64,000 nt of DNA from assembly GCA_951406725.2 (NCBI GenBank), contig OX597833.1, positions 13,392,001-13,456,000 of the forward strand. The letters run 5' to 3'. The DNA comes from Octopus vulgaris. Taxonomy: Eukaryota. This document shows positions 1 through 64,000 of this stretch, one piece after another. A program made the translations under genes and the position numbers. The notes under the pieces are model-generated. The model was not told the DNA's origin. It saw only the letters and a list, made by a program, of their open reading frames with translations, and did not search any database. The stretch's first letter is position 1, and each line of letters opens with the position of its first letter.

Positions 1-29
1 AAAAAAGCTCAAAATAAAATTATATATAT

Positions 30-73
30 AGTAGCAGAGATACCCGGCGCTGCACGGGATTAAAATGGCATAG

Positions 74-104
<31 letters not shown>

Positions 105-689
105 TACAGTTATGTTGAAACAGGTGATACGGGAAAGTGCAGCATTGACAACAAAACCTAGGCCCCAACTGGTCATGGAAATTAGGGGTGGCAGGTATAT
201 GATTTTTGAACGCACCGAAAAGCTGTCAGTGGATATACACTCCTTTGAGGCAGTCGGCGCTGCGTCTAACACGACCCATTGTCTGAAGTTTTGACATCTT
301 CGGGTTTGTTGTCCTACATCACTCATAGAGTAAATTTGGAGGAACTGTGGTTGTTCATTCGCGGGTACTAGAGAACCAATGAGGGGATAGACTTGCCCTT
401 GAACTTTGAACGTTGGCGTAAATCCATGTTCAACTATGTCCTTAGATGCACCAAACGATGTCATTTGAAATGCAGGGTTGTATTGTCTGATATTGTTCAG
501 AAAATCATTTGACTGGATGACAATGCCTTCCAGAAGATCTATAAGAGGTTGAGGTGGAGCTGGTAGTCCTGGCAATCTTACCTTACCGCCTGAGCAGCGC
601 ATACCATTAGTTTCATTTGAACATTTGGGGTAAGTTTCAGCTCCCTTCTGTATTGAGACTCCACCTGACGTACTACAGTATGCCTTCAA
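30..689 (-). mobile_element. Internally deleted Helitron: RepHel N-terminal fragment plus 3' terminal hairpin
   Basis: ORF 60..689(-) has CSGGKVRLPGLPAPPQPLIDLL..FLNNIRQYNPAFQMTSFGA..FKVQGQVY.LIGSL.P...PQFLQIY, typical of the region upstream of the Helitron Rep domain. The minus strand ends CCCGTGCAGCGCCGGG (hairpin, 43-58), then TATCTCTG-CTAC, close to the CTRR end. Confidence 0.8.
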
Positions 690-1109
690 AGATGTTGGAA
701 AAATCTCATCTCCCTTCTCTCTTGAGACTCCATTTGACGTGCTGCAACATGCGTTCGCTGATCTTAAGAAAATCTCATCTCCTTTCTCTCTCTTAAGACT
801 CTCGCCTTCGGTTTTCTACAATCTTCCTTGCTTTACAGTAGTTCCTTGAGAAATTACATCTTTTCCTTGGTGGCATCTTTCAGTATTGTAAATAAAAAAT
901 TATGGACATCGAAAAAAATTATACACTAATCTCAATTTTTGTAAGCATGAGTATGCATTTGCGCTCTTCCTACAGCATTAAAAGTATTTTAACTCTTATT
1001 TCTAGCAATGTATGTATGTGCTCCGGCACCTTCAGTCACATTTAGTGACGATTGAATTTTTCCTTTATGGTATCACATTGCACCTAGGTGTTTATATTAA
1101 CTTTAAAAC

Positions 1110-1172
<63 letters not shown>

Positions 1173-1239
1173 ATAAGAGTAGCTCGTATACGAGTGGGTA
1201 TATATTTGTAAAAAATGAAGTTTGAAAATGCCGCTATAA

Positions 1240-1450
1240 ATATGCCCTTTTAAAGCCTATCCAGGCTCATGGGCCCGGTTTCCCGGTTCCTATGGCGCAT
1301 GTGTTCCCCAGCTGGACGGGACGCAAGTCCATCGCAGCGTTACTCATTTTTGCCAGCTGAGTGGACTGGAGCAATGTGAAATGAAGTGCTTTGCTCAAGT
1401 ACACAACGCGTCGCCCGGTCCAGGAATCGAAACCACAATCTTACGAACAT
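1240..1450 (-). mobile_element. tRNA-derived SINE, 5'-truncated (CORE/V-like central domain)
   Basis: Minus strand has B-box GGTTTCGATTCC, then GTGTACTTGAGCAAAGCACTT, GCGATGGACTTGCGTCCCGTCCAG and a GGAACCGGGAAACCGGGCCC tail shared with the SINEs at 13351 and 52869. Confidence 0.7.
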
Positions 1451-1454
1451 GGTG

Positions 1455-1508
<54 letters not shown>

Positions 1509-1784
1509 AAGTATCCTTCCAAAATGCCTGCGGGATCCGCATGGTGTGGGCGTAGGTGTCATCAAAACAAATCTGGATCTCCTCTTGTCAAGGGTTCCGG
1601 ATGAACCTACCTCACAGCAAGAAAAACAGATGAGAGCAGCTGCATCAAACTCCCTCGTTCGCTAAATACCACATATCAGAGGAGGTTTGAAATATAAGTG
1701 TTGCAAAGTCAAGGGAGGTGCCCCAGCATGGCTGCAGCTGTCGAACTGAAGCTAAAGTGTTTTATATATATATATTCATTTATT

Positions 1785-2185
1785 TTTTCATTTACTTGTT
1801 TCAGTCATTTGACTGCGGCCATGCTGGAGCACCGCCTTTAGTCGAGCAAATCGACCCCGGGACTTATTCTTTCTAAGCCTAGTACTTATACTTACGGTCT
1901 GTTTGCCGAACCACTAAGTTACGGGGACATAAACATACCAGCATCAGTTGACAAACGATGGTGGTGGGGCTGAACAAACACAAACACACACACACACACG
2001 CATATATATATGTGTGTATATATACGACGGGCTTCTTTCAGTTTCAGTTTACCAAATACACTCACAATGCTTTGGTCGGCCAGGGGGTATAGTAGAAGAC
2101 ACTTGCCCAAGATGCCACGCAGTGGGACTGAACCCGGAACCATGTGGTTGAGAAGCAAGCTTCTTACCCACAGCCTCGCTACGCC
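1785..2185 (-). mobile_element. SINE family A (tRNA head, CORE-like segment, internal microsatellite, CAGCATGGCCGCAGTCAAATGACTGAAAC tail)
   Basis: Reverse complement of the same ~400-bp consensus seen at least 12 times in the window. Confidence 0.9.
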
Positions 2186-2189
2186 TCTG

Positions 2190-2506
<317 letters not shown>

Positions 2507-2621
2507 CATACATATATTGATAGAAATGGTAAGACAACAAAAGAATGAAAGAGACTTCGATATTATGCAAATAGAGGAATTTATCTGTAAATGTAATATG
2601 TGACAATTATTCGGTAGCCAT

Positions 2622-2682
2622 GATAGAACTCCGAGTTTAGGATGTCGGGCCGGAAACCCACGCCACCATCTCTTCAGTTATA
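2622..2682 (-). ncRNA. Degenerate hammerhead ribozyme in a TA-flanked element (2518-2700)
   Basis: Minus strand CTGAAGA-GATG...CATC-C-TAAA(GAAA mutated)-CTCGGAG-TT. Stem I is poor. Confidence 0.4.
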
Positions 2683-2987
2683 CGGCCATCGGAAAAATGA
2701 CTCAAACAAATAAAAGAATAAAAGAATATATATATATTGTGTGTGTGTGTGTATGTGTGTGTGTGTGTATGTGTGTGTACGTATCAGGAATCTATGTATA
2801 CAAATGAATGGGTGAGGGGTAATTTTCTTTAAGCTAGCGTCCTTACAGTTTAAAAGTCATCTGCTCCAAATACACGCACACACGTATGCACGCGCACGCA
2901 CACCGGAAGCTTAAACAAAAAAAGCTAAGTATTCTCAAAGCATCCTTCTAATGTTACAAGTTTGTTTCATTTGCAATGCTTCCGCCG

Positions 2988-3082
2988 TGTTGTTGTTGTT
3001 GTTGTTGTTGTCATTGCCGTACTTATTTTGTTGCAGTTGATGTTGTTGTAGCTGCACACCATCTGTAGTAGTCGTAGTAGTC

Positions 3083-3117
<35 letters not shown>

Positions 3118-3166
3118 GGTGGTGGCGGTGGTGGCGGTGGTGGCGGTGTTGGTGGTGGTGGTGGTG

Positions 3167-3211
<45 letters not shown>

Positions 3212-3318
3212 ATGGTGGTGGTGGTGGTAGCAGTAGTAGTAGTAGTAGTATGGTGGTGGTGGTGGTGTGGTGGTGGTGCTGGTGGCGGTGTTAGTAGCGG
3301 CGGCATCATCATCCTCAT

Positions 3319-3399
<81 letters not shown>

Positions 3400-3490
3400 G
3401 GTAGTGGTAGTGGTAATAGTAGTAGTTGTAGTAGTAATAGTAGTAATAGTAGTAGTAATGGTGGTGGTAGTTGTAGTAGTAGTAATGGTG

Positions 3491-3534
<44 letters not shown>

Positions 3535-3644
3535 GGTAGTGGTAGTTGTTGTAGTAGTAGTAGTAGTGGTGGTAGTGGTAGTAGTAGTAGTTGTTGTTGT
3601 AGTAGTAGCAGTAGCAGTAGTAGTAGTAGTAGTAGTAGTAGTAA

Positions 3645-3687
<43 letters not shown>

Positions 3688-4148
3688 TAGTGGTGGTTGT
3701 CGTTTGTTGCCAGGGTCTCCAGTTGTTGCCCTTACAATTCCTAACACAATCACAAACTCCTTTCCTCTTCTGTCTTCTAAATTTTTCCTGGTCTCTTCAC
3801 ATGAATCCTACCCCCCACCCCAATCCCCCTTGGGTGTGGCTCTGTGCCAGAGAAGCATCACTTGCCGTCGAGGGTAGCGGAGGTGGTGGTGGTGGCGACA
3901 GCTGTGGCGATTATGGTGGTGGTGGTGCTGGCGGCGCTGATGGTGTTGACGATGTTGCTGGTGGTGATGGTAGAAGCGAATGTTGTGGCGATGGCGGTGG
4001 TGGTGGTGATGATGGTGGTGGTGGTGGTGACAGTGGTAATGGTGGTGGTGGTGAGAGCAGAGGCGATTGGATTAGAGTTTGTGGTCGTCGTAGTAACGGC
4101 GGCGACGCTGATTGTGTTGTTGTTGTTGTTGTTGTTGCAGTTGCAGTT

Positions 4149-4179
<31 letters not shown>

Positions 4180-4560
4180 TGATGGTGGTGGTGGTGGTGG
4201 TGGTGGTGTGGTGGTGGTGTAATATTAGATGTTAAACTAATGGTGAGAATATCATTCGTGGTGGTGACGTTGTGGTATGGTGGTGGTAGTGATATGGCGG
4301 TGGTGGTGATGGTGGTGGTGGTGGTGGTAGTGGTTGTGGTGTTGGTGGTTGTCATGGTAGAGGTCGTTTTGTTGGTTGTGGTGATTGTGGTAGTGGTATT
4401 GTTGATGGTGATGGTGGCGGCGGCAGTAGTGGTGTTGGTGATGATGATGATGATATCGGTGGTGGCGGTGGCAGTGGTAATGGTGATAATGGTGGTAGTG
4501 GCGGTGGCGACGGCGGTGCTGGTGGTGGTGGTGGTGGTGGTGGTGGTGATGATGAACTGT
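2988..4560. repeat. Compound trinucleotide tract (GTA/GTG/GTT/GAT)n
   Basis: Directly visible. It generates the poly-V, poly-T, poly-G and poly-H ORFs. Confidence 0.95.
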
Positions 4561-4699
4561 GGGAATATTGGTTATTGTTGATGTGATGGTAAAGATATCA
4601 GTAATGGTGGCTGCGAAGGGTGGTTGCGGCGGAAATCGTGCGGAAGTCTGTTGAGCATACACACACACACACTCACACACAGAATTGTTATATACATAT

Positions 4700-5076
4700 A
4701 AAAGGTTATAAAATAATGAAGGCGACTATATGCAACATAAACCCAAAATAGAAAAGCTTAATTGTCACTAATTGTGAATTAGGGTACGGAGTAACACCTA
4801 CATCGCTAGAAACAAGAACCAAAGACCCTTATAGCCGCAAAGAGAAGCACATGTCTATGCACCGACTGGGGAGATAACCGCCCCGCAGCAAGTAAGATCA
4901 CCATAGGCGCAGGAGTGGCTGTGCGGTAAGTAGCTTGCTTACCAACCACATGGTTCCGGGTTCAGTCCCATTGCGTGGCACCTTGGGCAAGTGTCTTCTA
5001 CTATAGCCTCGGGCCGACCAAAGCCTTGTGAGTGGATTTGATAGACGGAAATTGGAAGAAGCCCGTCGTATATATG

Positions 5077-5145
<69 letters not shown>

Positions 5146-5812
5146 GTGTGTCTGTGTCTGTATCTGTGTCTGTGTTTGTCCCCCCAACATCGCTTGACAA
5201 CCGATGCTGGTGTGTTTACGTCCCCGTAACCTAGCGGTTCGGCAAAAGAGACCGATAGAATAAGTACTAGGCTTACAAAGAATAAGTCCTGGGGTCGATT
5301 TGCTCGACTAAAAAGGTGGTGCTCCAGCATGGCCACAGTCAAATGACTGAAACAAATAAAAGAGAGTAAAGAGTATACTAGTCTAGTTTCGCTTAAAATT
5401 AATGCTCATCACTGGTGACTATTCCATCGCTGGATGGTTTGGCTAAATCCCAACTGTTAGTATATAGTATTTACCATATGAATCAATGGTTTATTCAACA
5501 AAATGGTAATCTGAAGATTATAAAATAACGAATGTGGTTATACGCAATATAAAACCAAGAAGAAAAAGTTCAATTGTCCTTAATTGTGACTGATGTTGCA
5601 GGGCAGCTTCCGTATTGCTAGAAATATGAGTCTAATCCCTTAGAATCGCAAAAAAGCAGATGTCTATGCACTGACAGGGAAGATAACCGCCCCACAGTCT
5701 AGTTTCGCTTAAAATTAAAGCTTACCAGTGGCGACTGCACCAGCGCTGGATCGTTTAACTAAATCCCGACTGTCAGTATAAAGTAGTTACGATCTGAATC
5801 GATGGTTCATTG
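4700..5812. repeat. Diverged ~317-bp tandem dimer, first unit split by a SINE
   Basis: ATGTCTATGCAC..GATAACCGCCCC.CAG at ~4852 and ~5660. AGTCTAGTTTCGCTTAAAATTAA at ~5380 and ~5697. Confidence 0.75.
4906..5373 (+). mobile_element. SINE family A, full length
   Basis: GGCGCAGGAGTGGCTGTGCGGTAAG (A box), GGTTCAGTCCC (B box), ACCTTGGGCAAGTG, internal (TA)(TG), tail GACTGAAACAAATAAAAGAG. Confidence 0.92.
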
Positions 5813-5873
5813 TCTGTTGATAGACATGTGCTTCATTGCGGCTCTAACCGTTTTGACTTATTTCTATAAATGA

Positions 5874-6494
5874 TTATATGTATGTATATATGTATGTCCT
5901 ATGCATGTATGTAGTTACGTATGCATGTATGTATGTATGTATGTATGTATGTATGTATGTATGTATGTATGTATGTATGTATGTATGTATGTATGCATGC
6001 ATGTATGTATGTATGTATGTATGTATGTATGGATGGATGGATGGATGGATGGATGGATGGATGGATGGATGGATGGATGGATGGATGTTTGTATGTATGA
6101 ATATATGTATGTATGTATGTATGCCTGTATGTATGTATGTATGTATGTATGCATGCATGTATGTATGTACGCATGCATGTATGTATGTATGTTTCTATGT
6201 AGGTATATATTTATGTATGTATGTATGAATGTATGTATGTATGCATATATGTATGTATGCATGTATGTATGCATGTATGCATGTATGTATGTATGCATGA
6301 ATGTATATATGTATGTATGTACGTATGTATACATGCATGTATGCATGTATGTATTATGCATGCATGCATGCATGCATGAATGCATGTATGTATGTATGTA
6401 CGTATGTATGTGTGTATGTGTGTATGTATGTATGTATGTATGTATGTATGTATGTATGTATGTATGTATGAATGTATGTATGTACGTACGTATG
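5874..6494. repeat. (TATG)n/(TGGA)n tetranucleotide tract
   Basis: Directly visible. Confidence 0.95.
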
Positions 6495-6582
6495 TTATTC
6501 AGTTTTATTTCAAGATTTCTTGCCCATAGAGAAAGAACCAGTTTCTAACCTAGATCCAAGACTCCTTCATTGACATTTCAAC
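6495..6582 (-). mobile_element. 3' UTR end of the RLE-type LINE also at 14060 and 49000
   Basis: AGTTTTATTTCAAGATTTCTTGCC..AGAACC.GTTTCTAACCTAGATCCAAG matches 49006-49065 and the reverse complement of 14455-14512. Confidence 0.8.
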
Positions 6583-7211
6583 ACACATACAACCAGACTT
6601 TAAGTACTGAGGACAAAGTGATGGACTCAACCCGCAAAGGCAGCACTACAGCATGGCCGCAGTCTAATGAATTACAAATTGAGACTCTTACAAGAATAAA
6701 TGAGAACAAATTAGAAAAAATATATTAGAAAGGATAGACTTAGTTCGGGAAACTTAATCCTTTTAATTTCCTATAACATTATGGTTTTGTTTAGAATTCT
6801 AGCATTTGTTGAGATAAGAGACATAAACCCGAAAAGGGGTTGACGCTGGGTGGAGGGTGGGGGACAGAAAGAAATAGGTTAATGTCCGGAAACTGGAACA
6901 ATAAAGAACGAAGATGACGAGAAGTTAAACGAAAGAATCATTAAAACAAAACGATTGCTTCCAGGTGGGGTTGGAAAAAGTTTGAGTGTGTGCGTGAGGG
7001 GAAGAGAGAGGGAGAGAGGGGGGAGTAAGGGTGGGTGCATTAGATGCAAGGCGCAGGTGTGCTCGTGAGGGGGAGAGGTCTTGGTTCCTTATTACTACAA
7101 GGATTCCGGGTTTGGTCCCACTGAGTGGCACCATCGGCAAATGTCTGCTACCATAGCCCCCTGCTCGATCAAAGCCTTGCGAGATGGATTTGATAGGCAA
7201 AAACTGAAATG

Positions 7212-7288
<77 letters not shown>

Positions 7289-7289
7289 T

Positions 7290-7590
7290 ACCGTGATTGA
7301 CCAGGCTATCAGATGTTGCTGCACATCGCTGGTCACAATGCGCTTCGCATTGTTTTAGCCTTCAAATGACGCCACCCCGCTGGCTAAGCGAGCAGGCCAA
7401 CTGAAGAAATAGCGAGAGAAAGTCGTGGCGAAAGCGTACAGCAGGGATCGCCACCAACCCCTGCCGAAGACTCGTGGAGCTTTGGGTGTTTTCGCTCAAT
7501 AAACACTCACAACGCCTGGTCTGGGAATCGAAACCGCGATCCTACAACCGCGAGTCCGCTGCCCTAACCACTGGGCCATTGCGCCTCCAC
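7290..7590 (-). mobile_element. tRNA-derived SINE, family E
   Basis: Minus strand head GTGGAGGCGCAATGGCCCAGTGGTTAGGGCAGCGGACTCGCGG..GGTTTCGATTCC. The tail is also present as a fragment at 45690-45795. Confidence 0.85.
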
Positions 7591-7670
7591 ACACACACAC
7601 ACACACACACACACATGCTGGCCACTTGATAATATCGATATTTAAATTTCGACATTATCCTTATTTATAA

Positions 7671-7702
<32 letters not shown>

Positions 7703-7706
<4 letters not shown>

Positions 7707-7933
7707 AATTGCAGCGTGGACGGTGTTTATAAGACATTTAAGAAACACAAAAACCGTTAGATTCACTTCAGCATTTAAATTTAATTTGCCAAAATATTTT
7801 CGTCGCTTTGAGACCGCGTCCTGTTCACTGACAACATTCCGTGAATGGCTTATAAACACCTTCCACGCTGCAATTGTTTTCGCTCCAGCACACAATCTCA
7901 GATCAGGTCACTTGCCATGCAAGTACATCTCCG

Positions 7934-7935
<2 letters not shown>
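7703..7935 (+). mobile_element. F2 HHR element with inverted 5' segment
   Basis: 7703-7738 is an inverted repeat of 7844-7879. Minus-strand HHR at 7786-7834 with core GUGAACA. Flanked by (TA)n on both sides. Confidence 0.75.
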
Positions 7936-8003
<68 letters not shown>

Positions 8004-9387
8004 AGGAAGGGTGCTTGTGTGTGTCCTCACCACCGGTTGACAACCTGTGTCGGTTTGTTTACATCGCCATATGTATATATGTATGTATTTATTTTGCTTG
8101 TTTCTCTCTTTAGCATAGTGTTGACCAATTACCTTTTCCTTTCTCTTCGTCAAGTCACAAAGCTCCAGACAGAGCATAGCTGTTGCAGGATGTTGACAGC
8201 GCCGAGCAATGCCGATTTGTTTTAAGATGACAACATAAGGTTTAGCATTTAGCTTTTTCATGTGCGTTTCAAAGTAAATATCGATGGAGCCAAGACCTCC
8301 AATTACTATTGATGCAACTTCAGCCTTTCTGTTCTACGATCTGGAAGTTTTTAATCGTAGCTCCGCATACTTATATACACACATTCACATACGCACACAC
8401 TCACACATACACACATTCACATACGCACACACTCACACATACACACATTCACATACGCACACACTCACACATACACACATTCACATACGCACACACTCAA
8501 ACATACACACGTTCACATACGCACACACACATACACACATTCACATATACATACTTATATGTGTGTATGTATATGTGCGTGTATGTGTGTGTGTGTACAA
8601 GAGGGGATTCCACACAGTTTCCATCTACCAAATTCAATGACAAGGCATTGGTCAGCTCTGGGTTTTAATGGAAGACACTTGCCCAAGGTGCCGAGCAGTA
8701 GGTTTGAACTCGAAACAGCGTGGTTACAAACCGGGCATTTTAACCACACAGCCATGCCTGCTTCGTGGGCAAATAGAAAAATAATGGCTGGAGTAACTTT
8801 GATCATAGTTTATCCAGGCTGGCGTTGAGTTATGGACGACACAATGTATCAAAATCCATGATTCACCCACAATCACCTATCTACCCACCCTGATTTCATC
8901 CCATTTCTTTACCATCTTTTCCCACCCCGTCACAACGTACACCCCCTCCTCCCATCCCATCTGACAACTGCTAATGACAAAGAGATAACATGAAACCAGT
9001 GAATAGAAAACGGGGTGGAGTAACGTGTAAAGATGGAAAAGGGACAGAATTAAAGGCGGGTGGATGAGATAGATGAGACGGGTAGACGGGTGGTTCGGAG
9101 GTGCTGAGGCGGGATCGGGGGCAATTTGGTGTGTGACAACAATTCAATTAGAAGGGCAAAACAATTTTAAAGGATGTCGGTATTTACTACAGGACCGGGG
9201 TGGATGGCGAAAAGCCTACCCCCTAGTGACAGGTGACAATGTCACGTGATTAATGCAGAAGAGAAAAAAAGGCGGTGTAGCGATAGGGTTGGTAGTAATG
9301 GGGGTGATTGTGATGTAGTGGACTATGAACATATATATGTGTGTATACACACACACACACACTCACACACACATATATATATATATA

Positions 9388-9700
9388 CGGAGATGTACTT
9401 GCATAGCAAGTGATTTGTTCTGAGATCGTGTGCTGAAACGAAAACAATTGCAGCGTGGAAGGTGTTTATAAGCCATTTAAGAAACACACAAAAGCCGTTC
9501 GATTCACTTCAACGTTTAAGTTTAATTTGTCAAAATATTTTCGTCGCTAAAATCCGCGACCTGTTCACTGAAATCTGTCAGTGAACAGGTCGCGGATTTT
9601 AGCGACGAAAATATTTTGACAGATTAAACTTAAATGTTGAAGTGAATCGAACGGCTTTTGTGTGTTTCTTAAATGGCTTACAAACACTTTCCACGCTGCA
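9388..9700 (-). mobile_element. F2 HHR element, fold-back (arms 9449-9571 and 9578-9700) plus ~60-nt unique tail
   Basis: Near-perfect ~123-bp inverted arms, TA-flanked, with an HHR on each strand. Confidence 0.8.
9575..9622 (+). ncRNA. Hammerhead ribozyme variant, G3-C8 core (GUGAACA)
   Basis: CTGTCA-GTGAACA-G-GTCGC ggatttta GCGAC-GAAA-ATAT-TT-TGACAG: 6-bp stem I, 5-bp stem II, palindromic AATATT stem III. Confidence 0.75.
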
Positions 9701-9738
<38 letters not shown>

Positions 9739-10386
9739 TAAACACACACGCACGCATATATATACACACATAACAACATACATGATATATGTTTTATTTA
9801 TATAGATATATATATACATATATATTATATATATAAATGTGTGTGTATACGTATTGATATGTGTGTATATCTGTATATAAAATATATGCATGTTTGTATG
9901 TACGCATATGTATGTGTGTGTGTATCTTGTCATCACCGCTTGACAAAGGTAGTCTCCCGGAACCTAGCGGTTCGGCATAAAAGACTTATAGAATAAATAT
10001 GGCCACTGTTTAATAACTGAAGCAAGTAAAAGAAAATATAAAAGAATATATGTGTGAATGTGTGTGCATGCGTGTGTGTGCGCACGCGCGCGTGGTTGTG
10101 CGCGTGCGCATATATACATTTTGGATATACGCTTTTCTTATACACATCTCATTGTTGATGCTGTTCCCTATATAACCACAAACGTAATTCTTTCTCAATT
10201 AAATTGCAGTTCCTTTTTGAGGCTCCGATGAAGCCGTAAGATGTTATGCAGGCACTCAACCATGAGCCCGCTGCCTCTGGTAGCAGAAACGTCTGCAAGC
10301 CAATGAAATACATAACATTAATAATTTATTCCTTTGCATTCTCCTTTTCTTATTGCTGCTCTATATTCAGTCCACACGCACACATG

Positions 10387-10430
<44 letters not shown>

Positions 10431-10910
10431 GTGTGTGTGTATATGCGTGAGCTTGAGTGTGCGTATGTGTGCGCGTTTGTATGTGTGCGTGCGTGTGTAT
10501 ATGCGCGTGTGTGTATGTGTGCGTGTGTGTGTGTGTGTGCGTAGTGTCTGGGTAGTGGAGGTGTGGGGTGTGGCGTTCTCTGGTGCCATACCTGATGTCG
10601 TGGAATGTAGCCATTGTTCATGTCTCACCTGCGCGTCTTTCCTGTGTGACATCGACTTTCATCGCACCACCGATTCTCACCTTTACGGTCGGCATAAATA
10701 TTCTACACTATTGTGTCGGCTTTGAATAGCCTCATCTACGGACACACACACACACACACACACACATACATTCATCTTTCTCTATATATAAGTATACACA
10801 CACGCATACACACATATACATATAAACATATACGTCTTTCTCTAAATACACACACACATGTGTGTGTGTATATATATATATACATATATACACATAAATA
10901 TATGTATATG

Positions 10911-10963
<53 letters not shown>

Positions 10964-11067
10964 ATATATATATATGTATGTATATATATATATATATGTA
11001 TGTATATATATATATATATGTATGTATATATATATATGTGTATATATATATATATGTGTATATATAT

Positions 11068-12082
11068 AGCAATAATAATTCTCTAAAAGGGATATAGACA
11101 GTAACTGCTCGATAACATAAGGGACTAAAGCCATCTGAATATGGCTAGGGACAGGGCAGGGTGGTGGGGGTGTTACTGTTGCATTTAGCCCCAGGCGAAC
11201 ATCGACGTCACCAGAAAGGCTCGACACCGTCACGGTGCCCTTAACCTGCAAAGGGAGGTAATTCCCCGATGAAGCGGAAACCACACACGGACCATGGTTT
11301 CAAGGTGTATTGCCTATCATCGGCGTGTGGTAGGCCTCCGCTTCCTCGACGAATTCTCACTCTGCAGGATTTTCTTATATAGATTTTCAAGCAAAATACA
11401 TTTGCTGATTTCGAAAATCTGTTCGAAAGCAATAATAATTCTCTAAAAGGGATATAGACAGTAACTGCTCGATAACATAAGGGACTAAAGCCATCTGAAT
11501 ATGGCTAGGGACAGGGCAGGGTGGTGGGGGTGTTACTGTTGCATTTAGCCCCAGGCGAACATCGACGTCACCAGAAAGGCTCGACACCTTTGCAGGTTAA
11601 GGGCACCGTGACGGTGTCGAGCCTTTCTGGTGACGTCGATGTTCGCCTGGGGCTAAATGCAACAGTAACACCCCCACCACCCTGCCCTGTCCCTAGCCAT
11701 ATTCAGATGGCTTTAGTCCCTTATGTTATCGAGCAGTTACTGTCTATATCCCTTTTAGAGAATTATTATTGCTTTCGAACAGATTTTCGAAATCAGCAAA
11801 TGTATTTTGCTTGAAAATCTATATAAGAAAATCCTGCAGAGTGAGAATTCGTCGAGGAAGCGGAGGCCTACCACACGCCGATGATAGGCAATACACCTTG
11901 AAACCATGGTCCGTGTGTGGTTTCCGCTTCATCGGGGAATTACCTCCTTTGCAGGTTAAGGGCACCGTGACGGTGTCGAGCCTTCTGGTGACGTCGATGT
12001 TCGCCTGGGGCTAAATGCAACAGTAACACCCCCACCACCCTGCCCTGTCCCTAGCCATATTCAGATGGCTTTAGTCCCTTAT
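11068..12082. mobile_element. 360-bp HHR-bearing repeat (F3): ~1.45 direct units then ~1.38 inverted units, TA-flanked (retrozyme- or Penelope pLTR-like)
   Basis: AGCAATAATAATTCTC at 11068 and 11428 gives a 360-bp period. Inversion point is ~11587. TTTGCAGGTTAAGGG occurs at 11589 and 11948. Copies are near-identical. Confidence 0.85.
11857..11930 (+). ncRNA. Type I hammerhead ribozyme, core CCGAUGA, GUC site (mirror copy 11271-11344 on minus strand)
   Basis: GAAGCGGA..ACACG-CCGATGA-T-AGG caataca CCT-T-GAAA-CCATGG-TC-CGTGT..TCCGCTTC, with extended stem I and palindromic ACCATGGT stem III. Confidence 0.8.
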
Positions 12083-12123
12083 ATATATATATATATATAT
12101 ATATATCGTATTGCCCACATATG

Positions 12124-12175
<52 letters not shown>

Positions 12176-12323
12176 ATAAGTATATATATATATACATGTG
12201 TGTGTGTGTACAAAGAGAGAGAGAGAGAGAGAGAGAGAAATAACAGCCATATTGAAGTGGCGATAAACATTACTTCTCATAGACTTTCTAACTACTTTAT
12301 ATGTGAGTGTGCGTCTGTGCGAA

Positions 12324-12590
12324 GGTGCAGGGCTCAGTGGTTAGAGCATGGGGCTCACAATCACGAGGGAGGGAGTTCGATTCCCGGACCGGGCTGTGTG
12401 TTGTGCTCTTGAGCAAGACACTTTAGTTCACATTGCTCCAGTTGATTCAACTGTAGAAATGAGTTCCGATGTCACCAGTGCCAAGCTGTATCAGCCTTTG
12501 CCTCTCCCTTGGATAACATCGGTGGCGTGAGGAGGGGAGACTGGTATGGAGGGGTGACTGCTGGTCTTCCTTAAACAACCTTGCCCGGAC
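12324..12590 (+). mobile_element. tRNA-derived SINE (CORE-like), older copy
   Basis: GGCTCAGTGGTTAGAGC..GAGTTCGATTCCC..GTGCTCTTGAGCAAGACACTT. Confidence 0.7.
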
Positions 12591-13350
12591 ACGAAATTTT
12601 TTTCCTACGAGAGTTCCGGACCCCAGTTATGAACTCATTTCCGTACAGTCGATCAGAGCTCAACTATCAAAACTGATTTATGAGGGCATAACAAGTGATG
12701 GGCGATAAGATAAGGTCCCTTGGGTAAGGAATGACCATGCTTCTTTTCTCTTTTAAGAATGCTTGTTGTTCTTGTTCGTGTTTCAACCCTGGCTGCCTCT
12801 GCGTAGTTATTTGTGTTGTTGTTTACTTTGTAAAGCAGTAAGGGGAGAGAGTTGCTAGCACATCACCTTCCACCCACATTTTTCCCCTCCACATCTTTAC
12901 TATGTGGGGCCCTAACAAAATCCGATAATAGGTATAGATGCAAATCTATCTAATTACTTGTCTCCTTCTAAAACCAGACACAATTTTGCGATCGGTCGAC
13001 TTACAACACCGTCCTTCATCTTGAGTTTACTTGGCAGAGTGTGTTTTACCAAGAGATTGGTTGTTTTTAACACATTCATGAATGTTATGTTGGGCTTTGC
13101 GTCTAAGCATAATCTGAGAGCTAAACAGCACCTTTCCTTTCACACTTTTCAAGCAATCCTTCAATGGTCTGCCAGCAACGATGCGGTTTCCGCCACCATC
13201 AACCATCTTTCTCCTGGATGTTTCAGTTGGTTGCGCACCAATTGTCTTCATACTGACTAGAGATTTTCGTCCATAGTTCGTATCAATGAATGAATTCAAT
13301 GTGTATTTATAAAACCTTTAAGCAGTTTCCGTACTTTCATATTCGTCAAA

Positions 13351-13651
13351 GTGGAGGTGCATGGCCCAGTGGTTAGAACAGCGGATTCGCTGTCGAGGGA
13401 TCGCGGGTTCGAATCTTAGCCCGGGCGATGTGTGTGTTTATGAGCGGAACACCTAAGCTCCATGCGGCTCCGGCAGAAAGTAATGGCGAAATTCTGCTGA
13501 CTCTTTCGCCACAACTTTTTCTCACTCTTTCCTCCTGCATTTTGCAGCTCACCTGCGACAGACCGGTGTCCCGTCCAGGTGGGGAACCTATACGCCAAGG
13601 AAACCGGGAAACCGGCCCTAATGAGACAGGCATGGCTTGAGAAGGAACAAA
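13351..13651 (+). mobile_element. tRNA-derived SINE family D with 13-bp TSD
   Basis: A and B boxes TGGCCCAGTGG and GGTTCGAATC. TSD CATATTCGTCAAA at 13338-13350 and 13652-13664. Second copy at 52869-53160. Confidence 0.9.
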
Positions 13652-14059
13652 CATATTCGTCAAAAACATTATCTTTGATTGCTATAGTAATTCAAGCTTA
13701 CCGCTAACCAGCGTGTGTGTTCAGTATCGATGGTATTGCCATTTGAATGAGAGCACAATACAAGGTTCGCATGGCAATCGGAGGTCGCCATTTTGAATGG
13801 CAACATTTGCTAACCTGACTGCATAGGCAAGGTGAGCTCTGATTGGCTGTATACAAATATATTCACTTCTGGGGTGCGGAACTCTTGTCAGAAAAAAAAT
13901 TTCGCTTCCCGGACATGTACTTTGGAGCGGCATTCTCTAGGTGCAATCCCGTCCTGATACCTACATACATACATACATTCATACATACATACATACATAC
14001 ATACATACATACATACATACATACATACATACGTACGTACGTATGTACATAACATAAAA

Positions 14060-14520
14060 ATGAAGAACAGTGAAAAAAAGACTACCTTCGTTGAACTATT
14101 GAGAAATCTGCAGCTATTCGATCTAGATTACAAGTTCAGCTTTATACCTGTAATTATTTGGGCCCTGGGATATGTAACACACTGCCTAAATACCAACCTT
14201 GAGAAATTAAGCTTCTCAAAACCAGAATGGAGAAAGCTGATTCGAAGACAACAGATCCAAGCCATCACAAGAACCGTAAAAATCTGTAAAACTTTCCAGA
14301 AGTTTATCATTTAAATATATATGAGTATGTCTAGATATGCAAGTATATGCATGAGAATACATAATTAAAACAAAACATACACATCTGCATGTATACATAC
14401 ATACATACATACAGAAATACCCTGTTGATGTTGACATTCCAATGAAGGAGCCTTGGATCTAGGTTAAAAACCGGTTCTTTCTCTATTGGCAAGAAATCTT
14501 GAAATAAAACTCAGTAAGGA
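14060..14520 (+). mobile_element. 3' fragment of an RLE-type non-LTR retrotransposon (R4/Dong-like)
   Basis: EKKTTFVELLRNLQL...YKFSFIPVIIWALG, the C-terminal restriction-like endonuclease region, plus 3' UTR. Flanked by (CATA)n. Confidence 0.75.
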
Positions 14521-14727
14521 CATCCATACACATATACATAGTTGATAACAGCGAAACTGCCATGAAAGAAGTTTATTTTTGGTGTTTGAGATAATCTTAC
14601 GACTTGTGAGAACATTTTAGAAACTGTAACCAGAAGCCTGACCTTGTTGCCTGGAAGAGAACCGCAAGCTACCTTGCTAACAATAGGCGTGTGTAAAACC
14701 GTTGTGAATTTTTCAGGTATGTTCTCA

Positions 14728-14783
<56 letters not shown>

Positions 14784-15221
14784 CAAGCGCGTGCGCACAT
14801 GACATACATTAGCATGGATTTTAGTCACTCGTCATTGGAGGTGACTTCTCTAGGGCTAAAAATAATTACTTAAATTTATTCCGATTCCATTCGATGTCTA
14901 GGTACTTTGGTTTCAATTCCAGCTTGCGGCACTTCTGGTTGGAGTCTTTTACTGTGGCCGTCAAGTGGTTCCCAAGAAGATTCAGCGTAACACAGAAAGC
15001 GACAAGGTTGGCCCATCGGAATAGAGGTACAACTCATTTTTGCCAACTGAACGGAGTGAAGCAACGTGGAAAGCAAAACAAAATTGTGTGTGACTCAAGG
15101 ATAGAAGGGGCCGTCGGGTATCGAAATCACAACATTGCGATCGTGAGCCGTATACCCTTAACCACTAAGCCACGACCTTCACTAGTCCTCTGAACAACAC
15201 TACACTATCCGACATAATAAT

Positions 15222-16610
15222 CATTTCTGTTCTAGGCACAAGGCCTGAAATTTGGGGGGAGGGGGACAGTCGATTAGATCTAACCAGTACGCAATTGGTA
15301 CTTAATTTATCGATCATGAAAGGATGAAAGGCAAAGTCGACCTCGGCGGAATTTGAGCTCAGAGCATAAAAGATTGAAGAAATACCGCCAAGCATTTCAC
15401 CCGTGTGGTAGCGTTTCTGCCAGCTCGCCGCCTTTTATACGTATTGTATATTCTTTTCTACTCAGGGCACAAAGCCAGGCTCGAAATGTTTAAGGAGGGG
15501 ACCAGTTGATTAGATCGACCCTAGTACGCAACTGGTACTTAATTAATCGACCCTGAAAGGATGAAAGGCAAAGTCCACCTCGGCGGAATTTGAACTCAGA
15601 ACGTAAAGACAAAAGAAATACCTATTTCTTTACTACCCACAAGGGGCTAAACACAGAGGGGACAAACAAGGACAGCCAAACGGATCAAGTCGATTACATC
15701 GACCCCAGTGCGTAACTGGTACTTATTTAATCGACCCCGAAAGGATGACAGGCAAAGTCGAATTTGAACTCAGAACGTAACGGCAGACGAAATACCTATT
15801 TCTATTTCTTTACTACCCACAAGGGACTAAACACAGAGGAGACAAACAAGAACAGACAGACAGATTACGTCGATCCCAGGGCGTAACTGGTACTTAATTT
15901 ATCAATCCCGAAAGGATGAAAGGCAAAGTCGACCTCAGCGGAATTTGAACTCAGAACGTAAAGACAGACGAAATACCTATTTCTTTACTACCCACAAGGG
16001 GCTAAACACAGAGAGGACAAACAAGGACAGACAAAGGGATTAAGTCGATTACGTCGATCCCAGTGCGTAACTGGTACTTTTTTAATCGACCCCGAAAGGA
16101 TGAAAGGCAAAGTCGACCTCGGCGGAATTAGAGCTCAGAACGTAGCGGCAGACGAAATACCACAAAGCATTTCGCCCGGCGTGCTAACGTTTATTTCTTT
16201 TTACTGCCCACAAGGGGCTACACACAGAGGGGACAAACAAGGACAGACAAAGGGATTAAGTCGATTACATCGACTCCAGTGCGTAACTGGTACTTAATTT
16301 ATCGACCCCGAAAGGATGAAAGGCAAAGTCGACCTCGGAGGAATTTGAACTCAGAACGTAACGGCAGACGAAATACTCATTTCTTTACTGCCCACAAGAG
16401 GCTAAACACAAAGAGGACAAACAATGACAGACAAAGGGATTAAGTCGATTACATCGACCCCAGTGCGTAACTGGTACTTTTTTAATCGACCCCGAAAGGA
16501 TGAAAGGCAAAGTCGACCTCGGCGGAATTAGAACTCGGAAAGTAGCGGCAGACGAAATACCGCTAAGCATTTCGCCCGGCGTGCTAACGATTCTGCCAAG
16601 CTCGCCGCCT
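15222..16610 (-). mobile_element. SINE family B heptameric head-to-tail array (~180-bp units)
   Basis: Seven copies of the CTGGTACTTAATTTATCGACCCCGAAAGGATGAAAGGCAAAGTCGACCTCGGCGGAATTTGAACTCAG consensus. Imperfect 18-bp flanking duplication at 15204-15221 and 16612-16629. The central segment resembles the Meta-SINE domain (from memory). Confidence 0.9.
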
Positions 16611-17079
16611 TACTGTCCGATATAATAATAATACAACACTGTACCCACACACATACACTCGCAACACTATCTGACAGATCACTACTCCACGTTACATAAT
16701 TCCAAAACAGTAAAAACCCGTAAGATAAACAAAATCATATCTGAAGATACTAGCAGAGGTGCATCTGATGAAGGAATTGTTCATAGTTGGCTGACAGGAT
16801 AAACATCCCTACTTTACCGCAGTAGGGGCCGATTCCATCATACAAGATATGGTGCATGGTTTGGTAGGTTTATAGGCTGGATAAGGAGGCGGTTAGTGGA
16901 AGGGCTGGTTGGGGAATTAGATAAATACGTGGTAAAAGTGTCGATGCGTAGGTTGGCAGGTAGACATGGAGGGAGTTATGCATGTAAATAACTATGGGAG
17001 TGTGTGCGCATGCGTATATGTAGGGCGGTGGGGGTTTGTGGGTGTGTATATATGTGTGTGTAGATAGGTAGGTAGGTAA

Positions 17080-17414
17080 GTGTATGCATGTATTTATACA
17101 GGTAGATACGTGCTTAGTGTGTGTATGTGTATATATATGTATGTATATACGTATGTATGTACGTATGTATGTATATATATGCATGTATATATGTATGTAT
17201 ATTTGTATATATGTACGTATGTACGTATTTATATATGTATGTATATATGTATATATGTATGTATATATGTATATATGTATATATGTATGTATGTACTTAA
17301 GTATGTACGTATGTACATATGTATGTATACATGTATATACGTATGTACGTATGTATGCATATATGCATGCATTCATGTATGTATGCACGTATGTACCTCC
17401 TTATATATGTATGT

Positions 17415-17466
<52 letters not shown>

Positions 17467-18243
17467 TGTACGTATTTATATATGTACGTATATATGTATA
17501 TATATGTATGTATATATGTATGTATGCATGTACATATGTACGTATGTACGTATGTATGTATGCATGTATGCATGTATGTATGTATATATGTGTGTATGTA
17601 TGTATGTATGTATGTATGTATGTATGTATATATGTGTGTATGTATGTATGTATGTATATATGTGTGTATGTATGTATGTATGTATTTATATATGAGTTTA
17701 TGTATGTATGTAACGTAAGAAATTTAGTTCGCATATGTGTGTATGCATACATGCAAATATGTATGTTTGTCTGCCTGTCAGTATGTATGCTTGTATGTAT
17801 GTATGTATGTATGTATGTATGTATGTATGTATGTATGTATGTATGTATGCTTGTATGTATGTATGTATGTATGTATGTTTGTCTGCCTGTCAGTATGTAT
17901 GCGTGTATGTATGTATGTATGTATGTATGTATGTATGTATGTATGTATGTATGTATGTATGTGTGTGTGTATGTATGTATGTATGTATGTATGTATGTAT
18001 GTATGTATGTATGTATGTGTGTGTGTATGTATGTATGTATATATGTATGTATTATTAGGTTGTTGATTCGTTGGAAGGGAGGTATGTATATGTATGTAAA
18101 TAGGTGGGTGTGTGTGTGTATATGTTTGTGTGTATGTAGTTGTTACGTAGGTAACTATTATGAAATATGCCTGTGTGTATGTGTTTGTGTATGTTTGCAT
18201 AAGTATATATTTGTGTGTTTTGGGTGTATATTTTTATATAAGT

Positions 18244-18296
<53 letters not shown>

Positions 18297-18310
18297 TGTG
18301 TGTCTGCGTG
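17080..18310. repeat. (TATG)n/(TA)n/(TG)n compound tract
   Basis: Directly visible. Confidence 0.95.
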
Positions 18311-19039
18311 TAGATTAGGTTAAGCAGTTTCACGGCAGAAACTCTTGAATGGTTGAATTATTTGCAAATATCAGCAAATATCACATTCATGATGACGATA
18401 TCATCTCCATCAACAGCGACAGACCGTTGGATATAAGCGCCTTGTAGCGTTCGTTCATGCTCTCTTCGCTGCGAGTTCAAATCTTGCCAAGGTCAACTCT
18501 ACCATTCATATTCATCGTTTCAAGCTCTCCCCAATACTAAAAGCAATTCTTCCTCCCTCACTCTCTACCGCTCTCCCACTTCCTCCTTTCTCTCTCTTTC
18601 TATTCTCTCACCTTTCCTGAACTGATAGACTACGTTTAGATCTGGAGAGAAGGGACGTCCTCTGCATGATTTCAAATGTCAAAGTCACGCCCTATGTCGC
18701 GCCAAATCCTCTAAGAGACCAGTAGGACACTGGAAGCTCAAGATGGAAAGGAATTATCTCCCTTGCAAACGTGTATCTTTGCGCCATAGTTGGATGATGT
18801 CGTTAGCCACGTCGTATGGAAAAGGACAAAATGTATTCAACCTGAAATTCGTCCACCGTACTTCTTTACTAAGGAAGATCGTGCGGTGTGCGAAGGCGAT
18901 GCCCGAAAACGAAGATACTACACTACGTAGACGATACGCTATACTGCACTTCAGATAAATATATTTAAGTGGCCACACTTAAGTAACTGAAACAAGTAAC
19001 AGAGTAAAAGGGTAATACATACATACATACATACATACA

Positions 19040-19073
<34 letters not shown>

Positions 19074-19182
19074 CATATATGTATATATATATCGAGCAAG
19101 CATATTTCGTTGCTCCATCACCACTGTAGAAATATATATATATGCATGCGACTGCGGCCTTCCATATATATCCATGTCATAT

Positions 19183-19236
<54 letters not shown>

Positions 19237-19311
19237 TAGGGACAACAAATATATATCACATGACTGAAACAAGTAAAACAATAATAAAATCTGTGCCATT
19301 ATCACAACCTA

Positions 19312-19351
<40 letters not shown>

Positions 19352-19656
19352 GTTTGTGTGTGTGTGTGTGTGTATAGATAGATAAATATATGTGTGTGTG
19401 TGTGTGTATATATGTGTGTATATAGATAGATAGAGATAGCGATATAGATATATATACATACATACATATATATATATACATATATACATATATTATATAT
19501 GGCGTTGCTGGGATCTTTGGCGCTATGCAGTGTCGTCCCGTTCTGGCATTGGTGTAGCTTTCAATGCCAAAATTTGGCACAATTCCTTCCAGGATATTCC
19601 AGATGTATATTTCTGCATACCTCTCTCCAGGGGGGAAGAGTGTTAGCTGTTCCAGC

Positions 19657-19690
<34 letters not shown>

Positions 19691-19703
19691 AGTCATAAAT
19701 ATT

Positions 19704-19779
<76 letters not shown>

Positions 19780-19959
19780 CATAGTGAAACTAACAGAGAT
19801 GAAACATATATATATACAAAGAGAAATTTTAATAGTGAAATTATTAAAAGTTAAAGTATTATCTCACATTAAAATAGATATGTTATTGTTTCACTTTTGA
19901 CATGTAATACTGAATAGTATAAGAGATAAGACATTGCGCCGGGCTCGTATAAGGCAAGA

Positions 19960-20105
19960 AGATGAACATTTTTTGGGCCCATGTCACTGCATGCACCTTG
20001 AGTAAGGCATGTGTAAAATTTAAATGAAATCGGTTGGGTTGTTCTCGAGTTTTAGTAATGCACACATACATACAGACAGGCAGACATTCTCAGTTTTATA
20101 TACAC
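19960..20105. mobile_element. Possible non-autonomous Helitron/Helentron-like fragment
   Basis: AAAATTTAAATGAAATCGGTTGGGTTGTTCTCGAGTT..ACAGACAGGCAGACATT..TATATA resembles HINE/DINE-type ends. Confidence 0.35.
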
Positions 20106-20238
20106 TACACACAGACGCTCATCTATATCTATATATGTACGTGTATATCTATATCTCTGTATATATATATATTCATGCATACGTATACACATATATGAAC
20201 ATATATGTATACATGCATGTATATATAAACATATGTAC

Positions 20239-20294
<56 letters not shown>

Positions 20295-20339
20295 ATATAT
20301 ATGTATTTTTGTATACATATATACACACACACACACATG

Positions 20340-20407
<68 letters not shown>

Positions 20408-20885
20408 TATACATATATAATTTCTCGGAGTATAATTGAAACAGCTGTAAGGGATAATGACTGATTTGTTGCTGACAATAAATTCTTATTAACTTCAATA
20501 TCTCCACTTGCTTCTTCATTTACATGAATATAAACTATGGCTTATATACAACCCTATTATTTTATGAATATCAATTCCTCCCAACCCCCTCCCCCAAATA
20601 CTAGGTATTGAACCTAAAGCAACATGGCTTCAAAGTAAGCTTCTTAACCACAGAGCTATTGTTTTATTCTTTTCACGCATACAGCTGACGTCATCCTGAG
20701 TACATTTAGTTTTGTAATTTGTTTGTTATCCACTGACGTCACCATTAGTTGAATACTGCGTTCTTTTGTATGAGTTTATGTACCGGAAATATTTCATATA
20801 TTCAAATCAAACATCACTAATTTTTGATCCCTTTGATAACGTTGCGTCAATATATATTTTTGGAAATATTATTTACTTTAACGAT

Positions 20886-20971
<86 letters not shown>

Positions 20972-20973
<2 letters not shown>

Positions 20974-21134
20974 CGCAGGAGTGGCTGTGTGGTAAGTAGC
21001 TTGCTTACCAACCACATGGTTCCGGGTTCAGTCCACTGCGTGGCATCTTGGGCAAGTGTCTTCTGCTATAGCCTCGGGCCGACCAAAGCCTTGTGAGTGG
21101 ATTTGGTAGACGGAAACTGAAAAGAAGCCCGTCG

Positions 21135-21195
<61 letters not shown>

Positions 21196-21405
21196 TTGTG
21201 CGTCTGTGTTTGTCCCCCTAGCATTGCTTGACAACCGATGCTGGTGTGTTTATGTCCCCGTCACTTAGCGGTTCGGCAAAAGAGACCGATAGAATAAGTA
21301 CTGGGCGTACAAAGAATAAGTCCCGGGGTCGAGTTGCTCGGCTAAAGGCGGTGCTCCAGCATGGCCGCAGTCAAATGACTGAAACAAGTAAAAGAGTAAA
21401 AGAGT
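20972..21405 (+). mobile_element. SINE family A
   Basis: Full consensus match to the 4906 copy. Confidence 0.92.
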
Positions 21406-21411
21406 ATATAT

Positions 21412-21607
21412 AGTTGACATTTACAGAAGACCAAAAGACGAAGACGGATGTATAAACAACAAGCAGGTGTATTAGTTTGATGCTCGGGGAGATGAGAAAG
21501 TCTTTTACGTTTCGAGCCTACGCTCTTCAACTGAAAGGAACACGAAGAAATAAACAGACAGAGAGAAACGAAAAAAACCCGTGGATTTACCGGTCAATTA
21601 TGGCGAA
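21412..21607 (-). mobile_element. F1 HHR element (HHR 21501-21538, core decayed to CAGUUGA)
   Basis: Reverse complement of 48301-48500, TA-flanked. Confidence 0.7.
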
Positions 21608-21911
21608 TATATATATATATGTATGTATGTAGTTGAATGAATTATCTTGTTATGGATAATTCGGTTAACCGATACCTGGGTAGCAAATTCACATCAGAGA
21701 AGACACGGTTGAAGTTACGTGCTTTCGTGTGGAAATTTGTATGTTTTTTTAAAAATATAAATATATGAAAGAATGGAGTTGAACGACGAATTATGTATGT
21801 ATGTATGCATATATATGTTATATATATGTTATATGCATATATGTTATATATGTTATTATATATATGTGTGTTTGTCTTGTTTATTGTATTAACATATAAA
21901 CACACACACAA

Positions 21912-22015
<104 letters not shown>

Positions 22016-22332
22016 GGAGCTGAGTTGCTTTATACCAGATCGTAAAGAAGCAAGAGACAATATGACTGCGAAGTGTCAATCAACTCCACCAAGAAAAAAA
22101 TCATGTTTATTGCTGATAATACCCCAAGTGAGACTAACCCCTAATCTAATCTGCACCCCAGATGAGATTACTGGCACAATTATTTATCTTCAACTATTAT
22201 TTCGGGAAATTTCTATTTCTGCAAGCAAACAGGATTTCGTTTCTTTTTTTCTTTTTCCTTTTTTTTTGGCACCAGGCATGAAGCCAACTATTATGGTTAT
22301 TACTGGTATCATTTATTACTGTTATTGTTTTT

Positions 22333-22415
22333 ATCATCATCATCATCATCATAATCATCATTATCATCATCATCGTCGTCTTCATCACTGCCTCCACCAC
22401 CATCGTCATCATCAT

Positions 22416-22448
<33 letters not shown>

Positions 22449-22523
22449 GTCACCATCATTATCACCGCCATCACCACCATCATCATCACCACCACCACCA
22501 CCACCATCATCACCATCATCATC

Positions 22524-22555
<32 letters not shown>

Positions 22556-22567
22556 CATCATCACCAT

Positions 22568-22599
<32 letters not shown>

Positions 22600-22678
22600 T
22601 CGTCACCATCATCATCATCATCATCATCACCACCACCATCATCATCATCATCATCATCATCATCACCATCACCATCAC

Positions 22679-22737
<59 letters not shown>

Positions 22738-22795
22738 CCATCATCATCACCACCACCATCATCATCATCATCATCACCATCATCATCACCACCAT

Positions 22796-22827
<32 letters not shown>

Positions 22828-22883
22828 TCATCGTCATCACCATCATCACCATCACCATCATCATCATCACCATCACCATCATC

Positions 22884-22915
<32 letters not shown>

Positions 22916-23003
22916 CACTATCACCACCACCACCACCACTACCACCACCACTACCACCACCACTACCACCACCAACACCATCATCATCATCATCATCATC
23001 ATC
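22333..23003. repeat. (ATC/ACC)n tract
   Basis: Directly visible. Confidence 0.95.
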
Positions 23004-23161
23004 ACTCATTCTTGTGACTCGGGTTTTTGTTGGAACCCCTAGAGTCTTGCTTGCGTAGCGACCTTTGATTACCTTCAGCCTATTATTATTGTTGTTCTTG
23101 TTGTTGCTATTATCATAATTATTATTATCATCATCATTATTATTATTATTACTATTACTAT

Positions 23162-23640
23162 TATTGTTATATTTCGGAATGGTCATTTTGCCAGTTTGGC
23201 CAATAAAAACACACGCACTATATATTTGGTGTTATTTTGCTTCAGTGTTATTTATTTTTTATATTAATCTTAATCTTATTTCGGCCAAAGTTCTTTCGTC
23301 ACACTCCTGTGTCCGCATCAGTGGTCCTTTATTTTTCATTTGTGTCTCACCTTACTAACCATCAGCCGGCTGACGGTTAGTAAGGTGAGACACAAATAAG
23401 GAAGAAGAAAACAAAGGACCACTGATGCGGTCACAGGAGTGTGACGAAAGAACTCTGGCCGAAATAAGATTAAGATTAATGTAAAAAAATAAATAACACT
23501 GAAGCAAAATAACACCAAATATATAGTGCGTGTGTTTTTATTGGCCAAACTGGCAAAATGATCATTCCGAAATATAACAATATCTGTTTCAACACACGAC
23601 TTCACATAAAAAAATCTTGCACAGCAAATATATAAACGTA
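23162..23640 (+). mobile_element. F4 HHR element: spacer-less fold-back centred at 23367/23368 plus ~55-nt tail, in (ATT)n
   Basis: Centre TCAGCC|GGCTGA, arms to 23162 and 23582. HHR at 23416-23460(+): CCA-CTGATGC-G-GTCAC aggagt GTGAC-GAAA-GAAC-TC-TGG, mirrored at 23283-23327. Confidence 0.75.
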
Positions 23641-23718
23641 TTACTACTATTATTATCATTATTATTATTACTATTACTATCATCATCATCATCATCATCA
23701 TCATCATTATCATCATTG

Positions 23719-23881
<163 letters not shown>

Positions 23882-23898
23882 CATTATTATTATTATTA

Positions 23899-23929
<31 letters not shown>

Positions 23930-24175
23930 CATTATTATTATTATTATTATTATCATTATTATTATTATTATTATTATTATCTTGCAGTTTGGACAGAAAC
24001 CGAAATGGTGCTTATGGCAGAAGGTAAGGATAAGATTTTACTCTCCGGATATTCCCAAGAGGACTTGGCAGCGTGAATAAAGTGAAACAACATCAAGCAG
24101 CCATTCGGAATTGAAACCGCTCTACACGTCACCGATGTTTACCTTTTACTTTCGCTTCAGCAATCACTACCAGTG

Positions 24176-24211
<36 letters not shown>

Positions 24212-24434
24212 ACCAACACAAATACACACAAACATATTTGAAATTTAGAAATATACGTTTGCGTTTGCGTTTGCGTGTGTGAGTGCATATATGTGTGTGT
24301 ATGTATAAGTATACATACATACATACATATATATTTATATATATATATATATATATATACATATATATATACATATATATATACATATATATATACATAT
24401 ATATATATATTCAGACATACATATATGTACACAA

Positions 24435-24473
<39 letters not shown>

Positions 24474-24627
24474 CTCACGCGCAAATATTTTTATACATAT
24501 ATACACACACACACGCACATATATATGTCTATATATATGCATGTATATATACATGTAGATGTAGGTACGTACATATATGTTTGTATGTATGCATATATTT
24601 TTTATTTATTACATATATATATATATA

Positions 24628-25165
24628 TAGAACATTATTGGTGAATTGAAGAAATGGAGCTGAACGCAGATTGAACAGAAATCGTTTTATTTCATTCTAC
24701 ACGTGTTTCGAAAGGCACAAATTACCAAAATCCGATGGAATAATGGGACCATATTGTGTCTTTCTCTTCAGGAAGAAAATAGGAAATCCGTTGGAAAAAC
24801 AAAAACAGAACAGAGGCGGAGCAAATCCGCCTCTGTTCTGTTTTTGTTTTTCCAACGGATTTCCTATTTTCTTCCTGAAGAGAAAGACACAATATGGTCC
24901 CATTATTCCATCGGATTTTGGTAATTTGTGCCTTTCGAAACACGTGTAGAATGAAATAAAACGATTTCTGTTCAATCTGCGTTCAGCTCCATTTCTTCAA
25001 TTCACCAATAATGTTCTAATTTCAATTATCCGCACCAACGCACGGTTGCAACACCATATGGTTGTACCTCCAACCGTGCTGTTTTACTGCTGTGATTTTT
25101 GCTACTAAGGTATCGGTTAAACTTTTGATTAATCTACTACAAGATTATTCATCTTTCTATTTCAC

Positions 25166-25168
<3 letters not shown>
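24628..25168 (+). mobile_element. F5 HHR element: 193-bp perfect inverted arms (24628-24820 and 24826-25018) plus 150-nt tail
   Basis: Mirror-image ORFs on both strands, 5-bp spacer GCAAA, TA-flanked. Homolog at 60392-61013. Confidence 0.85.
24865..24958 (+). ncRNA. Type I hammerhead ribozyme, core CUGAAGA, GUA site (mirror 24688-24781 minus)
   Basis: TTCTTC-CTGAAGA-GAAAGACACAA..TTGTGCCTTTC-GAAA-CACGTG-TA-GAATGAA. Long stem II and palindromic ACACGTGT stem III. Confidence 0.85.
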
Positions 25169-25208
<40 letters not shown>

Positions 25209-25805
25209 GCACACACACTTAGATATCAACGAAATCACATCTACACCACCATCAGCACCACCACCACCACCACCACCACCACCACCACCACCACCACCAC
25301 CACCTCCACCTCCACCAACTTTATTCTGTAACGTCTGTTTTTCTTTTCTTCCTAACTCTTCATCGACAAATCTCTAACTCGATTCATCCAATGGCAGTCG
25401 TACAAACAACATCTCTGTCTGTCAGGTAGATAGAATTTTCGAGCAATTTCTGTTATTTTTGCAAACTGATGCCACGTTGGAGATATTTCCCGAACTGACT
25501 GGAGCAGCCGACATATATATATATCCGTATTGTATGATGTCATCAAATTCCTGGGCAACACAAAGCGTCTTTGCTTCCTGCTTTCTTTCTATTTTCTTTC
25601 CTTCCTTTAGTTTTTTTTTTCCTTTTTATTTGTTTGTTTGTTTCTTTCTTTCTTTTTTTACTTTCCTTAACCCTGAAAAGAAATAAAATCCTCCCCACCC
25701 CCCACCCCAAAAGAAAAAAAATGAAAAGCAGAGGAACGATCACGTGACCGACTTGATTTTTGCGAGACAACAAAAATATTTATTTTGAATATGTATGTAT
25801 GTGTT

Positions 25806-25845
<40 letters not shown>

Positions 25846-26064
25846 TGTGTGCGTGCGTGTACGTGTGTGTGTGTGTGTGTCTGCGTGTGTTTCTGTGTGT
25901 GTTTCTGTGTGCTTCTGTGTGTGTATGTGCGTTTAATTTTGTGTGTATGTATTTGTGTTTTATGTGTATGTTTATGTGGAGGTGTGTGGGGACTTGTTTT
26001 GCACGCGCGTGTGTGTGTGTGTGTATGTGTGTGAGTGAGTGTGTGTGTGCATGCGCGTGCAAGG

Positions 26065-26775
26065 TACATCTGGATGAGCTGAGACATTCTTTAGTTCGCC
26101 AGTGATTCAAAGCTTGGTGTAGGGAATGGGTTCACCGGATGCTTCTATTCTTATTTCTTTACTGTCCACAAGGGGCTACACACAGAGGGGACAAACAAGG
26201 ACAGACAAACGGATTAAGTCGATTACATCGACCCCAGTGCGTAACTGGTAATTAATTTTTCAACTCCGAAAGGATGAAAGGCAAAGACGACCTCGGCGGA
26301 ATTTGAACTCAGAACGTAGCGACAGACGAAATACTGCTAAGCATTTTGTCCGACGTGCCAGCTCGCCGGATGGTTCTATTCTATCCACATCAAGGCACTT
26401 CGTCCAGGCGATCCAGCGGAGGTACATTCGGGCCCCAGCTTACATCAACAGCCCACAAACCAGCTCCCTAAATGAAAGCCGGTCAGAGGTTTTCTCTGCA
26501 GATTCACTCGAAAAATAAACGGCCCTCTCCTTTGCCGTCCTTGTAAGTTCAGTAGGTTAAGGGCATTTCAGAGTTATACAAAATCTCTGTGGCCCAATTC
26601 CATGTCTTTATAACGGGCTTTCCGAACTTTGTCCAAGCACTACTTCACTAGAATTTGGTATTTCATGCGTTTTCTCTCATTGGCTTTTCTAACACGCTCT
26701 TCTCAGGAGTTCTGCGTTAAAGCGCAATCATTTTTGTTGTTTCTGAGCTGATGGCCATCTTTGAATGTGACGCAC
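26065..26775 (-). pseudogene. Degraded 3' end of a HERO/R2-like RLE LINE, interrupted by a SINE
   Basis: Minus-strand translation fragments EERVRKANERKRMKYQILV and MELGHRDFV resemble the ELTVPWEE..A.ERK..KY..L..EVG.RGF motif. Confidence 0.5.
26152..26365 (-). mobile_element. SINE family B monomer with 17-bp TSD
   Basis: CCGGATG(C/G)TTCTATTCT at 26135-26151 and 26366-26382. Confidence 0.9.
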
Positions 26776-26876
26776 TAGAAAATTCATCCATCCATCCATC
26801 CATCCATCCATCCATACATACATACATACATACATACATAAAACACACACACACATATATATATAATACATGTATG

Positions 26877-26910
<34 letters not shown>

Positions 26911-27174
26911 TGTATGTATGTATGTATATTAGAAGGTTTGGAGATGAGGTACAGGTATTTTATATTAGAAGAAATGAGGTAATCAGAAATCCGGATGGTT
27001 TTATATTTACAGATATTTATTTGTATATCACATGTTTTTATACATCATATAACATATATCATATATCATATATTAACGCTTTCGCCCATTCTATGTATGT
27101 ATATATTTATATAATACATGTATGTATGTATGTATGTATGTATGTATGTATGTATGTATGTGGACCATATATAT

Positions 27175-27271
<97 letters not shown>

Positions 27272-27324
27272 CATGCAAAACCGTTTATCCAAGCATGTCC
27301 TTTTTCTCTCTCCATTGTTTTCTC

Positions 27325-27665
27325 TCGCTACGTTCTGAGTTCAAATTCCGCCGAGGTCGACTTTGCCTTTCATCCTTTCGGAGTCGATAAAATAAGTACC
27401 AGTTGCGCACTGGGGTGGATCTAATTGACTGGCCTCCTCCTACAATAAAAAAAAAAAAAAAAATTGGGCCTTGTACCTAGAGCAGAAAAATAAAGTATTT
27501 GGTCTGACTACATGTTCGGTGTTCAAATTCCAGCGAGGTCGACTTTGTCCGTCATCTTTTCGGGGTCGATAAATTAAGTACCAGTAAAACACTGAAGCCG
27601 ATCTAATCGGTTAGACCCCTCCCCACAAAATTTCAGGCCTTGAGCCGTTAGTAGAAAGGAATATT
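27325..27665 (+). mobile_element. SINE family B, two headless older units
   Basis: GTTCAAATTCC..GAGGTCGACTTTG..TCATC.TTTCGG.GTCGATAAA.TAAGTACCAG occurs twice. Confidence 0.75.
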
Positions 27666-28468
27666 GATTTCAAATTTTGGCACAGGGCCAGCAATTTCAG
27701 GGGACACGACTGGCTTCTTTTAGTTTCCGTCTGTCTAATCCACTCACAAAGATTTGGTAGTCCTGGGACTATAGCAAAATACACTTCCCCAAGGTACGAA
27801 GTAGTGGAACTGAACACAGAGACATGTGGTTGGTAAGACCACAGAACCATGTGGTCTTACCACTCAGCCACGCCTACACCCATGTCTTGCACAAAAACTC
27901 AACGCACTTTCTGGTCTGGGAATCGAAACCGCGGTATCACTAACGTAAATGAAGCGCCTTCTTCACTAGGCCACGTTGTAGATTAATAACATTCTGCAAT
28001 CTAATACAGCTAGTAATTAACCACAAATAAATCCTTTAATCTTAATTGTGCCGCCGTCGCAAGTATTATTATCGTTGTTATTGAATAACAAAACGAAACG
28101 ATATTAATTGGCGATAAAATATTTATAAAGGTTACAAAATGTCTCTCAAGCCCCGGATAAGAGAGAGCTTGTTCCAGTAAGTGATTGAACAACGCTAAAT
28201 GTTATTATAACACTTCTATAAATCCCTACAAACCTACTGTGACTGCCTTTACCGTCAGGCACTTGAGTCCATTAATGCGGAACAGTAATCAAAGCTGGGG
28301 CATTTAATTGGTTTAACATGTATCACAACAACCTATGAAGTCTGTTGTTCTGTTTCTTGTTTTTGATGTTGTTTTTCTAATGTTTTGATTTATAGCATTT
28401 GATTTCATCATAGCTCTTTATAGGCGTCGAGCGTCGTCAACAGAATTTCTAATCTCATATGTATTGTC

Positions 28469-28549
<81 letters not shown>

Positions 28550-28678
28550 CTTACCTACCTACCTAAGTACTAGGCTTAACATATTAAGTCCTGGGGTCGA
28601 TTTGTTCGTCTAAAACCCTTGAAGTAGATGCCCCATTATGACAACAGTTAAATGAAACAATTAAAAGATATATCTATG

Positions 28679-28727
<49 letters not shown>

Positions 28728-28768
28728 GGATAGATAGATAGATAGATAGATGGATAGATAGATAGATG

Positions 28769-28939
<171 letters not shown>

Positions 28940-29209
28940 CAGATAGATAGATAGATAGATAGATAGACAGATAGATAGATAGATCTTTTGCTCGTTTTTA
29001 CGCGTGATGAAGAAGCTAAGGCTATTTTTGGCCAGTGTAAAAACCGGTCCACGTGAGTCCAGACGCTTAAATGTACGTTGGGAGATTGTCTTAACCTGAT
29101 TTGCCTTAACCTGATTTCTGTAGTTATCAGTGTATTTTGGTGATTTAAATTAGAGTTTTAACTGTTATTTCCAGCAGGTTGACATACTTAGTATGTCCTT
29201 TGATTAATT

Positions 29210-29275
<66 letters not shown>

Positions 29276-29299
29276 TAAAATATATATATATATATATAT

Positions 29300-29511
29300 A
29301 TCTTTTACTCTTTTACTTGTTTCAGTCATTTGACTGCGGCCATATTGGAGCACCGCCTTTAGTCGAGAAAATCGACCCCAGGTCATATTCTTTGGAAGCC
29401 TAGTACTTATTCTATCGGTTTTATTTTGTCGATCCGCTAATTTACGGGGACGTAAACACACCAGCGTCGGTTGTCAAGCGATGTTGGGAGGACAAATACA
29501 GACAAACATAT

Positions 29512-29578
<67 letters not shown>

Positions 29579-29747
29579 TACGACGGGCTTCTTTCAGTTT
29601 CCGTCTACGAAATCCACTCATAAGGCTTTGGTCGGACCGAGGCTATAGTAGAAGACACTTTCCCAAGGTGCCACGCAGTGGGAATAAACCCGGAACCATG
29701 TGGTTGGTAAGCAAGCTACTTACCACCCACACAGCCACTCCTGCGCC
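29300..29747 (-). mobile_element. SINE family A
   Basis: Consensus match. Confidence 0.9.
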
Positions 29748-29749
29748 TA

Positions 29750-29814
<65 letters not shown>

Positions 29815-29817
<3 letters not shown>

Positions 29818-30005
29818 AGAGTTTACGAAAACAACAAAAGACGAAGACAGGTGGTGTGCAAAACAAACAGATGTATTAGTATAACGCTCACGAATAGAAA
29901 AAGTCTATTACATTTCGAGCCTACGCTCTTCTACAGAAAGGGACACAGAAAAAACAAGGAGAGAAACAAGGAGAGAAATAAAATATGTGTAGTGGCTAAC
30001 GATCT

Positions 30006-30009
<4 letters not shown>
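29815..30009 (-). mobile_element. F1 HHR element (HHR 29904-29941, core CUGUAGA, decayed stems)
   Basis: Reverse complement of 48301-48500, TA-flanked. Confidence 0.7.
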
Positions 30010-30054
<45 letters not shown>

Positions 30055-30221
30055 GGTTTGTTGCCAACTTGATGTGGCACTCCCAGGAAAGGGAAGAATG
30101 CTTTTGCTATTTAGCCCGCCCCATGAAACATCGTTTCCAGTTGGCCATGTGGCACAAGCGTTCTATGTCCTTAAGTCTTCAAACAGGGGAGATAAGCACC
30201 TCCACCTAGCAAAGCCAGCAC

Positions 30222-30262
30222 CCAACGACTAGTTTCAGAGTCATTGCTCTTCGTCAGTCTGG
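30222..30262 (-). ncRNA. Hammerhead ribozyme, core CUGACGA, GUC site, in TA-flanked element 30050-30380
   Basis: CCAGA-CTGACGA-A-GAG caatga CTC-T-GAAA-CTAG-TC-GTTGG, with one stem I mismatch. Confidence 0.7.
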
Positions 30263-30617
30263 AATAGCTTGGCTTGCAAGCTGTCGATGCTGATTCACCT
30301 TTGAAAACTTATAGAATTTTAAGTGAAATAAACTCACTAATTTTCAAAATATATAGCGAATGATTTATGTATTTATGACTTATATATATATATATAGCGA
30401 ATGTTTAGCCCCGAAAGGCTCGGAAACGGTGCGTCCACGGGAAAAACGAATTTGATTTTCGAAATCAGCGTCCCAAAGAGAATGTTGTTTGTAAATGATA
30501 ATATTAAAAAAATGTATATTTGCCAAAGAGAAATAACTGAACTTATAGACCTAAAAATCTCACACTCTCTGTCACCATTCTAGCTCCCTCTGTATATTTG
30601 CCATATTTCTCTGTCTG

Positions 30618-30652
<35 letters not shown>

Positions 30653-31181
30653 TTCTCCCTCTTCTTCTCTCTCCCTCCCTCTTTGCATATGTATTAACTC
30701 ACAAGCATTGCTCTAATTTTGCTTAAAACTACGTCTTCAAATATTTTATTTCATTTTATGACAGCTATCACGTACGAGTCTTGTTGACTGATTGAGTAAA
30801 AACAATCAAACTTTAAACTCCTGTAACATTTTTCTAGAATTTTCTTCGAATAAATAAATCACAAACTCAGATTCTGTATGAAAAAGTACATCAATATACC
30901 AAATTTGAAATTTTTCACTTGATTTAAAATCTTTTATATCTGTCACAGCAACATAAAAGATCTCTCTTACGCAATCTGTCCGTCTGTCGCTTTTATTTTT
31001 CGCTTTTCTGATGGTAAACTTTCCTCTTCTCTCTAGATATTTACCACAAAAAATATCGCACATGCTGAGTGTGTGCCTGTTTGTCAGTGGGTGTCTGTGT
31101 ATGCATATGTATAAGGAATTTTATAAGGGCGACAGAGTGATACACATACACACACACTTTTATATACATACCTATGTAAAT

Positions 31182-31253
<72 letters not shown>

Positions 31254-31349
31254 GCGCATATCAACACACAAAAATATGCACCGAGAAAGAGAGAAATTTT
31301 ACCAAGTATGGTGTACTCTAAATGTTCAAGGGGGTACTTTATCACTACT

Positions 31350-31406
<57 letters not shown>

Positions 31407-31550
31407 ATGGGGAGTGGCTTGTTAGGTATTCGCGAGCTCCTCCCTGATTCTTCTGCCGTTCCCGGCCCGCCGCACCTTCTGGCTCCCCGCTAATATCATA
31501 TCATATAGACACATATGTATATACGTCCATATATATATATATGTATATAC

Positions 31551-31610
<60 letters not shown>

Positions 31611-31657
31611 ATATATATACATACATATGTATATATACACATATATATATATATATA

Positions 31658-31709
<52 letters not shown>

Positions 31710-32145
31710 TGTATGTATATATATATATATACATACATATATATATATATGCATATATATACGACGGGCATCTTTCAGTTTCCATCTACCAAATCCAAAC
31801 GCCATGTTGTGGTCAACCCGAAGCAAGAGTAGAAAACATTTGCCTAATGTGCCACGCAGTGGGACTGAACCGCGTACCATGTGATTGGGAATTAAGGTTT
31901 TTACCACACAGCCACGCCTGCTCTTATATACACACATACATACACACACAAACACGCATACATACATACATACATACATACATACATACATACATACATA
32001 CACATACATACATGTATACATACATACATACATACATACATACATACATACATACATACATACATACATACATACACACATACATACATACATAAATACA
32101 TACATACATACATACATACATACATACATACATACATACATGTAT

Positions 32146-32176
<31 letters not shown>

Positions 32177-32373
32177 CATACATACATACGTACGTACATA
32201 CGTACAAACACACATACATACATACATACATACACACATACACACACACACTCATACATACATGCATACATACATACATACATACACACACACACATACA
32301 CGCATACATACATACATACATACATACATACATACACACATACACGCATACATACATACATACATACATACAT

Positions 32374-32406
<33 letters not shown>

Positions 32407-32886
32407 TACATACATACATACATACACACAAACACACACATACATACATACATACATACATACATACAAACATACACACACACATACATACATACATACA
32501 TACATACATACATACATACATACATACATACATACATAATATCTGTATTAATTAACGAATGCGAGACGCTTCAGATTTCCCCTGAATGTCAATGCTTATC
32601 CCTAGATGGCGGTAGCTGCGGTGGTAAATCTTATGATGTTTCTAATAGCTTAATTAAAACGTTTTCTTCTGTGATGAAGTTACATAATTCCTTAATTATT
32701 ATTTGTACAAGAAATGTTAAACATAAATACAGACATAGACATGTACGGGTGTGTTTCTGAATGTTTATAAATATATATATGCATACATACATACATACAT
32801 ACATACATACATACATACATACATACATACATACATACAGACAGACATACAGACAGACAGACAGACACACACACACACACACACAT

Positions 32887-32945
<59 letters not shown>

Positions 32946-33015
32946 TGTATGTATGTATATAAGTATAGATGTATATATACAGATACACTTATATGTAAAA
33001 ATAATTATATGTAAT

Positions 33016-33084
<69 letters not shown>

Positions 33085-33114
33085 CTACATGCATCTCGAT
33101 ATATAGACAGAGAT

Positions 33115-33187
<73 letters not shown>

Positions 33188-33189
<2 letters not shown>

Positions 33190-35571
33190 GCAATCTCCCT
33201 CTTATGTACGCAGCTTGAATCTAACCGCTTGTGCGTACTCAGCCGATAGGTGTGCACATAGCAACAGCAGTAGCAAATCAGCTGCGCGAATGCATGAGTG
33301 CAGCCAATCACAGCAAAGCTCACATATGCCACCGTTTTAGATCATATTTGTCATCTTTCCTGTCAGTTTTTTCCATGATGTCAAGCAAAGGAAAGGGGAA
33401 GCGTTTGAAAGAATCCCAGAGATTGTATCATCCGAGTAACTTCATCACAGAAGTGAGTGAAGTCATCCGGAAGATTTGGGAGAACCGGGAAGCGATCCAA
33501 AAACGTTGTACTTTCATGTCTCAGGAGACCAAAATGCAAACATTTCGAGCATCAATGGGTAGGTTTTCGGAGCTTGAAGACATGCTGCACCTGTGGATTG
33601 ATTGCCTTCGTCATGTAAACATGCCTGTCTCACCGTCATTGGCCATTGTAAAAGCAAACCAGATGGCTGTGGAATTATAGATATTGGAAGATGACTTTAA
33701 AGCATTGGGGTAGTGGTTAACCAGATTCAGAATACGTCACGGGTTACAGAAAGTTTTGCTCCATGGCAAAGGAGTAGAAGTGAACAAAGATCCAGAGTTA
33801 TTGGTTGCATTGAACGATTTACATGGTGTAGTTGAACAGTATGATACTGAAAATGTTTATAACATGGATGAAATAGAGTTATTTTTTCGGTAGCTGCTCA
33901 AATATACCCTACTTATGCAATACGAAGATGTCAGCGCCATCTGAGGAAAGAAGAACGTTAAAGAACGGATGTCACTCATTGTTTGTGCGAATGTCACAGG
34001 AACGCACTAAGTTCTTTGCGCTTTAATCGGAAAATACAAAGAGCCGGCCTGTATGAAAATAGGGAATGACCTCTGAAGTACTTTAATCGGAGCAAAGCGT
34101 GGATGGATATCAAAACGTGTTATAAATGGTTCAGCGAAGTGAAGATGAGAACGGGACGCCGTGTTCTCTTGTTCATGGACAATGCTTCGGGCCATTCTGA
34201 AGCTTTTGAACGGGATAACATCATGGTTGTATTTTCCCCACGTAATTGCACCGGCTGGAATTAACCATGTAATATGGATATCATTGCAGCACTAAAAGAT
34301 AGGTGCAAATATTTGTATATCAAGGACGTTCTTGAGTTTTCGAGCTTGATGAGGCCTCAAGAATCCACCAGAAAGAGCAAGCAAAAAGCTACGCAGAGGG
34401 GCGACGGTTGTAGCTTATGGTAATCCTGCACATTCACTCGATGCTGCTCACCGTGTGAAGCGTACATGGAATGCAGTACCAGCTGCATCAATCAAGGACG
34501 CATTCAAAAAGGATGAATTATTAAAGAAAACGAATGGATGTCCGAAATTTTGCTTAGCTTCGACTCATTCAATATTGCAATGAACAAGGACGAATCAGAG
34601 GAACAAATGCATGTCAGTGATGAAAACCATGAGGAGTGTGTACAGGCAATTTTGGAGGACAAATAGGTGTTGATGACAGGGTCGCGAACTGAAGAAATAA
34701 CTGAGGACGCCGATGACGATGGTGACCAGAGCGACACTATTGGGTCAATCGATTATGTCAGTTTCAAAGTTTCAACGGCTTCGACAACCTGGACAACACG
34801 GTGCTCAACCTTGAAGGTCGGTTGAGCAGTAGCTGCTCAAATATACCCTACTTATGCAATACGAAGATGTCAGCGCCACCTGAGGAAAGAATAACGTTAA
34901 AGAACGGATGTCACTCATTGTTTGTGTGAATGCCACCGGAATGCACAAAGTTCCTTGCGCATTAATCGGAAAATACAAAGAGCCGGCCTGTATGGAAACC
35001 GGGAATGGCCTCTGAAGTACTTTAATCAGAGCAAAGCATGAATGGATATCAAAACGTGTTATAAATGGCTCAACGAAGTGAAGATGAGAACGGGACGCCG
35101 TGTTCTCTTATCGATGGACAATGCTTCAGGCCATTTTGAAGCTTTTGAACGGGATAACATCAAGGTTGTAGTTTCCCCCAGATAATTGCACCAGCTGGAA
35201 TTAACCATGTAATATGGATATCATTGCAGCACTAAAAGAAAGGTGCCAATATTTGTTTATCAGATGTACAAGCTGCAGCAGATGATGGTTACAATGACCT
35301 GAAAAAGGTACTTCGATTGCTTTCAGAGGAAGCTAAGACGAGTGACATTGGAAGCGCAGCGCAAAAGAAGAAAAATCCTGAGTCATGATTTTGCATGATA
35401 TGTTTAAACAATAAACTCCACAAGTTATCAGGTATCTTGGCTCGTTTATTACTTATTTAGATGTTCATTAATGTTGCCTGTGGAATAAATCGTTGACAAA
35501 CTTGGATCTGGGCCACTTGAAAATTTTGTGCGTATTTATCTGAGATGCGTACTTAACCAAGAGGCTACCGT
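33188..35571 (+). mobile_element. Tigger/pogo-family DNA transposon, degenerate
   Basis: Weak terminal inverted similarity (TTATGTACGCA near 33202 versus TGCGTACTTAA near 35546) around a transposase pseudogene. Confidence 0.6.
33376..35400 (+). pseudogene. Tigger-type (CENP-B HTH + DDE_1) transposase pseudogene
   Basis: GRFSELEDMLHLWID..PVSP..IVKA, WLTRFRIRHGL..LHG, VYNMDE.ELFF, KERMSL.VCAN.TG, LLFMDNASGH. Many stops and frameshifts. 33890-34322 is duplicated at 34829-35262. Confidence 0.88.
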
Positions 35572-35600
35572 AAAAAGACAGACACACAGACAGGCAGACT

Positions 35601-35642
<42 letters not shown>

Positions 35643-35655
35643 TAGATAGATAGAT

Positions 35656-35725
<70 letters not shown>

Positions 35726-35922
35726 GAAACAGACTGATAGATAAATAGGCATACAGACAGACAGACAGACTGCTAGATGAATAGACAGACAGACGGATGG
35801 ATGGATGGATGGATGGATGGATGGATGGATGGATGGACGGACGGACGGACGGACGGACGGACGGGTAGGTAGACAGACAAACAGATAGACGGATACTCAG
35901 ACAGATACACAGATAGATAGAC

Positions 35923-36046
<124 letters not shown>

Positions 36047-36664
36047 GCATACAGATAGACTGAGAGATAGCCATACATACATAATACAGACAGACAGACA
36101 GACGGACGGACGGATAGATAGATAGATAGATAATTATACTCCCTGTTGAGAGAAAGGGATCCTGTGTCTTATAAGTCAATAAACCTTGAGTAAGAGCAAT
36201 AGTTATTGCTAAAGACCCCCTGAGTTGGTAATTAGCTAATTTGGAGGGAGCGAGTTTAAGTGCACTTTCTGCTAAATCGGGAAACACAACCACATACATA
36301 CACACATAATAAATACACACACACATACATGCATACACACGTATTCATACATACATGTATACATACATACACACATACATACACACGTATTCATACATAC
36401 ATACATACATACATACACACATACATGCATACACACGTATTCATACATACATGCATACATACATACACACATACATACACACGTATTCATACATACATGC
36501 ATGCATATATACACACATACATACATACGTTTTCATACATACATGCATACATACATATATACACACATACATACATATACACGTATTCATACATACATGC
36601 ATACATACATACGTGCGTACGTACGTACACACATACACACACGCCCACGTACACACATGCATAT

Positions 36665-36707
<43 letters not shown>

Positions 36708-36742
36708 TCGATATACACATACTCATACATATATATGCACAC

Positions 36743-36777
<35 letters not shown>

Positions 36778-37189
36778 TAATCACATATACTTTCACATAT
36801 ACACATACATACGCAGGCACACGCACATTCGCACAAGCACATACCAGCTCTCATACGCCGGATTGTCCATGTTCTGTTCATTGCAAGACGAAGGCTTCAG
36901 CACGTTCTCTCAACCATCCACGATCTGATGTGTTGGCCATGAATTTGAGCTTCAGTTTATACTGGTTTGATGAGCTTACTCTGTCTTTGCAGAGGGTTGC
37001 AATTTTAAACTCATACCCAGGAGTAATTAAGTCGACTCCATTGTTCAACTGATACGTATTTTATCGTCCCCGATGGAAGGAAGTTAAAACTGGCCTCGGC
37101 AGTATTTGAAATCAAATCGTAAGGACGGACGAAATACAGCAAAGCATTTCGTCCGGCGTGCTAACAGTTCTGCTAGTTCGGTGCCATGT

Positions 37190-37825
<636 letters not shown>

Positions 37826-38376
37826 AGGCACATTCGAAATATTAGCATCTGTAGATAGCAAAGATACCCAGGGCGGAGGAGGTAAGCTTTGGGAAAACTT
37901 GATCCCTTAAACATTCTTTGCGGTGTCTGATGAGCATAGCACTGGGAAACCTTTTGAACAGACAGTTTTCTGATTTTTTTAAATCTCTAATAAAATTTAC
38001 GTTTAGGGAAAGGACCGAAAGGGATTAATAGACTAGCGGGACCCATAAATATTTCACGGAGTTAATGGGAAACTTATTGGGTTATTTTTGAGAATTTTAT
38101 CCAAAATACTTGAAGGCGTAGCCTGCGTTGTGTCTGCATCAAAAAATAGTCGCTCATCTGCTAATAACGAAACAGCGAAGGAAATTGAAATACGATGATT
38201 ACTTAATGCATTATATATATATATATATCGGTTTTGGATTTGGTTTCAAGATTCTTTATATGAGTTCGTGTGTTGAAACATATTCAGTTGTGTCTGCGGA
38301 GAGTCATTTTCTTTTTGTGCCTTATAATGTAACACACTCACCGGTAAAATTTCCACTTATTTCTTATTTTTATTTT

Positions 38377-38416
38377 GCTAAAATTTTTGTCGTGTCTTGC
38401 AACCTTTTCAATAGTC
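38377..38416 (-). ncRNA. Decayed hammerhead, U3-A8 core (UUGAAAA), in element 38229-38465
   Basis: CTA-TTGAAAA-G-GTTG caagaca CGAC-AAAA(G12A)-ATT-T-TAG. The tail motif is shared with F2 and F4. Confidence 0.5.
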
Positions 38417-38580
38417 TTGACTCTGTCCGTTATTTACACTGCGTTCCTTTTTGTTTGTTTTTGTTATATATATAATAGAAATATCAAAATTTTGATATTT
38501 CTATTATTGAAAACAAGTGGATGTATTCCACCGAAAATAGGTAAATAGAACCTTCGAACAGAGACGATCAGTGGCGACAC

Positions 38581-38654
38581 CTGCTGAGTCGACTACGCTA
38601 CATTGACAAGGGGCAAATACCCTGAAACGCGTCTGTAGCTGTCTGACTAGCAGT
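38581..38654 (+). ncRNA. Hammerhead ribozyme variant, U3-A8 core (UUGACAA), GUC site
   Basis: GCTACA-TTGACAA-GGGG caaata CCCT-GAAA-CGCG-TC-TGTAGC (38597-38639). Stem I extends via CTGCT.AGTC/GACTAGCAG. Outer inverted repeat AGAACCTTCGAACA at 38547-38560 and 38675-38688. Confidence 0.8.
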
Positions 38655-38808
38655 GTGAAGCGGCTGACCTCCCTTGTTCGAAGGTTCTAATGGACACAGT
38701 TTGTGTGTCATATAGCTATCTTAAGGCGATGGCCTAATGGAGCTAATCAGCGACAGCTTTTAGTCTCATATCTATAAGATTGCCATATTAATATGGCGAT
38801 AACAATTA

Positions 38809-38848
<40 letters not shown>

Positions 38849-39068
38849 GCGAGGACGTGAACAATTAAAGTATTATTTGACGCTCAGGAAAGAAGGGAGG
38901 GTTCGGCAAAAGAATTGCGTCGCCGCATACCGAAGTTCAGAAATAACAGCCAAAATCTTAGCCATTTCTTCTACTTTAAAAAGGGTCTTCCAGAGAACTC
39001 AAAATACTTGAAGTTTAAACACACAGGCAGAGGGTAAAGCAAACGAAAATCAATCGATATCTGATCAT

Positions 39069-39257
39069 CCATAGACGCGCGTTTCTGAATTAGGTCTTAC
39101 GTAAAGAATATAAAAAATATATATACTTTACCAACCGTATTCTTCATCAGTGCAAACGGCCGACACCGTTATATGAATGAATTCGTTCAGATGTTCTAGT
39201 ACCTCCAGATTATAACAGAGTATCCATACTGATGAAGAATACGGTTGGTAAAGTATA
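39069..39257. ncRNA. Hammerhead motif (minus, 39069-39150) with an inverted partial copy (39224-39257)
   Basis: Minus: CTGATGA-A-GAAT..ATTC-A-GAAA-CGCGCG-TC-TATGG. The plus copy retains CCATA-CTGATGA, the stem I partner. 30-bp perfect inverted repeat at 39122-39151 and 39228-39257. Confidence 0.6.
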
Positions 39258-39744
39258 AATTCCGATGTAATCGTAATCTACATCATCTGGAACACGTATT
39301 TCTTCAAAATTTTATCTAAAAATATCCATATTTCACAAAGTTATGAGGAAACAAATTCGAAGTGTGTGAATTATCCAAAAATCCTCTCCACCCATCCCAG
39401 AGCATTTTTTACCACATATTCTGAAATAACCTTAATCTGCGTTGTCTAAAATGTATCTCTGGAAAATTTTATTAAAAAGTCACTATTTTACGTAAAATTA
39501 TAGAGAAACAAAGTCAGTAGGGGGCAGCACATATCTCTAGTTGTGCCAAAGTGAGTATAGGATTATATACATATGCAAAAGCTATTATAATAAGAGGCAA
39601 ATTAACTAAAAATTAGAACTTTTAATTAGATACAGGAACCGACGTTTAAAAAAACCAGAACCACCAATATAAATACTGTGGAGTAACTGAAACCGATAAA
39701 ACACAGCACAGAAACGAAGGAGAAAATTAAAACAGATGATTACA

Positions 39745-39915
39745 GGCGCAGGAGTAGCTGTGTGGTAAGTAGCTTGTTTACCAACCACATGGTTCCGGGT
39801 TCAGTCCCACTGCGTGGCACCTTGGGCAAGTGTCTTCTACTATAGCCTCGGGCCGACCAAAGCCTTGTGAGTGGATTTGGTAGACGGAAACTGAAAGAAT
39901 CCCGTCGTATATATG

Positions 39916-39946
<31 letters not shown>

Positions 39947-40150
39947 TTGTGTGTCTGTGTTGTCCCCCTAGCATTGCTTGACAACCGATGCTGGTGTGTT
40001 TATGTCCCCGTCACTTAGCGGTTCGGCAAAAGAGACCGATAGAATAAGTACTGGGCTTACAAAAAGAATAAGTCCCGGGGTCGAGTTGCTCGATTAAAGG
40101 CAGTGCTCCAGCATGGCCGCAGTCAAATGACTGAAACAAGTAAAAGAGTT
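39745..40150 (+). mobile_element. SINE family A
   Basis: Consensus match. Confidence 0.92.
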
Positions 40151-40504
40151 TAGAGAGAGAGGGGGGATTCAGTTTACCATAGCAACATAAACACATGGCT
40201 AGAAACGAGATAAAAGGTTTAATTAACGCCGCTCATCCCAATTATAATCTACACATTCATCAAATTAATCTGGAAGTTAATTGAATTGAAGAAGGGGTCG
40301 GGGGACATTTCTAGCCAATTACCCCCAAAATATATCTATTTACGCCGACGTTACCCCACTGATTTTAAAGGATGAAAATCATAGATTTTTTTGAATTCAA
40401 ATGGAATACTCAGCCACTTGTCTGCTAATTCAACAAGCAGGTAGTTCAGTTGAATCATCGTCGCAAGAGGCAGAGATCCATTTACACATCCACTATCACT
40501 AATA

Positions 40505-41501
<997 letters not shown>

Positions 41502-41757
41502 TCGCTAAATTCCTCACTAATCTTCTTTAGATATGTAGATACGAGGTGGAATCTAGTCGCCAATACACCCCCGCCCACCCCACCTCACCCCGGTCTCGTC
41601 GTTACTAACACGGAGAGAGAGAAGAGATGTCAGCCAGAACTGCATTTATTAGTCAACAGACTGCGATAAGAAACGAAATAAAAACATAAATAAGTAAATA
41701 AAAAAAAGCAACGATAAGATATATAAATTATGTAGCTTACTCCAGAAGTACTGCAAG

Positions 41758-41844
<87 letters not shown>

Positions 41845-41930
41845 GTATGTGTGTATATGTGTGTGTGAGTGTACGTGTGTGTGTGTATGTGTGTATATGT
41901 GTGTGTGTGTACGTGTGAGAGTGTGTGTGT

Positions 41931-41977
<47 letters not shown>

Positions 41978-42078
41978 TGTGTATGTGTGTGTGTGTGTGT
42001 GTGTGTATGTGTGTGTGTATGTATGTGTGTGTGTATGTGAGTGTGTATGTGTGAGTGTGTATGTGTGTGTGTATGTGT

Positions 42079-42129
<51 letters not shown>

Positions 42130-42365
42130 ACCCGAAAGCTTGCAATTCGCGTAACTCGAGTTATCATGACCGACAATCCCAGTTTATATAAATCCATGAA
42201 TACATCTATGGACCACGTATTAAATAATCTTTTCCTCCTTCGTTTACATATCATACCTCTTACTTCTCTCTTTCTTTGTGTGTAACTATGTATGTGTGTG
42301 TATGGTAGTGTGTGTGTATGGTAGTGTGTGTGTACATCAGTGTGAATGCATAATTGTGTGTGTGT

Positions 42366-42581
42366 GCGCAGGAGTGGCTGTGTGGTAAGTAGCTTGCTTA
42401 CCAGCCACATGGTTCCGGGTTCAGTCCCACTGCGTGGCACCTTGGGCAAGTGTCTTCTACTATAGCCTCGGGGCCGACCAAAGCCTTGTGAGTGGATTTG
42501 GTAGACGGAAACTGAAAGAAGCACGTCGTCTATATACATATATATATATATATATGTATGTATGTATGTATATATATGTAT

Positions 42582-42675
<94 letters not shown>

Positions 42676-42892
42676 GTATGTATGTATGTATGTATGTGTT
42701 TGTGTGTCTGTGTTTGTCCCCCCCCCAACATCGCTTGAGAACCGAAGCTCGTTTATTTGTCTCCGTAACTTAGCGGTTCGGTAAGATAGACCGATAGAAT
42801 AAGTACTAGGCTTACAAAGAATAAGTCCCGGGGGACAATTTGTTCGACTAAAGGCGATGCTCCAGCATGGCCGCAATCAAGTGACTGAAAAC
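42366..42892 (+). mobile_element. SINE family A
   Basis: Consensus match, ~170-bp internal microsatellite. Confidence 0.9.
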
Positions 42893-43094
42893 AAAACTCA
42901 AGGAATGAAGTAGTTAAGACCTGGACTACATACGTCTCACAACAAGCGGAACCTCAGATGTGGTAAATATCCAAGCGAGGGACATAACGCAGGCAACTCG
43001 TGAGGCCAAGGATATCTTGATTGTGCTCCCTACACATTCTGATTGAATCTCCCATGTGTTAACATCTGCTTCCTTGCGACAATGTAAACTTGCA

Positions 43095-43268
43095 TTTACT
43101 ACCTACAAGGGGCTAAACGTAGAGGAGACAAACAAGGACAGACATAGGTATTAAGTCGATTACATCGACCCCAGTGCGTAACTGGTACTTATTTAATCGA
43201 CCCCGAAAAAAAGAAAGGCAAAGTCGACCTCGGCGGAATTTGAACTCAGAACGTGGCGGCAGACGAAA
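43095..43268 (-). mobile_element. SINE family B headless unit
   Basis: Consensus match. Confidence 0.85.
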
Positions 43269-43322
43269 GAAACCGATAGAAGAATACTAAGCTTGATTAA
43301 AGAACAAGAAGAAGAGATAAAG

Positions 43323-43371
<49 letters not shown>

Positions 43372-43372
<1 letters not shown>

Positions 43373-43508
43373 TGGTTGTGTGATAAGTAGCTTGCTTACA
43401 TGGTTCCGGGTTCAGTCCCACTGCGTGGCATCTTGAATAAATGTCTTCTAAATGTCGACCAAAGTCTTGTGAGTGGATTTGGTAGACGGAAACTGAAATA
43501 AGCCCGCC

Positions 43509-43568
<60 letters not shown>

Positions 43569-43776
43569 TAGTTTATCTTTGTTGGTCCCCCTAACACCGC
43601 TTGACAACCGATGCTGGTGTGTTTACGTCCCCGTAGCCTAGTGCTTCGGCAAAAGAGGCCGATGGAATAAGTACTAGGCTCACAAAGAATAAGCCCTGTA
43701 GTCGATTAGCTCGACTAAAGGCGGTGCTCCAGCATGACCGCAGTCAAATGACTGAAACAAATAAAAGAATAAAAGA
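43372..43776 (+). mobile_element. SINE family A
   Basis: Consensus match, diverged. Confidence 0.85.
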
Positions 43777-43810
43777 ATATATGCATATATGCTCAGATGC
43801 AGCACGGAAT

Positions 43811-43861
43811 TTTGTCAATGAATAGGTCGCGGTCTCAAAGCGACGAAAATATTTTGACAAA
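43811..43861 (+). ncRNA. Hammerhead ribozyme variant, A3-U8 core (AUGAAUA), F2 family (element ~43790-43943)
   Basis: TTTGTCA-ATGAATA-G-GTCGC ggtctcaaa GCGAC-GAAA-ATAT-TT-TGACAAA: 7-bp stem I and 5-bp stem II. Confidence 0.72.
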
Positions 43862-43942
43862 TTAAACTTAAACGTTGAAGTGAATCTAACAGATTTTGTG
43901 AGTTTCTTAAATGGCTTACAAACACCTTCCACGATGCGATTG

Positions 43943-43982
<40 letters not shown>

Positions 43983-44085
43983 GTAAAGACACCATAAAGA
44001 GACTCTTTGATATATATATATACATACATACATACATACATGCAAGCATACATATGTGTGTGTTGGTGGATGTGTGTGTGTGTTG

Positions 44086-44131
<46 letters not shown>

Positions 44132-44325
44132 TCAATGAATTGAGTAATAGCTATGAGGTCAATGCAATCGACATATCGTTAAAGCATGGCTGCAGTCCAG
44201 TGGCTAGACCCATAAAAACAACAAACTATTATTTGTCATTATTAATATCATTATTATTATCATTATTATTATTATTATTATCATTATTATTATCATTATT
44301 ATTATTATTATTATTATTATTAATA

Positions 44326-44368
<43 letters not shown>

Positions 44369-44403
44369 CATTATTATTATCATTATTATTATTATTATTA
44401 ATA

Positions 44404-44437
<34 letters not shown>

Positions 44438-45070
44438 AAGCGTTGTTGTTTCCTATCAGATGTTATCTTTCGACATGGGCAAAACTCCAAGATTTTGCCC
44501 GGTTTATTAATCACACCAACGTTTTATGTATAACGGCTTTATTTCGTTTTGTATTCGAGTACAGTTGTGTCTAGACGTATGTTTGTTTGTTTGTTTACGT
44601 TTCAATAAAAATGGTGTGGTTTTTGTTACTGTTACTCGGGATTATGGGAAGATGTGAACGTGTGGTTAATCTGACGAGTTTCAAGATAATAAATGCAACC
44701 AGCCCAGTTTCGCATATATTTTTTCTGAGATGTTGAAAATATCATTATTACGGTCTGTTACTGGTTTTATCGCAATCTGTTTATCGAAACGCTAAGTTGC
44801 GAGACAAGCAGAGACACAACATAAACTCCAAAGAAATTTTAACCACTTAAGCATTAGCACGAACGCACATAAATATTTATACATACATACATACATACAT
44901 ACCCCGAAATGTATGTATCCATCTACACCTATTTGTTCACAGCGAGAAATTTTCGCCATGGCCAAAACACAGCGAATGAATTCCTTACGGGTTCGAATAC
45001 ACCTCAAGCATATCAGAACTGGTAACAAGTTTATATTTATACACGTTACAGCTTAGCGCTTATAATCGGC

Positions 45071-45378
45071 CCTTATCAAAAATATTTTTAAAAGTTAAGT
45101 GTAATAAAAAAAAGTTCATAATTGTTTCTAACTGGTCTCAACAGAGTCTACATGGTGGTGTTTTGTGTGGGGAAGCATAATGGCTGTCTTGTGCGCTGAC
45201 TAGATTCGTTGGCTGTAATTTTTCACGATTACAGCCAACGAATCTAGTCAGCGCACAAGACAGCCATTATGCTCCCCCCACCACAAAACACCACCACGTG
45301 GACTCTGTTGAGACCAGTAAGAAACAATTTTGAACTTTTTTTTATTACACTTAACTTTTTAAAATATTTTTAATAAGG
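45071..45378. repeat. ~150-bp-arm fold-back palindrome (MITE-like), no HHR seen
   Basis: Arms 45071-45219 and 45228-45378 with an 8-bp spacer. Confidence 0.9.
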
Positions 45379-45851
45379 TTCGTTTTTTCAAGAAGGCTTC
45401 TTTCAGTTTCCGTCTTCCAAATCTACTCACAAAACCTTACTCAGCCCGAGGCTGTAGTAGGAGACACTTGGCCCAAGACACTAGGCCCAATGTGTCACGT
45501 AGTGAGGCTGAACCCCCGAATCATATGGCTGGGAAGCGAGCTGCTTACCACGCAGTCACGCCTGCGCATATAAGGTTGGCCAAAAGTCACCCGACAGTAA
45601 ATCAAAATTTTTTGAAAATACCATTTTTCGGAGTTATCGCTAAAACATTTACTAAGGTAGCCAACTGCAACAGTATTTATCATGTGTTCACGTGACCGAT
45701 CAGACTGCCAAATGTTACACATCGCTGGTCACAATGCGTTTTGCATTGTTTTACCTTTCAAACGACGCCACCCCGCTGGCCAGGCGAGCAGACCAACACC
45801 GCCGCACCCCACCGATTAAATGGAGAACTGGAACAACGCCACGCTAAGTGT

Positions 45852-46265
45852 GGAGAGCTTGCAGAAACGTTAGCACGCCGGGCGAAATGCGTAGCCGTAT
45901 TTCGTCTGCTGTTACGTTCTGAGTTCAAATTCCGCCGAGGTCGACTTTGCCTTTCATCCTTACGGGGTCGATAAATTAAGTACCAATTGCGCACTGGGGT
46001 CGATATAATCGACTTAATCCGTCTGTCTGTCCTTGTTTGTCCCCACTGTGTTTAGATCCTTGAGGGTAATAAAGAAATAGGTATTTTGTCTGCCGCTACG
46101 TTCTGAGTTCAAATTCCGCCGAGGTCGACTTTGCCTTTCATCCTTTCGGGGTCGATAAATTAAGTACCAGTTACGCACTGGGGTTGATATAATCGACTTC
46201 ATCCATTTGTCTGTTCTTGTTTGTCCTTTCTGTGTTTAGCCCCTTGTGAGTAGTAAAGAAATAGT
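45852..46265 (+). mobile_element. SINE family B dimer with 7-bp TSD, nested in an older minus-strand SINE
   Basis: One head and two bodies, junction AAAGAAATAG|GTATTTTGTCTG. TAAGTGT at 45845-45851 and 46266-46272. Confidence 0.88.
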
Positions 46266-46409
46266 TAAGTGTTTTGCTCAAGAGCACAATGCGTCGCTCA
46301 GTCAGAGAAGCGAACCGACGATCTAGCGATCGCCAGTACAACTGCTTAACCACTGGGCCACCCGCCTTCACAGGAACGTTCAAAGGAACGTAAATACTCT
46401 TTTTTTTTT

Positions 46410-46618
46410 TATTCTTTTACTTGTTTCAGTCATTTGACTGCGGCCATGCTGGAGCACCGCCTTTAGTCGAGCAAATCGACCCCGGGACTTATTCTTTGTA
46501 AGCCTAGTACTTATTCTATCGGACGCTTTTGCCGAACCGCTAAGTGACGGGGACGTAAACACACCAGCATCGGTTGTCAAGCAATGCTAGGGAGACAAAC
46601 ACACACACACACACACAC

Positions 46619-46709
<91 letters not shown>

Positions 46710-46867
46710 TACGACGGGCTTCTTTCAGTTTCCGTCTACCAAATCCACTCACAAGGCATTGGTCGGCCCGAGTCTATAGTAGAAGACACTTGCCCAAAGT
46801 GTCACGCAGTGGGGCTGAACCCGGAACCATGTGGTTGGTTAGCAAGCTACTTACCACACAGCCACTC
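46410..46867 (-). mobile_element. SINE family A
   Basis: Consensus match. Confidence 0.9.
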
Positions 46868-47377
46868 TATTTTTAATCTGTGAAGAGACGCTCCAGATTT
46901 CGAGGCAGCTGTTCATGGATGATCTCTCTCTTACCCGAAGAAACATTCAAAGAAATGTTTAAATCTAGAGTGCAGCTGGCCTCTGTAACTGTCCATCTGC
47001 ATCTGTGTGTGGATATATGTATACACGCACACACACATACAAGCACTCACACACAAGCACACATTCACATATGCTCACATTCTCACACACACTTATATAC
47101 ACACAAACACACAGACACACTTACACACACACACACACACGCTTATATACACACACAAATACGCAAAGACACACATACACACACGCAAATATACACACAT
47201 TCTCACACACACTTATATACAAACAAACACACAGACACACTTACACACACACACACAAATATATATACAAGTATACACACGAACGCACTCACACACAAAC
47301 GCACACACTCACATATACACACATTTTCACACACATATCTATACACATATTCACTCATATATTAACATATATAGATA

Positions 47378-47437
<60 letters not shown>

Positions 47438-47584
47438 CATACACACACGCACTCACGCACACACAAGCTCAGATACTCACCTATACACACATATTCACAC
47501 ACATATGTCCATATGCACACACACACATACACACGCACACATATATTTCCATAGAGAGCACACATACACATGTAGGTGCGTGTC

Positions 47585-47618
<34 letters not shown>

Positions 47619-47782
47619 TGTATGTATGTATGTATGTATGTATGTATGTATGTACGTATGAGTGTATGTGTGTGTGTGTGTGTGTGCATGCAGTCGACTT
47701 ATCGTTGAAGACGTTATATTTCATTACGGCTCCCTGAAATGTTCCTCAGAAACTATAAATTATGTATATATACATACACACA

Positions 47783-47867
<85 letters not shown>

Positions 47868-48034
47868 GGTAGGGGTTATATGCCAACAGAATGTGGCAGT
47901 CCTATAAAGGACGAGGTTACTGTTGTTTTAGCCCCAGGAAAACATCTTTTCCAGCTGGCTATCGACAGACAGCTTGTGTCCGTATAGCATTTGCAAGGGA
48001 AGTCATCGCTCCTATCTCTAACCTTACGTGATAG

Positions 48035-48074
48035 TCATAGACCTAGGTTTCTGAATTTTCCGTCATCAGTGTGA
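48035..48074 (-). ncRNA. Hammerhead ribozyme, core CUGAUGA, GUC site, in TA-flanked element 47868-48215
   Basis: TCACA-CTGATGA-C-GGA aaa TTC-A-GAAA-CCTAGG-TC-TATGA, palindromic ACCTAGGT stem III. Confidence 0.7.
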
Positions 48075-48230
48075 GACAACCACAAGTTAGTGATGAAAGC
48101 TCTGTCCACTTGCAAATACTATATATTTTTAAAGCGACACATTCTGCCACATTTTGTTGGCATATAAAAATTATTATCCGGTAGTGTTACTGTATTTCTC
48201 TCGCTCAGAGATTTAAACACACACACATAC

Positions 48231-48300
<70 letters not shown>

Positions 48301-48304
<4 letters not shown>

Positions 48305-48499
48305 GTTAGCTACTGCACGCATTTTTTCTCTCCTTCTTTCTGTGTTTTTTTTCTCTCTGTGTATCTTTCTGTTGAAGAGCGTAGGCTCGAAACGTAAAAG
48401 ACTTGTTTTATTTATATTTCCTGAGCGCCATACTAATACAATTGTTCGTTTGTATTCCACCTGCCTTCGTCTTTTGTCTATTTTCATAAAGCTTCCCGT

Positions 48500-48500
<1 letters not shown>
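48301..48500 (+). mobile_element. F1 HHR element (HHR 48364-48401, core CUGUUGA, GUA site)
   Basis: TCTTT-CTGTTGA-A-GAGC gtag GCTC-GAAA-CG-TA-AAAGA, with (TA)n on both sides. Confidence 0.78.
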
Positions 48501-48557
<57 letters not shown>

Positions 48558-48576
48558 TGTGTGTGTGTATGTATGC

Positions 48577-48612
<36 letters not shown>

Positions 48613-48999
48613 GCATATATATATCAATACATATATATATGCATACATATATATATACATACATATATATATATATATATTTATGTGTGTGTGTGTTTGT
48701 ACATACACACACACGCATAATACATGTACAATTGCACGGTTACTTAGTTACTTCACGTTTGTCTGCATGTGTTCATATGATTACATATATCAATTTCCAC
48801 CTTATCATTTCGGCTTGTCAATGTCTTCTATCTATCTATCTATCTATCTATTTTTCTACCTCTCCATGTCTATATTTGTCTGTCTAGCACTTTATCTACC
48901 GTTTTCAATCTGTCTCCCAATCAATCTTTCTGTTTAATCCTCTGTCTGTCTGTCTGTCTGTGTTTCAGTATGTCACTATGTCAATGTGTATGTATACCA

Positions 49000-49810
49000 T
49001 TGTTAAGTTTTATTTCAAGGTTTCTTGCCAGTAGAAAAAGAGCCGGTTTCTAACCTAGATCCAAGTTCTCTTCATTGGAATTTCAACATCAACAACAGGA
49101 TACTTTCGTTTGTATGTATGTGTGCATGTATGTATATGTGCAGATTTGTATGTTTTGTTTTATGTATGTATTCTCATGCATATAATTGCATATCCAGACA
49201 TGCTCATATATATTTAAATGATAAACCTCTGGAAAGTTTTACAGATTTTTACAGTTCCAGTGATGAATTGGATCTGTAGTCCTCGAATTAGCTTTCTCCT
49301 TTCTGGCTTTGAAAAGCCTAATTTCTTAAGATTTAGGCAGTGTTACATATTCCAGAGCCCCAATAATTACAGGTGTAAACCTGAACTTGTAATCTGGATA
49401 GAGTAACTGCAGATTTCTTAATAGTTCAGCGCAGGTATCCTGTTTTTCACTGATCTTCAGCTTTATGTTAGCATCCACTGGGCAGCTAATTTCCACAACT
49501 GTACACAGTTTCTCTTCTCCATCCCTAATCATTATATCAGGTCTATTGTGCTTACATTTATTTTGAGGTCTTCACTGGTACATTCCACCGGTATTCCTTC
49601 TTATTATGAGTGGCTATGGCTTCTACAGACTGTGGGTTCTTTATACTTTTTCCTCTGGGTTATCCCTCCGGCGGATTCCATGATAGAGTGCCCTAGCTAC
49701 AGCATCATGTCTCATCGGTAGATTATACCGGGATAACATTTTCCAACAGCTGCTTGTGATGAGTGGGATATCTTCGGTGTTAATTCCACAAAGTCTGCAT
49801 CTGTTGTCAC
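49000..49810 (-). pseudogene. 3' part of an RLE-type non-LTR retrotransposon (R4/Dong-like): CCHC knuckle plus PD-(D/E)xK endonuclease
   Basis: CRLCGINTEDIPLITSSC..RHDAVARALY, NRPDIMI..LCTVVEISCP..KISEKQDT..LLRNLQ..PVIIGAL. Frameshifted. Abuts (TATG)n. Confidence 0.85.
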
Positions 49811-49895
49811 GTATGTATGTATGTATGTATGTATGTATGTATGTATGTATGTATGTATGCATGTATGTATGTATGCATGTATGTATGTATGTATG

Positions 49896-49927
<32 letters not shown>

Positions 49928-50573
49928 CATGTATGTATGTATGCATGCATGTATGTATGTATGTATATATGTATGTATGTATGTACGTACATATGTATGT
50001 ATGTATGCATGTATGTATATATGTATGTATGTGTGTATGTATGTATGTATGTATGTATGTATGTATGTATGTATGTATGTATGTATGTATGTGTATGTAT
50101 GTATATATGTATGCATGCATGTATGTATGCATGCATGTATGCATGTATGTATGTATGTATGTATGTACGTATGTATGTAAGTATGTATGTATGAATGTAT
50201 GTGTGTGTATGTTTTTATGTATGTCTTTAGCAGTATTACAGTGGTGGCCACCGCGTCGATGTCTAAATATGATAAAACACGTCGTCAATAAAAACTTCTG
50301 TTACGGAATGCTGATAGAATAATTCGAATATAATCTCACTTAATCTTCTTAATACGACAACTGCCCGAGATTAGAAGCGTGATAATGAAATCAGAGTGTG
50401 CCTGAGTGGGTGAGGAGGTGTTAGCAAATATGAAAAGCGCCACCACGGTAATATTCGTAGTGTGTCCGTGTCTTTTCGCAGTATGTATGGCTATGTATGT
50501 GCGTGTGTGTCTGTGTGTGTGAATGTGAGAGAGAATGTATGTGCGTGTGTGTGTGTTATATGTATTAGCTGTA

Positions 50574-50609
<36 letters not shown>

Positions 50610-50732
50610 GTATGTATATGTGTGTATGTATGTGTGTGTGTATTAATGTATGTATATATGTATGATTGTATGTATATGTGTGTGTGTGTGTGTGTATTTA
50701 CGTATATACTTATATGTATATTATAATAAGAG

Positions 50733-50763
<31 letters not shown>

Positions 50764-50794
50764 TGTATGTATGTATGTATGTATGTATGTATGT

Positions 50795-51205
50795 AGGCGC
50801 AGGAGTGGCTGTGTGGTAAGTACCTTGTATAAAAACCACATGTTTCCCGGTTTAGTCCCACTGCGTGGCACCTTGGGCAAGTGTCTTCTACTATAGCCTC
50901 AGGTCAACCAAAGCCTTGTGAGTGGATTTGGTAGACGGAAACTGAAAGAAGCCCGTCGTATATACGTATATATGTATTTATGCGTGTGTGTGTTTGTATG
51001 TCTTTGTTTGTCCTCCTGGCATTGCTTGACAACCGATGCTGGTGTGTTTATGTCCCCGTTACTTAGCGGTTCGGCAAAAGAGACCGATAGAATAAGTACT
51101 GGGCTTACAAAAGAATAAGTCCCGGGCTCGAGTTGCTCGATTAAAGGCGGTGCTCCAGCATGGCCGCAGTCAAATGACTGAAACAAGTAAATGAGAGTAA
51201 AGAGT
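50795..51205 (+). mobile_element. SINE family A
   Basis: Consensus match. Confidence 0.9.
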
Positions 51206-51777
51206 AATGAGTATATACACGTATATACTTATATAGACACACAGAGACACACACACAGAGACACACACACACACACAGAGGTATTTACGTACACACGTGT
51301 ATGTATGTGCATGACCCCCAGACAGAAGATAAACTGTTTTCACTTCAAATTTTTTATAAATTTTTACTGATAATTGATAAGATGAGATACATCGAAACCG
51401 ATAATCTTATTTTTTTTATGTAATTTTAAAAATCATTTTTATCAAATTCCCTCTAAAATTGAAATGTTATTGCCTTACTTCTCTGCTATTTCCACCTTTT
51501 ATATCTTTTATATCTAAAAATTTGATTTGTATAGATCTCTAATCTATTATCAACCCATATATATATATGTATGTATGCATGCATGTATGTATGCTTGTAT
51601 GTATGCATGTATGTATGTATGTAAGTATGTGCATATATATATATATACATACATACATACATACATATGTATGTATGTATGTGCACACACATATATATAT
51701 ATATACATACATACATATACATAAATATATATGCATGTATGTATGTATGTATGTATGTATGTACGTATGTATGTATG

Positions 51778-51815
<38 letters not shown>

Positions 51816-52868
51816 CGCACACTATACGCATATTATGCATACATACCCAATACATACATACATACATACACAATACATACATACATACATACATACATAC
51901 ATACATACATACATGCATATATACACATACATATATCATATCTACACATACATGAACAAACGCGTTGTTGTTTATAAAATGATTATCCTAATGCCTTTCT
52001 CCAACACCTGCTCTTTTTAATCGGTGGAGCGTCAGAGGAAATGCCCGGCGGTATCCAGTTTCTCCTCTTTAAGGCTCCGATTTAAGAATTTCCGCCGTCG
52101 ACGCCACCTTACATGGTTTTCATTCAGTCTGGATTGATCAAATACTGTGATTCAGTTTACGATCACAGCTGTTCCAGCCGAGACCATCGCGTCTTTTCTA
52201 TGGTACTCCGTCGGTTACGGCGACGAGGTTTCCAGTTGATCCGATCGACGAAACAGCCTTACATAGCAGACCCAAAAGGGTCGCTCCCATAAAATTGTCG
52301 CCTGGGGTGGACCGGTCCCTAGCTACTTTATAAGTAGCACCGTGCACTTTCATCCTCATGTCTCACCCGGTTTCCTAAGTATATCATATTCCAAAACCCC
52401 TTTTTGTCTCCACTCCATATTACTTCCTCAAACAATGTTAACCCAACAAAACATGATGTATCTAGCTACATGTCTGCCACATCCCAACATGTAGCACCAT
52501 ATAAAGTCATCCTCGTGTCTCTTCTCGATCATCCTCCGACCTTCTTTTCATGTGTCCACTCCATACTGTTTTCCCAGACACTGTCAACTGAACAACCGTG
52601 GCTTTCCTTATCCAATATGACATCATTGCTTCGTTATTGCATTGTCTTGGAAAGACGAGCGCTTCCTTTAAACCCACCTGTAAGTTCCAGTTATTAGTAT
52701 TCCTGGCAGAATCATTTGCATGCCGGACAAAATGCTACCAAATTTGCTGGGTTTTTTTATCAAAATTTCAAATTATTTTAGACGGCGAGCTGGCAGAATT
52801 GCTATTATGCCGGACAAAAAGCTACCAAAACTGCTAGTATTCTACCAAAATTACTGCTTTTGTACCAA

Positions 52869-53160
52869 GGTGGAGGCACATGGCCTAGTGGTTAGAGCAG
52901 CGGTCGAGGGATCGAGGGTTCGAATCTCAGACCGGACGATGTGCGTGTTTATGAGCGAAACACCTAAGCTCCACGCGGCTCCGGCAGAAGGCGAACTTCT
53001 GCTGACTCTTTCGCCACAACTTTCTCTCACTCTTTCCTCCTGCATCTTGCAGCTCACCTGCGAAGGACAGGCGTCTTGTCCAGGTGGGGAACCTATACAC
53101 CAAGAAACCGGGAAACCGGCCCTTATGAGCCAGGCAAGGCTCGAGAAGGAACAAACAACA
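52869..53160 (+). mobile_element. SINE family D
   Basis: Homologous to 13351-13651. Confidence 0.88.
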
Positions 53161-53408
53161 AGATTTCAAACTATTGGCGGCGAACTAGCTGAACTGTTAT
53201 TATGCCGGACAAAATGCTATCAAAATTCCCGACCTCTTTTTTTCTGTTTTCTCCTTCGTATGCAGAAGACATTAGGGACAACATGGTGTTGATTCTCATA
53301 ATGTTGGGAGTACTGCATTGCAATTTTAATGCTATCAGCAAGGATACTGAAAAAATGGATATATGCCCGAATCAAATTCCACTCTTGCCTGGCGAACATG
53401 GAAGGGCT

Positions 53409-54040
53409 ACTTGAGCGTGCGGTCTATCGCTGTACGCGACTTAGCCCTAATCTTAACCTGATCTAGGTTAGGATTCTCGTTACGATTGAGGACAAGGTTT
53501 AGGTTAGGGCTTAGGGTTAGGGTAAAAATTAGGATTTAGGGATAGGGTTTAGGATTAGGGTAAGGGTTTAGAGTATGGTTAGGGTTTGGTTTTAGCGTCA
53601 GGGTTGGGGTTGAAATTAGGATTTAGAATTAGTGTTAGGGCTTATAGGGTAATGGTTAGGGTTTAGAGTTAGGGTTTAGGATTTAGGGTTAGGGTGGGTT
53701 AAGATTTAGAGATAGCGTCAGAATTTGGGTTTAGGGCATGGTTAAGTTTTGGTTTTAGCGTTGGGGCTGGGGTTGCCAATAGGATTTGGAGTTAGAGCTA
53801 GGACTTAGGGCTTAGGGTTAGAGTAAGGGTTAAGTTTTAGGGCTTAGATAAGGGTTTGGCTTTAGGGTTAAGGTATATGTTAGCGTTTAGGATTAGGATA
53901 TGGACTTAGGTTTTAGGTTATAGTAAAGATAAGGGTTTAGGGTATGGCTGGGGTTTAGAATTAGGGTTCGGATCAAGGTTAGAGTTAGGGTTAGACTGCA
54001 TGCCAAAGGGTAAATGACCAAGTAGAATGCACGCTAAAGT
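53409..54040. repeat. Degenerate (TTAGGG)n-like tract bracketed by imperfect inverted repeats
   Basis: TTAGGG/TTAGGA/TTAGAG variants at 53465-53995. ACTTGAGCGTGCGGTCTAT (53409-53427) versus GTAGAATGCACGCTAAAGT (54022-54040). Confidence 0.75.
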
Positions 54041-54584
54041 GACAATAACCTAATTATAATGATACAACACGATTATCAATTAGCCTTAACAGAAGTCTTA
54101 CAAAGCTGACTCGACAGAGATAATTGTTTCGTACTAAAACTAGAACTTGGAACACCTGGAAACGAGACTGAACAGAGTAAATTATTTAGTTCAGTGCTTT
54201 AGTGTGTCTGTATTTTAATTAGAACTCCAGTCTGATGTGTTTATGTTTTCCTACTAATTAGAATGGTTACGTTACGCAGCTTACGTCAGGTAGGTTGGCG
54301 AGGAAACTGCTCTTTCGATATTCTACGTCTCTGACGTCATCATTCGCTTATTCATTCAGACGTATCATCAACTATAAATATGTATAAATAAATATATATA
54401 TATATATTATATATATATATATATAACCGCATATTTATGCATGCATATGTGTGGATACATACATACACACACGCACACACACACATACACACACACACAC
54501 ACACATATCCGTAAGCAGATATATGTAAACATACATATATATATATATATATGTATATAAGTAAACACACGCACACATATATGC

Positions 54585-54663
<79 letters not shown>

Positions 54664-54816
54664 TGGATGGATGGATGGATGGATGGATGGATGGATGTAT
54701 ATATATGTATATGTAATATATGTGTATATATGTATATATATATATATACACACACACGTATGTATTTATATGCATACATGGAAACAAACAAGCATACGTT
54801 CTTTATGAAACTATAT

Positions 54817-54893
<77 letters not shown>

Positions 54894-55139
54894 TATATAT
54901 ATGATATATGTAAACATAATCATATAGAATTACACATACGCACACGCATATATATGTATGCTTCTGTGTATGTATGAACGTGTGTGTGTATGTGTGTGTG
55001 GGGGTATAAGTTTATTAGTATATTGGAATATTAGTATCCATCAGTCATCTTGTGTAATTGATATCTTGGCTTAGTACACTCTTTCTTATATTGATGTGCG
55101 CAGTGGAGGGGGATCTTGGAGGGAGCAGTGGTTGGTTAA

Positions 55140-55700
55140 GTCTGGTGTGGTGGTCATGAGGATGGTGGTGACGGTGGCAGTGGTGATGGTTTTGATAGTG
55201 GTGGTGGTGGTGGTGGTGGTGATGGTGGTGGTGGTGGTGGTGGGGAAATGGCGAGATGGTGGTGGCAGCGGTTGTGGCGGCGGCGGCGGCGGTGGCGTTG
55301 TTGTTGTTGGTGGTGGTGGTAGAGGTGGTGGTAGAGGTGGTGGTGGTGATGATGTTGATAACGATGGAGGTGGCAGTGGTGATTGTAGTGATAGCATGGT
55401 GGTGTTGGCTGTAGTAATAGCGGTGGTGGTGGTGGTCGTCGTCGTCGTCGTGGGGAGGAGATGCTGGGGGAGATGGTGGAGGAGATAGTGGTGATGATAG
55501 CGGTAGAGAAGGTGATGGTGGTGATGGTGATGGTGATGGCGGCGTTGGTGGTGAAGTTGATGATGGTGATGGTGATGGTGGTGGTAGTGGTTGTAGTGAT
55601 AGCGGTGGAGATGGCGACGGTGGTAGTGATAGTGGTGGCAATAGTACAGTTAATGCTGGTGGTGACGGTGGTGGTGGTGGTAGTGGTGGTGGTAGTTTGG
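55140..55700. repeat. (GGT/GAT)n degenerate tract
   Basis: Directly visible. Confidence 0.9.
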
Positions 55701-56405
55701 TGTCACTGTTGTTATGTAACACAGATAATGTTATTATCTCTATTGTTTATTCCTAGAATCAACCTTAGTGGTGTGGTGTGGTGCGGTGCGGTGCGGTGTG
55801 GTGTGGGGTGCAGACTAATGATTTAAAGCAATCCAACAGTGACCATTCCATCTCATTTTTGTTTTTCAAATATGGCGTATGCGGTCATATTTGTGAAATG
55901 CACTCCCGTTCCTGAAAATGATAGCTTGCGATTTGGGGAAGATTCAGTTGCACTCACACTCATACGAGTGAGACTCAGGAAGAAACTACGGGAGATATTT
56001 ACTAAGATATATACACCCGCAGATTCACACACACACACATGCATACACACACACATACACACACACACACACACATACACATACACGCACACACAAACAC
56101 ACACACAAAACACACACACATACACACACGCACACACAAACACATACACACATACACAAGCACACACACACATACACACACGCACACATACACAAACACA
56201 CACACATACACACACGCACACACAAACACACACATACACAAACACACACACATACACACACACACACAAAACACACACACATACATACACACACGCACAC
56301 ACAAACACACACACACACAAACACACACACACAAACACACACACATACACACACGCACACACACACATACACACACACACACAAATATACACACACATAC
56401 ACACA

Positions 56406-56439
<34 letters not shown>

Positions 56440-56755
56440 ACTCACACACACACACATGCCCAAACACACACAAACACACGCACAGGCGCGTACACACACA
56501 CTCACACACACACATATCCAAACACACACACAGAGTCAAACACGCACACACATACATACTACATATGCATGTATACATGCACGCATTCAGACAGCCATAC
56601 TGACAGACATATATGAATATAGACGCATGCGCGCGAGCACACACAGATACACTCACACACGCACGCCTGTACATATATAAATATGTGTGTGCGTGTATGT
56701 GCTCGCGCGCGTGCGTCTGTAGTTACAAAATAATTCTCGTGCCTTACCCTAAAGC

Positions 56756-56860
56756 AGCGGTTCCCAACCGGGGTCCACATGGAGCCCCAAGGTTCCAAAG
56801 AAGCTTTAAAGGGGTCCACCAGTAAAAAAAATTGTAATTTGAGGGTTCATATATAAATTT
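56756..56860 (+). mobile_element. hAT/Charlie-like terminal fragment
   Basis: CAGCGGTTCCCAACCGGGGTCC..GGGGTCCA resembles Charlie-type TIR and subterminal motifs. No partner end found. Confidence 0.45.
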
Positions 56861-57069
56861 TGTTGACTAGGAGAGGAGCTTATACTTTTTGAAATTTATT
56901 GAAATAAGATAGAGTCAACAAGAAGTAGCACAGTTAGACAGCTGTTTGATAATCACTAAACTTGCTTCCATGCGACATAGATCTTCATATCTACAGGATT
57001 TAAATTATGCAACGGTTTATCTGTATCTCTATTTTGTACTCTGCTACTACGTTCCTAATGGAATACACC

Positions 57070-57212
57070 TTAGGCCCTGCCCTGCTTAACATTGTCCCAA
57101 ACTGATTAAAGAAGAAAAGGATCCCATCACATTTAAACGGAGTCTGGACAGATTTCTTCAAGGAATACCAGATAAGCCTGGATAAAACTCACGCAACAAG
57201 AACTCACTACTC
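57070..57212 (+). pseudogene. CR1-like LINE ORF2 C-terminal fragment
   Basis: GPALLNIVP / IKEEKDPITFKRSLDRFLQGIPDKP..NSLL. Confidence 0.6.
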
Positions 57213-57598
57213 TCTTTTACTCTTTGACTCTTTTACTTGCTTCAGTCATTTGACTGAGGCCATGCTGGAGCACCACCTTTTTAGTCGAGCAAATCGACCC
57301 CAGGACTTATTCTTTGTAAGCCTAGTACTTATTCTATCGGTCTCCTTTGCCGAACCGCTAAGTAACGGGGACGTAAACACACCAGCATCGGTTGTCAAGC
57401 GATGTTGGGGGGACAAACACAGACAAACATATACACACATACATACATATAAACGACGGGCTTCTTTCAGTTTCCGTCTACCAAATTCACTCACAAGGCT
57501 TTGGTCGGCCCGAGGCTATAGTAGAAGACACTTGCCCAAGGTGCCACGCAGTGGGACTGAACCCGGAACCATGTGGTTCGTAAGCAACTTCTGCGCCT
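57211..57598 (-). mobile_element. SINE family A
   Basis: Consensus match. Confidence 0.9.
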
Positions 57599-57659
57599 AT
57601 ACTTGAATGGACCATAAATAAAACTTGACTTAAAAAGGATTTAGATAATCCTATCGTTG

Positions 57660-57738
<79 letters not shown>

Positions 57739-58160
57739 GTTTTTTCCTTCTTTCTTCATATTTTCTTCCGTTTCTCGCCGAGTGTTTTCCATATACCTTG
57801 GGCAGAGAGGCTCATTGTATGCATTCCCAGATTACACACGCAAATTCAGTTAAAATATGTATTTAAAAAATTAATAAATAAATAAATTCATGGATGGATG
57901 TTGTTTTCACAGCGATAATGCTCTTCTCAGTACATGCGTCGTTCCAGTTAATACGATTTTTTGCATTTCCTGTAGGGATGGTAAGTCTGGAATCATTTTC
58001 AAATAGGTTTCAGTACCTTTTTTTATCATTCCTAGAGATCCTACAATCACTGGTACTGTAGTCGCCTTGAGATGCCACATTTTTTCAATTTCTATTAGCA
58101 GGTCTTTATATTTACTAATCTTGTCAAATTCTTTCGCCGCTATATTGTGATCGCAAGGGG
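57739..58160 (-). pseudogene. Dong/R4-clade LINE 3' end terminating in (TAA)n
   Basis: Minus strand PCDHNIAAKEFDKISKYKDLLIEIEKMWHLKATTVPVIVGSLGMIKK..LTGTTHVLRRALSL*, then a 3' UTR running into the (TAA)n tract at 57663-57738. Confidence 0.85.
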
Positions 58161-58238
58161 TCCTGTTTTGTCCCTTTATGTTTCCTAATCATGTGTGTCA
58201 GCCCTTGTGGCCAATAAAAAAAATTAATTATTATTATT

Positions 58239-58361
<123 letters not shown>

Positions 58362-58534
58362 GTTATTATTATTCCGTCACTGCTTAGAACCGAACTCGGA
58401 GTCTTTGAGGCAATGCGCCAACATGGCGTATTGCCTTATAAACGGTCATCGGGTGTTTGATTCGAGGGACATTTGGCTGTTATTTCAAGCCGATTATGCG
58501 AATACTTAAACGCTCCTTAATTGATTAGTTCCTG

Positions 58535-59235
58535 GCAGTGGTTATGGTGTCGGCGTTGGTCATGCTGGTGGTCGTAGAAATATTTGTTAGGGCGGTAATG
58601 CTGCTGCTATTTATAGTGGTAGTGGTGGTGGTGGTGGTGGTGGTGGTGGTGGTGGTGGTAGTAGTGGAGGTGGTGGTGGTGGAAGTGGTAGTGGTGGTGA
58701 TGGTACTGGTTGTAGTGGTGGTGTTGGTGATGGTGGTGGTGACAGTGGTGGTTGTGATAGTGGTGGTGGTAGTAGAAGTAGCGGTGATAGTCGTCGACGT
58801 GATTGTGATGATGGTAGTAGTAGCCGTAATAGTGGTGGTGATGGTGGTGGTGGTTGTGGTGATAGTAGTAATGGTGTGGGTGGTGGTGGTATTGGCGGTG
58901 CTGGTGCTGGTGTTTGTGAAGGTGGTGATCTTTGCGGTGACGGTGGTGGTATTGGTCGTGATGGTGATGGTGATGGTGATGGTGATAATGGTGATGGTAT
59001 TGGTGGTGGTGGTGATGATATTGGTGGTGGCGGTGGTGATGGTGATGGTGATAATGGTGATGGTATTAGTGGTGGTGGTGGTGGTGGTGGTAGTGCTAGT
59101 GGGGGGGGTCGCCGTTGTCGTCATCGTCGCGTGGCACTGACTATTTCGTTGATAGTACTGGTCGACGCTGCTGTTGCTGCTGCCCCTGCTACTTCTGCTG
59201 CTGCTGCTGCTACTGCTGTCCTTGTTGTTGATGAT
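58535..59235. repeat. (GGT/GAT/GCT)n degenerate tract
   Basis: Directly visible. Confidence 0.9.
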
Positions 59236-59707
59236 GTCCATGTAATTCTTCTTCTTGTTCTTGTTTCCCTTTTGTATCTGACAATTATTCATTCCAATTC
59301 AATATGTCCGCCATACAGTTTCCGGTAAAGTCAGTTTGGTTGCGGCAATCATGAAACCTATTTATACACACGCCACCAACTCAGCTGAATAATTAAGGAC
59401 TCCGTTACTATAATTAATACCATTAATAATGATCCTTTCTTCATCACTGGCAGTCGCCACCACCAATCGAACATACAAGAATACACACATACATACATAC
59501 ATACATACATACATACATACATACATACATACATACATACATACACACATACATACATACATACATACGTACATACATATATACTTATATATATATATAT
59601 ATACACACGTATATATATATTCATACATATATATATATTCATACATACATGCATACATATATATGTAGGTAGGTGTGTGCGTGCGTGTGTATGAGAGAGA
59701 AAGAGAA

Positions 59708-59738
<31 letters not shown>

Positions 59739-59886
59739 GAATGAGAGAGAGAGAGAGAAAGAGAGGGAGAGAAAGACAGAGAGAGAGAGTGTGTGCGTGT
59801 GTGTGTGTGTTTGTGTGTGAGAGAGAGTGTGTGTGTGTGTGTGTTTGTGTGAGAGAAAGAGAGTGTGTGTGTGAGAGAAAGAGAGA

Positions 59887-59957
<71 letters not shown>

Positions 59958-60314
59958 TTCCAGAAAGATCGATGAAGCCAGTAATTTCATTACCGATCAC
60001 AAAAACATGATTGGTTTGGATTATCCACTCCTCAAAGTCCAAAACCGTGAATTAATTAATGAAAGAAAAAAATAATGAATATATACTCGAATGCATATAT
60101 TTATTCATGAATACCTTACATACGTCCAACGTGCATGCTTTTATACATATTGTCGTACGTTTATGCATACATACATGCATATACATTTGCACTCATACGC
60201 ACACGCATATATACAAGCGTGTATGCATATATACATGCACGCACATTCATTCGCATACGTACATATATGTATATACACACATATATATTTGAGAAATCCG
60301 TCTTCTACTATGCA

Positions 60315-60391
<77 letters not shown>

Positions 60392-60395
<4 letters not shown>

Positions 60396-61013
60396 GAAAT
60401 AGAAAGATGAATAATCTTGTTGCAGATTAATCATAAGTTTAACCGATACCTTGGTAGCAAAAATCACAGCAGAAGACAGCACGGTTGGAGGTACAACCAT
60501 ATGGTGTTGCAACCGTGCGTTGGTGCGGATAATTGAATTTTAATATTATTAGTGAATTGAAGAAAAGGAGTTGAACGAAGATTGAACAGAAATCGTTTTA
60601 TTGCATTCTACACGTGTTTCGAAAGGCACAATTTACCAAATTCCGATTGAATAATGAGACCATATTGTGTCTTTCTCTTCAGGAAGAAATAGGAAATCCG
60701 TTGGAAAAAACAAAAACAGAACAGAGGCGGAGCAAAACAAATCGAACGAGGCTCCTAAGAGCCCATGGCCAAACTGTTTATCAATGTATGTTGAAAACGG
60801 GTGGTGGGTGCGTTGAAGATTGTAACGGGTCAGCAGCGGTCATTCCGGTGGGTGAGGGCACGGGGTGCGTAGATGTTCTTTGTGACCGAGACTAAAGTTC
60901 TGACTATTTAAAGAATATTAGGTGTATTGTGCCTTTCGAAACACGTGTAGAATGCAATAAAACGATTTCTGTTCAATCTTCGTTCAACTCCATTTCTTCA
61001 ATTCACTAATAAT
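60392..61013 (-). mobile_element. F5 HHR element, second copy, with inverted segment 60926-61013
   Basis: Reverse complement of 24826-25168. HHR on minus strand at 60606-60686. 60543-60631 is inverted at 60926-61013. TA-flanked. Confidence 0.85.
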
Positions 61014-61634
61014 ATATATATATATATATATAGTTATTCAACTATCCCTTTCGCATTCATATCATAAGCTTAGATCTTAATTATAAAAATAATTTAACCA
61101 TTATTCTATGCTAATTTAGTTAATTTTGTCAAGGTCCCTTTTAAGTTTGCATGATAGAAATTTAAATTTAATAAAATGATTTAAAATTTAAAGTGCTTAC
61201 GTGTTAACTGTAAACCTACTTTTGGGCCAGTATATATATATATACATATTGGCACTCCGTCGGTTACGATGACAAGGGTTCCAGTTGATCCTATCAACGG
61301 AACAGCCTGCTCATGAAACTGCTGGTATTGAGTTGTTAAAAAGGATTTGATTGCTCTTTCTAGCAGGTTGGGAGGTTGAGCATTCAGACCAATTATATAA
61401 CATGGCCGATAAAATACTTGATAAGATAGTCAACTGTCAGAGTTTTTAGATACATACATACATACATACATACATACACATACATGCATACACATACATA
61501 CATATACATACATACATATACATACATACACATACATACATATACATACATACATACATACATACATACACACACACACATACATACATACATACATACA
61601 TATACATACACACACATACATACATACATACATA

Positions 61635-61670
<36 letters not shown>

Positions 61671-62159
61671 CATACACACACACACATACATACATACATA
61701 CATACATACATACATACATACATACATACATACACACACACACATACATACATACATAAATATATATATATAGGGAGTGAAAAGAGAGAGAGAGAGAAAG
61801 AGAGAAGGATAAAGAAGGAGAAGAAAAGGGAGAAAAGAGAGGAGAGAGAGGGAGGAAGAGCGAGAGCGAGGGTGACACTAGTTACTCATCCACAAAAGTA
61901 GAATATAAAAGAAATAAAGGAACTGGAAAATGCACCTCCACCTACATATCCACCCATCCATGCATACATACATACAAACCTACATACATACATAGGGGAG
62001 ACCGGGTCTAGTTGTTACACGGGTAAGTTGTTACAAGCCCATTGTTTCCAACTTCAAGAAATAGGTGGCACTCGGGTCCCTACATGATGAAGGCCACCTC
62101 CACAGCATCATGACTGCACATGTGTATTGCACTGGGGGGCTGTCACCAGGAAAGGTATA

Positions 62160-62570
62160 CTCTTTTACTCTCTTTTACTTGTTTCAGTCATTTGACTGCG
62201 GCCATGCTGGAGCACCGCCTTTAGTCGAGCAAATCGACCCCGGGGACTTATTCTTTTTGTAAGCCCAGTACTTATTCTATCGGTCTCTTTTTGCCGAACC
62301 GCTAAGTGACGGGGACGTAAACACACCAGCATCGGTTGTCAAGCAAAGCTAGGGGGACAAACACAGACACACAAACACACACACACACATATATATATAT
62401 GCATATATACGACAGGCTTCTTTCAGTTTCCGTCTACCAAATCCACTCACAAGGCATTTGTCGGCCCGGGGCTATAGCAGAAGACACTTGCCCAAGATGC
62501 CACGCAGTGGGACTGAACCCGCAACCATGTGGTTGGTTAGCAAGCTACTTACCACACAGCCACTCCTGCG
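62160..62570 (-). mobile_element. SINE family A
   Basis: Consensus match, nested in the pogo-like element. Confidence 0.92.
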
Positions 62571-63224
62571 TATGGCATGGCTCAAAAAACGATTTTTTAC
62601 TCAAAAAGTGAAATTTTGCCACAAAGTTATTTCCTTAACTACGAAAGCACAAAAGGTGTTAATGAAGTAGTTTGTGGCTCATTAGGAAGTGTTGGAAATT
62701 GCCTCCGACACATGAAGGTGTGTCCAGGTTTCCATGCATTGCTAGTGCTGTGTACGAGGTAATCCCTAGAAATCCATGGTCGGGGCTAATTGTTACAGTG
62801 TATCAACTTACCCCAGGCATGTAACAACTTACCCCTTCTATTTCAGTTTAACACACCAAGCCTAAAAATTATAAAAGGAAGACTACAAGGTGGGGGTAAT
62901 ACCCCTCCTGATGTCATGGAAAGAGCCGCCAGAAAAGTTGTGAATGGAAAGAAATCATTACGGGATGTTGCCGTAAAGCAGCGCATAGGGGAGGAAATAA
63001 ACGAACGGAAGACCAAATCGCAGAAGGCAACTGGTACGGAAAAGGCAAAAGAGGGGAAAGGAAGGTCAACTAAAATAGGTAAAGGCAAAGGGAAACAGCC
63101 TCGCAGCAAGCAAGTCGCCGATTGGGAATGCCTTCTCAGCTCAGATTGGTATTCCAACTCCCTTCCGGGTGAAGAATGGGTGCAATGGATGATCTGTAAA
63201 GACTGGGCACACACTGACTGTACC

Positions 63225-63808
63225 TATTTCTTTACTACCCACAAGGGGCTAAACACAGAGGGGACAAACAAGGACAGACACACGGATTAAGTCGGTTATA
63301 TCGACCCCAGTGCGTATCTGGTACTTAATTTATCGACCCCGAAAGGATGAAAGGCAAAGTCGACATCGGCAGAATTTGAACTCAGAGGCACACGAAATAC
63401 CTATTTCTTTACTGCCCACAGGGGCTATACACAGAGGGGACAAACAAGGACAGACAAACGGATTAAGTCGATTATATCGACCCCAGTGCGTAACTGGTAC
63501 TTAATTTATCGACCCCGAAAGGATGAAAGGCAAAGTCGACCTCGGCGGAATTTGAACTCAGAACGTAGCGGCAGACGAAATACCTATTTCTTTACTACCC
63601 ACAAGGGGCTAAACACAGAGGGGGCAAACAAGGACAGACAAACGGATTAAGTCGATTATATCGACCCCAGTGCGTATCTGGTACTTAATTTATCGACCCC
63701 GAAAGGATGAAAGGCAAAGTCGACCTCGGCGGAATTTGAACTCAGAACCTGACGGCAGACGAAATACAGCTACGCGTTTCGCCCGGCATGCTAACGGTTC
63801 TGCCAGCT
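63225..63808 (-). mobile_element. SINE family B trimer with perfect 13-bp TSD
   Basis: CACTGACTGTACC at 63212-63224 and 63809-63821. Three bodies and one head. Confidence 0.92.
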
Positions 63809-64000
63809 CACTGACTGTACCGATGGACGAGAGGACTTTTCTATGTGATCTGTGTGGTTGAGAAGTTAATGGAGGACGATTCCGACAAGATGGCACATAT
63901 AACAATGGGAAAATTGGCTGATGAGGACTCTCAGTATCACAGTTAATTAATTAAAATAATACTTCCTAGAAGCAAGAAGCAGGAGACGTATTCATTTTAA

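Follow-up and report, generated by a model that had tools for sequence, protein, structure and literature searches.

The insertion at positions 11068 to 12082 of the 64,000-nucleotide stretch of DNA analysed here (the window) is, with a probability that we put at roughly 0.8, a non-coding Penelope-like element (PLE) insertion, whose unit consists of a pLTR and a tail with no ORF between copies. The insertion is young, and the locus is an ordinary but unusually clean PLE-type insertion of a 360-nt unit that carries a hammerhead ribozyme (HHR). The parts of the insertion, in window coordinates, are as follows.

11068..12082, no strand assigned: whole insertion, a head-to-head PLE-type tandem/inverted structure of a 360-bp non-coding unit
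10865..11067, no strand assigned: left flank and target site, a (TA)n/(TATG)n microsatellite
11068..11116, minus: 49-nt 'tail' (distal RT start site), confined to the left outer end
11117..11476, minus: full 360-nt unit of the left arm (tail, body, HHR, 3' region), up to the proximal start site
11284..11329, minus: left-arm type I HHR, with the cut predicted at 11290/11289
11477..11588, minus: upstream 5'-truncated copy of the left arm, 112 nt, pLTR-like, without HHR
11587..11612, no strand assigned: inversion junction, where the arms share 2 nt of microhomology (11587-11588); the 24-nt spacer is part of the right arm
11587..11724, plus: upstream 5'-truncated copy of the right arm, 138 nt, without HHR
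11725..12082, plus: full unit of the right arm, 358 nt with two 1-nt deletions, stopping at the proximal start site without the tail
11872..11917, plus: right-arm type I HHR, with the cut predicted at 11911/11912
12053..12070, plus: conserved 3' hairpin, 12 nt ahead of the proximal 3' end (mirrored at 11129-11146 on the minus strand)
12083..12106, no strand assigned: right flank, a (TA)n microsatellite

A preliminary description of this DNA, made from the letters alone, had reported an exact 360-bp period with about 1.45 units on one strand followed by about 1.38 units inverted, near-identical copies, outer ends that stop at different phases of the unit, and (TA)n on both sides. Measurement bore out each of these observations. 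The left arm (11068-11588) keeps a period of exactly 360 bp across 521 nt (1.45 units) without a mismatch, and the right arm (11587-12082, 496 bp) is its inverted copy. This copy spans 1.38 units (498 unit positions) and lacks a single nucleotide in each of two homopolymer runs, near 11946 and near 11983. In the mirrored part of the arms all 470 of the 470 aligned bases are identical, and there are two 1-nt gaps. The outer ends lie at unit phases 1 and 50 and the inner ends at phases 161 and 187; the arms overlap by 2 nt (11587-11588), with a spacer of 24 nt, and the right arm continues past the junction through phases 162-187, which are absent from the left arm. Read in the sense of the HHR, the arms are divergent and head-to-head, and both 3' ends adjoin the (TA)n tracts at 10865..11067 and 12083..12106. 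There are thus two 3' end positions, 49 nt apart, with the extension at the left outer end alone. The flanks mirror each other in simple repeats only, and no target-site duplication was discernible at the (TA)n on either side.

Because this geometry matches the published anatomy of PLEs, we assign the locus to PLE-type insertions. The PLE signature is described as a partial tandem, an inverted 5'-truncated copy, a tail of 30-40 bp at one end and a microsatellite or (TA)n target (PMC8557442, PMC8969392), and head-to-head inversions with palindromic junctions have been read as the result of self-priming (PMC3846280). At the locus studied here, partial tandems of 112+360 nt (left) and 138+358 nt (right) are present, the second copy is inverted, head-to-head and 5'-truncated, and a tail stands at one end, although at 49 nt it is longer than the published 30-40 bp. 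The target is AT-rich microsatellite as well, an agreement that carries less weight in a window of which about 32% is masked as simple repeat. The preliminary description missed that the one-sided tail, the (TA)n and the tandem and inverted arms together make up the ordinary PLE signature. Nor are the offset outer ends evidence for a circular RNA, since two internal RT start sites explain both of them; in anole Poseidon the tail is the stretch between two such sites (PMC11167929). Pairs of PLE HHRs on opposite strands, 100-700 bp apart, were noted as early as 2014 (PMC4209133).

Closest in structure are the EN+ PLEs with HHR-bearing pLTRs (the Penelope/Poseidon, Neptune, Nematis and Hydra clades), for which the partial tandem, the inverted 5'-truncated head-to-head copy, the one-sided tail, the AT or (TA)n target and a type I HHR with palindromic stem III are all described, as here. 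The present insertion differs from them in having no RT/EN ORF, in that both arms are partial tandems of a 360-nt unit, and in its 49-nt tail. Naiads also use (TA)n targets but are without canonical HHRs. Non-autonomous PLE derivatives of the Chlamys/MRC1 type are short and form pLTRs and head-to-tail multicopy insertions; they are, however, algal, and most Chlamys elements are described as lacking HHRs, whereas the focal unit carries one and sits in a microsatellite-rich, animal-like genome.

An autonomous PLE would have an ORF for a telomerase-like RT and GIY-YIG protein. Of the 197 reading frames in the window (at least 55 aa, simple repeats excluded), none had a Pfam match to an RT or GIY-YIG family, and no autonomous PLE partner was seen in the 64 kb. 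Reading frames within the insertion had no Pfam match, and in the circularised unit (360 bp, GC 46.9%) the longest ATG ORFs are 35 aa in sense and 50 aa in antisense, in agreement with the earlier remark that there is no meaningful ORF. A protein search with a 105-aa frame, among proteins of similar lengths, returned 6 candidates, none at E<=0.01. Among nucleotide searches, an exact 28-nt pattern had no match in bacterial and archaeal genomes, a search of plasmids gave no match, and a phage search gave one 30-nt match (E 8e-3) that we take as chance.

As had been claimed, there is one HHR in each orientation, and a shuffle-controlled descriptor recovers both. The left-arm HHR is on the minus strand and the right-arm HHR on the plus strand. 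Three further details of the earlier reading, namely the U4C core, the GUC site and the long extended stem I, are confirmed. A 6-bp stem I sits inside the extended stem, whose fold has a z of -4.79 (0 of 200 shuffles equally stable); in stem II a U.U mismatch precedes the 3 bp, and stem III is an 8-nt palindrome. The type I descriptor found 3 matches in the 64 kb, 2 of them in this insertion. When made strict (stem I of at least 6 bp, palindromic stem III), it found both insertion HHRs only and nothing in 30 Markov-shuffled windows; in loose form it gave a single match in 3 of 30 shuffled windows. Rfam at the gathering threshold returned no hammerhead match in the 64-kb window, and at E<=10 hammerheads were absent among 92 matches in 9000-14000 and 2 in 11780-12000, all of which were microsatellite-driven or chance matches. 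A possible plus-strand HHR in the left arm was considered and rejected, the descriptor having found none there and the fold being weak (z -1.88). The U.U mismatch at the base of stem II is shared with axolotl HHR_Amex2 (PMC7229834). The palindromic stem III suggests that this HHR may work as a dimer; such stems are tied to dimeric activity in PLE ribozymes (PMC4209133).

Three diverged relatives of the unit lie in the window.

30050..30380, minus: relative r30, with a canonical core, a 4-bp stem II and a palindromic stem III, between TA runs
38470..38811, plus: relative r38, with a U3-A8 covariant core and perfect stems I and II, ending at (TA)n
47868..48218, no strand assigned: relative r48, with a long arm on the minus strand (47868-48135) and a short inverted 3' copy with tail on the plus strand (about 48140-48218)

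Relative r30 was found by nhmmer with the unit (E 1.3e-4), r48 (47868-48226) has a pairwise alignment score of 65 against a maximum of 39 in 300 shuffles, and r38 (38507-38802), which was outside the training set, was found by a three-sequence profile (E 4.9e-15). Global identity among the focal unit, r30 and r48 is 51-54%. Stem pairs were read from regex-anchored cores; MAFFT misaligned the core of r48. All four family loci have a palindromic stem III, each with a different sequence, a stem II of 3-4 pairs with differing bases, a distance of 171-178 nt from the cut to the 3' end, and a 3' hairpin 12-13 nt ahead of that end. This conserved hairpin is a candidate signal for RT binding or initiation. 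The 3' ends of all three relatives adjoin (TA)n. Stem I has mismatches in two of them, with 5 of 6 pairs formed in r30 and 4 of 6 in r48. Both of these relatives keep core position U4, so U4C is confined to the focal lineage.

The layout of r48 is the same as that of the focal insertion, with head-to-head arms and a one-sided tail. Its short inverted 3' copy had a score that none of 2000 shuffles reached, and its tail (48166-48218) shows homology to that of the focal insertion, with a score matched or exceeded in 4 of 2000 shuffles. Tail-body adjacency, which would have proved that a closed unit was inherited, failed to reach significance in r30 (359 of 2000 shuffles) and in r38 (645 of 1000). 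A hairpin predicted across the tail-body junction of r30 was not the preferred fold of the focal sequence and was set aside. At its 5' end, beside a TA run, r38 has a perfect 16-bp snap-back palindrome (38470-38520).

A perfect palindrome between microsatellites is also what an assembly or chimeric-read artefact might look like; the two homopolymer deletions both fall in one arm, and PLE structures are known to trouble assemblies. We nevertheless consider an artefact very improbable, since the relatives keep the HHR with covarying stems, the hairpin, the end spacing and, in r48, the tail. The 3' end position recurs in 3 of 3 relatives, the flanks are not mirrored beyond simple repeats, and the right arm holds phases that the left arm lacks.

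For the PLE-type insertion, the steps can be proposed as follows. A PLE RT/GIY-YIG protein, acting in trans, would nick the (TA)n; reverse transcription would be primed at internal start sites on a unit-bearing RNA; the RT would read through the HHR site, copying more than one unit; and the inverted arm would come from snap-back of the cDNA or from priming off the second target strand. Sequences of the pLTR are reported to suffice for mobilisation in trans (PMC3846280), and in anole Poseidon both target strands are nicked and extended, with uncleaved RNA as the dominant template (PMC11167929). Of the proposal that this locus was reverse transcribed with a fold-back strand switch and makes circular RNA, one part stands: a reverse-transcribed, HHR-bearing, non-coding unit of retrozyme size, with the fold-back as one of two viable routes. 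The part that made it a circRNA-producing locus does not.

Evidence on the origin of the inversion comes from palindrome centres, which we measured in 5 of the 15 near-inverted matches in the window. The spacer is 24 nt here and 6, 14, 5 and 8 nt elsewhere, and a recognisable HHR was present in just 1 of the four other palindromes. Short spacers favour snap-back, or two cDNAs halting at the same place, while a one-sided tail and two-strand priming favour priming off both target strands. A plain snap-back in which the left arm templated the right was rejected, the left arm being without phases 162-187; copying from right to left, or a later central deletion, is possible. Deletion at a microhomology in the centre of a longer palindrome would be one such later mechanism. 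Inversions formed by L1 twin-priming also have divergent arms joined at microhomology, like the focal arms. Those arms, however, are non-overlapping parts of one RNA and come with poly(A), whereas the focal arms both repeat one sequence and have no poly(A).

A second, unrelated HHR family, with a long stem II, a palindromic stem III and a GUA site, occupies 24630-25167 and 60393-61011. The two loci are 94% identical, and at both of them divergent arms adjoin (TA)n, one arm extending about 150 nt beyond the end of the other, with nearly equal end positions. The arms at 24.6 kb are 100% identical across 191 nt and have a spacer of 5 nt. With ends conserved in the relatives of the focal unit and the same layout in the second HHR family, the divergent two-end layout is generic in this genome. 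Long palindromes also occur at 9449-9700, 23171-23573 and 45071-45378, with arms 92-95% identical in self-alignment and spacers of 6-14 nt. A scan for HHR cores found none in the 23-kb and 45-kb palindromes, and none in the relatives of 9449-9700 at 7704-7933 and 43803-43942; these palindromes are possibly ends of HHR-less (Naiad-like) PLEs, or MITEs.

Which RNA served as the template is a separate question from the PLE assignment. To a tandem mini-element RNA like those of non-LTR retrozymes, either an uncleaved or partly cleaved multimer or a circle, we give about an even chance, which makes it the likeliest candidate. Metazoan non-LTR retrozymes (Cervera and de la Pena 2020, PMC7229834; Li et al. 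2026) are described as having, as here, a short non-coding and well-folded unit, a GC content below 50%, a type I HHR and a likely derivation from PLEs. With its 360 bp and 46.9% GC the focal unit falls within the range of such elements (about 150-450 bp, GC below 50%, non-coding), and it has a type I HHR by the shuffle-controlled descriptor and by covariation in 3 relatives, the Rfam models giving no match. It differs from them in lacking a tandem HHR pair and in having an inverted arm and the U4C core. No near-identical second copy of the unit lies within the 64 kb, so that the window gives no evidence of an active multi-locus mini-element family.

A more specific version of the model in the preliminary description takes as template a 360-nt circular RNA that came from a master tandem array at another locus and was traversed more than once. 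Size and GC content fit (mussel units are 350-390 bp; PMC7229834), both arms run intact across the HHR site, and copying of a circle for more than one unit was proposed for PLEs in 2014 (PMC4209133). The fold of the circular monomer has a z of -5.1, with 0 of 60 shuffles as stable. However, linear permutations reach -116 to -123 kcal/mol against -116 kcal/mol for the circle and so fold as well or better, which means that the structure needs no closure. The HHR-competent fold of the monomer lies 7.4 kcal/mol above the minimum, with a stem II pairing probability of about 0.08, and U4C lowers activity in vitro considerably, although viroid infectivity is still possible with it (PMC3088659). Only 1 of 9 Xenopus dimers was cleaved in vitro (10.64898/2026.07.22.740005). 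Moreover, neither inner end reaches the next HHR cut; they miss it by 35-61 nt, which would suit a linear cleaved RNA. We therefore regard the circle as an unlikely template. The same inner ends, in stopping 35-61 nt from the HHR site upstream of them, give a weak hint of a linear RNA cut at that site, although the two ends are not independent.

A somewhat better case, though still on the unlikely side, can be made for a template that was no mini-element RNA at all. An autonomous PLE transcript would have a fixed 5' end, where transcription begins in the upstream pLTR, and the 360-nt period would measure how far that end lies from the distal RT start. The PLE mechanism stays as it is, with the template step alone exchanged: the RT would start within the 5' pLTR region, run off the 5' end and re-initiate at the site it had used before, building a tandem of pLTR and tail de novo. 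Read round the unit, 138 nt separate the left outer end from the HHR cut downstream of it, and the relatives begin 154 nt (r30), about 148 nt (r38, minus the 16-nt snap-back) and 96 nt (r48) upstream of theirs. The start positions of 2 of the 3 relatives, within about 16 nt of the focal period junction, hint at a fixed RNA 5' end, although these are three sequences of 51-54% identity, picked post hoc and with no formal test. In D. virilis the start of the transcript lies inside the upstream pLTR (PMC2377424), and in anole Poseidon the RT starts internally, just past the junction of pLTR and ORF (PMC11167929). An ATG in the 3' hairpin heads a frame of 22 codons that is open through the tail, which may be compared with the ORF start in pLTR and tail described elsewhere (PMC3846280); in r48 this frame is closed, and it may be chance. 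Run-off would also require exact repetition, or copying from arm to arm, to place an identical junction in both arms, and the autonomous partner that it calls for was not seen in the window.

Whichever template was used, the locus now acts as a product of retrozyme or PLE mobilisation. That it yields the circular RNA itself is scarcely credible to us, even though the HHR looks intact and the copies are near-identical. An active non-LTR retrozyme is reported to need two consecutive HHR units (bioRxiv 10.64898/2026.07.22.740005). At this locus no strand has two or more head-to-tail units each with a complete HHR; with one HHR per strand, no 360-nt monomer can be released from cut to cut. Read-through, whichever strand it copies, makes the antisense arm before the HHR, which then pairs with it; the RNA is predicted to fold back on itself over about 470 bp (about -990 kcal/mol), leaving no part of the HHR unpaired. 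The claim that the locus produces circRNA thus fails on two counts, the single HHR per strand and its burial in a perfect duplex. The copy, with a lone dimer-type HHR per strand that is weakened by U4C and predicted to be sequestered in dsRNA, is a dead end for circles. Any transcripts from it would more probably enter small-RNA or editing pathways.

The window holds a variety of other repeats, and its microsatellite load would be in keeping with a cephalopod genome. A relaxed scan, run without shuffle control, gave HHR-like cores with a palindromic stem III at 2276 (plus), 10225 (plus), 21530 (minus), 39150 (minus) and 48372 (plus); those at 21530 and 48372 belong to one repeat family, with another copy near 29822-29949. 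At 30394-30480, next to TA, lies a short fragment in which two motifs of the focal unit recur in mixed orientation, along with an exact match to it of 16 nt. The sole Pfam match above the curated cut-off among the 197 frames is a fragment of a DDE_1 (pogo/Tigger-type) transposase at 34070-34261 on the plus strand (E 1.8e-6); a weak MIF match at 64-291, also on the plus strand (E 0.0011), lies under the cut-off and is possibly a host exon. Tandem and inverted copies of an interspersed repeat of 184-216 bp, SINE-like by appearance, occur at 15760-16560, 26217-27609 and 45897-46264, and a weak tRNA-like match at 12331-12385 may head another SINE.

How the tandems and inversions of PLEs and the units of retrozymes form is unsettled in the literature (PMC8557442, PMC11167929, PMC2377424, 10.64898/2026.07.22.740005). 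One reading of this locus, which we think improbable, is that it is a snapshot of the birth of a non-LTR retrozyme, in which run-off and re-initiation write an ORF-less tandem of pLTR and tail with neither a circle nor a deletion. We found no statement of such a route in the parts of the PLE and retrozyme literature examined. If true, one further round would give a two-HHR array capable of making circles, and internal initiation (PMC11167929) would be joined to the pLTR origin of retrozymes (10.64898/2026.07.22.740005). In the near-identical arms of this locus both 3' start sites, the junction of the period and the point of inversion are resolved to a single base, so that a genome-wide survey of the family could discriminate between circular, multimeric and run-off/re-initiation templates.
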